Shown here: positions 1 to 64,000 of the stretch, in pieces | How the letters are laid out: every line of letters starts with the position of its first letter | How positions within the stretch are numbered: the stretch's first letter is position 1 | NCBI GenBank assembly: GCA_002633005.1 | Contig: NMRA01000135.1 | Location: 828,649 to 892,648, forward strand | DNA length: 64,000 bases | Source of the DNA: Phoronis australis | Lineage: Eukaryota; Animalia; Phoronida | Direction of reading: 5' to 3' | Notes under the pieces: model-generated | The model's database searches: none | The model's input: the letters and a program-made list of their open reading frames with translations, nothing else | Told to the model about the DNA's origin: nothing | Position numbers and translations under genes: made by a program

Positions 1-1599
1 CCTCCCCATCGTCCTGTTTTCACGTAATTTCGCCAAGTGTCGCTCCTCCAAGCGCTCTCGCACTGTTGCCAGTTTACCGGGTGCTGAACAAGACTGCAGG
101 CTATTTCTTACTGATTTGTTCGCTAGTCACATGAATGTTGTCGTGTTGTTCATAATCTCCGTCTTCATTGTCATGATTGTCGTCGTCGTCCTCCCCATCG
201 TCCTGTTTTCGCGTATTTTCGCCAAGTGTCGCTCTCGTTTTTTGAGTCGCAAATTAGAGTCCAATGTTCTTGTTGGAAACCGAACAGTATACAGTAGAAT
301 TCTGTCATGACCTAATGACTATTGTGAGATAGATTTTATTCGAGTGAAAAACCTAATTAGATTGTCGTTTTTAAGCCAGCTAGACAGGGCAAAATGCAGC
401 TTTAATTATAGTTTACAGACCATGTCAAATACTTTGTGGTCTTATGGATATACAGCACCAAATTGCCTTCATTAATTTTCTATATTCAGCTGTCACAGTG
501 ATACGACACCCCATCATACTTCAACTGCCGGAACTCGACCAGTTATGGCTTTATTTTCCGCCGGTACGATCAAATTTCACACACTTTTTAATTTTCGTCT
601 GAGCTCCATGTACTGCTTGAAATTGAAAGGTGTCCGTCGCATAATACCTAAGGTGAGACAGGTGTCGTTTTGTCGATATACGGTATTATTTTAATTTGAA
701 TGTAATTTGCTTAGTCTCATGTCTTCTCCGTAGCGGAGTCTTAATACAATTCTTCTATCTCGATGATAATAAGATCTCTTACAGTATCAAAGTCGAGGTC
801 TTCGCTTCTGTTGAAATCTTATAAATACCATTTTTCCAACCCTATCGGCAATAGCGTCCTTCAGGATCGATAATGTGCTCTGTGTTTCAACCTCTGTAAA
901 GATCTTGAGTCGATTGCAGCGGTTATAATAATTTTACTGCAAAAACGGGACTATACTAAAGAGAACATTTTTTTACTCAATTTCGGTGCTCGCGTGAATT
1001 AACTTGCTAGAAGCTCGTGATGTTGTCAAAATCTACTTTCGGTGAGGTACATATTTGATGTAACAAAATTTGAATCAATTAGAATCCTCGTACACGTTTT
1101 GTGACGTAGACTAGGATACTTCACTGTAACCTGTTTATAACGTAGTTCTGTTTAGTGCACAATGCTTTCTCAAAATTTTCTTGAATAACTTAGTGTCATA
1201 AAATATAACAGGGCACTGGTTGTCAAGGCTCTTAGTCGAAAGTAATCAATTTTTTTAACATTATGAGCCTGAAAATCTTTTAAAATTTACATGACATTGC
1301 ATTGTAAAAGTTTCCACGAGCTTACTCCCAAGATAAATTAATAACAAACTAAAGTAGTACCAGTGTTCCTAATGTGTTAGAATTTACCTACGCTCCAAAA
1401 CATCAACTTTCCCCGAGTTCGTGAATAGAAATACATTCCACTGACCCATGAGCATGAAGACGGAAATGCTCCTTGAAATTCGCGATTAAAAATTACTCGG
1501 AAATGAGTGGACAGAAGAATTATGTAATTAATTTGTTACATCGATTCCGCAAATAAAATAAATTTGCCACTGATATTGATAAGTTAAAAATCCACCTAC

Positions 1600-1724
1600 C
1601 ATTGTCACTGAGATCAAAGATCGTGAACATTTTATCTTCCAATTTCGACTCACTAATTCTCGGTTGTTTGCTGTAAAATGAAAGCATAATCAAGTCCGTC
1701 GCTTCTGCAGTGGTCGCTTATATA
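1600..1724 (-). other. Possible promoter and short first exon (MFTIFDLSDN) of a neighbouring minus-strand gene
   Basis: TATATAAG at 1724-1717, AAAATG at 1630, and a G|gtaggt donor at 1600/1599. No downstream exon was confirmed. Confidence 0.25.
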
Positions 1725-4700
1725 CACACGCATTTACGTGCTTGATTTACGCGCTTTCTCGGCTCCCTGTTTATGGCAGGGGTGAACGATGGGTGATTGC
1801 CTTCAAGGTCTCGGTTACAGCTGGTCAACGGTTGACCCTTCTTGACCAAATGACCCACTGGGTCAGTTTATAGTTCCTTTGATTATCACTAGGTGGTGTC
1901 AGGGACGAAACAGTTCTTTGTTTGTTTATTAATCACTCACCAGGTGGTCACGTCCGTCTAGTCGTAGAACTGGGTCACCTGGAACTGCCGTAATTCCGTC
2001 AAAGAAAGGTTAAAGCAGCCTCATTGTGGGCCACAGTACATTATAATATGTTACAATTAAGCAATAGAAATACTTGTATATGATGGTAGTTACTATCTCA
2101 TAATTATCATTACATTTGACATAAGATCGGAAGACTGAAACATGAATCAAGAGTAAGTACTTCAATAAATAAATGAAATAATTAGCCTAAATCTAACACC
2201 TTCGTAAAAACAAAATTGTCAAAAGCAAAAATGATCGCTTGACATTAGTTGATTTGGATGTCCGGCGATATTTCAAGATGCTAGGATAATCCCGAAATGT
2301 CAAGATTTTTCGTATGGCTACAGATGCAGACACTTACAAACTTGGATAAACCTGCCACAATTATTAAACAGTTAAATTCAAGTTTTGTTACATTTGATTA
2401 CCGTTTTTTGATTTACTTTTCTCGGAGTTTAATGGGGCATTCTTGCGCCTAGTGGCTAATTGTTTATTGATTGAGAGAAGGAAGTTCGCGCGATTTCGAA
2501 AGAACGTGAATGGAGCATCACCTGTCGAGATGTTGTCGAAATTTAGCCAGAATTTAAAAGGATTCTAGTCGAAAAGGAGTAGACATGTAGTCTCAGTTTT
2601 GTTCACCGAAACTTCGTCTAATTTCGTCGATGTCCAGCTTATTTTGAAAGCTACTATTACTTCTTAGTGTACTTAATTTATTGAATTTGAGCCAACGAAC
2701 GAAGTTTGTAAATGTATGGTATCATTGGGTAAATTCTTGATAAGTAGCGTACATCTACTGTAAAAAGGCAATAGTCGTATATAACGCGACCGTATTTTGA
2801 GAACCAGTTTGATGCCCGTTATTCAGTAAAGAAAATTAGTTCTCAAAATTCGACCATTACCCTGTAAAACAATACTCAAAATGTCGGAGTTGGAAAAACG
2901 AAGACTCACAAATAATGGCCGATTTACGAACTTATGCACCTCAAGATTGTGAGATTTTGACAGCAGAAAACAATTTATTGTTGCGGAATTTTTTCGGACA
3001 TTTTGAGACAAATTCAAGTGCCAGAGCAAACTTCCTAATTTCTATTTTTAGATAGTAAAACGGTCTTTCCGAAACATTACCGGTGAACTATTTTAAACCA
3101 TCTCTTTTGTTACTCACTGGGTAGGAAAAAACAAAAAATATACAATGCTAGGAAATTCCCCAGGTACTGATTACGGAATTAAGTATTTTGTAATTTTATC
3201 AATTTCTTGGAGCCAGGAGCAGGAAACGGAAGGTACAAGGCAGGTACTTTTAAGTTTAGATTAGTTGTTGAACAAACTGTCTTATTTCAATAGAATGGTT
3301 TTGCAGTGTTTGACATTTATTATTCGTCAAATTGAATCATCACAAAGTTTCGATCTAATGCATTTGCATTTAACCTTTAATTTCTCGGTGGAATAAATAA
3401 ATTACCTCGGTGGTAAAAAAGCTTCTTTTGCCTTATTTTGTGAATGAGGAACACTGATGGCGGGTCGGGATTTAGAATTGTCTCGAGAGGACAGTGCCCA
3501 CTGTAATTTTCAGAGGATATGAGAATTGCTTTGCCGTCATCGTTTTTTATTGTTTTTTTTTCGCTCGGAATGGAACCCATTGGAAGTAAGTTCGTCTGCG
3601 CTGGTATATTTTTGACTTAGTGGAAAATTTCCATTATTCACTGAACTCAACCATCTGTGGTTTTAACTAAATATTTTTTGACGTCAAGATCCATTTCTCA
3701 AACATGAATCAGTGAGAAAAGGTCTAATTTTGCTAGACCGCAGATTAGGGAACAGTTTCCTTACATACAAAAATATTCATAGAAATTCAAATATCTTTGC
3801 TGGTGATGCAGTACTTTACGACCTTGAAAATCGGAGCACACTCGTGTTACAGGTCAATTCTAAAGGTCGTCACCCCAGATGGCCGGCAGTTCTCGCTTTA
3901 AGTGTAAAATCTTTGAGCAGCTGTAGCACTTTCTGGCAATGAACGGCAAACAAAGAATCAGGCAATTTGATAGACATCCGTTTAGTGAACGGGGTTATGA
4001 TTGATTGTGGTGGCGGTGGTGGTGGTTGTCAAACAATTAGTTGTATTAAAAATGCTTCACATTGATAGAGCTCTATCCCGCATTCAAGTATTTGTGACTT
4101 TAAACAATGCGGTCATCGTTTATGGCAGCATATACCCATGTAAATTTCATAGTTCAGCGACGGAACAGTCAGTTATTTAAAAATGAATGTCGAGGAGTAT
4201 ATGAAAATAGGTCTACTCATCAAAGAAGCGTATTCCATGTTCTTTTCGTATTGTCGAAACTACTGTTACCTACGTTATCGATTTTATATATGTACAAAAT
4301 TTGTGACTTACTTAAAAAGACTAAATACTAAATAATACTACATCGATGGTAATTTGTACTTTTTCAGAGGGTTTTATATTGTTTTCTAAATAATCTCATT
4401 TAAAAAACTTTTAGTTCAGCGGTCATATTTGCTTTTGAACCTAGAGATAATAATAGACGTGCGATGTGATATTTGTACTGATAAGAATAATTGTTGTTTG
4501 ATTATATCAGTCCTGGGTAGAGTTCAGTAACGTTAGGACGTCGCTAAAATCAAGACTTCGCGAGATTACTTGAGATATTGTCGTGTGTATTTCAAATGCG
4601 AATACCTCATCTTGGCTAGATTATTCTAGTCGCGAGACAGCTACTGAACTTTACCCTGTTATCGCTGTTGCCATGATGGAAACGACGAGAACAGGCCTAA

Positions 4701-6097
4701 TATTATCAAATTGTGGAAAGACAAAAATAGCTGATTTTAACACAGGAATAAATACTGCTTTTATTGCACTTCAAATTGGCAGCACCAGTAATACATAGAA
4801 GTTCAACACATGAACGGGCACGACATTTACTAGCTGAAATGTCATTTGTCATGGAAACTTTCGCGATCACGAAACACAGCGATCAGAGGTTTTATTTGTC
4901 ATGGCGTTTACATTAAATCGGAAGATGTCTGAGACCCATCGAAGATAGCCCCGCACTGGATCCGACTGTTGTGTCCTCTTACACAGTTGGTGTAATTCGA
5001 CTTGGTTCAGTAAATTGTATACATAGACATTTGCAAAATACATCAATAAAACTGGCAAATAAATACGTAAATAAACAAATAAATAAAAATTAATAATCAC
5101 AGTCACGTTGAGCAATAAAGAATTATGAAACTAAACCTCACTTAATTTTAAATACTAGTCTACCATGCATCCTGTATTTAAGACTTAGTCTACCAGCCAT
5201 TTTGCATTTAAAAGAATACCTTTATTTCACAAGAAAGTGAAAGCATCATTTTGTTTGGATAAAACTCTATCCCGGCTCACTGGTTACAAAATAGATTCGA
5301 CGGTTCGAGCCGTGCGGCCTCCCCCCACAGTTGTCCTGTAACTCGCTCGAAGCGTTAGTGACATTGGCAAATTTATTTTGTACAGAATTTTCGAATCTTT
5401 TAAGGAATGACGAGCGTGCATAAAGCATTATTTTGTTTCAAAGATTTGAGTGTTAACTCGTCGTTATATTTAGTAAAATGTCAAAATCCGGGTTCAGTAT
5501 CCCTTTAAAAATTAATAATAAATAACATGTTTGACCTTGTGCTGTGGACCATTTTATATCTCCTTTTCATTTGGCAAGCTAATTATGACGAATTATGCAA
5601 AAGTTTCACTGATAATTAAGTTCTACATTCTCCTCAACTAGTCACGAATGAGAGGAACCGTAAATGGTCCATTTGCTCCTGAATGGAGCTACAGCAACGG
5701 AGCCTAAGGTGATACAGGTTTGAAAGAAAATACTGGTTCCTGACTTAACTGCTAACATTCTTCACACGCGGTAGCACTTTTCTCGATCAAAGAGTAGGCT
5801 ACATATATGACCGAGCAGAGAGTTCTAAAATACAACACATCCTAAAAGGCTGTTTTTAAAACTAACATGTTTTATGTAAGATGGTTTGTTTCCCCTCGCC
5901 CTCGTTCACTCCCCTGAGACGGGAAGGTAGGTCAGAAAATATATTTTTCTACCTCCCTGTGTTGTGCAGCACTGATTTCCTTTATACAAATGAATTATTT
6001 TTTCATTTTTGGACTATAGATAAATTTTTTGAATCGCACACATTTTTACGGTTCGGAGGGGAAATAAACTGAATCTTAATCTTAAGTCTAACCCTAA

Positions 6098-6360
6098 TTA
6101 CACGACGGGTCCATACTTCTCCGCACCTTGGTATATGTCTGTTATCAGTTTCTCCATGGCTATCTCCCCAACTGTTCCCCGGAAGAACAGTCTCTCAAGG
6201 GTGGCGCTAGTGACTACCCGCAGGGAGGGCAGCAACAGCAGCAGTTTGCCAAATCTGGTCACTTGCCCTGGAAACTGATGACGTATGTAGTCGACCAACA
6301 GCAGTTGCGTGTGATCTTGAAAACTCTCGACTATGAGACGATCGTGAAGGCCGAATGTTT
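6098..6360 (-). CDS. dsf: dsf-like exon 7: LBD C-terminus with AF-2 and stop
   Basis: ccacag|AA ACA TTC... encodes [22 protein letters not shown]...[13 protein letters not shown]...[21 protein letters not shown]...VV*. Confidence 0.93.
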
Positions 6361-9300
6361 CTGTGGAAACAGGGTGCCAGATGTTAGGAAGAAAATATGA
6401 TAATTAACAAACAATTTTGGGTGGTGTTGTTTCCTAAAGTTCTGAGAAATTGTCTTCTGCTTGCTCATATTTCTCATTTATTGCAAGTCAAAATATCAAT
6501 TTATCTAAGTTTTGTACTTTGAAAAATGACTTTGTAATATCTTTTATTGTTCGGAACAGTAGGTCTAAAACAGGATACCGGAAGACAAGTCATTTCATCT
6601 CTAGTTTGCATGATTTTTTTGTTGTTTTTATAACTCAGATTCTTTTAACAAAGTTGGAGATTGTGGAATAAATTTAAAGGCCACAGTAATCACCAACTAG
6701 TGATTTTTAACTTACCTGGTCGAAATAAAATGATGGCCTTGAGACAAGCATATTCTGTGGTGTCGATGGCAAATGCCTTAAAGCGGTCAGTGATGTCTTT
6801 TATATATCGTATGTCTGCCATTGCTGCGGCGAGTTTCTCTGAGTCGACATCTTGCGGTACAATTTTAGCGCAGTCGAGGATGCTACGTGCGTCCACTGGG
6901 ATATTCCACTGAGCCATGCTGAGAATGAACAAATCACGCCACGATTCTTCTAGCAGAGTAAGCTAAAAATAAAATACATTTGTTATTGAGAATCCTATCA
7001 TGTAAGCAGCTCAGGTGAGTTTTGGTCGTACACATGCATTTAATACGGTCGTGTGCACGAGATTACGAGCGACGTCACTGTCTTTATAACGAAACACTAC
7101 ATACTACGAACTTATTTAACTCAACGTCATCTTCATAAATCACTTCAATTTCCTGTGTAAGTAAAATGTAAGATAAGACCGCCTTCGATGCGACTGGGAG
7201 AACGTACAACTTCTTTGACAAAACGGGACCCAGGTGCCCAAGAAACGCACTCACTTTGGCTAGTCACGAGAATCAATTTAATTGAATGACAGTGGGTTTA
7301 AAATTGCATGGTTGCAGTACCTTACAATGTACAAATGAAAAAGGATGCACTAATGATAAATATGACAGCGCACGGCGCACTCGTTATCAAACATTATTCA
7401 GTCTCTTGACCTGCTTGGTTGACCTACTTATAGTCTGAAGCAATTAACAAGGTTACCGAATTTTTTTAGTTCCAAGCTAAAGCGTAGTGACTAAATATAC
7501 TCAAGGTTTTCAATAGAGTGCGGAAAAGATTCAAACAGAAGAACATTTCCAAATACATAATATTTTTAACTATAAAGCGAAATAATTTACTGACTCTGTA
7601 GTTGTCACACACCTTGAAAAAACTACCTTGCGTTTTCACAGGTTTTCTAGTTTTTACCATTTCCTTAAGTAGATTTGAGATTTTTAAAGAATTTTACATT
7701 ACAATAGATTACGAGTGAGCGAAGGTTCTTAGGCCTTGAGCTGAGCTGTCGAGATAACCACTCCGTCATAAATGAATAATGGTTATGAACAGTATATGGA
7801 GTTCACTTGGGATTAAAAACAATCAATTTTTGTCCATTTACCTGGTCTGTAGAGGTCAATGTTCTGAATGACGGAACGTGTTTGACCCAATTAATGACTG
7901 AGAAGAGCAGACGAGCGGTCACCTCTTGCATTGACTCTTTACCACTAGGCGGCAGCATAGTCGTTCCCGCTCTTGGAATCACGAAGGCTGAATCTTCCGA
8001 TTTCATAGCCAACCCGGATCTGCTATTCATTGGATTTTCCTGCAAGTGATTTTTTTTGTAATTTGTCTGTCCATCGTGCTTTTCATACAGCAAAAATAAA
8101 ATGTCAGTATGAAAATATTATTCTGCATTACGTTTTCTCCAAAGAGGGCCATAAATGATTTGAATCTCCATTTTCTTGCTCTGTTTAGGCTGTTCATAAA
8201 ATTGGTCTCATAGTATACCATAGTGTGGTAGGATTCCATTTCCGTTACCAACGAGGCGCCATTTTCGCCTTGCAGTTGGATAACCCCAATAAATTCTGAA
8301 AAGTGTTCATGAGTCATGGCTCAGATGTCCTTGTTGGTAACCGTAATGTAATATTATCCCTATCAGGACAAGGCCAATTTTATGAGAGAAAAAGCCATTG
8401 AAGCGAGACGAAAAGCAGCTTCAGATTCATATTACGTGCAAATCCGACTGACGAATATAGGCAAATTAAAGTTTTTAAGAATAGTCGCCGGAATAACGAG
8501 ACTTCTTCATCTTTTGTTGCAACAACTGGCAGTGTGAGTAGAAACATTTAAGATGCTTTTTGTTGAACATAATTGAATTCGGAAGTCTTTGTCAAAATTA
8601 ATCATGATTTCTCAACATGATATTATTGTGCATTTTTGTGTTCAGCTTTTGAATTTCGTTCCGGTTACCGTATGTTTCCTACCTGGAAATGTTCCGCAGT
8701 CATTAACGAGTGCAGAAAACCCGCCTGGTAAGCCTGTTGGTATATTGACGCCACGAACGGTTCTGGCCGGGTACGGAAGTCAACGGGACTGATACTCTCC
8801 GGTAAGCTGGGACTGGACGAGGCAGATGTCAGGGAATCCGGTTTGCATTTAGGCTTCCGGGGTCCCCTTTCGTGTTGCACAGCTGGGAAACATCAAGGAA
8901 TGCATTTAACATAAAAAGGTATATTCTACAAATATATATTAGTCTTATTTTTAAAAGCCACCTGCAGCGCCATCTATAGTCATGTTTTGCTTCCTGTAGA
9001 ACGTTTCCAGAGGGTTTTGACATGGCTATTTTTTTCTGTTTTTACTTTCACACGATGTACACAATGGACCGAGTAGAGTGTCTAGCTGCAGTATTGTTCA
9101 GCTTCATTCGTCAACGGCCTCAAACTTGATTCAGTTTCAGGTCCGTGGGTTTAAACAGGGTCCAATGTAAAACTCAAAAAGCACTGCTCCAGATTTTTAT
9201 CTTTCCAATGACCAAAAATGGTTTTCCACTTCGCCATCCTTTTTGGGTAACTTAACTTTAAATCTTCGCCAGCAGAAATGAAAATTTGCTAAATCGGAAA

Positions 9301-12300
9301 TTGATTTTGTAACTTAACCTTCAGCGCCCCTGTTGGACAAGGTGTCAAAACCAGGAGTAGCCACATACTGCAAAGGACAAGATATTTTTACGGCACTGTC
9401 TGGGTAATATATATTTTTTATTTACTCGTGTGGACGATTAAAACGTTACTTTTCAAGAAAGCTGGCACCACGTTACCGAATTAGAACCGATTGTTTCATT
9501 TTGAGGCCTATTCGCGTTTTGAGTGCATGGAAAAACCAAACGAAATCAGATACGTGTGCACGGAATTTTGTTGAATATAAAAAGCACGTTGTCAACATTC
9601 GGACAGGTGCTAACAATGACAATTATCTTGAGCAGTCGAAGATTGCAAACTTAAAATTGTAGTAATGCTTCCTCACCATCTTTATTCATGTTTGCCTCAA
9701 AGCAGCGCTTCAGTCGACATGCTCTGCATTGGTTTCGATGCGTTTTGTCTATGGGACATTGGCCTTTGTGATCGCCTTGAGCTTTGCAAGTGTAGAAACG
9801 TCCACGGTGAATGCTGCGTTTGAAGAAACCGGAACACCCTGCGAATTAAACAGCAGCTGTTGCAGATTGTGTAACAAAACGGCAATACGGAGACAATGGC
9901 GTCCTAATGAACACAATCAATTAGTGGTTTCCACGGTTCACCATTTTTGCATTAATTAGTGACTTTCAGCAAAATTGCGCGCGCGTGGAAGTTTGAAGAT
10001 TTTTGTTGAGAAATTTGTAATCAAAAGGCGATTTTATGGTTACATGTATATTTTATTCAACTGAGACCTGAAACCACTGACTGATTCATGAAATCTCTTT
10101 TACAAAGTTTGGGAAATGTGAATCCTGACTAACGCAGAGAAAAGCTATCCACTCTGAGATACAATGTCCACATGTTTTAGCTGAATAATGCCTTTATCTC
10201 TCAAGGAACCCACTTAATTATGCAAAAGTGACAGAACCATTTTGTGAAATCACTAGAACACAGCGGGCTTGAATCTCATCAACACAATACAAGTAGGCTG
10301 AACATGTCAACACGATACATTACATGTTTCTGTAGTAGATAAAGCGCTTACCGTCACACGTATATATCCCGTAGTGTTTTCCAGAGCTTCGATCGCCGCA
10401 TACTTTACAAGGTATGTCCAACAGTCGATCACCTATGGAAATGTTAAACATTTTTTAATGAAGCAATTCTTCTGTTCGTTCATACGTTGCAAAAAGGTAC
10501 AGTTCATAGGAGGGTTTTGAAAGCTTTCTACAGATTCGTACACATGGCGTTGTCGTAAATTGAATAAAAACGTTAAACTTTAAAATTTTCTAATAATTCC
10601 CACAACACATAATTAATTGTCGATGAGTAAAAGTACATCAGTGGTAGCAGTTACAAAGATTAAAGTTTTCATAAGCGGCTTCACAAATCCACTTGTTATA
10701 TCTCGTTTGTTTGTTATGTATCGGATATCTAAGAACGCCGCGAACTTTTGACGTATTAGTTTTATAAGTAACGTGACAAACTTGTTCCTTAAAGTGTTGA
10801 AATGAAGTCAGTAAAATAACAGGTTCATGTCTTAAAGAAATATAGGCAAGACAGAATTCGTGAACGCGTCCCAAAAGAAAAATTTCCTTCAGACTTACAT
10901 GTAGATCTATCGCGTCGAAAATAAGAATTGCGTCAACCAGTCACTGTTTAGAAGCAAGGAATGATCTACTGAGTGAATTTTCTGCCACGCTGAGGTCGAG
11001 ATTTAAGAAAAATTAACATTATAATTCAATTCTGCTAACAGGGCATATCTCATTGCTACAGTGCTAACAAAAGTGTTTACAGCTTCGCCTCTACTTTTAT
11101 GTTTACCGAATGCTTGTTTTTTCTAGAACTTGAACACTACACCTCCGAGGGATTCATTTTGAAAATTCTTAAGTGAGGGATCAAACAGGTCTATTATGAC
11201 TACACTGGCATAACATGTACAATTCAATTAAACCTAATGAGGCGTACATCCTATGAGCTGTGTTCTCTTTGTTTTGTGTATACCAGGCTAAAGACAGTAG
11301 TCTTCGATTTTAATTATGTGTTCAAGCAAATATCAGCTGACTTGGTCCTTTGTTTGCGCCATTGATTTGTTGTTGTCGAGGGTTTTAATTAACGGCCAGG
11401 TCTGCTCAGTATTGTCGCGGGCTTAAAAGTTAACCGACATTCTCATTAATAACCTAAATCATATGTAGAAAATATTCTTCAATTGACCATATTCCTTTCT
11501 CATTTACCGCGTTTACCCTTGCTCGACACCTAACGACACATTGTATCGTGTTGGCTTAATCACCCTTGCACGCAGTGCTTGACATCGAAGTACGCGTAGC
11601 TTCAATAATTTCAGTTACGACTGTGGACCCAGACAAGAAATTTCAGGCCCAGTCATGTTGATTGACCCATATATCAAATATTGTGACCAGAAACTTTTTT
11701 TCTTGTAATTAGATCTACGACAACGAAAAATTTCCATTTCACGATTATGTGCCATTTTCCATTTTCTTAGTCCGTGCTCTGCTTTTCGTTAGGTTTCAAA
11801 ACCTTTCCGTCCACGCGTAACGTTTTCGTATCATTTAGATTACCATTCACAAGACGGTATTTCTTGAAAATTTAACGTTTTCGACGTCAACATGAATACA
11901 GCAAATTTGAGCTTTAAAAATTCATTAAGAAGGACATTTTAAATTGTTTCGGTTGCCGTTTTTACATACAGATGAAGAGTTCCTGTTACTACGCACTAAC
12001 TACGTGGCGCGCCCTCTTTAGGAAGATATCTCTTGCAGTGTCCGGCTTGTTGACGCAACTAGTTCGATTATTGGTGTATTTGGCGATCAATACATACAAT
12101 CTGGGTAAGGCAGGTATGTCTGGTATTACAGATCTATTGATGACGTATCTTCAGATGTCTTAACATACCGAAAGGCATATTTTCTATGTATCTGAGCTAT
12201 ACTTGTTTAATTACATTTTCTCCGTATCATGCTTCGGCACATAAACCAGTAGTGTGACACAGCGTCCCCATACGTCAGAACTCACACCGGACGTATTATG

Positions 12301-15214
12301 CAGCAAATGGGAAGTTTCACCAGTGCAGTCTCGTTAAACTTCTTATCTGCCTTCTTAACGCCGTCCCAAAACCAGAAGGTAGATATTTCTGCCTGCTTAC
12401 ATTGGGATGGCTAGTACACTCCATCGATTGATGCGACTGTCTTGTGGTTAGGAATCTTTTTTGTTGCCCATGGGGATCCCACGTGCTGGCCATAATATTA
12501 ACATTTACCATGACAATTACTCGTGAGATGGCAATCATCCCGACACTATTGCAAAGGTTTAACACGGCGGCTCATCTGCCTTTCGATCAGATGCCGACGA
12601 TCTCTCTGTAGCTGCCTTCTTATAAAAAAATCAAATCTGAACGCGGTCTGAAACTGGCCAAAAAGAATTCCCTCGCGGTGAAGTCTTAATATTATTGCAC
12701 GATTACCGTCACTGTAGTTAGGATGACTTTAAGAAGAGCTTAGAAATATGTACAAGCTGTTGGTAATACGAAATTTCTCACAAAAGTGGAAACGGTCTAC
12801 TCCAAACAGACTCTGTCGTTGAATTAACGGTCCATGCCAGAGGCTTTTCTATTGTGCTGCTAAGACCACTTAATCGGGTTTGGAAGGCAAATGTCAATGG
12901 CTATTTCTCGTTAAGCAGTCAACAGCTGACAAGTTTCTGAAGCCTCACTTAAGGATTTTTCTTAATCTATTGACTTCGCAGTTTATCTCGCGCGAATAGT
13001 TTCAATTACGTTTGAATTACTTCCTTACACAAGTGCAATACTTTCAGTTTCAAACAGCTACACTCTCATCTTGCTGTTTCGACTTAAATGCTGTTCTTGT
13101 TTTCATCTAACAAGCTGTTTTCTCACACGTAAATCTGCTTACTGAAATATTTTGGAAGTGAAAAATACGTTTGGAAAACATGTTCTAGTCCATGTGTGTA
13201 TGTACGTACATTACTCAGTTCTATATCAGGTGCTTCCCTCAAGAAAAAGCGGGGGTATGGTCAGCGGGTATACCAGCAAATTTTTACTTTACAAGGACAC
13301 ACTCCTGGCTTGATTCGAGACGTTCATAGCTTCACACCGCCGATTTGGATTTTTGTAAATCAGTGCCCGGGGTCCAATTTTGTACTCGCAATCAAGTTCG
13401 AAATTATTTTTCATAAATTTCTTTTTGCATTGTACTTTCGATTTGAAGATAAGAGTCTATTACTATTTGATCGTGTGAATGTCTGCCTAGCCGGAACTTC
13501 ATTTTCTTGGACTAAATCCTGGAATCAGAACTCAAAATGTCAAGCTTTCATTCGAGTTTGTAGCTCAAATCTAGAGGTCACCAAGCGCAAACTTGCAAAA
13601 TGTGTAATGTACTAGAGCACGCAACCATAAACGCTTACCTGGAGTTCGGACAAAAGCAGACCGAAACGAAAACATTAAAAATGATTTCGGTTTCGAAATT
13701 CCATTTCTGAACTCGAATTCGAACTGTTCGTTTTAACATTTTCTCAAAATAAATGTTTTCCGTTTTGTACACGAACACATTAGGCCTATGAGTTATATGC
13801 AAATGAGATTAATTATAAAATAATCCAGACCCATTTGAGCTGACTCCCAACACTCAAGCAATATTTCCAAGTTCAGTTGAATAAAAAATTTCCAGTTAAA
13901 GCTTGAGTTCGTAGCTTGAATTTCGGGTCCACGCTCAAGGACAAACATTTTGGACAATGTCACGAACAGGAAGGACCGATTGGTCAAGTTGCCCAGATCC
14001 GGTTTTTAATCGACTCTCGGCTTTAGATTTTTTCTGGCTTGCCAGATACTGCCTCCAAAATGTCAGAGTTTTGTCTTCTGCAAAATTACAGTAATCAGAC
14101 TGCCGGTCATCTAAAAATTTCGCCTCATTAATTTGCGCTTTCGATAATTATCCAGGAGTTGTACTCTTCCCTGCGCGTTATTTGTTCACACACTTTAACT
14201 CCACTATACAGTGGCACATCTTATTCTAAACAAGTTGTCGACATGCTAATGATTTCTCGAGTGTCGAATAAGACTTAAGTCAAAGAAATCAAACACGTTT
14301 GTCAATGATGTGGGTTAGTTAATTAGTGTCTCTAACTTTTGTCAAGACGCTTTCGAGAGTAGCGTTCCAGTAATTAGTTGTAGAATGAATAACTGTGCAT
14401 TGCCACACGAATAAAAGGAAAGCTCAGCTTTACCTTAAATCTGAAAAAATAGAAAATCTTGTCATATCCGTGTAAATTCGTATGATCGGGAATACTTTAA
14501 CAAGTAGTTTTGTGTAGTCGCCATAGTTATTATAATAAAAGGTACAAAGGTAACCAGACAGTCGTGAAGGATACATGTACGTGTACTCGCTAAATGTTCA
14601 GTAACTGGTACATACGTTTTTTTACCAGGATTGTCGTTGTTTTTGTTGTTAAGTAATATATAAGGACACATTATGTGACAACCGTTTTATGTTAAAAAGC
14701 AAAATGAAATATCTAGCCTTTTAAGATAAAGTGAAAGTTTCAGTTGTTCAACGAGACTAAGTTATAGAGAATGTATCAACATTTTAAAGCTAAATGTTAA
14801 ACTTAAACTTGTCTCAGTTGGCAAGCCCGTAATGACGTGATCTACTATATATTGTAATTGCTTAACTTACCAAACGCAGACGACATTGGCAAACATAAGC
14901 TTTTATCAGTAAAAGTTAAATACAAAATGAAAACTATTCGTTTGCAGGGCTACATATGTTTAGTTGTCTTTTTGTTTGCTCTAAAAGGATAAAGTCAGCT
15001 TCGGGCAGTGGTCTGCATAACAAATCTACAGAAAACACTGCAGTTGTACATGTAAGTATCGACACAATACAGTTAAACACATAACATCAATTAAGCACTT
15101 AGAATATAATAGTTATAAAGTTCACAGGAAAATTATAAACATTCCTATTACGTTAAGGGACACATAAAACTGAATAATTATAAGGAGCAAGCAGGGCGCC
15201 TCTGACTTACCCAT
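6098..15214 (-). CDS. dsf: NR2E-family nuclear receptor, dissatisfaction (dsf)-like. Exons 15211-15214, 10352-10432, 9677-9838, 8683-8882, 7842-8039, 6716-6962, 6098-6360; 1155 nt, ~384 aa
   Basis: Spliced translation [94 protein letters not shown]... has a C4 DBD with the NR2E P-box CDGCSG, plus GDRLLDIPC and [10 protein letters not shown], which I recall from Drosophila dsf. LBD motifs: W..HVPSF..L...[40 protein letters not shown]. All introns are GT-AG with matching phases. Confidence 0.92.
6716..6962 (-). CDS. dsf: dsf-like exon 6: LBD middle
   Basis: ttttag|CTT ACT CTG CTA GAA...CCA G|gtaagt encodes [19 protein letters not shown]...[13 protein letters not shown]. Confidence 0.93.
7842..8039 (-). 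CDS. dsf: dsf-like exon 5: LBD helix 3-4
   Basis: ttgcag|GAA AAT CCA...GAC CAG|gtaaat encodes [32 protein letters not shown]. Confidence 0.92.
8683..8882 (-). CDS. dsf: dsf-like exon 4: T-box and hinge
   Basis: cccag|CT GTG CAA CAC...TTC CAG|gtagga encodes [12 protein letters not shown]...AEHFQ (ORF 8665-8880). Confidence 0.9.
9677..9838 (-). CDS. dsf: dsf-like exon 3: P-box end and second zinc finger
   Basis: cgcag|GG TGT TCC GGT TTC...AAA GAT G|gtgagg encodes [11 protein letters not shown]...[27 protein letters not shown]. Confidence 0.95.
10352..10432 (-). CDS. dsf: dsf-like exon 2: first zinc finger
   Basis: ttccatag|GT GAT CGA CTG...TGT GAC G|gtaagc encodes [26 protein letters not shown]. 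Too short for the ORF track. Confidence 0.95.
13365..13740. mobile_element. Diverged relative of the 23219 MITE in dsf intron 1
   Basis: Shares GCCCGGGGTCCAATTTTGTACTCG and TTCGAGTTTGTAGC...AAACTTG blocks with it. Right boundary uncertain. Confidence 0.5.
15211..15214 (-). CDS. dsf: dsf-like candidate first coding exon (ATG G only)
   Basis: Minus strand reads accataATGG|gtaagt, a consensus donor. Phase 1 matches the next exon (G|GT GAT CGA). A TATA box lies ~85 nt upstream. Confidence 0.65.
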
Positions 15215-15267
15215 TATGGTCGTCTCACAGCTAGGAAGCCAACAGTTCCTTGGGATTACAATGTAAA

Positions 15268-15380
15268 CACTGCCGGGCCGCTTTTAGGTCGACCGAGTTT
15301 TATAGCATGGGAAACAAAACAAGTGGTCGAAGCCAATAATCCCTTATGATCGCCTACTGCATACCAACTATTGGTATCGA
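15268..15380 (-). promoter_or_regulatory. Candidate dsf core promoter (TATA, Inr-like, CCAAT)
   Basis: TATAAAA on the minus strand at 15304-15298 and CAGT Inr-like ~33 nt downstream (15272-15269). CCAAT boxes lie near 15334 and 15371. There is no upstream ATG before 15214. Confidence 0.5.
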
Positions 15381-16396
15381 TTTAAGGCCTGATAGTTTTT
15401 CAATGTAACTTAATATTGACACCAAAGACATTTATCTTTTTCATCAGCCGCTCTCCAGAATAGTTGCCGCAAAAGGCAGACGACGAGAGTAGGCAGATTT
15501 TCTACCAAAATGAGACCCGAGGAGCCCAGCACAGCTCATGGTGGATGAGTATCTCATCGCTTTTCACAGTTGTGGGTGTGCATATGGACAAGCGTCGTCC
15601 CACAAAGTTGCCGATGCACGCGCACATTAGATGGAGTAACTGAAAAGGAGACCAGTTTTGTTTCAGAATCAAAGGCGGATACAGTTTTTTACGACAAAAG
15701 GAGATCCAAGTAAAACGACAGGTTTCTGAAGAAAATTCTACATCAGACACAATGAGTAGAAAACCGGCAATGAAGTTTAGTGTCGTGATTTCTGCGTCCA
15801 GCGGCCTATACTCATGAGCAAACAATATAAATTTTCTACTGATTTTCCCGTAGTTTTATTTGTACTTTGGCTAGTGATCCAGTCTAAATTTGTGCATGAT
15901 GATCAGTAGATTCGAGCTACACACGCGGAAAAAACGCAAGATTCCTAGTTCAGACTCGAAATCGTGCATTTAATGCTGGGGACACTAAGTGCAAAATAAG
16001 CCGATCCGTGTAAACCATGATGTATTCAAGCAGAGAATAATGGATACTTATCAAGAGTTCACAGAAAGTAAAACAGAAAAAGATAAAAATAATTTCGAGT
16101 TTTATTTCCGTTGTAAGGTTTACTGAGACCCCAGGTTCAGCCGGTAATTTAACGTTCCCTGTCACCTGTCAACAAAGGCCCAAGTCCACAAATTTTACCC
16201 AAATCTTTCCTGAAAATATCAGTCCATTTTGAGCATGTATGTATGGTATTTAACGTCGTTTCGGAAACTCTGTAGAAAAGGACCTTATGACATTAACCGT
16301 TTCAATCGATAAAACAATGCTTCTGTTTTGCGGAGTTACTATATGGACCAAATTTTACAGTGGTCAAATTTCTGCAGCTTTCACAGTGGAGAATAA

Positions 16397-16554
16397 GGGG
16401 GTGGCGGATTTAGGGGGTCAAGGGGGCCGTGGCCCCCCTAAAATTCTCCCAGTTTCCATTTAGCAGCTCGGGGATGCGAATGTCCGACTGGTAAAATCTG
16501 GTATAATATTCCGCCTTGCCCTCCCCCCAACTCAAAATCCTGGACCCGCCCTTG
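16397..16554. mobile_element. hAT-like MITE, family A
   Basis: GGCGGATTTAGGGGG...AAAATCCTGGACCCGCCC; homologous to the copies at 29819, 30680 and 56694. Confidence 0.7.
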
Positions 16555-19500
16555 TAAAGTATAACGTTTCAAAGTAAAATCCTCATTCGACATTATGCTT
16601 TATTGAACAAATATTTTGCAAAACCATACTCCTAATAAACACATTACTAGGGTGTAAACAAAGGCTGTTACATGTACATGTACGCTGTGGTCGTGAAACA
16701 ACGAATTTCAGTTAGAAGAGCGTAGTGAGAACTAAGCGCAACCGCATATGTTCAACAGGGGACGCTAGTGTACTCCACAGTGTCCCACCTTCTGTCGTTA
16801 CAGTATTGCGGCCCGACGACCGGTTGCCATCGATTTCGCGGATCGAAAGCTCTTTCCACCACGTCCTGGAAAGTTTCTGTTAGTTGAACATTCAGTACTG
16901 TACCTCTTGTCCTCCGTTGCTACGCCAGTGGTACTGAGCGACTCTATGATGTCACGGTGGTCGATCCAGAGTCAAGGAATACCGCCAATCCAAAACAGGG
17001 TCAAATATTCTTACGCCAGATTAAGTACTTTAATAAGCACCAAGCATCAAAAGAAAGCTCCTAGAAGTCTTGTATACTCCTTGAATAATTAATGGATTGT
17101 CAATATGTAAAATCACCCAGTGACAAAAAGTAATTTTCTGCATTAATTAGACTTTATTGACATGCTATTGACAGCTTAGCACGTTCAAAGTTGACCGCAG
17201 TTACCAGCCTGGATCCAAGTCATCAACGAGACAAAAGTCAAATAGAAAATCTATTAACTTAAGTGTGTGGGTATGAATGGATCTCTCGGAATGTTTGAAA
17301 TTTCCAGGTGAGACACCGACAGAACAATTGGTCAAGCGAAGGTTAATAGACAAATCACAACGACTATAGTCGTCATCGATTACTCTTGATTCTCAAAAGG
17401 TGAACGGATACGCACCCGAATCACCAAAACGACCAATTGAACAACCAGAATTAATAGTTTTGGTACATATGTCGAACATCACTTTCTTATATTAAAAACA
17501 GTTTTGTCTATGATCGTTATAGTAATTGCTGGTAAAATGTTACTGGATGAGTTCAAGGGGGAAATTTCTACTACACAAACATCTACAAGCTCTTGACGGT
17601 GAGACCTGAATATGTCCGTGGATCACTTGTACTCATATGAAATAATCATATATTGATTATCTTATCGTGACTTCGGTATTCATTAGTAGTCCAGATATTA
17701 CCCAAGTTAACCTGCCACTAATTTTAATAGAATTTACATAAACGGTTAGCGACACAGAAATGCTTGCTTTTTCTAACAAAAAATCAATTGAGGAGAAGTT
17801 GCGAAAAACGACGTTTTTATATTACGGGGGTTCTCCACAGTCTTAATTCATCCTTGATTTTTTTTAATTTTCATATTTTGTTTTTTGGTCTTTATCTTCT
17901 ACATAAGAGCAAAAAATAATGGAGGTCACCGAATTAGTTTCTGTTACATCCCTCTAAACAAATGCATCTCCGGCAAAGACGTGGCATTTAAATGGGTTGC
18001 TGGAAAACCACCTCTAATTAAATTAGTGATTGAAATCCTTTTGTTGTACTTTGTCAGTTTTATGTATGACGTTTTTAATAATATATCCCGGTTTGCTAAT
18101 TTTCTTACGTCGTCGCAGGCAAATGTCTAAACTTTTTATGGATTTTGAATACCCCAAATTTTAAAAAGCGCTTTGACTTTTACACAAACAATTACACACT
18201 TAAATTTTCTATTATGTTTTTGATACCTATGTTTTTTTCAATGAAATAATATAAATAGGGGACCATTGACTTCAACTTTGAGCTATTTTAGCACAAACAG
18301 CGTCATTTAAGAATGTGTACAGTTTGATCTTCTGAAAAGCGCGCCAATTTCAAGATCACCTGCCCAGCTGCATTTCACTGAATGGCGATGGGGATTGTGA
18401 TATAAGTTGAGTTGATGTGAGCAATCTAAGACAAGAAGTTTCTTCTAATAAATCCAAAACTGCGGTTCGATTTAAATCTCACCTAGTGTCTTACGTCGCC
18501 TGTTGTTTAGTATGACGTCATTGTGAAACTTGATGACGCACGTTGGTTTGTTTAGTATGACGTCATTTCGACGTTTGGGACCCAGTAAAATAAAATACCA
18601 ACATTGAAAATAATAACAATTAGGCCAGATTTACGTAGTGCCATAAATTAGTAAGCATTTTGAAATTATTACCTGACTATAAACCTGGTCAATCGTAATC
18701 TTTAACTTCCCAGGAGTATACGGCTGGGGGAAACCGTTGTCGGAGCACATCCTCAATTTTGTAAAAACACCACTGCTTTCCTGAATCGGAAAAAATCACA
18801 TACCTGCAAAATTTCTGAATTATTTGTTGATACAAATCGCGTCATATTAGTAGCGGAGAGGTCATCACTAAACATCCGAATTATTAATCGCCAAATAACA
18901 AAATAATCAAAGCAAAATCAATAGTTTTCATGAGATAGTCAATGTCGTAAAATAACGCTGGTTTACGACTATTGGAAAACTGTGTCAAATTCCCTAAGGG
19001 GGCACAGAACTGTTCTCACCGGGGCTTGCCTATCATAACACACGTCAATGGACTCTTCACCTTTTTTTCACCCTACTGCGTGCAAAGAAACAAAAGTTTT
19101 GAGTCATTTCACATCACAAGCCCTACAGATGAGCACAGAAACTTTATTCTCTGTTGTAATTTTGACCCTTTCACTCCCACTGAAAACTAAGCTAGACTAA
19201 GAAAAATATGGGCAAAAAACTCAAAATCGGCATAGTTTACCTCAAAACCACCACTTTCCTGCCGATGCTCGACTAAAGCCAACATTAAATTCCGAAAGCA
19301 AACTTCCTACCAATTCCAAATTGTGGTCTAAAAGTAGTCAACCAACTAGTTTTTCTGAAAGTTTGGCTTGTTTGAGGGCTACCTGAAATCATGGCCAATT
19401 TCTCAGTTGCTACCCAGCAATGCACAATTGCAACAAAGGGCCGCCATCTTGAAGATGAGTGCAGGTACAGCCAAGGGAGTGGTATTTTTTCATTCTCAAC

Positions 19501-20372
19501 ATGTTCACAAATACAAACAAACCACATTCACTTGGCCTACATATAATACCTGGCCTACCCTTAGATTTTAATATTTTGGGAGTGCAAATTTGCCGCGGCC
19601 GCAGTCTAACTGTTCAACGCCACCTAAGCATTTTTGGGGTTTCATAACGACTGAACGATCGCACTTCTAATTCCATAATGGAAAAACGCAGTAACTCGTA
19701 TAATTTGAGGCTCCTGTCACTGGCTGAAACTAGCTGATAGTTGCTGGACTCAAACTTGACGAATAATTTTGTACGTTACACATCCAAACATTTATCCGGG
19801 TACAGTCGCCATTGTTTTGTTTACATCAAAGGTCAAAGGTCACACTTTCCATATAAGGAAAATGTAGGACAAAAATCGAAGAAAGTTCACTGGTCGTTTT
19901 TTGTAATTTAAAACTAAAATAAAATTGCTTTGAATTCAATAGAAATTCAAAATCTTTACGAACAAATCGTAAAAATGCCTGGTCACAGGTTGAATTAAGT
20001 TTCAGTAGCAGACAACCTTTTTGAATAGGGTTGTTAAAAAAACCTCGACTCCCACACGCCACAACCCCTTCGACCCACGACCCCCTCGACCAACGGCCCA
20101 CAACCCCTCAACCCAGTCTACACAAGCTCGACCGGATCTGAACATAGCACAAGTGCTGACTTGCAAGACCAATGAGTCGAGATGTGAGCTCAGCTGGCTT
20201 TTTTTGCAATTAAGAGAGTCGATTCGGCAAGTTTGAAAGCCAAAAACAGAAAAAAAAACAACGCGATCAAATCAAAGACCTACCAACCTTACAAATGTCG
20301 TTCCCGGCATAGTATAATCGTCTCGTCTGCTCTTCAGTGAATGACAGATTCAAGTTATAAGAAGTAAGTTAT

Positions 20373-20677
20373 TGTAGCAAATGTCGAGGTCAGTCTCGGC
20401 TGTGGCGTCTCTATGTTGTGATGTCCTTTTCGTGGCAATGTTGGTCATGGCCTGGTGCGACATCTGACGCCAGAAGAGCCCAGCCGAGGTCACCCTGCTA
20501 TCATGTGACCGTCACCCTTCAAGACCACGTGACAAGATCTTCTGGCTCTTCTGGAGTTCGCTGCCGTCCTGTACGGACGTAATGTGAGTATACTCCGGAC
20601 TTTGCTCTTGCACCGCGTTAATAGGCCCGAACCTGTGTGTCTGCTTTTGGCCAGCCGACCCCTTTTTTATTACAACA
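20373..20677 (+). repeat. 5' LTR
   Basis: TGTAGCAAATGTCGA...TTATTACAACA. By eye it differs from the 3' copy by about 11 substitutions and 3 single-base indels. Confidence 0.95.
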
Positions 20678-20679
20678 TT

Positions 20680-20693
20680 TGGCGTAGTCGGCA
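20680..20693 (+). promoter_or_regulatory. Primer-binding site complementary to the tRNA-Ser 3' end
   Basis: TGGCGTAGTCGGCA, 2 nt after the 5' LTR, is the reverse complement of the eukaryotic tRNA-Ser end ...TGCCGACTACGCCA. Confidence 0.88.
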
Positions 20694-21006
20694 CCTATTT
20701 CCCGGTGTTGGAGCAGCGTGCGTGTCTTTCGGTGGTGGCGGGAAATAAGTTTTCATAACTTGTTTTCTCGTGCCCATTTTGACAGCCACGTGCGTCACTG
20801 CTTTTGCAGTGCCTGAGTTCAGGTTTACTAGAATTTCAAGCGTTTGTCGTTAGTTTAGTGTCCGTTTTTGTAAATAGGTATTTATTATTGGTATAATAGT
20901 ATATAGTCTGTATTAATTATTTTGTTAGAGTTTTGAACCTTTCTAGGAATTCTAGAATAGGTCACGTGACCACGTGGTTTTCCTAAGACGAAGCCCCGTG
21001 TGTGTT

Positions 21007-22411
21007 ATGTCTTTCCAAGACAGGGTTCCGGTAAACTTCTGTCTTTCCCAAGAGTTATTCAAGCTCTCGGGCATGACAGAAGATATTGCCCAATCCATTC
21101 TGGCTTTTCGGCAAACTCAGCCGATAACCCCAGATAATATTAACCACATCCATTCCGGATGGAGGTTGACGAGGAGTGCTATTTCTGGCATTGATTTCAC
21201 CCAGTATGGTGATGTTCAGTCCAGAGATATCTCTCCTCTGGGTAGTCCTGTACGTACCCGTTTGCCCCAAGACTTAAGTGGTATTGCCCAGGTCTGTGAC
21301 AGGTTAAACAAGTCCCCTGTTAAGAAGGAAGCACTCTTCTTCGCCTGTGCCTGCCCAGAGTTCTGGTAGCCGAACGGTTGGTCCGTCTACCCACACCCGT
21401 CCCTATAGTTTAAGGCCAAATGCCCCGTCTAAGCTAGTGTTTCTAAGGGAAAAAGGCAAATGGGACGACTTTTTTGGAAATTTCAGCGCTTGGCTAAGGA
21501 CAACTTATGGTCCGAAGACAAGTGCGTCTCGGAGTTAGGAATGTGTTTGGACGATGTGGCCTTGCATTTCTTCCTTAACTTCATGAGAACGAACCCAGAC
21601 TCTGGTTTCGATGACGTGGCTGCACACATGTCAGAACATTTTTCTTCGACTGACTGCACCCAGGTCCTACGCGTTGAATTCCAATACGCCGAGCAGAAGC
21701 CGGGGGAATCTATTGAGAACTGGGCGTGTAGGTTAAACAGGTTGTTTTTAAAAGCCTTCCCGAACCCTTCGTTTCTCCCTTGGGTTACGCGATAAGGTTG
21801 TAGGTACGCAGGTGATGAACTCATCCCCTTTGTCCCTAGCTGAGGCAGAGTCTAAAGCTGCGTGGTTCGCAACGACCCAGCGATTGATGGCAAATCAAAA
21901 CCGTCGGTCTGTTTGGTTTGAGGGCTCACCATCGCGCAAAGACGAAGCTTCTGTCAACCTGCTTTCACAGAACAAAAAACCTGCACTTAAATTCAGTCCA
22001 ATAGCATCCTCTGCTTCAAACTCTGCGGTTGAGTCTAGGCTGCATGCTTTAGAGTCTCAGATGGCTAAGGTCAACTCTGAAATAGGAGGTCTTAAAGAAG
22101 ACAATGCCCTTATACATCGAGAAGTTAAAAGTATGTCCCAGACTATGAGTTCGAATTTTAGAGGCTTTGCCTCAGACTTGTCGAGGGTATTAAAATTGTT
22201 GGCTTCTAATCCAAAACCATCTAGATCCCCTCCACTATCTAGGTCCCCCCAAGCTTCCCCACAGAGACCTTCAGTTATGTGTTTTAAGTGTGGTAAGTTT
22301 GGTCACTACCAGTCTGTGTGCCGTAGCCCGCAGTCTGCTAGAATTCGTCGTACATCCTTTGGGGATAAGTCCGATGATTTAAACGAGTTGGCGCTGGACG
22401 ATCAGGTCTAA
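21007..22411 (+). pseudogene. gag: gag, frameshifted: HhH-like N-terminus, capsid-like domain, coiled coil, CCHC zinc knuckle
   Basis: ORFs 20974, 21347, 21460 and 21812 join across ~3 frameshifts. Motifs: KWDDF/FWKFQRLAKDNLWSEDK, FQYAEQKPGESIENWACRL, RFSLGLRDK, and CFKCGKFGHYQSVC at 22280-22321. Confidence 0.85.
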
Positions 22412-22442
22412 CTCCAGTCCAGTCTCCTGATACCAATTGTAG

Positions 22443-24424
22443 GGTATCCTCATCAAACGCCTATCGACTAATCTGTTAGACTGTTTTAGGGCAGGGAGTT
22501 TGTCCACTTCTTCTCGAGGTATTTCTGTGCACGATGAGTGTCAGGGGAGAGGCCGACCTGTCTTGGCTAGATCTTGTGATGTAGTTCATGATTTGGTTGA
22601 CTTGTCTACTGACATTCCTTGTACTCGGAATTCCCTTGGTGATATGGAGTGTCCAGCCTCCCTAAGTTCTGTGCTCACTCAGAATAGTCCGATTGAGTTA
22701 CCCATTACTGATACTGATGTGATTAATACCCCAGTGTTAGTTCCGGTTAATTCGATAGATAAGTCTGAGTTGGGTGGAAAAGCTGTTTCTAGTACCCAGG
22801 TTGTTGCTAATTCTGAGTCATTAGATTTTGTGCACACCCTGGTTCCGGATCCCATTTCAGGGGGGTCAAAGGTGCCCCACAACCCTGTCGTTATGCAGGA
22901 TCCACCTCCTGAGTTTGTAGATGCCCCTGTGGACACTATTAATATTCAGGAGGCGTCTTCTGGTAACACCCTACACCAACAGGCTGGCTGTCTGCTTCAC
23001 TGGAGGCAGAAGGTCACCCTTCCACAAAGGGTGAGGGATGCTGGTTCGCCATACCCTCGGATGTCGTGTGTGGCAAAAGTCCGCCAGCCACCTGGCCTGC
23101 CCCTAAAGGGTCGACGTTCGTCTGGGGCTTCGCCGTCCGCGTCCAAAGCTAAATCAGGACCACCTCCTGATTTGGCTGTAGATGCCCACTTCCATCTGGA
23201 TCGCTTGTCGGCATCCTGGGCCCGGTCTCCAATCTTTTTACTCGAAATGGAACTCGAAATTAGGTTTGACATTTTCTACTCTACTTTTGGGCGAACTCAA
23301 CATAAGTGTCTATTATTCTATGCTCGAGTACACAATAACTTACGTAGATAATTTATTGCCCTTACTTCACAGTTTGTAAACCCAATATTAAAGCAGTAAG
23401 TTCGAGTTTGAACTCGAAATTTCGAGTTTTTACTCGAGTTTGTAGCACGAATATAAGGGTCTTCAAGGGCAAACTTGAACTAGAAACTCCTATGCATAAA
23501 CTATAATGTATTCGAGCACAATCTGATAACCAATTATCTTAAGTTCGCACAAAAGGAGCAGAGAAATTGCCAAAAATAGTTTCGAGTTCGTTTCGAGTAC
23601 AAAGATTAGAGACTGGGCCCAGGGCTCAGCGTCATATCACTGAGAATAGGATGCTGACAATCGATCAGATGCTCAGCACCCAGCTGCCACGGGTTTCTCA
23701 AAAACCTGTGCGGTTGGTTGGTGGGATTGCAGTTTTCTGCGATGTGGAAAACTGGAAGTACGTTGAAGCTTCCTGTTTCCCACATGGCTGGAAGGCTGTG
23801 GTGGGCATCCACCCCAAACGGGTTGGAACAACGAATCCCGGTGTTCTGGAGCGTCTCCCCCAGCTACTAAAGGAGCCCTTTGTGGCTGGCTTAGGCGAGG
23901 TCGGTCTGGAGGCCCGGGAGGACTTGGCCATCCAAAAAGAAGCTTTGGAGGAGAAGGTGCGAATCTTTGCGGAGGTTCGGGCCAGCTCCCCCAGCTTCAA
24001 AAACAAAGTCGTGGTGATCCACCTTCGTGGTTCCTCCGACAATCCACGTTTCCTGGAGGGACAAGACTTCGTCTTTGATCTCCTGAAGCGCCACTGTGAT
24101 GCAAACTTGGGTTTGCATCTCCATTGTTTTGGAGGTGCGCCCGAGGATGTACTCCGGTGGACGGGGTTCTTTAGAAACTGCCACTTCGGCTTCGCCGGTC
24201 ATGTGCGGCCGTTTCTTAAGTTCCAAAATAAGGGATTACAAGAGGTTCCGATGAATCGACTCCTCCTGGAGTCTGATTCACCGCACCTCGCCATTGGGCC
24301 TTGCCCAATGGCGCTCCAATACCTGGGGGAAGTAGCTATGGAGGTGGCGCAGCGTTCTCGTCGTCCGCTGCGTGACATCCTGGCTGTTTCCACCAGGAAT
24401 GCCAGGCGGCTTTACCATCTCTAA
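22443..24424 (+). pseudogene. Second ORF: Ser/Pro-rich linker plus TatD-family metal-dependent nuclease, interrupted by a MITE
   Basis: Motifs DAHFHLD (~23181), VGIHP, GLGEVGLE, VVIHLR, HLHCF, FGF, RLLLESDSP and NARRLY. Deleting 23219-23622 fuses ORF 22500 and ORF 23567 in frame (...LSASW-AQRHITENR...). Confidence 0.9.
23219..23619. mobile_element. ~400-bp MITE (PIF/Harbinger or Nuwa-like, CWG site) inserted in TatD
   Basis: TIRs GGCCCGGTCTCCAATCTTTTTACTCGAAA and TTTCGAGTACAAAGATTAGAGACTGGGCC, with imperfect inversion extending ~120 bp. Flanks are CTG and CAG. It is an AT-rich island in a GC-rich ORF. Confidence 0.88.
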
Positions 24425-25295
24425 CAAATTGTTAGAGGTGGTTCAGCATCCTGGTGTGCCTGGGTCATAACCTATGCCCCAGGTTTTCTCCTAGTCCATT
24501 GGGTAACTGCCCGTTATTATAAACTCTGAGGCTGACTACGGTCTCTGGGTTTGTGCCTTACCCTTGGTCTTAGGAGAATTGTGATGTCCGTATTAAGTAG
24601 TATAATTAGTTAAGTGGCGTACTGGTCCATTATTTTTATATAGTAGTGTTATTCGTTAAAACTATATAGTATATTTTTGTTATAAGTTTTCATACTGTAT
24701 ATATAGTCTATTTATATATTCAAGACTATACTTTCTATAGTATTATGTATTAGTTGTTATAGTTTATTTTTGTATATTAAGTTAAGTTTTCTATATAGTA
24801 TATGTATGTTATGAGAGACTATATCATTTTATATCTCAATGCATCACTACTAAAGTATAATGAATACTCATTTTATGGCCAGTATGCTTTTCGTTGTTCA
24901 GTTTTTTAGTTTTTTTTTTTTAAATGTATATATTCTCTCGCCAGGTCATCACCAACAATCAGAGTGTTGTCATAGCATAGTCCAGAAATTCTATGCTCCC
25001 TGGTACTGGTATTAGTGGAGCATATTTTTCTTTTTTTTCTTTTTTAGTCATGTTCGACTACTATAATGGATATATGCTATGACTGTGTGTCTCATTAGTA
25101 TTTGTTTTTTTTTGGTAGGGGGGGGGAATAGTTAGATTAAATTTTAACCAGTAATTCTTACTTTACAAGGTCACTCCTCATCATGTTAGTTATAGGGTTT
25201 AAGGTCTTGTCACTGTTGTCTTAGGTCAAGGGTTTATGTTTAGATGTTGGGAATGACGTTCGCCATTTGCTATAAGGGCTCCACTCCTTTTCTTT

Positions 25296-25309
25296 AGGTA
25301 AGGGAGGAA
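25296..25309 (+). promoter_or_regulatory. Polypurine tract
   Basis: AGGTAAGGGAGGAA lies immediately 5' of the 3' LTR. Confidence 0.85.
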
Positions 25310-25611
25310 TGTAGCAAATGTCGACGTCAGTCTCTGCTGTGGCGTCTCTATGTTGTGATGTGCTTTTCGTGACAATGTTGGCCTTGGCCTGGTGCGACAT
25401 CTGACGCCAGAAGAGCCCAGCCGAGTTCACCCTGCTATCATGTGACCGTCACCCTTCAAGACCACGTGACAAGATCTTCTGGCTCTTCTGGAGTTCGCTG
25501 CCGTCCTGTACGGACGTAATGTGAGTATACTCCGGACTTTTCTCTTGCACCGCGTTAATAGGCCCGAACCTGTGTGCCTGTTTTAGCCAGCGACCTCTTT
25601 TTATTACAACA
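25310..25611 (+). repeat. 3' LTR
   Basis: Direct repeat of 20373-20677, preceded by a purine tract. Confidence 0.95.
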
Positions 25612-26368
25612 TTATTATTTTATTTCCACAAACCCGGTCCTCGATGAGAGTTACCAATATTAAAACTGAGCGTGTTAGCTGAATGATCGGAATATATAAA
25701 ATCATTAATTATATTAGACTGACATCTTGAAGACATAACAATGTCAACTAGCCAATAGCCTAGTCTACTTTGAGCTTTTAATTGTTTATCTCTCCACGAG
25801 TACTTCCTTATCCCAGGGTTTCTCATCCTCCATACATCTATTAAACTAAAATTTCTACAGAAATTATGAATATTGTCAATAAGATTTTTCTTATGGAGGA
25901 CGTCAGTTAGCCCAAGTTTGTCCAAGTCAGTGAGTGGGCAGCACAGAGGACATTACATAATTGGAGGTCACTCAATTCACTTTCAAGTCTAGACAGGAAG
26001 ATCAGTTGATTTCTTAAATCGTTTGAGAAATATACATTAACAAAAACGAAATCTTCCTCATAGAGTTTACATGAAACAATATTGAAGCCACCATTTTCAT
26101 CGTTTTTTACCACAATATTCCTAATGTTTTGCGAAATATTAGAATCAAATAATATAGTGGTTCCTCTACTATGTTTTGTTCCAAAGCTTGAAAAATTAAG
26201 ACCATTCCACTCTTTTTGCAGAATATGTTCAACTTCTGGACTAAAATACGTTTCCTGTAAATAAACAATGTTGAATTTGCTATGTGATATGAAATTCAAT
26301 AAACGTTTCCACTTAATATCTGAATTTAATCCCCGGACATTTAAGGATACCAGTTTTAAATTATTCAT
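25612..26368 (-). pseudogene. LINE ORF2 apurinic endonuclease domain (Tx1/L1 clade), truncated, no RT
   Basis: SLNVRGL, LQETY, VNVY, LIDVWR..NP, SRLGYW, SDHSA, RGPGLWK*NN. The reading continues for a few codons (NLLL) left of the LTR insertion at ~20368. Confidence 0.9.
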
Positions 26369-26625
26369 CTTCACAACAATAGAGAACCTCAATGCCCACC
26401 CCCCAAGAGAACTAATACAAAATATGCATCAAGTGATATCACTCCCAAATAATAACGATTACCTATCTCATTCACACACTTACCATTCACAACCGGGGGA
26501 AGGGGGGAAACGAACAACAAAGAAACAAAAATGTTCAGTTCCATATGATCGTCAATCAATCTCCGGAAAGCTTTTCTGGGTTCGATTCATTTGTCACACA
26601 ACAATGTCGCGGGGCGTAATACTGC

Positions 26626-27419
26626 TTATATGTCGTCTAAGGAATTAATTCTCTTGATGGCGCCGCTCTTTAACTTCACAAATATTTTGCCATTGGTGCT
26701 CCACGAACTGTCCACTTGTTCATGCTTGAAGGATTGTTTCAACAAGGAATAGTTTGTCGCAGTAAGATCTTCCAAAATGAATGTTCCGGTGTCTTTGGTT
26801 TTCCTCTTTGTGTAGCACTTTCGACTTGGTTTTATACGACATAAATTTGACGATGATTGGGCGCGGTTTAATCAAGGCCGATGAATGTCTGGTTGTTCTA
26901 CTATCCTTCTTTCCGACTCGGTGCACTTTGTCTATATCTTTGTCAATAACACCAATTTCCAAGATATTCTTGCAAAATTCCAACACCAGCTGTTCACAGT
27001 TTTCTTCATCATTCTCCTCTATCCCATATACCCGAACTGAAGTCGAACGCGAATACTGCTCCAGTGAATTGATCTTTTCTCTCAACATCGTATTTTCTTG
27101 TTGTAAAGCAACAATGTCTTGTTTGAAATATTGGAGCTCCTCTTTAATTGCCTGTCGTATGGAAGTGTTGAGTTTTCTCTCCAGTTGTTCCATGCGTTCA
27201 TCAAAGTTGGTAACCGTGCCCGTTGCCATGGCTGCGTGATGACTTATTGTTAGACTATTATTTGTCCACCAGTAGCTTTCCTGAGGGTTTCTCTTTAGAC
27301 TTTCATTGGTGTTATATAATCACCTGTCAGGGGATTTGGATGTGACACTTCATGGTCAAATCAAGACTGAAAAGAGTTTGTTCTTCACCACCAACTCCTA
27401 CCTTATCTACTGAATCCAT
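26626..27419 (-). pseudogene. LINE ORF1 (coiled coil, RRM-type, C-terminal domain), Tx1/L1-like
   Basis: LEQYSRSTSVRVYGIEE, IDKVHRVG, PRPIIVKF, then a frameshift to ISEDLT...WSTNGKIFVK. Confidence 0.85.
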
Positions 27420-29818
27420 TCAGATGATATGCACTCCAGCCTTTTCTACACAACTTGTTCCACATTCAGGTATCAAGAAATCTTCACACACCTCCAATAA
27501 AAGTTTTTTTTTCAAGAAAAGGGTCAGAGCTGAGAACACGTGCGTGTTGTTATCTCGATTATCTCCCCTGGCCTCCATTAGTGATCTTAATACATGTAGT
27601 GTGTGTTACCCGAACAAGAGCCGTTGGAGCACACTTTTACGATAGTTATGTTACTTATGACAGTGGACTCTGGAAAATAATAACATTCATAACAAAAAGT
27701 CAATGTTATTTTGAACACCCGTTGCATACTTGTCACTGTCAAAATCCCAGAATGAAAAAATGGGAAAATGGATTAAAAAGTGGGACATCTTGGTCTATGG
27801 CAAAATTCAAGGGTGAAATGTTCGCTGCAACACACAAAACGTCCCCACAACGTTCTTTGTCGAACAGCAGACGCAACACCCAAAAGCAACCGACGGCATT
27901 TTTTGTATTTTTAGTCCAATGGGAAATTACGTGTGCTGAAAAAAATGAAAAGTTCCGTTTTTTTCTTTTTTATCGAACGGGGAAACCAGGGTTATTTCGC
28001 GTGGAAATTACAATGGCATGCGAAAATACGTCACTTTCGCCGTGGATCAAAAAGCGAGACATTGTGATGATGTGGACGGGAAAGTTTCAAAAAGTGGGAC
28101 AGTCTGCTTAGAGCAATTGTCACGTACAACGTACGCTGTCAGTAATATTTAACGGTTATTATTCAGCCAGCAAAAACTTTTAAATAAAGTTTTGATGCAA
28201 AGTCATGGTCAGAAGAAAGGCAACACATGTCACAATCACCCCCACCCCCCANNNNNNNNNNNNNNNNNNNNNNNNNNNNNNNNNNNNNNNNNNNNNNNNN
28301 NNNNNNNNNNNNNNNNNNNNNNNNNNNNNNNNNNNNNNNNNNNNNNNNNNNNNNNNNNNNNNNNNNNNNNNNNNNNNNNNNNNNNNNNNNNNNNNNNNNN
28401 NNNNNNNNNNNNNNNNNNNNNNNNNCAACCCCACCCCCCAACCCCCACCCCAAACTATCACTGATCACTGTGTGGGAGATGCCGAAGTCGAATTTGCGAA
28501 TTAACAAAGTCATTAGCGTTTTCAGTTAGGATTATTCTCTTTAAGTTTGCTTTATGATAATAAAACCGAATGCATGCATCATTCAGCGAGTTCACTCTGT
28601 TGCAGTAAATCATTACCTCTGCCTACTATGCTTGCAAATATAAACTGTCGTCGGATTATGCCATTGGTTACATTTTTGTATATTTCAGATTCGATTCACA
28701 AGAAATATGAATGAATGTCGACTTTTTACAAAAATGATGGTAACCATAAAACGCTCGGTAGTGGTCGGCCGATCGCGGAAATTAACGAAAGTGAATTGGG
28801 TCATTGGGCACAGCTAAATCATCGACAGAAAAAGAAGAGATGCGATGGAGGAAAATGGTTGGTGAAAAACCTCTAAAAACCTTGTCTGAATTTATTTCGA
28901 TTCATATAAAAGGCTAAATAAGATATTAAAGGAGGCATTTATCAAACAAATGTAAATATTTAGTCTTGAGGTCCACAGTTACATTTAGAGCTCTTCAATT
29001 TTAGTGACACAAGTAAATTTCTGTAACGCTGTTTTTGATAGAGTAATTCTATTTTGTCACAAAAACTAAAAAAATCTCAGCAATGAGGCTTTCCTTGCAC
29101 TGAAATTTGATCCACTTGTCTGCAGTCACTAGTGAGTTTGCAGTGGCTTTGTTAACTTAGGTAATGTCTGTAAATTCCACCAGCTCAGAATTGTGAGCAG
29201 AATCCGTGAGTGACGTGAAAGTAACAAAGAGCAGTCATCCTGACAATCTATTGCTGTGTCACCAATTATACAGTCACACAATAATTCATCGTTTCAGCAA
29301 TGTCACAGCTGGTACAAACCTTCTCTTCGGTTTGAGAAACACCAAATGATTTAGGAAGCAGACATCTTGGAAATGAGAAAGACTTAATACTTTCATTGTC
29401 GCTTCATTGACTTTTCTGATAATACTGCCACCTATAGTGGCTAACAAAATATTCGAGGCTTGTATTTTCTAACTTTTAAGATTCTTACTAAACGTGTTAG
29501 TATATTCTTGGGAACTTTGTTGAAATTGACCTTTTGAACGTCTGGAGAAGGATTTAATCCACAGTTCTGAAGTAGCCACGGACGTGAAAATACAAGAGCT
29601 GAGACTATGGCCTAGAAATCTCGGGTTCGTGAGCTCTAACAATAGAATACATAGGTCACGTGCGGAGGATGGCATTCCATATCTAGAATTTTATGCACTA
29701 ACCAAATAAAGCAATCTGAGAAGTCGCCACTACAAGTATCAAAGTCAGAAAATAATTACCCCGAAATTAGTTTCAAAAGTTTGTGCTGACTTCCAAACTT
29801 TAAATTACTAACAGTTTT

Positions 29819-30080
29819 CAGTGGCGGATTTAGGTAGGGGGGCATTTGGCAGTTTGGGGTGCGAATTGGTGACTGGCATATGCGCGCACTTAAGCGGGCA
29901 CGGGGGCGAATGCACAATAGAAACCCCGTTTACCCGTTTTTTTAGTCATAAGGTTCACAAACTCAAAAATTCAAGACCCCTGCATCCCTACATTTTAGGC
30001 TGTGTGCGAATGTCATGTGGCGTAATTCTGGTTATTCCTGTGCCCTGCCCCCCCAGCTCAAAATCCTGGATCCACCCCTG
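29819..30080. mobile_element. hAT-like MITE, family A, with 5-bp TSD GTTTT
   Basis: GTTTT|CAGTGGCGGAT...ATCCACCCCTG|GTTTT. Confidence 0.82.
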
Positions 30081-30357
30081 GTTTTCCTAGATTTAGTACC
30101 TAACTGGTTCACAATTGTTCCGTTTACTTCGTGAAATCAGTGCATTTGTCGCCACACCAGTCAGCAAACATCAATCGCGCTTAAAGGCGAAGGCAACCTT
30201 TTTTCGTGTCATTTTTAGCAAAAATAGGGTTCGTTGATTATCCCAGACATATTTTTCACTTATTTACTGCTTTTCGTAATTTAATTAATTACTAGTCGTC
30301 TACTCCAGAAGTGACGTTTTGAGAGGCAAGAATTTCGCGCCAATTTCTTTTCATATA

Positions 30358-32134
30358 GACCCTATTCACGCCGACAGGAGGCGCGTTCCAAAACGAGGCT
30401 CGCTACGATAGCTCTGTTAGCTTATCGGCATAGGAGTCTGTGTTTCAGTCCGTGTTGTTCCCCGAACGGCTAGAAAAAGTACGGACACGCTTCACAATCT
30501 CTAAAGACGTTTAGATTCGGAAGCGTTGGGTCGTTGCCATACGCCGACGAAGCAAAATATGTCCGTGTAAAATAAATGTTTTCGAAAAGTTAGATCATAT
30601 TTTGTCGCGTCTCGGTCAGTCGTCAAGCATCATAGTAACGACCGGAGAATGGGCCAGCCAGGTTGTATTTTCATGACAACGGAATTAGGGGGGGGCTAAA
30701 ATTGTATCAGATCCCATTTTAGAGTTCGGGTGCGAATTGCTGATTAGCACACGTGCGCAACCAGGGGGTCTTGGGGGGTGAATAAGCAACGCATAGGCGA
30801 TGAATGAACCCCGTTTACCGTTTTTTTTTTAGTCAACAGGTCCGCAAACCCAAGAATTCAAGACCCCTGCTTCCCCAGATTTTAGGCTGGGTGCGCGCAT
30901 CTGCCGAAATGCTGCTTATTCCTGTGCCTGCCCCCCCCCCTAATTCAAAATCCTGGATCCGCCCCTGCTACGGGTTGAAACATTATAATTTTTCTTTCCA
31001 AAAAGGACAGAGCCCTCAATCCCTCAAATTTAGGGCCCAATATCGGCCCTATTCCCTCTCAAAAATATTGAAATATCACGCGAAATTCCCCCCACGAGGC
31101 ACAAAAATTCCCCTAGTGAAAAATCTCTCTGAGTTCACATAACCTGTAACCACACAGGTGACAATTTTTAAGAGCACAAAAGGCTACTTTAAAATGAGAC
31201 AGAGCCTATGAGAGCTTGCAACAGGGCGGGGGTGCTATTGATGGTGATCGGGAGGTAGACTGTTCCCGCCCTCACTCTGCGAAAAAATCGCCTCTCAGTA
31301 GGCACTAGCACCTTTCCCCTCGGATGAACGAGGTTTCTGCAGAAACATGATAACTATGATTTCATTGTCCAGTTAACTGAAATTGAGTTCTAAAACGAGG
31401 TTACGTTTTGGACGAACGAATTAGGTGTTTTAATTTTAAAATTCAACTTGGTCCAAATTGATACTTGAAATCTAACACATGAAATAGACGTAAGAATTAT
31501 TACAACCAAGAAAGCAGAATTGATGGTCAAATAATTTTTATTTTCAATTACGAGTCTGGTTTATTATTTTAATAAAAAATATATTTAATAACATCAATTA
31601 TTCTTTCAGATCAATGACAAATCAACTGTTAGTCCCAGGGAGTGCATAGGATCAGGCTATGCTTGATTTTAATATTCTTGATCAACAAATTAAACCAGAT
31701 GTGACTAATTGCACATGACAGCCACCACTGTCGAATATGTCTTCAACTCGTCAACAATACGAGCAGATGACCTGGTCCGCGTAGAAAGTATTTTGATCAA
31801 CAATTTACAAGAAAAAAGTAACCCTGCATTCAGCATAATACCTAATCCGTAACACTACGATCGCCGCAATTTGGCCATATTTACTTTTCATGTTTCGAAC
31901 TTAGTTTTCCGAGAAAAATTAAACCCTTTCGTCAGACAACTCTTTGACGCCTTAACTTGTTCTCTAATGTAATTTTCTACGTCTGTGTGGTTTAATTGTT
32001 GACACATTATTAAAATTCAGTATCCAGGTTGGACTCGAAAGACCGGCTATTTAACTCACGCAATGTCTACTTTCGCTTTGTTTATCGCAGTGAGCCTCGC
32101 TTTGGATTTTAACGTCTGCCGCGTGAATAGAGTC
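30358..32134. mobile_element. TIR element nested in the Kolobok left TIR (TATA flanks, THAP remnant), PHIS/ISL2EU-like
   Basis: TATA|GACCCTATTCACG...CGTGAATAGAGTC|TATA with ~55-bp imperfect TIRs. A degenerate SKD..IRKRWVVAIRR reading lies at ~30495-30550. Confidence 0.75.
30680..30966. mobile_element. hAT-like MITE, family A, nested copy
   Basis: Ends AAAATCCTGGATCCGCCCCTG; internal blocks match 29819-30080. Confidence 0.75.
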
Positions 32135-33728
32135 TATAGTCTGACTGTGAGAGCAGTCGAGTCGGTCATTGTTCTACCTCGGTTGTGGTAAGTTCGGTCG
32201 TGGTTTGCTTTTGCTTACGAGCCAGTCAACATGCTACGCTGTTGCTGCGTACTGGGGTGTACTCAATATCGTCTAAAGTACAGAGGAAGAACTGTCCCAC
32301 TTGGCCGAGGGTGATCTGAGCACCCAAACTGCTTACATCCCTTCGTGTGACTCCTTCGCCACACACCTGGCACCTTCTAAATAGCTCCAATACAAGTCCA
32401 CAATAAACTTATCAAACTTAGGCTCACTGATCTGTTCATTGGATGACGAACTGTCCTCTTCACTGGGTGTCGAACTGGGCCTGTTTTCACTCCCACTACT
32501 CAACATCGCTGCAGGGCTGCTTGCAGGCTTTGGTCTAGAGACAAAAGCACAAGGCGAATCACTGCTAGTTCCCGGAATTGCACGCATAATCTGACGGCAG
32601 AAAATGCTTGCCACACACTCGGTAACCCTCCACTGCTTTGTACGTTGCGTGGACGGGTAGCGCTGCGTTCTTCACATGAACGAGTTAGCCAAGTACGGCG
32701 AAGTGTGTCGTCCTTCGGAAAGCGACGCAAGGTACCCAAAGCGCGTGTGAGACGATAATGAGTACATCCCGGCACTCAGCAACAGCGTTGCATGTTGACT
32801 GACTTGTAAACAAAAGCAAACGACGACAGAACGTATCACAACCGAGGTAGAACAATGACTGGCTTGACAGCTCTCACAATCAGGCTTTAATGAAAAGAAA
32901 TTGGCGCGAAACTCTTGCATCCCATAACGTCACTTCCGGAGTAGAGGATGAGAAATTAATCAAATTACGAAAAGCTGTAATTAAGTAAAAAATGTGTCTG
33001 GGATAATCAACGAACCTTATTTTTGTTAAAAGTGACATGAAAAAGGTTGCCTTCGCCTTTAAATTACAACAGGAAGTAAACAGACCGAAGTAAGAATTGT
33101 TCGGCAAAAGTCGGTCAAGATCGGCGAAACAAGCGCTACCAGTGTATGCGATCGTCTGCGTTCTTTGTTCGTTCGTTGGCGGGAACTGAGTTAGAGTGTC
33201 ATTCAATGAATGTACATTTACGGGAAGAAATTGACGAGGTATGCATAAGATTCTGAGAATGGGGTACACAGAGCTATCTTTTTAGTCGATGATTCCGACG
33301 CCTGATTTGGCGACTTGGGATTTCTGTGATTTTCCAATTGTGGCGACCTCAGATTTCGTTTGGCAACCTGGCGTTAAGCTATGCGTCAAGGCGTCAAGCG
33401 CTCTTCAATGTGTTGCCGTCTATTTGTAGATACGAATGATGGTCCAAAAATCAGACAATCAAAAAGTGGACGAGCATTTCAGTATATTTATGTTTTATGA
33501 CATGCAATGAAGTCAGTGGTAAATGGCCACAGTAAAGGTAAGAAATCTAATCTTCAAGGAGAATGCCACCTGATTTCATTAGTCTTTCTTACCGTCTTAA
33601 TCGGTCTATATCCACATCGCCTCTTATACGGTGGACCTCACCTTGCCGGGAGGTGTCGCGTTAACCTGTGAGGAAGGTGAGAAACGACGCAACGACGTCA
33701 GTGGTTCGTCTGCAGAGTGAATGCCGCT

Positions 33729-33990
33729 ATATTGCGGTGCATTGTCCCAGCTTGTCCGAACTATGAAGCTGCGAAGAAAGCGGGTATATCATTTTTTCGA
33801 CTTCCTCGAGACCCCGAAATGCTTAGGAAGTGGCTCGCGGTAGTGAAGAATGAAAGGTATGCTGTTAATAGCAAGTATGAGGCCGTGAAACATCTCTGTG
33901 TCTGTGCCGGGTCGGCATTTCGTCGACAGTGATTTCTCTGAACAATTCGGGCTTACCAAAGAACTGTCCATACGTTCCGTTGCCTGTGCA
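33729..33990 (+). pseudogene. THAP-domain remnant of a DNA transposase
   Basis: RCIVPACPN...ISFFRLPRDPEMLRKWLAVVK...VC..(fs)HF, with an SVP-like tail. Confidence 0.75.
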
Positions 33991-34235
33991 TGTTCACGGT
34001 GCCTCACTAGTATTTCTTGATCAGTGTATCCCTGTTCGAACTGATAGCCTGAAACCTAACGACCCGTGAAGTCTTCGTCGGATGCCAGTGAGCTCTTGAC
34101 TAAGTCGGGATTGGCGCCGAGCAAGTTGCCATGTAGTCGTTTATTATTCTGCGTTCTGTTTCAAAATGAATTATTCTCATCCTAAAATGATCCTAACCTG
34201 TTGCTTATATGAAACTGAAACAAAGTCTGTCTCAT

Positions 34236-35511
34236 TAGATACAATTTGTATTGCCTTGGATTGCTCGTGAGTGCCAATGTTTTGAGAAGCCAGCAATGAA
34301 TAAAGCAATGCGTTACCAGCTTTTGATGCTGGCAGCAAAGGTAATTGATCGGGCACCGAGGCCGTGTGAGCGCATGCTAATTCAGTGTTTGCTGACAGAA
34401 AGGTGTTGTGAAACAATTACTCGATTTTATATGCTATGGTCACATGTTAGGGGAATCTTTCATTTAGAAATACAAATACATTATTCAAATCATTGTTACT
34501 GTACAACCTTTGACCTGACGGTCTGTGGAAGGGGAACCCGACTTCGCGGCCCCCGACAAGTAGATTTTCAGTTTTTTGGCTAATTCACATATAATTACGT
34601 GCACATTATTTCTCTGGGGCCTTTCATACTAACGTCGACGCGTCGATGGTTTGGGGAGTTGCGGTCAGTATGAACGCTTAACTCCGGTCCTGGATCGCAG
34701 TAAACAGCTCCATTTAACATCGCAGTTAACAGGTGGATTTAATAGCGCAGCGTCGACGCTGCGGTGCAGTATGAACACTTAACTTCGGTCCAATCGAAGT
34801 TAACGCCAGGTGCCACTGTTATCGCCAACAGTTACAGGGTAGTGCTGTCACTAATAGCTGCTTATATTTTGCTCTAATAATAACCAATCGATTTAAAAAT
34901 AAGTTTAATGTCACTTAGCACATGTAAATGTTTCCAAATTGAAACATTGAAAAAATCATATCATGCAACGCTACCTTGCGATTACTTCGATGACGACAGC
35001 GGCACCAACCGCTTACTTCCATGTTCGTTAACTACCGAAGCCAGTATGAACGGTCCAGTTAACTGCGCTGTTTACGTCGACGCTCCGCTCAGACCGGAGA
35101 TAAGTCAATATGAAAGGGCCTTTAGATAGTACAATTTGTAATGTCTTGGAATGTTCGTGAGTGCAAATGTTTTGAGAAGCCAGCAATGAATAAAGCACTC
35201 CGTTACCGGCTTTTGATGCCGGAAACGAAGGTAATTGATTGGGCACCGAGGCCGTGTGAGCGCATGCTAATTCAGTGTTTGCTGACAGAAAGCTGTTGTG
35301 AAACAATTACTCGATTTTATATGCTATGGTCACATGTTAGGGGAATCTTTATTTAGAAATACAAATACATTATTCAAATCATTGTTCATGTACAACCTTT
35401 TCCCTGACGGTCTGTGGAAGGAGAACCAGACTTTGCGGCCCCCGACAAGTACCTAAGTAGATGTTCAGTTTCGTGGCTAATTCACATAAATAATTACGTG
35501 CACATTATTTC
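34236..35511 (+). repeat. ~380-bp direct duplication (34236-34612 and 35123-35511) separated by a MITE
   Basis: Near-identical blocks, e.g. paralogous ORFs 34251 and 35141 (ECxCFEKPAMNKA...WSHVRGIF). Confidence 0.9.
34617..35121. mobile_element. Harbinger-like MITE with subterminal repeats
   Basis: GGGCCTTTCATACT...ATATGAAAGGGCC ends, with repeated CAGTATGAAC, GTCGACGC and GTTAAC motifs. Confidence 0.7.
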
Positions 35512-37329
35512 TTTTGCTCACTATTATAGTCTTTTCGTGACTGGAGGTTTAGTTTCCAACTCAAGCTGGTTTATGTTCGTGCCAATCCCGGCGGCCTCGA
35601 CGGGCCTGTTCGAGCTACGAGCCGCGTGAACTGGCCGGGATAACAAGCGTTTTGTGTGTTTAGAACTCAAAACATCCCAAGTATAAAAACACAGATCTAG
35701 GTTATCCTGTCTGTATTTCACGGAAGAATACTTCGAATTTATCTCCGAACAGACCCCAAACTCCTGCTACGGACCTTGATAAATTGGCTGCCGAACTTTG
35801 TAGGCTACGCCTTTTGTGTCCAAATACCCGGAGTAAATCCGTAACAGCGAAATAAAACAACACGTTTTTATCAGACCTCGGTGTATTTTTAAGGGTTTTA
35901 CATCCATTCGAAGTTTGATGATTTATTAGTGTAAAACGATAAATTCAAGCGATAAGCTGACACCACTAATCCGTGTTGTGAACTGCTGAACAGACTGCAT
36001 ATGAAACCAATTACGCCATTGGAAAATTTCAACACCTCCGTCTGCCGCCAGGTGTCAGGTAACGCAACCGAACCTGCCGTTATCGAGTAGAACTACTCGT
36101 TCTTAATTGATACAAAATAGGTTGTTTCTCCTTTAATTTTATTGCAGGTGGATAAACAGGCTCAGAACAGGAGTTCACCATTTCACCACCAACTTGTACA
36201 TGATCAAAACAGAATTATTTTATTCTTGGTCTCGCTAAAACATCTATATCAGCTGGTACAACACGCTCGATTGCGACAGGGCTAGATTAGAGCTACTGTC
36301 CTTGAATAAGCTCCGCTCCACTTGTCAGTCACTGAGCTGGTGAGCAGTCAAGACATATTATTTACTGAAGCTTGGTCAAATATACTTTAAAAAACAACTT
36401 TGGATCTTTAGAATGTTTTTATTTTTTTCACTATACTGTGCATCAAGAATTAAAGATTAGGATGACATAAAAATGTAAAGAAACAGTCAAAATTATTTTT
36501 TTTGTGTATCCACCTGCCTTAATTGGGCTTTTTCTCGGCATCGGCAAATCGACTTAATTTGTACTTAAGAACATAAGTTCTTACGGCTTGGTGGATTACG
36601 CCGAAACCTTCCAGATTCAATATTTATTCATCAGTCTCAAGAGCGCTGTTAGGATTTTTGAAAAAATGCCTAGTTTTGCTTACTGTAATAAAATACCTTA
36701 CGTTTTGCGAGTTGATTTGTCATAGAAACCAAACAAAAATGCTAATAAAAAAAACTAACAACGTTTTTGAGGTGAGTGGTGAAGTTTTCTTTTAAAAAAC
36801 GGTTTCATTAAAATTGACCGAGGGATTATTGTGCTATGAATGTACCTTTCTTAAACATGGAATTTTTATATTTCCTGATTTTTTTCTTTCATAAAATGTA
36901 TATTTTCACTAGTTGAAAAAGCCTAGTTTTTTGATATAAGAGTTCTTAGACTAATGGAGGCCACTAAATAAGGTTTGGTATAATCTTCAGAGAGCACTAG
37001 CTTTTTAGTGTAAATGTGCTACTTAAACTGCTGGGCCTTTTCGAATGTCAAATGCTTGAGGATTTATGCCTACATTTGGTGAAAAGACTGGAGCTACGAC
37101 CCATTTCCCACTATGGGTTTTCGCCTTTTTGTTTGAGGTTTATTGTACGCTGTAATTATCTGTCGTGATGGTAATGATTTGCCGCTTAGTAGACATAAGC
37201 CCTGTGGAGTCTGAGGTAGCGTTCATTGTGTTTAAATTTATTATGCAACAAATGCCATCCCTCAGTGACATGTATTGACCTTTGTGATAGTGCAGGCTCT
37301 CTCAATATTACTTATGACTTATACTCCAT

Positions 37330-37726
37330 GGCTCGGGTCTAATCTTTACACTCGAAATTGTTCTTGACATTTTCCGCCCTGCACTTGTGCGAACTCAAGC
37401 TACATGTAAGTGGCACTTATTCTGTATTCGGGTATCACTACAGTTTATTTGTATAGCTGACTTGTCACAGCTCGCTTTTGAATTAGAAATTTAAAGTTTT
37501 TACTCGAAATATCATGATCTCTCTTTTGTAACTCGACTGTAGGACTGGCCAGTCCTAGAGTTCTTTGCTCGAATCTTTAATCTAGTGGTCATCAAGTGCG
37601 AACGTGACTGTACTAGACACTAATCTGAGCAAAGGATGCCCTTGATCATAGAATAATACTCGGACATTTATCGTACAAAAGTATAACGGAAAATTCAAGT
37701 TCGAGTTCAGAGATCAGATGCCGGGC
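37330..37726. mobile_element. Diverged relative of the 23219 MITE
   Basis: GGCTCGGGTCTAATCTTTACACTCGAAATT...TTCGAGTTCAGAGATCAGATGCCGGGC ends, plus a shared GCGAACTCAA block. Confidence 0.55.
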
Positions 37727-37762
37727 TGTGAACAGAACGCGACATGTTTAATCACGGTAGTT

Positions 37763-38184
37763 TCATTGGATTCTCAATGAAACACGATTCCTTGAAATGT
37801 GCCTAATAAAGGGTGGCGCCACACTGACATTCCCCTTTCTCATAGGGCGCACAAACCGATGCCATTTCGGTGCAATTTTCATGACTTTAGGAAATTTGAA
37901 CACAGATATGTTCTCATTCAAGTTGCTGCCTCCACAAACGCACCTTTTCATGTGTGAAACAGGCGGCTATCCGAGTAGTTTCCTCACAACTCCCCAGTAT
38001 TGCACTGGTAAAAACAACAATGGCGGAGACGGTATTCCACCCATTACGTACAACCCCGATAACAGAATTTTTTTTTTTTAATTTTTGGCTTCTTTCTTAG
38101 CAACAGGTATGCTAAAGGCTATCAAATCTCTTAAGATATATTAACAAAATTCTTTTTGAGACACAGGGTCATGGTGGGAGCTCT
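37763..38184 (-). mobile_element. Kolobok-like left end with THAP remnant
   Basis: MKRCVCGGSN...ISVFKFPK...KWHRFVR, ~230 bp inside a TTAA|AGAGCTCCC terminus. Confidence 0.55.
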
Positions 38185-38324
38185 TTAAATTGTGTATTCG
38201 ATAAATGCAACAATAAGAAAGCGGTAGGTAAGGGAGCGTTCACTACCGTCCTACTGCCCCCGTCACCTCTCAGCACTCACTGCTGTTATCCTTTTCGAAA
38301 TGGGTGAGCGCTACGCCCGTAAGT

Positions 38325-38617
38325 TAATTACAAATACATCACTTTATACAAAATAAGGGGTGGTCCAAAGTGACAAGTGTCCCTATTGTGATGACTTACA
38401 GACTTTACTTCATATGTTTTATCATTGCTCCTGTGTCAGGACTTTCTGGGAATCAGCGCAAACACTCTTAAATACTCAATACATGTTTACGATTTGGGAC
38501 ACATTAGATTTTGTTCAAAACTCTGATTCAAATCATAAATTAATTTGTAATTCCGTTAATACACTTGCCACTTTACTTCATTTATCAGACAGCAAAGGTA
38601 GAATATCCTCTCTTTTC
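38325..38617 (+). pseudogene. LINE (Tx1/L1) ORF2 C-terminal zinc-finger remnant
   Basis: TNTSLYKI...SDKCPYC...QTLLHMFYHC..VRTFW. Confidence 0.75.
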
Positions 38618-38825
38618 CATGCGCGCACCCAGCCTAAAATATAGGGTGGCTCGAATTCTTAGGTATGCGGACCTTTTACTGAAAAAATGGGGCCACTAGG
38701 TTCATGCCTCACATTCGCGCTGAATATTCCTGTGGGCTTTGTGGACCTTCGTCTCCTTTACTCGGACTTTTTGTTTCGCTGAGGCAGACCTTTTGCCCAA
38801 TTCGCCAAATTGGGGTGTGCCCATG
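38618..38825. mobile_element. MITE family B (CATGCGCGCACCC ends); other copies at ~41072-41310, ~44740-44870, ~50179-50400, ~63590-63720
   Basis: CATGCGCGCACCC...GGGTGTGCCCATG inverted ends. Shared GGACTTTTTGT / GAGGCAGACCTTTT blocks in the listed copies. Confidence 0.7.
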
Positions 38826-41800
38826 TTTTTTAACTATCTCAAGTTGAAATTACAAACGTTCATAAACACAATTTAACAGATACCTCGGACACAAATGTGG
38901 ATAAATGGAGAGGTCTGCACGCATGCTTTAAATTAGTATTCTAGAAATGATCAAAGTTCTACTGTTATTATTTTCATGTTTGTATGTATTTATATAGGAC
39001 ATAATTTCATCAGACATCATATCAGCACGGCGGAAGTGTGTGTGTATGAACGGCGCGTGAAAGTCACTTGCCTTCTGCTTCAAGCAGAATCTTTTCTGAA
39101 TAATTTTGAAATTACATGATAGGTTCATGACCAATGTTAGCAAAAACGGTATCGACACTAAAATATCGGTTACCATGGTAACACTGGAACTGTTTCCGTG
39201 GAGGTACTTTTCATGCTTGTTAAAAAGCAGCAGTAAGTTATACCCTTATAGCGAAGCTCCCTCCACGATAAAACTGAAAGTAATAACATGAGCATGTAGA
39301 AAACTCCATGCTCTTGAACTTAATACAAAAAGATTGTCAGCCCTTCAGGCAGGCTTGGCAATAGTTATCTGAATTTCACTATTTTCAGACCCACATATGT
39401 GTATTTGTCGTGTACAAGCAGCCACTAGTTGTGCACCGTTTCTACGCATTAAATTGCCGTAGTATAATACAACAAATAAAAAAGAATTGGTTTGCTTAAA
39501 TGTTTTTAATTAATTTTAAGGACACAAACAGTTCCCACTAAAATATGAAATTGTACTAGAATTGTTCGTCCAAATCATTGAATATCAAACTAAAGCATAC
39601 AATATGCGTTAGTTGAATGATGGCTGATCTGAAGTGCAGGTTTGCGAATATAACTATTTATCTGGCACCATAGATTATACATGTAGACAATCATCGTTAC
39701 AGCCCTCGACATACATTGGCGTCGCTAAAGACACTGAGTACATCCACTGCACACAAGAGGGGAAATCCGACAGAGGTCTGAAAAATTACTACAGATGTTA
39801 AGTCAAGATTCAACGTCTTGCTTCATGCGAGCTCAGGTAGGAATCACCAAACTCCAGGGTCAGACTCTGAAGAATATTTTTAGGAGCACTTCAGTCATGC
39901 AAAAATACTTTTATTGATGCACCATGATTGCTTATAAATTGGGCGTTATTGCGTAATCATATCTTATTTCAAATGTCTTGAAGTATGTGCAGTGTATGTA
40001 TACATTGACATAGAAAATAGGTAGGCCTAGTTACCATAACCTTTCATAATAATCACCAAATGTGCTCAAACATTTTACATTGTTACTTCTCTTAATGAAA
40101 TCTCAGAGTGGGTCAAAAGAAAGCGAGTTAGATTTGGAGCCCATGGTTACTACAGTAACAGTAAGTACTTGTAATTTTTTTTAACAAATTTGCAATTGCC
40201 TAAAATCGGTTAATTTTTTCATGTTTCAATGTTATGAAGAGAAATGTAATGCACAACTCGTGCATTTCACAATGAACGCTGACACATAGCAATGATAATT
40301 TAAAGTCTCACACGTTGTTAACCCTTATTACATGGTTAGAGGGTATTAGAAGGATCCAAGAAGTACCTACCCCATAACTAATACACAATCCGTAATCGAA
40401 TAAAGCTTAATAAACGCGTCACTCACGATTTGCACCCGAAGAACACACCGCCATTTTGAACTTACCGCGAACCGGGAAGTACAATTCATTCAGGAACGCA
40501 GGCTAAGAAAACGCCGTCAGTGCGACTGGAGCAGTGCCTGTTACCAGCCGGCAAACAGAGATAAAATAATCGACAGCTCGCCTTCATTTTAATGAAATCA
40601 AAATACGGACAATTTTATCGAATTTGCTGAAGAAATGTGGCGACTAAATTTTGACAGAAACTGTTTTCCGGACTGGGGACCGCAGCCTATCGGACACGGT
40701 GCGGATCGAGACACTGGCGAACGGTAAAGGCATTTTGCAAGCTGTTTTGTCCAAGTAAAATGTTCAAATCAGAAATGCGGTATATATTCAAAGGCAGTTT
40801 CAGACACTTGCATAAAATTCCGGCTGGTTAGTCTTGTGTCACACTGCCGCGGCAGCCCTTGGCTTAGCCAGCCTCAGTGCCAGCTACCAGCATGAAGACT
40901 TAGTACAGTTTGTAAGCAGGCCTATACAGCTTTGCGCCAAGGCTACCCTTAGGTCTACTTAGTCGCTGGCCACAGCGCTCGCTCAAACGATCGAGGTTTA
41001 TTTAGAACTTGGGGTCTTCTGGCGAACTGTGCAAAGTTGTTTGCTTTCACTCAGAGATTTTCTTAGACTTTGTATGAGCGCACCAAGCCTAAAAAAATGG
41101 GGAGCTGGAATTTTTGGGAATGTCTACATTTTACTATAAGATTCACTGGGTATGTTCGGAGCTATGAATTGCAGACGCTAAATTTTGGTACTTCCTGTCT
41201 TCTAGTGGAATTTTGTCTCGTTTTCTACTTTTTTGGAGCTCGTGGTTCTCTGACTGAGGCAGACATTTTTCCATTTCTCCAAATAGGGGGCTCGTTCGAG
41301 CACATACATGTAAGTATGACAAGTCCAATACAAAATGTTATTTTTTATTCATTAAGCCAAAATGATTCAACCTCCTACTATAATAAGTAACTTAAAATGC
41401 ATAATATTTTATAACATTTAGTATTACTAACACTATCCCACAGCAGAAGTTTCCATGATATGAAAGTGGACATACATGTAACTATTACCATGGTGACCGA
41501 ATAGTGCTTCCTTACACCAGAATTTGACAAGCATGATTAAAAAAATATGAAGTTGCAAGGAACAAGAATTGGAGGCTTGAAACTTCACAATCCAACATAG
41601 CTTATTTCTCAAATTAAGATTCTTCATATTGTTGACTTGATAACCTGAATTAAGAAGCAATAAGTTTCAAAACATGACTTGAAAGCCATTTAGACTTAAA
41701 ATTTAGAAAAATATGAATCATTTTGTGACACTTAATCAAGCCTTGAACAGCAGTTGATAGTCAAACAAAACATTTCAAAATTATTTCAACTATTTTTTAG

Positions 41801-44800
41801 TAAGACCACCTGAATGGGAAATTCACAGTAAAATAATTCGAATATATCTTATATTTTTGCACCAAAAAAAGAAAATTGAACAAAGTTCCTTTTTTGTAGC
41901 AACGTTTGTCAAAATGTATCAACGTTGAATCTTCACAAATCACAAAGTAACACGTTGAACATGCCTTCCAGTTCAGCAAAAATCGTCATGTTGTCGGTGC
42001 CGCCAGAAAGAAACGGGAAAGTCCAACGGGAATTATGAGCACTTTTATCACTCAATAAGTAACAACTGCGAGGCTGAAATTTGGTGAAAACTGTTGAATC
42101 GTGCAGAATAGTAAGTAAAGATATGTCTCACTAAATTTCACCTTAAATTGTTGGTGAAAATAATTTACACAAAGTTTTAAAACCCGTAACTTATCCCGCT
42201 GTCCTCCAATATGGCCGACCCAAATTTCGCCAACAAAATTGCAATAACTTTACACTGCTTGCCCCGATTTTGATACTTTTTCGATTATTACTGAGTAGAA
42301 TGAACTATCTTTCCGATGATAGCAAAGTACTTTTTCAAAACGAAAAAAAAATCAAAACGAAAAAAATTGGTTCGACTCTCATATTGGTGGTTCCTAGGTT
42401 CGACCGCCCTACGTAAGGAACTAAACACCATTGTAATTTTAACGTAATAAGTACGCGTAACATTCAAAAAAGTCAACGACCACTAACTACAAATTATAAA
42501 TACACAACATATGCAATCGAATCATGAGATATTACTAATAAAACAAAATAATGAAGACTTTTCGAGCAAGCGATAGCACATTTGGTTACAAGGAAAAATG
42601 TCGGAGTTCAGGACAAGTTCCTGAACTGACGAGCCGGAAATGTGGGTACGGAAAAAACCGATGACAGCCGGTAGTTATACGCTCACAGAGAAGGGTCAAA
42701 AACTGTTTAAAAATCGCTTTTGTTACAAAAAGCGAAAAGAATATAAAGATATGGTCTCAAAAATAAGATTTTATTTAGTAGGTATTTTCGAATACTGGAA
42801 CCACATGGGCATTTTGAGACAAGGACTTTAAATCGGTCTCAATATTTTCTACATGCAATGTGCCATACTTCTGTTTTATACCTTTGTCCTACTGTCAGGT
42901 ACATAGATTTTCATTAGGTGAATTTTTATAATCAAATTTGAATGACTTATTTGTGATGCCTTCACTTTAGCTTGGTGATCATATTTTCTGAGCCGAAGTG
43001 GCCACATTAAACTTAATATGTTTAATTTTTTCATTAATACAATTTTAGGAATCATGAAAGGCTTATGCTGAAGAAGTGGCTTTTGCTGAAGTTGGAAACC
43101 TGCCGATTAACTTGAAGGTTGGGTATGGAAAAGCTTAGAACTAGCAAGAAGGTCTCTTTCTGGACTGACAACTGAGTTTGAGGGCTGGCGAGAGGCCGAA
43201 AAGTCTACTCCCAGACGATGTGAGGAACGAGTCGGGGAAAAGGTATTTGCCAAAGATTGCTGGCTTATACCACAACAGGTCGTAAGTAAGATGTTGAGAA
43301 AGGCCACTCTCAGCAACTGTAGGAAACTGCGACAGTTGGATGTAGGAGATATGACACAGGAAGTGGAGTATGCATTGGAGAGAGACAATCTGCACTTTAA
43401 GATTGTCAAGGATGTAGCATTGTCAAAATTCAAAGGGAGGAAACAATACAGTGGCTGGACCTGTAAATACTCTGGCGGATCTGCTAAATCCAGTGGTGGT
43501 ATTATCATGTCAGCACAGCTGTGTAGGGAAGTAGGCTTGTGTATTGTTGAAAGCTTTGTTTGCAGAGCTTTCGGTAAAATGCCTTGCGCCTCGTAAAATC
43601 GACAATTTCTACTTGTTATTAGCAATTCCAGGGTTCTCAAGAAGAGACGTGTGACGTTTATCACAGTTTAATCGTCCCTGGTGACACCTTTGTTAGTTAT
43701 GATTTGTGAAACAATTTGAAATATTTACAGCAGGTCCTTGTGTGAGACGGCGATCGGGAACGATGTCGTTAATTCTCTATGGCGATCGTGAACGTACATT
43801 TTTTTCTCTGCATTGGCCTGAATAGTCGTTCAAGTTACGGTAATATGTCAATAATTTTAGAATAATACGGAGCCTGAATTAGTTGATGGGTCAATTATTA
43901 ACATTCCATCGTTTTTTCATTATTTCTAAGTGAGATTTAGTCTAACAAACGCAACTGAATGCGTTTGATTTTTTTTCAGTTGAACTGTAGCCACACTACG
44001 AGTCCTTTAGGGTGTTAACGTCCACGCCTTCAAAAAGGAGTAGTGTATGTCACAACAGTGTGTGTGTGTGTTGTGGAGCCTTGTTCAGGAACTAAGAAAT
44101 CGACTTCGTATGACCACATGGCAATAAAATACAGTGACACTACAAAAAAGCAAGACTTTTACCAGCCCTGTGCAGGCCCGTAGGAAGGAAAAATTATTGG
44201 GGGCACAAACCAATTTGATTTCACCGACCTACCCCCNNNNNNNNNNNNNNNNNNNNNNNCCCCCCACGTCCGCCATAGGTGGGGGTAATACCGGGGATGC
44301 AGCCATCAGGATTTGACTAACCGTGAACCAAAACCAACAAAATTCAAGGAGAGTAAGAAAGCGTCTAGGCACCGAGCGCACTGATAGGTAGTTGGGAGCT
44401 GCCTGAAGTAACTACAGCTACGTCGAAGGTCAAGATTCCTTTTATTATGATCCATTTTCGGAAAAACTTAATTCATTTTATTGTGGGGATTCTTTGAAGT
44501 AATTTTTGGAAAGGTGAGGTCCCGAGGTGCCTGGTATGAGTGCCTTCGTGGCCGTTTCAGAATCCCTTGATGAAACACAGTCTAGTTTCTGGTTGCTGGG
44601 GAAAATGATACAGATTGTGTCTCAAATATGTACACACATCAACGTCTGGGGTTCAATAACTGAGATTCTGAGCAGGCCTACTGCATGGTTACACCTTATT
44701 TTTAAGGTGGGGGGTGCCTGCCATGACGTGCTCCGTGTATGCGCGCACCTCGGGGTGCTGGGGGGCTCGTTGGCAAAGAGGGCAAAAAGGTCCGCCTCAG

Positions 44801-46995
44801 AGAAACAAAAAATCCGAGAAAAACGAGACAAAAGTCCACTGAAAAGGCAAGATACGGCGTATGCNCGTATGATGCATGGGAAATGCAAGTAAACGGTTCA
44901 GTTTTGAAGAACAAAAATTCATTGCGCAATACTGCTGGAAACCAAAAACATCAAGGAAGTGACGTTTGACCTTTGAGGAAAACAAAACAGAAGTGCATGG
45001 TCGCAAATATATCATTAGGGAGGAGAATTTCAAAACTATCGTGATGAAAAACCTTTTACTTAGTGTGTGTTTAAAAACAGTGAATCTAACGATTCTTTTC
45101 TAGAAATTCTTGCAATATTCAAAGTGAATACCCTCAGGTTGGTACCGTCAAGAAGTGGATTCGCAAGGTATTTTTACGAGTTTTCTTGTTCCACGCCTTT
45201 TCAATAAAAAACTAATGCAAGGTATTTTCGTCAGCATTGGCTTCTTCCGCGGTGATTGGGAAGAAAATTCGCTCACGCAGTCACATCGTGCAACTACCCG
45301 GATTAGCACGCGCCGACATTTTTAAGGTAAAGAACATAAAAGAACTTAATAATTTTAAATAATACAGAGCGTCGAGTTCGCAATGTCATAGACAATCTTA
45401 AATTGCTCACAAGTTACTAACACTCACAGAATTCCCAAGAAAGTAAGACATGATCATAACACTGGTTAATGCATGTTGTTTTCGAGTTGACAGTGTGTGC
45501 CGTCCAGTATTCGAGAGACTATTTGCTTTCTGTCACTGTTCTGGTTAGAAAGTGATATTGTTATTAGGTTCTTATGCTGTCTGTTATTGACACTGTTCTC
45601 TATGGACCTTTTAGTTAAACTCAATGCTGAGGATTTCTGACCTGCCAGTTTGGTAATTGAGCGGTTACAATAAAACGGAAACCTGGTTCACCCAAAACAA
45701 ACAGTCGTTAAATAGGTGTTACATATGTTATAATGTATAATCATTCAACATATTATTTCGTGTACAAATATTACCCATGGCCTCCGGTCAAACCTGAAAA
45801 TCATACAATAAATGGGACTTTATATTTAGACATTAAATGCTTCCAATTTTGGACAATAAAGATGAGTAACGATAACATATTCTAGACCAGCAGTCTGCGT
45901 TGTTGATAAAAGCTTCACTATAGATTATTTTCCAATAAAAAGGGGCGTGAGACAGGGTGGTTCCTTTTCAGGCGGGCATTTCTTTGCCAAGCGCCTAGCT
46001 GTTGAAGTTATTACCGATATTACATTCGGAATAGCAATTCAATAAGAGGCATACATGTTGTAAAACTCATAGTGAAATTCTCCAGTACAACGGTGATAAT
46101 ACCTAATTTCAACAAGATACTAATTCTGGTATAAATTGTCTAAACATTTTAAAAACATATTGGGTTATTGTCAGGCCTACTGCTAAATATCAAACAGTCT
46201 GAAGTCGAGAGAAAGAGTGTTTTGGTCTTACCAGCTTCAAGAGCAATGGTGAAGCAATCTGGAGGTTACGAATTATTATTTTTCAGTCGCAATAAACACG
46301 AAAGTGGTTTCCTCAATTTGAACTTAAAATTAAATCGCTTAAAAAGTCTTTCGTTGTCTAAAAAAAAGTTGAGCCTTTTGGGCTTTTTAAGGTACTCTAC
46401 ATAATGAGTAATTTGATAAATAGAACGAAAATAAACACTAAAGTAAAAATTTTGTTTGGCAACATAAACTCAGAATTCAAAAAGTGGCTTTAAATTTCCA
46501 TGGAAATCGTGTTTTGTCTGCCTGGTGTAAATATGATGTACAAGTCATTTGTAGTAGAGTGGATTATGTTATCGGTTACTTAGATATAATCACTAGCGAT
46601 TTAATGAGTGTAACATGGTCTTTATATCAAATTATGATATTAAGTTATTGTCTCTTGCAAATTTTGATATCTTCTACGATCACATCTTGGTTGCTTGAGA
46701 AGAGGTTATTGCCTGCTTACGTAATCACGTTACAAAGCAACTGGTGTGGAGCATCAAAAACAGTTTTGCATATTGATGACATATTTTGGATGCAGCTTTG
46801 AGGCTCCTAATTCCATATTAAGTATTTTTCTACATTATATTTATAAATGATGTGGAGACCAGACGATCAATAGTTATACACAATTTAAGTTCTACCATTG
46901 TGTATCCTGTGTTCTAAGAAATATACAAGTCAACTCTTTAAACTGTTAGAAAACTCTTGTTATTTACTGGCAACAATCGCGATTTTATTAGTTAG

Positions 46996-47253
46996 GTGAT
47001 GTGTGTACACGTGATGTGAGTACACGTGATGTGTGTACACGTGATGTGTTTACACGTGATGTGAGTACGCGTGATGAGTGTACACGTGATGTGAATACAC
47101 GTGATGTGTTTACACGTGATGTGTTTACACGTGATGTGTGTCCACGTGATGTGTACACGTGATGTGTGTACACGTGATGTGTGTACACGTGATGTGTGTA
47201 CACGTGATGTGTGTACACGTGATGTGTGTACACGTGATGTGTGTATACGTGAT
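46996..47253. repeat. 15-bp minisatellite (GTGATGTGTGTACAC) x ~17
   Basis: Directly visible tandem array. Confidence 0.97.
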
Positions 47254-47759
47254 TGGCAGAAGTTGACTGTGGGTTTAGTTTAAAAGATGCTATGCTTTGT
47301 GACTGTGTGTGGATGGAGAGAGAATAATTAATATATTATATCATAACTACTGATTAAAACAATTGAAGCATGTTGCTAATTAGGTAAACCAACAGTGAAG
47401 GAGAGTAAACAGGCTAGTCCCCTCTGTACGGATAACGTCAATCAATTAACCATATACAAGCAAACACCTATGATATCCAATCTGTATGACTCGACACTTA
47501 CTCGGTGGAAGGCTGTCCTGTTGATCGATCGTTGTACTAACACACACTGTACTGTGCGACAGTGTGCTTGCTGGTCACCGTTCTTCGTGACGCATCACAA
47601 GTGTGTAGTATCGCTCTACCCACGATACACCACTCTGGCCACAGTCCTTCGTGACGCAACGACACGTGTAGGCAGTATCTGACTACTCACAATTCCTCTT
47701 GCTGGACACAGTCCCTCGTGACGCAACACCTGCAGGCACTTCTACCCACGATTCCTCCT

Positions 47760-48330
47760 GCTGATCACAGTCTCTCGGGAGCTAGTGTCATGAACTGTTG
47801 TCGATATTTGGCAAGGACGATTATCTGAAGCAACTCTTTGGTGGCATCAGCATATACTCGGTACTGGACCCCCTTTTGTTTCTCGTATCAGTATTGACCT
47901 CTCCACGTATTGTTGCTGGTTTGCCTTTCTCAGCAAGTTCCATGTTGTTGCTCGTTCTTCAATTTGCTGACGTCGAGACTTTGTTCACCAGTTGGAGTCC
48001 ACCCCAAATGTTTAATGGTTTTTTTCTCTCTTCTTAGCCTGTGCTCTATATGGGACATGACACCACCTTGTAGATGCCAACTGAGATAAAGATATTTGCT
48101 GACGCCAACAGCATTCCCTATGATGAGGTCGTAGGTCGTTGTGCCCATTCACATGGCCTTGATTTCTCCCACAAAGTATGGTTTGTCAACCTCAATCTTC
48201 GCTACTGGAAAGGATCGCGCTGCCCCATATATTAGCACGCAGGTGTGTTGTTTCCCCGTCAGTTATCTTTCTTTGACTGGGGACGTCTTCACCGCCGCAC
48301 TACTACAACCTATCAAGCAACACGTGTAGG
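47760..48330 (-). pseudogene. Gypsy pol remnant with protease followed directly by the integrase N-terminal region (Gmr1-type order)
   Basis: GCSSAAVK...LTGKQHTCVLI.G..RSFPVAKIEVD.PYFVGE...YDLIIGN, then EQQ...KGVQYRVY...QIIVLAKYRQQFMTLA.E. Confidence 0.7.
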
Positions 48331-49075
48331 CAGTATCTTACTATCCGCGATACATTGATGGAGGGGACTGTTTTGTAAGTATTCGCGAGGCCTGTTCTCC
48401 CAATCTGAAACCTATCGGCACCCACATACCATTAATCAAACTAGACAATGACAATGGGGCAAACCAACTTGAAAAGCAGTGTTGCCACTCGAGGGGTCGC
48501 CCAATATTTTAGATATTGCAGTAAATATTTCTTGAAATTTCTCCATATGCTATATGGGTAATCACCAATCCAGCCCTCTATACTCTAGAAACTTTATGAG
48601 GCGGTTCCTACCCAAGTTGACTCGTACCCAGGCCATGTACCACATTTTATTTATAGATAATGGCAACATTGGGTCAATGTACGTGACATGAAATGATTGC
48701 TTCCATTTCAAGAATCGCCTTAAAAAAACTGTTTTGGAACACATGTGTACATTGACATGGGTCCGAGTTGACTTGGCCCTTGAGTACGAAAATGAAGTGA
48801 CCTGTTCTATAACCTAAAAAATTACCCCAGCCCCGAGGTGAGAAAGTCTTAATTACAAAATTGCGATTCTTTCATCCTCCGTACACTTCACAGTCGATTA
48901 TTCCAAAGAGGCTCTCATTCATTCCCTTTCATACATTTCAGTGTTTCCCCTGCGTGCAAACTTCTGGGCTGCCCCCCACGATCCTTTTTGGCCCCGTCAC
49001 TCGTAAATCATTCTCAAATTGACCGCCACACACCTAATCGTGACCGGAAAACTTCACCGCCACACAAAAATCTCT

Positions 49076-49200
49076 AGTAAAAATGATAGCTAGTCAAAAT
49101 GATCCGCCAGTAAAAATGATCGCTAGTGAAAATGATCGCTAGTGAAAATGATCGCTCGTAAATTGATCGCTAGTAAAATGAATCGCAAGTAAAAATGAAT
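49076..49200. repeat. 16-bp tandem repeat (TAGTRAAAATGATCGC) x ~7
   Basis: Directly visible degenerate tandem array. Confidence 0.9.
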
Positions 49201-52200
49201 AAGTACAAGTCACACGGCACCTGTCGCCGTTTGTGGATCGAAAGGGAAAGATAATTTTACAATGGGATCTTGAATTGTGTCCCCGTTAAACACAATGATT
49301 CAATCCCCAATCTCCTTTCGTACTTCGTTTCTGCCTGGTTATTCGACAATGCATATAACAGCCGGGGACCAGGCAACGACCTCGATACGAATTTTCTTGT
49401 GGGAAAGTGCCAGGGCTTGCTAATGAAGTAAGAAACAGTAAGATTTCTGCTTCATTCATTTTATCGTGTCCGAGATTACAAAAGACATTGTGAATTATAC
49501 TGCAGGGCGCGACATGCAACTGCTTAATCAATCATAGCTCTGCGCCAAAATGACGATATTGAATGTTAACCAGTCTCAGATTCGTCTGCATGGACTGGAT
49601 TATATATCGTCTGCTACGCCGGCCAACGCCAATCCATTATCACTGATTTATGTTTAGCAGGACGATATCAGCGGAAGTTTCATTGCACGAATTAGTTTAC
49701 TACGTCTACAAAGTTGACATATTTTTTGTTCTCTGTTTGTCACTTCGGGGATAATTGAATTTAACACAGTTTTTGTACTGGAGTGCGACAGAGATCACAC
49801 CATGCCGGACAATTCATTGCCAATTTGTATTGCGAAGTGTCCTTTACCCAGGTACTTCCACTACATGATGCTCGGGTTAAGGTCTTGTCTATGATGAGCA
49901 AACTGCAACCAATTACTTCTAATTTTCAAATTTTGAATCAAAAAGACCAAGTAATAATTGGTGGTTGCAGGATACATATTAATAATATTCTTTCCAGTCA
50001 CTAACATCCAATCGCAACTCCTGTGCACCTTCTGCCCGTGGATGTTCACTGGACGAACCGGCTGGGGCTGAGTCTTCCGTCGACGACCGGTGCAAGGGCC
50101 GTGAAAGCTATCGAGGGAGAACGGCTCCACCACAGAAAAGCTGTGAACACGACTTGTTCCTATGGGACCTGTTATCTCCATGCGCGCACCCAGCCTTCAA
50201 TGTGGGGGGCTCGAATTCTTGAAGTCAGGGGGCGGACTAAAAAAAAATGGGAGCACCACTGTGAAGTGCGCGTTCGCGCTTAGTTAGTGGTCTTTTGTCC
50301 AGTTTATCTCGGACTTTTTGTCGCTCGGAGGTGGACCTTTTTTACCTACTTCGCCAAATGGGGGGCTCATTTGAACTAAAATCAAAATGTGTGTGCAAAG
50401 GCCCACTGCATTGGCTTCAGTCAACCCCAAATAGTGCACTAGGCTTACTGGCCGACAACCAACAGAAAAGTCTACCATACAATAAGCTGTGAATTAGCAG
50501 AACTGGCACCCGCAATAAGGGTGCCATTCTCTCGGCAATTTTGCACAATTTAACACACTATAGGAATAAACGATTCAACCTATGAACTACTACAATCTAA
50601 ATCACACTAAAATACTTTAGGAACGAGTGAATAATACGCAGTCAGAACTGTTGAGTTAGTCCTGAAAAGGACTGTGTTGAGTCAAAATTATTAAAAAATC
50701 GCTACTAGTCTATCAACGCCGAAGGTTGTCGGTCTACTTGTCTGATTACCCGATAATAAACAAGTGACATGATTGTTTAAAAGCAGCGCTACCTGTTAGC
50801 GAAGTGTGGTGTGTACACACAGCGCAACCTAGTTGTGGCCGGTAAAGCCTTGGATGAGTGGCTACCCGGCATTTGCCACTTGCACTCACATTTTTTCCTT
50901 TGTGTTCCCCTACACCACGTCACAAATGTGTAACGAACGAAAATGGCGCCGTTTCTATTCTCCGTTGCAACAATGGCGTTACAACACCACGGCACTAAAT
51001 ATGTAAATAATTTTGTATAGCGACGTACTATATTAGACCATATTGTTGTTCAGATTAGTTTGGACCTTGCAATTTCCTCTTTAAAACTTTACTGCTTGCA
51101 AGCGGGAAGATGTAGCAGGAGATTCAGGTAGCCATCAGACTCTGGATTTGTGAAAAATCTGGCTGGTCGACACTCACTTTTTACCTGATTTTTGGAATAT
51201 GGAGATTTTTTAGCAGTCTGAATCATCGGCACTGTCTTTCAGTTCTTCAGTACTCGCATGCAAATGGTGGCTTTGGGGTGAAAACTGATGATTTAGCACA
51301 TTTTGTCTCGTTTCCAAGCAGCCGGATGCACTTCCGGCGGTCGTAAAGGGGAACAGACTTTAGAAACAGTTTCAACAGACTTTGTGTAAGGTTTTTGAAG
51401 CCTTTGGCCCATTATACTCTTCAATTTTTCAGGTATTTGTACATTCTGTGGAACAGAGTGTTGGAGCTGACTCATGACGTGGTTTTTCAAGCCCCAAATC
51501 AGCAAAAACCGTTTAGTGCTACCTATAGCTCATTTCCGCAACAACCAAATTCCTTCTGACTGCTTTGCGGTCTTCTGCCCAAATTTTGATAATGCACTTA
51601 CTGAACAATTCTCAGTCTAATAAAAACCACATCATCTTATCTAATTATATCATACAATCTGGCCTCAGAAATTTGTTTAAATCTCATAGTATATTTACCC
51701 CCAAAACAAATGAGGTACACTTCATCTAAAAATACATGTAAATATCAAAATTACATGTAAACAAGTTTGACCCCATGGTTTTAAAAGTACATGTAACTCA
51801 CACTTTCAATAATAATAGTAAAAAAACAGTAACAATAAAACACTCGTTTGATGAACAATAATAACAAAATGAAAACGAAGCAAGCAATGAAATTAGGCGG
51901 CTTGATTTGACTGATAACAGCAATCCTCGATTAAAACTCAATGGACAAGGCACTCGCAAATTCTCAATGCGTGTGCGTTCACAAGTGCTAGGACCTACGC
52001 TAGGACCTAGGTAAAATCTAGCCAGTCACGTAATCTCGCGAAGTCTTGCTTTTTATCGAGGTCCTAGCGTTACTGAACGGGAGGCTAGTGTGTCAACAAA
52101 ATGGCCGACGAAGCTGAACAACACAAAGAACTCGTTTCGTAATCTCTCTCATGGAAAAGAAAACATCTCCTTTGAACTGGTGACAATGTCTGACCCCACC

Positions 52201-53089
52201 ATTCGGCGAGACGACATGGTTTCGTCTCGTGGACAATGAAATATTTCATTTGAATTGGTGACAATATCTGGCTGTACCATTTGACACTAAAGCGCGCACT
52301 GCGTTTAGATGAACCGTTCTCAGTTGTCCGATTCACGGTTACTGGGGATTCGTTGCGCAATTTGACATTTATTTTGGTTCACGGATCGACACACCAGTTG
52401 CGACAGGTAAATATTGTTTAACGTTGTGTCAGAATTTCTCTACGCGATACCTATGTTATAACAAGGTCTCCAGTAGGCCTACTTGGATGTCAAATGACCC
52501 CATCTCTCTTAATAGGCGGTGGGCCAGAATTTGCAGGGCTTCTAGAAAATGGTTTTTGTGAGTACTTTAGGGGGGCAATTTTATTTTTGGTGTTTTTTAA
52601 TTCATTTATTAGAGTGTTTTCAGAATCTAAAAAGTTCCCACATATAAAGTTGCACATTTTTGAGAAATTTGAGTTTGAAGTTGCATAATAACCACCATAG
52701 AGCTTAGAGAACTTATATTTGTAAAAACAACAGTTTTTGCTATCTTTTTTGTAAAACAAGTAGTATGGTCCCATCGATGTCATTGTATTGAACAATAATA
52801 CACTCACATTCTATGTTTTACTATTGTAGACTAATTGTAAACAGTGAAATTTAAAAAATGTAAAGTGACGCCTAGTGGCAGAAATGCAAACTAAGTCTGA
52901 ATGTTACTTGGACGTTATTCTGGCATTGTCAGGCAACAAAAAGTAACACAAAATACTTGAGTCTGGGCAAAATTCATGCCTCAATGACTGAACCATTGAC
53001 TAATGGTGTAAAATATAGCTTGTTTGCAAAATACACCAGAAATACGTTATACCATTATTTGCCATTTAGTTATTGTCTTAATTCTCAAC

Positions 53090-53252
53090 CTGTTTTAAGT
53101 ATCTTGTTACGTATATTTCATTGTTGTTCTATTACTTCATTGTATTATATTACTGTTTTTCTTGTTGAGGACCCTCTTGGAAAGCAATGCTATCACTGAA
53201 GAGGCCACCCTCATTTTAAATATCACAATAATAAATAAATAAATAAATAAAT
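53090..53252 (+). mobile_element. 3' end of a CR1/L2-type LINE
   Basis: Stem-loop GAGGACCCTCTT...AAGAGGCCACCCTC followed by an (AAAT)n tail. Confidence 0.55.
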
Positions 53253-53504
53253 AGTACAAAAGCAATATAGTTGAATGGTCTCTGTGAATGTGCACAGACT
53301 GTATGAAAATAACAGATTATTCTGACAGCGTTTAGCAAGCAGTATGAGACAAATACATGACAGCGATCAAAGCATGTAATTTCTATGACTTAATCAAAAA
53401 ATGAAATTCACTTTTTAATACAAAAAACACAATATAATGGGGTTGGAGGTCTATTTGGGGTTGACTTGTCAAAGAACTATCCAATGTTATGCAGTCAGTG
53501 TTGC

Positions 53505-53790
53505 TGATGTTACTACAGTTGTCACAGCTGCAGGTTTCTGTACAGTTTGACCCAGCATTGCAGCACAAACTCAGTTTCCCAGCACAAACGTTCTTTTTGC
53601 ACTTGCAGCGTTCATCATTTAGTACTGTCAATGGAGCTGCGGGCGTTGCCGTACATTTTAACTGCAAAGCTCCACCACCAGTGAGCCAACTGTGGTTGAT
53701 TAGAGAGGGTACAGCACTGCACACTGGTAATTGGCCCGCATGCAATGAAGGGTCAAACACTGAGTCCGGGCAGGATTTGGGCAAACACTT
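53505..53790 (-). pseudogene. Academ-like transposase C-terminal remnant (Cys-rich domain)
   Basis: LTLHCMRANYQ, (fs) ...W....L.....PAAP..VL...CKCKKNVC...CC......CTETCSCDNCSN. Confidence 0.65.
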
Positions 53791-53939
53791 GATTCAAAAT
53801 ATGTTATAATGGGCTGTGTTAATGGGGCCATTCGGAGAATTCTCCTCGCGGTGTCTGCTGTACTAGTGGTGATTGAATTGCGCATGCGTCGCTGTGTGCT
53901 TGTAAACAGATGGTAAAAAGACGGAATTGCTATCAAAAT

Positions 53940-54855
53940 ACGTCATCGTGCTAAGCCTTATTATTGCTTCTTTCCCTGGTGCAAGTCTTCGACAGGTTGT
54001 CAGAAATTCCCAAAAGACCCACGATTCCTAAATTCGTGGAGAATTGCCGTCAAAAGGGTCAACCAACTGACAAAAAGTGTGTGTGTGTGCCGAAGTCCCG
54101 TGTGTGCTCTATGCATTTCCACTGGGAGACCACATAACGTTACTTGGTATGTTTTTAGCAATCAACTTCTATCGACATCGTTCGGTGATGTTATCCCCAT
54201 CAGTTACCCCACTGAATAACGGGTCTATAGAGTGAAACTAAGTGTTTCTTTTCGGAAACTCACCCGGGACTCGGATGCCGGGTAGGCTAGCAGCACATAA
54301 TTCACATATTCTCCTGGTTGGGAGTGCGTCCAATATAAGAGGTGTGTGGTACGTGACGCTCAGAAGTCAAGGGTGACTTTTTCAGAGCAGTTTCTCTTCA
54401 AAACTATGCTATGTCCAATAAAACTCTAGATGAGTGAGTTTCCTTATTTTATAACAGACCCCACCCCCAAAGACAACCAGATTAGTTACCGAATTACCAC
54501 ATGAATAAGCTATTCAGTAAAAATCATAACATTGCATTGAAATAAAAATTGACACCTAGAATGAATTTAACTTGAGACCAGAAGCGCATTTTAGGTGTCA
54601 TGAAAATGCACATTGTTGAATCACTTTTAGCCTGTTTCATATATTTTAATTCAGATCTTAAATAAGACTTGGTTACAAAGATTATTAGTTTCTACATATA
54701 AATAAAATGAAACGTCAAGTATGTTCTGCCTTACAAAAGTAGTTTTGTCTTGTATTGTCTTTAATAATTTGCTAATGTTTCTCTTACTATTCTGTTACAG
54801 GCGAGAGAAAACGACTGAAACCAGCCGCCTGACCGTCGATTTTTAATTGGACAAA
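53940..54855 (+). pseudogene. THAP-domain remnant split by a probable intron (54148-54800)
   Basis: YCFFPWCKSSTGCQKFPKDP....SWRIAVKR...SRVCSMHF...LLG|gtatgt...acag|ERKRLKPAA*PSIFNW. Confidence 0.7.
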
Positions 54856-55624
54856 GTGAAAAGCAATCCTTCAGCAATAACCTGAGAGAATTGAACCTAA
54901 TTCAGAAGTTCAGTACTTGATATGCCTGGTTATGGACTCCGTTGCATTGGGAAAATTACAATTCTTTTTATCAATGTTGTTTCTTTGAATGTATGTGGTT
55001 GTTCAGTTTGCCATTTTGTTTTTTAAATACACTGATAATTGTTTATTCTCGAATCTTGTGCATAGCAGATTCTTATCCAACTAGCTACACTTGAAAACAT
55101 ACTTTTCTTGCATGTGGAACTTTTATTCATAGATAATTTAACACAAAACTTAAAACTGTTCAAAGGCCTTATTAAGGAAGCTCTAAAAATAATTACACAC
55201 ACAAACAAATCAAATGCAAAGAAAGGGAATACTTCATTTTGTTCGCTGCACATTTCTATAGGTCAACAGGAAAATGACAATTCGCAAGCGTATTCGGTAA
55301 TCATTTCAGTTTTATAAAGAATGAGCACAACTGCACTGTATGGGGCTTTAAAACTGAAGAAATATCGTGGTTTCAATAATTAGTGACAAACTTGCCTGTT
55401 GATGAAAAATTTATTCGATCATCAAAGTGTAACATTAACGGGCTTTCTACTGACAATAAGACAATCGATGCAGTCACTAAATGTCATTTCCTCATAATGT
55501 GTACCAAATTGAAAAGTTTTTACCATTAGTATGAAGCCTTTCTTCTGAAAGGAAAAGTTAATGTCACTCAGTGAGAAAGGACATGTATTCATACCAGATG
55601 CTTTTGTTTTTCATTTCACTGGGA

Positions 55625-56148
55625 TCTAGTTTCAATGGCCTATAGAAACGCTTGTAAAAAAGGTCCAGTTTCGGCACGTGGCTTTCCTTCATGTAACCTT
55701 ATTCAGCCGCAATAACATCCACAACTAGATCATTGAAGGTACACACAGCAGCATATCACTTGACTCATTTTGTGCCCAAAATCTGACCCTGAACTAGACC
55801 AGAGTGTCACTAGGTCTTCTTTAGCTTCAGTCCCTCATGTTTCTCCCAGGAAAAGAAATAAGCTATTGTCCACTCATGACTCATTGCCTATGAAAGGGCA
55901 TCCTCACCAACGAGGCTGACTTGTGTAGCAGTCAGATGCAGTTCCTCTTCATACACAAACAATCCACTGGCACACTGTCTTATGGTAACTTAGTACTGCG
56001 ATTCACATTTCTTCAGCCTGGGCCACTGACTTGTACATTGTGCCATGCAGCACTGCTGGTGTGTGGAAGTGCTGTGCCGGGAAGAGAAAAGAGTAACAAA
56101 GTTTGTCTATGTTGCGGCTTGAAGTGGCCTTAAAACGCCACTGAACCT
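55625..56148 (-). pseudogene. YqaJ (lambda-exonuclease-like) remnant typical of ISL2EU/PHIS second ORFs
   Basis: AVLHGTMY.SVA...SGLFV.EE..HL.A....LVGED...LKLKK...VQGQI.......TFNDLVV..I......VPKLDLFYKRFYRP, with stops and frameshifts. Confidence 0.65.
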
Positions 56149-56693
56149 GGAACAAATATTGAAATGTGAATAATTAAGTACTCCAGGTTGGGTCAAAAAT
56201 GCTAACCCTGTTTTTCAAAAATATGATACGGTGACTGCTCTACAATTTCACACAAAGTTAAATAATTACTATTTTCAGAAAGCAAGGGTGTATATAATAA
56301 GTACTGTATTAAACTGCATCTTTATTTTTCATTCGTAGCCATAACAAATTTTTTAAACGCATCATTTGTCTGCAAAATATGCAAGTTTTTTGAAACAATT
56401 TCAAACCTTTGTTACCCATTTCAAGCCTATTTATTTTTGATACTTTCAGCAATTTTAAACTCCGATCACAGAACCATGGGTCTGTCAAGCATACTTCTAG
56501 TCTAAGGCTGAATAAACCTCAGACTTTTTATATTTCTTCTAATAGAAGATATGAAGACTTGGGTCATTTAAAAAATGGTGGATAATTTTTCTGTTGTTTA
56601 AGAGTAATTGCAAGTCGCAAGGCACCATCAAAAATGCAATTTTCACAAAAAATGGCAGTCATTTGAATTCATAAACTACTTGCAACATTTCTG

Positions 56694-56850
56694 CAGAGGC
56701 GGATCCAGGATTTTGAGTTGGGGGGCCAGGGCAGAGTATTAGCCAGGATTTTGCCCATCAGACATTCGCACCCCCGTACTGCCAAATGGAATCTGGGAGA
56801 ATTTTAGGGGGGCATGGACCCTTGCCCCCCCCCCTCTAAATTTGCCACTG
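56694..56850. mobile_element. hAT-like MITE, family A, opposite orientation
   Basis: TTCTG|CAGAGGCGGATCCAGGATTTT...TTTGCCACTG|TTCAG; 5-bp flanks with one mismatch. Confidence 0.78.
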
Positions 56851-58409
56851 TTCAGGGCATGAATTAAGACTATTCGGTCACTGAGAATTCAGAAAATGTA
56901 ATATATTTTTACGGGTTTACGATTGATAGCAAAACAGTTTCATGAAATAAACTTGAAGGAACTTCATGAAGGTTAAGAATTACCTCATCATGCGCTTTCC
57001 CCCAAACATGTATTACCTGTTATTTCCACACATTCAGTTGCACCAAATATTACAACCCTAACCCCCTATGCCAATCCCCCGCTAAGGACCTGAATAAGTA
57101 AATTAACAAAATGACTTACATACCTTTCTTTAAAAATAGCTGTTCTTTTTCAAAGGCTTTGTTCGTTGTCTCCAAAAAAGAAAGTAGGCTTTGGCAACAG
57201 ATCTGCACTGGATGGGAAGATCTTGCTGGTTAGCTGCAGTCAAATGCTTAAAACCAATTTTTGTCCATTCAGGGACGGTGCAGAAGCGATGCATAGATAT
57301 CTCCTCGGTACTGTACAAGCCCTCAAACCTAAAAACCAAAGGTCACGGGAAAACAGACATGATAGATTCCATTTCAAGGTGTAATAGTTTTCCGGAAGAC
57401 ATCGGATATAGTGAGTAAACAAATACCGAAATAGTCTAATGGATATTTGTCACGTACCCTTTGCCATTGGGCTTGTATTGTAATCTTAACTCACTGTCCA
57501 ATATCGAGTTGACAGCATAAACATTCAGCATTGATTGATGTAATAGCGGAGTTGCAACTGAATCGATTTAACGATTGCGCATGTCCGGAAATTAGGGTGC
57601 GCAAAGGCTACTGGGATTGTTGATGGTAAACGGGATGGCCGACTGGTTTGCACGACGTGTAATTTGTGTGCATTAAACTACGCTGCTGTATGTAATTCTG
57701 CCGCTATTCGCCCTAATTAGCGCCCATGGCTCAACAAGTGCCCCAACGCGTTTTCAGACTTTGCTAAAGTAAGCGCCCAGCCCATGAACTACATGCGAAA
57801 AATGCCCTTACCTACAGTTCTAACGTCTCCAATTTATCAATTGAAAGATCCGACAGCCTGAATTTGTAACGGACCACGAGCCTCACCGTTATGTCCGTAT
57901 ACACTTCAAACTTACGCCGCGATTCAAAAAGAACGCAGAAGTTTTGNNNNNNNNNNNNNNNNNNNNNNNNNNNNNNNNNNNNNNNNNNNNNNNNNNNNNN
58001 NNNNNNNNNNNNNNNNNNNNNNNNNNNNNNNNNNNNNNNNNNNNNNNNNNNNNNNNNNNNNNNNNNNNNNNNNNNNNNNNNNNNNNNNNNNNNNNNNNNN
58101 NNNNNNNNNNNNNNNNNNNNNNNNNNNNNNNNNNNNNNNNNNNNNNNNNNNNNNNNNNNNNNNNNNNNNNNNNNNNNNNNNNNNNNNNNNNNNNNNNNNN
58201 NNNNNNNNNNNNNNNNNNNNNNNNNNNNNNNNNNNNNNNNNNNNNNNNNNNNNNNNNNNNNNNNNNNNNNNNNNNNNNNNNNNNNNNNNNNNNNNNNNNN
58301 NNNNNNNNNNNNNNNNNNNNNNNNNNNNNNNNNNNNNNNNNNNNNNNNNNNNNNNNNNNNNNNNNNNNNNNNNNNNNNNNNNNNNNNNNNNNNNNNNNNN
58401 NNNNNNNNA

Positions 58410-58690
58410 CTACCAACCGCCGTGGAGTATTTGTTACTGTTTCTTTGAAGGGAGATATTGTTGGGCAGTTTCTAAGATACGTTTTCTTGCCGCCCTCAAA
58501 ATGAGCGCTGCACACTTTATGCTACGAAGTCGGAAAGAATTCACGAAGTCGGCCTTTGCTACCAGCTCTACCGATGTCTCTGACCCATGTTTAACGCAGT
58601 TCTTGATCCTTGGGAAACAGGTAGTAACTAATTTTTTTATTTCGCTAACTGGTATTATAGCATGCCAGGCACACAACACGTATAACCTCC
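58410..58690 (-). pseudogene. THAP-domain remnant running into an assembly gap
   Basis: CCVPG(fs)CYN...SYYLFPKDQELR*TWVR.I.R...KVCSAHFEGGKK....PTI. Confidence 0.75.
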
Positions 58691-61600
58691 CCGTAGCCCG
58701 TTCGCCCGCACGGTTGCCAACATACTTGTTTACTGAAGTTTACCATTGTAACCACAATGCAACATTCTGACCCATTTCCAATATGGCGGCGTTGCAACTC
58801 CGCTATTGTCACTGATAAACCTGTCAGAAATCATTCCAGACCATAATACTGCTTTGATGTACGAAAAGATCCCGGGTGCTACGTCAAGTATCGTAACACA
58901 CATCACAACAAAGACTGGCGACTGCCGCGAAGTCGACATCGGCGAGTACCTCAGTTAACAGGCATCAGTAGAATAAACATGGAATAATCGTTAAAATAAT
59001 AACAAACCTTACCTTTGTATAATGGCGTGCTTACTTCCTCTCACAGAAGCACCCTTTTCCCGCAATCTCAGATTCAGCTGGCACGGCTGCAAGCTATTTC
59101 ACCATGTATTTATAGCATGATGATCTGTGGTTCTTGGCTTCTAAGACAAAAGGTCTTTATCTTTGAATTTCATTTGCATATTCAGGGCCCAGGCCTGAGC
59201 TGTTGAATGCTTACGATACAAGTCCAACTGAAAAAAACCTGAACTGTTAACACTAATTTAACATTTAACTATGAGTGAGTTGGCATGCAAATTTTTCAGA
59301 CGGACTTCAGGAACTGATCCACCACCAGCCTAACAAATTTACATGTCGTCTGATCTGTCGCCTAAAAATGTTGATCGTCTAATAATTAGATTAGTTGATG
59401 CAACTGAAAATAAATCAGCTGATATACCAGTGCAGTGATTGAAATTTATTTTTTTAAATCAGATGCTCATACCATAGTCAATCAATTTATACTTAAAATA
59501 ACCAACGTTTGACGAAATGTACAGTGGCTTCCACTGTCCTCAAATTACGTCGGGGACGCTGGCCACTTGGGCACTTTGATTTAATTACCATTGCAGCTAC
59601 CTAAGTAATCAATGTTTACAAAAAAATTGAGAAGAGGTTCCCCCTATCCCAGGATTACGGCAGGGGATGACGGCCACTTGGGCATGTTGATTGCAACCAT
59701 CTACTCCATTTAACATTCTCAAAAAATTTTGACTTAAAGTGCTTTAAAATCACACTCACAGTGTAACGCCATATGATGATCCCCTGGTGCAAGCAGTGTC
59801 GATGTGGCAACTGAACAAGGGAGTGTTCGAAAAACAGGATTGCAGAAGTATTTGTTTAAACTGGGAACAAATGAAAAAATTAACGGCCTCCTCAGAGGAA
59901 TCTCTCTACGCGGTACTTCTAAACTTATAGCAACATGACTTATGGTTTAACCAGTGTGATGCATAATTTGCCGAAAAGCATCCGGCATATGGAGTACCTA
60001 TGGTATGATCACTGTCTCTACTGGGTCAGCGGTATTGTCTAAGGCCTAGGCAGCCAAGGGGCTGGACAAGTTAAAAAACAACTGGTGATAATACTGAAAC
60101 ACACATGGAAAACACCAAGATGTACCTTTTAAAAACACGTACCTGTTTATCAAAGTTATAAAGTTGTTACTTCTTTCGCTTTCTTGAAATGTGGGCCATA
60201 ATATACTTTTCCTGCTAACAAATGATGCACTCATGTTTCAGAATGTTCCTATCTTGTTCAGGTTAATTGTGTGTTTCAAATTTTGGTCTAATTGATTTTC
60301 TTGGGAAATTTTGGGTAACATCTGTGTCATTTTCAGCAGCTTCAGCTTTAGTACTACTGCTAGTGTGTTGAAACGTTGCTATGCCTTCATATGTCCCTTC
60401 AATTTTTGGTCTGACACTTGGTCTTCTATAGCAGTATACTGACACTGTTTACTAGGCTATAGCAGGACATGCAGCTGTTTTCTGCACAAATGTTTGTGTC
60501 ACCTCTTCAGAATCTTCTTTTTGATCTACTGATCTACAGAGTGCCACAGTCCATCAGCTTTCATCAGGACGCTTCTCTAAGCTTCTTCGTGTTCTGGCAT
60601 CACAATTTTGTGCTGTTTGATAAACCTTGAATTATACAGGCATCACACTCCATGGGAGCAGCCATATTGAAGTATCTAAGCACCATTATACAATCTGGCT
60701 CTCTGATTGGTCAATTCAATTGAAAAGCGCCACCAAGTGGCAGGAATGTGCATAATATTTCGTGCAACAAAAAAAATGTGCAAGTGAAAACGTGGGAACT
60801 TTTTGGAATTTGATTTATAGGTATATTATCTAGCCACATAGAAAAAACTAGGTTTGTCCCCCCACCAAAGTACTCACAAGGATGAACGCTATGAGATCTG
60901 GCCCACCGACTATCTTTCTCTAGTGTCAAAATTAGGTGAAACTGGAATTTTGTTACTTATTCAGTAGAATGCAAAAAATAAAGCATTATAGGGGGTTTTA
61001 AGCTTATTCATGTGGAGAAAATTACCAAAGGGATGAAAATACAAAATTAAATTTGAACGTTATAAGTTCAAACCCGGTTTTGCCAATGAAAGTGTTTCCA
61101 AATTTCACAAAAAAATCATTATTTACATGAACTGGTTTTCTTGCCGTCGTATAAGTACGTATTGCGCATGTTCGAATATCTTTGGAAACGGAATATACAT
61201 TTCATCAGTTCGTGACGACGTGTTTATACTTGTCAAAACAAAGGTTCAAAACATGCACCACAACAAGATTTTAGTAACTGTGTTTCTCGCCTTCCCTGAC
61301 TATCAGAAACTTTCGCTGGATACGTGTGGAAGTCCCAGGACCGTGAGTTCTCGACTGTTTTTTTTTTTTTTTGATCTGCCGTACTAGATGTCCTTTTATT
61401 TCCAAAGAAGATTAAATCCAGGCGCTCGATAAATGGACGGAGGAGTAGACGAGGCAAATGAATCTACATGTGAAGAATCTGACTGCAATGAAACGATCAA
61501 ACTAGTTAGCATTGAATGTTGCATCGATTGAACATCAATTTGAAAAGAAAGTACGTTTTACGAAAACGATTCGTGGGTAGGGCTATATTTTCATTATTCT

Positions 61601-64000
61601 AAACCCCATAATATAATTTCACGTTTTGTCGTATAGTGGCGCCCCTTTCCCCCTCCGGGGGATTTCAACCACTTCAACGTTAAGTGACATTGCTGTAAGC
61701 CTCCTTTTGTAGATTAGAATCACACAGAGGCAGGTGTGACTGGATAGGCTGGCATAATTTGAGAATCCTGTGAACTTCGCCTGCTGCAGTAAGTTGTCAA
61801 TTTAGCACTCAGGCATAATTTCTGGNAAACCCCATAATATAATTTCACGTTTTGTCGTATAGTGGCGCTCCTCTCCCACCCGGGGGAATTCAACCACTTC
61901 AACTGTAAGCCTCCTTTTGTAGATTAGAATCACACAGAGGCAGGTGTGACTGGATAGGCTGGCATAATTTGAGAATCCTGTGAACTTCGTCTGCTGCAGT
62001 AAGTTGTCAATTTAGCACTCAGGCATAATTTCTGGTTATGGCAAGTAACGTCAGAATGCAGTTTGCATTACCCGGCCCGGTATTCCTTGCCTTAATGCAG
62101 TGGTACATTTAAACGTTACTTCGTTTATCAAATTTAGCTCAAATTTTAAACCTCATTCCGTAGGTGAGATTTTTTGGGGGTCTGCCGAGTCCACCTAGTC
62201 TGTTTTTCTGACCCAACCAATTTAAGGGCGGCCACTTAAGTGACATCAGGAAGAGATAACCATTGAATCACATGGAATTTATTTTTCAGTTGTACTTCAA
62301 ATGTTTGACCAAACCCACTTTTGAGAGGTCCTTTTTAGTCTATTGTGGGTCTTTTCTAGACTGAAATTTTCTGTCATTATTATATGCTATTTGACTGTGA
62401 TCAGTGTGGCAAGTTTTTTTCATTTTAAATCAATTTTGTCCGGTGCTCATAGCTCATAATTCCAATAGTATTCCGTTGTTGAGGGGGCATTTTTCCAAAG
62501 TAGTTTTTCTGTAGTATGCCATTTGTGTTAGTTACATGTACTGAATCTCGTGAGTTTTTATCTGGTACCTGGAATGCTAGAAGTCGTTTTGTTTTTTCAG
62601 GCTGAAAGGCTGTTTTTTCTGTCGAGGTTCATTCGGAGATCACTGTGCCACTATTGTCCATCAGTTTTGGTCGGCACCCCACCTTAAGTTTTCTTCTCTA
62701 GCTCGGCAAACTTTCATCAACAATCAGTAAGATATTGGAGGGGTTTATATGGTAGGCCCAACTCAAAGTTTTGTCTGGAATAGGCCATTTAGTGACCAGT
62801 GGCATGTACTGTGGGCAGCAGTTTTTGTGGTACCTCGAATGTTTGAGCTAGCTCGGTTTTGTGGGTACCTTTGGGATTTCTGGCGAGTCTTTTCGAGAGA
62901 GAATTTTTTCTCGTGAGGGAGCTCTTTAAGTGTTCTTGTGGTCAGATGCTTGTACCTCGTTCGCTTTTTGTAAACGGAGAGTTTTGATACATGTTTGTCA
63001 CTAACTGTTTTGAAATTGGGCCAATCTTGTCCCTTACACAGTTCGGAAGGGATTCCTGAGCTCCGGAAAGTTGGCAGTTTGTTAATTCTGCAGGCCAAAC
63101 TCATTAATATTCTGATTACATTGCGGTCTGAACTATTCGAAGCCTTGAAATCACCTCCAATTTAACCGTAAGTAACAATTTGGGACCACTTTCATAATGG
63201 TAAGTGGCTCTTGATTAAAAATGGGCTTTGAGATGAAAGGCCGTTTTAACTGTCGACTGTAAGCTTTAAGACTTCTTTTCAGATCGATAGTTCACATTAT
63301 CCAATTCCTAGGTTATTCTCGAAGTGATCAAGACGCGCAGATATGCACTGCGCATATACAGGAGACGGGGATCTCACGTGATAACATTAATTCTGGTTCA
63401 TTCTGAAATTGTACTTCGAAAATCGCCGAAACTCTTGATAACGGTTACCAGCAAATCCACATTAGGCACACGGACGCCAAAATGTCGTTTTCCTGACAGC
63501 CCGATCGCCAAAGCGAGTTGCCTGCGAACAGCTCCCTTTCAGCCACCACTGCTTTGTCAATAACGATCTTTAAAGGTGACACTATTCTTCATGCGCGCAC
63601 CCAGGGGGGTCTCGGGGGTATCGAACGAGCCCCCATTTGGCGAAGTGGGCAAAAAGGTCCGCCTCTGAGAAACAATAAGTCAGAGAAAGTGAGACAAAAG
63701 TCCACTAACAAACGCGCAATTCACGGTGGTGCGCTCCTGAAAAATACAATTTTCCTTTCCCTGAAAATTGTCTTCTTGAATGTCTGAATAAACTTGCTCT
63801 GGAAAAAATTTGCATAACAAGTTTGCAAAAATGATCCAATATTACAGTACATTTTTAAGTGGGGGTGGACGAACCAGAGGTGGACTTACAAAAATGCCCT
63901 GACACATGTCTCAGAATGGTAAATCCAACACTGGCAGTTGGAAAATAATTTCAAACTTGTTCTCTCTTTTGCATATTTCGCTGTCTCTCCTCAGTTTCCC

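Follow-up and report, generated by a model that had tools for sequence, protein, structure and literature searches.

The 64,000-nucleotide window of Phoronis australis DNA analyzed here contains an LTR retrotransposon with a broken gag and an interrupted TatD nuclease gene between its LTRs and no pol. This decayed element likely belongs to a small non-autonomous family derived, through an internal deletion, from a Gypsy lineage whose complete members carry TatD as a third open reading frame (ORF3); a helper would supply the enzymes that copy it. The initial annotation of the stretch had proposed a non-autonomous Gag+TatD element dependent on a Gypsy helper and probably present in several copies, which is supported by diverged sister reads, but the element most likely came about by pol deletion rather than by placement of TatD instead of pol, since complete members of the lineage regularly have TatD as their third ORF.

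Results

The element is bounded by TG..CA LTRs (Table 1) that are identical at 291 of 302 aligned bases with three internal gaps (K2P 0.037), and blastn gave 95.4% over 305, bearing out the roughly 95% identity first reported. The previously described TTAT target-site duplication, polypurine tract, and primer-binding site were likewise found, although the TTAT match is by itself weak because the flanks are AT-rich; the primer site presumably fits tRNA-Ser. In relatives (see below), the LTRs also begin with TGTAG after a purine tract and are followed by primer sites TGGCG or TGGTG.

Table 1. Features of the element and its target site in the window
Feature	Positions	Strand	Basis
Left target-site duplication TTAT	20369..20372	+	
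5' LTR (TGTAG...CA)	20373..20677	+	LTR alignment and blastn
Primer-binding site, TGG start, 2 bases past 5' LTR	20680..20693	+	
Broken gag: N-terminal helix-hairpin-helix-like, capsid-like, coiled coil, zinc knuckle	21008..22411	+	
TTTAAAC slippery site and ~33 pol-like -1 frame codons, then stop	22378..22478	+	
Open low-complexity linker frame into TatD HxH; inferred pol/ORF3 deletion junction inside	22443..23217	+	
AT-rich inverted-repeat element (MITE-like), 404 bases, inside TatD	23218..23621	.	Self-alignment and reads
TatD main part, motifs GIHP, GEVG, IHLR, LHCF, LESD	23622..24424	+	PF01026 and alignment to solved TatD/YcfH
3' UTR, AT-rich (GC 0.34)	24425..25299	+	
Polypurine tract	25300..25309	+	
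3' LTR, TG..CA ends	25310..25611	+	LTR alignment
Right target-site duplication TTAT	25612..25615	+	

A gag had been correctly placed between the LTRs, but its breakage into at least four stop-free pieces, with the frame changing between them, had been overlooked. It is a homologous, though broken, Gypsy-type gag: a gag profile matched positions 21013-21222, 21445-21765, and 21767-22387, and tblastn matched the gags of complete TatD elements (L104, E 5e-15; also L144 and L121). Retrotrans_gag, PNMA, zf-CCHC, and HHH_3 all scored below the Pfam cut-off in the window, and the HHH_3/PNMA/zf-CCHC pattern is common to the window gag and those of the complete relatives. The heptamer TTTAAAC, present in the gag/pol overlap of all five complete relatives examined, is kept in the window and is followed on its 3' side by a predicted stem-loop (-20.5 kcal/mol, computed without a shuffle control). 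The ~770 bases between gag and TatD form an open low-complexity frame. A simple motif scan for splice sites gave no clear donor/acceptor pair. A CLLHWR stretch at ~22980-23033 was considered as a remnant of the final part of the N-terminal domain of ORF3, but the match is nonsignificant (E 0.29); a further alignment covered only the linker and HxH.

TatD was readily recognized (TatD_DNase, PF01026; E 2.6e-24; score 86 bits, cut-off 27), confirming its presence between the LTRs, but not as the one continuous ORF originally described: the HxH motif at 23181-23204 is cut off from the remainder, which runs to 24424, by a 404-base insertion. The HxH motif and the Glu, His, His, and Asp metal ligands of class II TatD nucleases are all present, and the best solved-structure matches were a putative TatD-related DNase and YcfH (E ~8e-8). 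The inserted element is self-inverted (68% over 424 bases), has partial copies elsewhere in the window, and is of very high copy in the genome (depth 3-5e5 in X1 reads); an insertion-free joint, 23217-23622, was detected in all four read runs examined.

Neither protease, reverse transcriptase (RT), RNase H, nor integrase was detected in six frames of the interior with a profile of the relatives' pol, and Pfam agreed, in line with the initial annotation. The protease-RT-RNase H-integrase order present in the relatives is thus absent from the window, which makes the element a derivative rather than an autonomous Ty3/Gypsy member. TRIM and LARD elements are defined by the lack of coding capacity between the LTRs; with its gag and TatD coding parts, the window element falls outside that class.

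To place the element, metagenome loci were retrieved with a TatD family pattern; 58 of 84 were kept at ≥50 bits and 26 dropped. A recognizable gag or pol part lay upstream of TatD in 20 of the 58, with the integrase end directly upstream in 18 of these; the other 38, mostly too short, had none. Among loci with at least 3 kb of upstream DNA, pol was found in 14 of 15. The gag and pol profiles were built partly from these same loci, and Pfam served as the independent check: in L091, L104, L109, and L119 it assigned protease, RT, RNase H, integrase, and PHD to a single ORF, and in L144, L121, L135, and L095 to split ORFs. In all eight, the TatD-family ORF comes after pol (that of L121 is interrupted and was detected outside the Pfam run). 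The order of genes in complete elements is gag, then pol (protease-RT-RNase H-integrase-PHD), then TatD as ORF3. A one-off insertion of TatD, which the initial annotation had named as the case against its own reading, is contradicted by this regular ORF3 position. Another of its counter-cases, a deletion derivative with pol-bearing sister copies in which TatD would still count as cargo, comes close to the present reading, except that the pol-less form seems to have multiplied.

The N-terminal domain of ORF3 in complete elements has a confidently predicted fold (pLDDT 89) with no Foldseek match at E 0.001 among viral and PDB structures and no match to a PDB sequence, Pfam, or a named Atlas family. 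In L099, a single ORF joins TatD to an integrase tail and PHD, showing that linkage of TatD to a polyprotein can occur within the lineage. L111 and L157 have lost pol at breakpoints differing from that of the window. All of the 150 best clusters (50% identity) carry TatD of the element family, 102 of them with a companion domain that matches nothing in Pfam and no PDB or viral fold, and no Gag-TatD or Pol-TatD fusion was detected among the 150 representatives (no pol matches and two weak zinc-knuckle matches). A general TatD alignment search gave seven viral loci (24-28% identity) and 80 genome loci (23-33%), 12 of which provided bacterial outgroup sequences. Another of the 80, L009, was the one examined as an element and is likely a host-contaminant contig within a bacterial MAG. 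With the family pattern, two viral loci came up, both with weak TatD scores.

Reads were used to look for sister copies. The insertion-free TatD joint has a depth of 790 in X1 and 43 in X4 and also occurs in 8 and 6 RNA reads. Two X4 contigs over one TatD stretch are 6% and 14% away from the window, and 8 of the 11 listed TatD differences, which come from 40 rows out of 975, are silent, compared with 24-30% expected (p 0.001-0.004); all six differences varying between reads are silent. A gap-free contig of 514 bases spans 22451-22964 of the linker at a depth of 485, which is not a copy number. Taken together, sister copies without the insertion, the depth of the pol-less linker, and the silent differences point to a small non-autonomous family that may keep TatD under selection.

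The same reads bear on an alternative, that the window holds a one-off dead copy that lost pol at or just before insertion and that the sister reads represent complete copies or alleles. In X1, the linker (493-696) reaches roughly half the depth of gag (776-1384) and TatD (976-1279), leaving room for pol-bearing sisters from which the silent differences could stem, and the LINE-like right flank (~550) is as deep as the linker, so the depth baseline is itself unsure. Among the contigs listed, none runs from gag to TatD in one piece or spans the whole interior, and the close relationship of L157 to pol-bearing L126 indicates that single deletions do occur. Against this, the 514-base contig is unbranched over most of the possible junction at a depth far above that of joints and variants found in no more than two X1 contigs (mostly ~22-85), the X4 linker (51-61) is as deep as gag (30-74), and the linker resembles no pol, suggesting long evolution without it. 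We therefore regard a one-off copy as unlikely and favor a multiplied family. No loose read ends at the LTR termini were among those listed, and no RNA run was among the listed matches sharing sampled words with the window. RNA depth is low (~1-25), and first mates point one way in gag and the other way in TatD, so the reads do not establish a sense TatD mRNA.

The TatD phylogeny was examined in a quick tree of 32 element, 25 host, and 17 bacterial rows, with TATDN1 and TATDN3 left out. This comparison with host TATDN2 and bacterial TatD, suggested in the initial annotation, put the window TatD in the element ORF3 clade: it nests among the 31 other element rows (SH-aLRT 98), and one branch separates the 32 element rows from all host and bacterial rows (96). 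Its position inside the clade is unsure because its branch is long (1.56) and its best identity is 39%. That LTR-mediated retroposition recently brought in a TatD gene from the host or from bacteria in place of pol might be suggested by family members named as host genes, such as "putative deoxyribonuclease TATDN2" of Mytilus californianus. This capture is largely refuted by the ORF3 clade placement, away from bacterial TatD and from the 23 animal TATDN2-like rows, which argues against a TATDN2 retrocopy; moreover, protein P0005 of Mytilus edulis and L099, where it is part of an element ORF, are nearly identical. Such a capture is thus highly improbable. An assembly chimera of unrelated repeats is equally improbable: the window is repeat-rich and contains an N gap at about 57.9-58.4 kb, and the best DNA runs contain only 28-29% of sampled words, but the LTR pair with its target-site duplication encloses an ordered PBS-gag-TatD-PPT, and read depth is present in 30 of 30 bins in all four runs.

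Discussion

The window element resembles L091, L104, L109, and L119 in how its LTRs begin, in the type of primer site, in its gag domains and frameshift site, and in the clade of its TatD, but lacks pol and the two N-terminal ORF3 domains. Derivation by pol deletion is the most likely origin because of the gag kinship, the retained TTTAAAC, and the nesting of TatD in the gag-pol-TatD clade. The deletion in an ancestor would have begun where pol begins and stopped where the N-terminal domain of ORF3 stops. The RNA of the pol-less element would be packaged with its own Gag and helper Gag-Pol, with reverse transcription and integration supplied in trans by the helper. The window copy would later have aged, its LTRs now 3.7% apart, as gag broke and the MITE entered TatD.

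Tentatively, the nuclease may be a class II enzyme with two metals that, as a 3'-5' exonuclease/AP endonuclease, trims or removes the single-stranded and damaged cDNA that reverse transcription leaves behind, aiding whichever RNA is in the same particle or cell. Somewhat less probably, it might shield cDNA from host sensing or attack competing elements. It is doubtful that TatD is just passively carried in the pol-less family; a pol-less family that seemingly keeps TatD under selection would mean that TatD benefits the RNA carrying it and is more than an accessory to Pol. It is also doubtful that TatD truly occupies the place of Pol, slippage at TTTAAAC giving a Gag-TatD fusion in particles shared with the helper. 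In the window there is no continuous Gag-TatD frame, the -1 frame ending after ~33 codons that overlap the linker frame, so such reading requires sister copies that differ at 22378-22478. If it were true, the particle would receive from the retrotransposon's own parasite a nuclease that is active and under selection, and cDNA ends could be shaped or competing cDNA destroyed there.

The closest described parallels are the bdelloid rotifer LTR retrotransposons Juno and Vesta, whose ORF3 encodes a DEDDy 3'-5' exonuclease with intact catalytic residues (PMC5408684). These too are Gypsy-like elements with an enzyme at the ORF3 position, its function likewise undemonstrated, but the enzyme differs from the TIM-barrel TatD with N-terminal domain of the complete elements described here, and the window differs further in missing pol. 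The non-autonomous rotifer family TelKA2n lacks most of pol and keeps ORF3, but that ORF3 is env-like and the gag end is missing, whereas the window gag reaches its end and the frameshift site is kept (PMC5408684). TatD is not mentioned in that paper or in PMC13524379, and our literature searches, with Repbase, Dfam, subscription journals, and supplements outside their scope, found no description of a TatD-carrying LTR retrotransposon lineage. LTR retrotransposons with a third gene other than env are already known, and the TatD lineage offers a large test set for their functions.

Class II (HxH) TatD nucleases include TATDN2, TATDN3, YcfH, and YjjV (PMC10085689); the window TatD has HxH, Glu, another two His, and Asp in common with them, but element-borne TatD forms a separate clade with ~35-40% identity even inside it. 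Several bivalve gene models annotated as TatD-like or TATDN2 are element ORFs, an annotation that would inflate apparent host TatD expansions.

An LTR element enclosing gag and TatD

The initial annotation placed an LTR retrotransposon with gag and TatD at 20373–25611, and this location was borne out by the paired LTRs (291 of 302 aligned bases identical; K2P 0.037), the TTAT flanking the element on each side, the purine tract, and the primer site, which presumably matches tRNA-Ser. Pfam detected TatD_DNase in the interior at E 2.6e-24, with gag, zinc-knuckle, and helix-hairpin-helix matches all sub-threshold. Absence of pol was also confirmed, since neither Pfam nor a profile built from the pol of relatives found pol in six frames of the element interior. 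Both gag and TatD do lie between the LTRs, but gag is broken into at least four pieces and the TatD HxH motif is cut off from the remaining TatD by a 404-base AT-rich inverted-repeat element of enormous read depth. With gag in pieces and TatD split, the window copy is dead as it stands. A 71-base imperfect palindrome lies over the TatD stop codon.

Features of the element and its surroundings (window positions)
Feature	Position	Remark
5′ LTR	20373–20677	TG start, CA end
Primer site	20680 (start)	
Helix-hairpin-helix opening gag	21013–21222	HHH_3-like
Linker	22443–23217	open frame between gag and TatD
TatD HxH motif	23181–23204	
Imperfect palindrome	24393–24463	
Purine tract	25309 (end)	
3′ LTR	25310–25611	TG start, CA end
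Diverged partial copies of the TatD-interrupting element	13528–13595, 15878–16108, 37350–37507	
LINE-like 5′ region	25620–27319	minus strand
Tandem arrays, 15-base and 16-base units	46996–47253 and 49070–49198	
Assembly N gap	~57.9–58.4 kb	

A Gypsy lineage with TatD as ORF3

Relatives of the window TatD are long proteins from bivalves and animal-associated metagenomes, aligning at 28–40% identity with near-full coverage. A family-specific TatD pattern led to 84 metagenome loci, 58 of which contained TatD at 50 bits or more. An integrase end was found immediately 5′ of TatD on the same strand in 18 of the 20 loci with a recognisable upstream part, and of the 15 loci offering 3 kb or more of upstream sequence, 14 showed pol. 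By Pfam, a single ORF holds protease, RT, RNase H, integrase, and PHD at four loci (L091, L104, L109, and L119); at four more the domains are spread over split ORFs. On the 3′ side of TatD, the relatives have a purine tract and then an LTR starting with TGTAG, as does the window. The upstream integrase, the pol domains, and the downstream purine tract and LTR together identify TatD as the third ORF (ORF3) of a complete Gypsy lineage; the earlier description of TatD "in place of pol" is thus superseded, because the relatives carry both. In a profile search, TatD was present in all of the best 150 clusters and a conserved ORF3 N-terminal domain in 102 of them. Locus L099 (1868–4567, minus strand) contains one stop-free ORF comprising an integrase tail, PHD, the N-terminal domain, and TatD, and is nearly identical to P0005 of Mytilus edulis, a protein that bears the annotation TatD-like hydrolase. 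Gene model P0275 seemingly fuses a part that by eye is sulfatase-like to the element TatD, a join that is probably a mis-annotation.

The N-terminal domain, which is 150 residues long and lies upstream of TatD in ORF3 of L162, L144, L104, and others (alignment A2), has invariant Cys, His, and His residues and a P-x-N-S-P-A-x-L-x-H-W-R-like motif, and occurs in 85 of 88 representatives of at least 450 residues. Its structure model is confident, with no match among the families and folds searched.

Kinship of the window element and probable loss of pol

The window gag matches those of L104, L144, and L121 (E 5e-15 to 7e-11), and a helix-hairpin-helix, mostly below cut-off, opens gag at these loci, at L135, and in the window. 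The sequence TTTAAAC, situated in the gag/pol overlap of all five complete relatives examined, is kept in the window, followed by ~33 codons that by eye look like the beginning of pol. A quick maximum-likelihood tree of 74 rows, with TATDN1 and TATDN3 left out, placed the window TatD, on a long branch, inside a group with 31 element rows (SH-aLRT 98); a branch supported at 96 divided all 32 element rows from the host (25) and bacterial (17) ones. The comparison with host and bacterial TatD proposed initially therefore sets the element rows apart from both but names no donor. The window element belongs to the gag-pol-TatD lineage, and its lack of pol is most simply explained by an internal deletion that starts early in pol and reaches late into the N-terminal part of ORF3. 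Two further gag-TatD derivatives with pol deleted, L111 and L157, have breakpoints other than that of the window element; L157 retains half a protease, and L111 is 94% identical to L147 over 1.5 kb.

The pol-less form as a probable family

Four of eight listed read runs were compared with the window in one pass. The joint lacking the 404-base insertion had a depth of 790 in run X1 and 43 in X4, and it also occurs in RNA reads (8 and 6). A gap-free contig of 514 bases (depth 485) covers 22451–22964, most of the region required to hold the deletion junction; in X1, joints or variants present in just one or two contigs mostly had depths of ~22–85. In X4, two contigs that diverge from the window by 6% and 14% overlap one TatD stretch, indicating that diverged copies exist, and small indels in the gag region separate sister contigs from the window. 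Several points count against a family: depth is no measure of copy number, linker depth in X1 was half that of gag and TatD (though equal to gag in X4) and equaled the right flank, and none of the contigs listed crosses the whole interior. The diverged sister contigs and the deep linker contig fit the expectation of several gag-TatD copies. There may be several to perhaps twenty copies, many pol-less, and the window element is probably one member of a small non-autonomous family. It is a genuine, damaged element that lacks pol and descends from a large Gypsy lineage whose third gene is TatD.

Both themes have precedent (PMC5408684): rotifer Juno and Vesta have enzyme ORF3s, including a DEDDy 3′-5′ exonuclease, as the present lineage has TatD in that position, and the non-autonomous TelKA2n family has shed most of pol while retaining ORF3, as the window element kept TatD. 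We found no TatD as ORF3 in the open literature (outside Repbase, Dfam, subscription journals, and supplements), and such a Gypsy lineage is apparently undescribed.

Possible selection, expression, and role of TatD

The class II TatD motifs (HxH, Glu, His, His, and Asp), as defined in PMC10085689, are complete in the window. Eight of 11 listed read differences in the TatD frame were silent vs. 24–30% expected (p 0.001–0.004), a small sample, since the 11 come from the 40 rows displayed out of 975, and one based on reads that may include pol-bearing copies. All six differences varying among reads were silent, as were two of the five private to the window, a pattern that fits selection on the family plus neutral decay of the window copy. 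RNA depth was low, and RNA direction in gag differed from that in TatD.

Element RNA would be packaged by the element's Gag together with Gag-Pol from a helper, then reverse-transcribed and integrated in trans. TatD might be translated from a spliced mRNA, as described for other ORF3s (PMC5408684), from an internal ATG at 22644 or later, or, most boldly, by frameshifting at the retained site to give a fusion with Gag, which the window copy does not show. Neither a Gag-TatD nor a Pol-TatD fusion was found among 150 representatives; TatD sharing an ORF with the integrase tail at L099 is a precedent for polyprotein linkage. TatD enzymes are two-metal 3′-5′ exonucleases whose main substrate is single-stranded DNA; on double-stranded DNA they act as AP endonucleases (PMC10085689). 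By analogy with these activities, we tentatively favour a role in which this predicted nuclease trims or clears cDNA by-products. Counter-defence or competition is a possible, somewhat less probable role, and passive carriage is unlikely.

Neighbouring features

Directly beside the 3′ LTR is a decayed LINE-like 5′ region (X1 depth ~550), with an ORF weakly matching Transposase_22 (E 0.09) and pieces that by eye, without Pfam support, resemble the start of an AP endonuclease. Farther along the window lie tandem arrays and an assembly gap.
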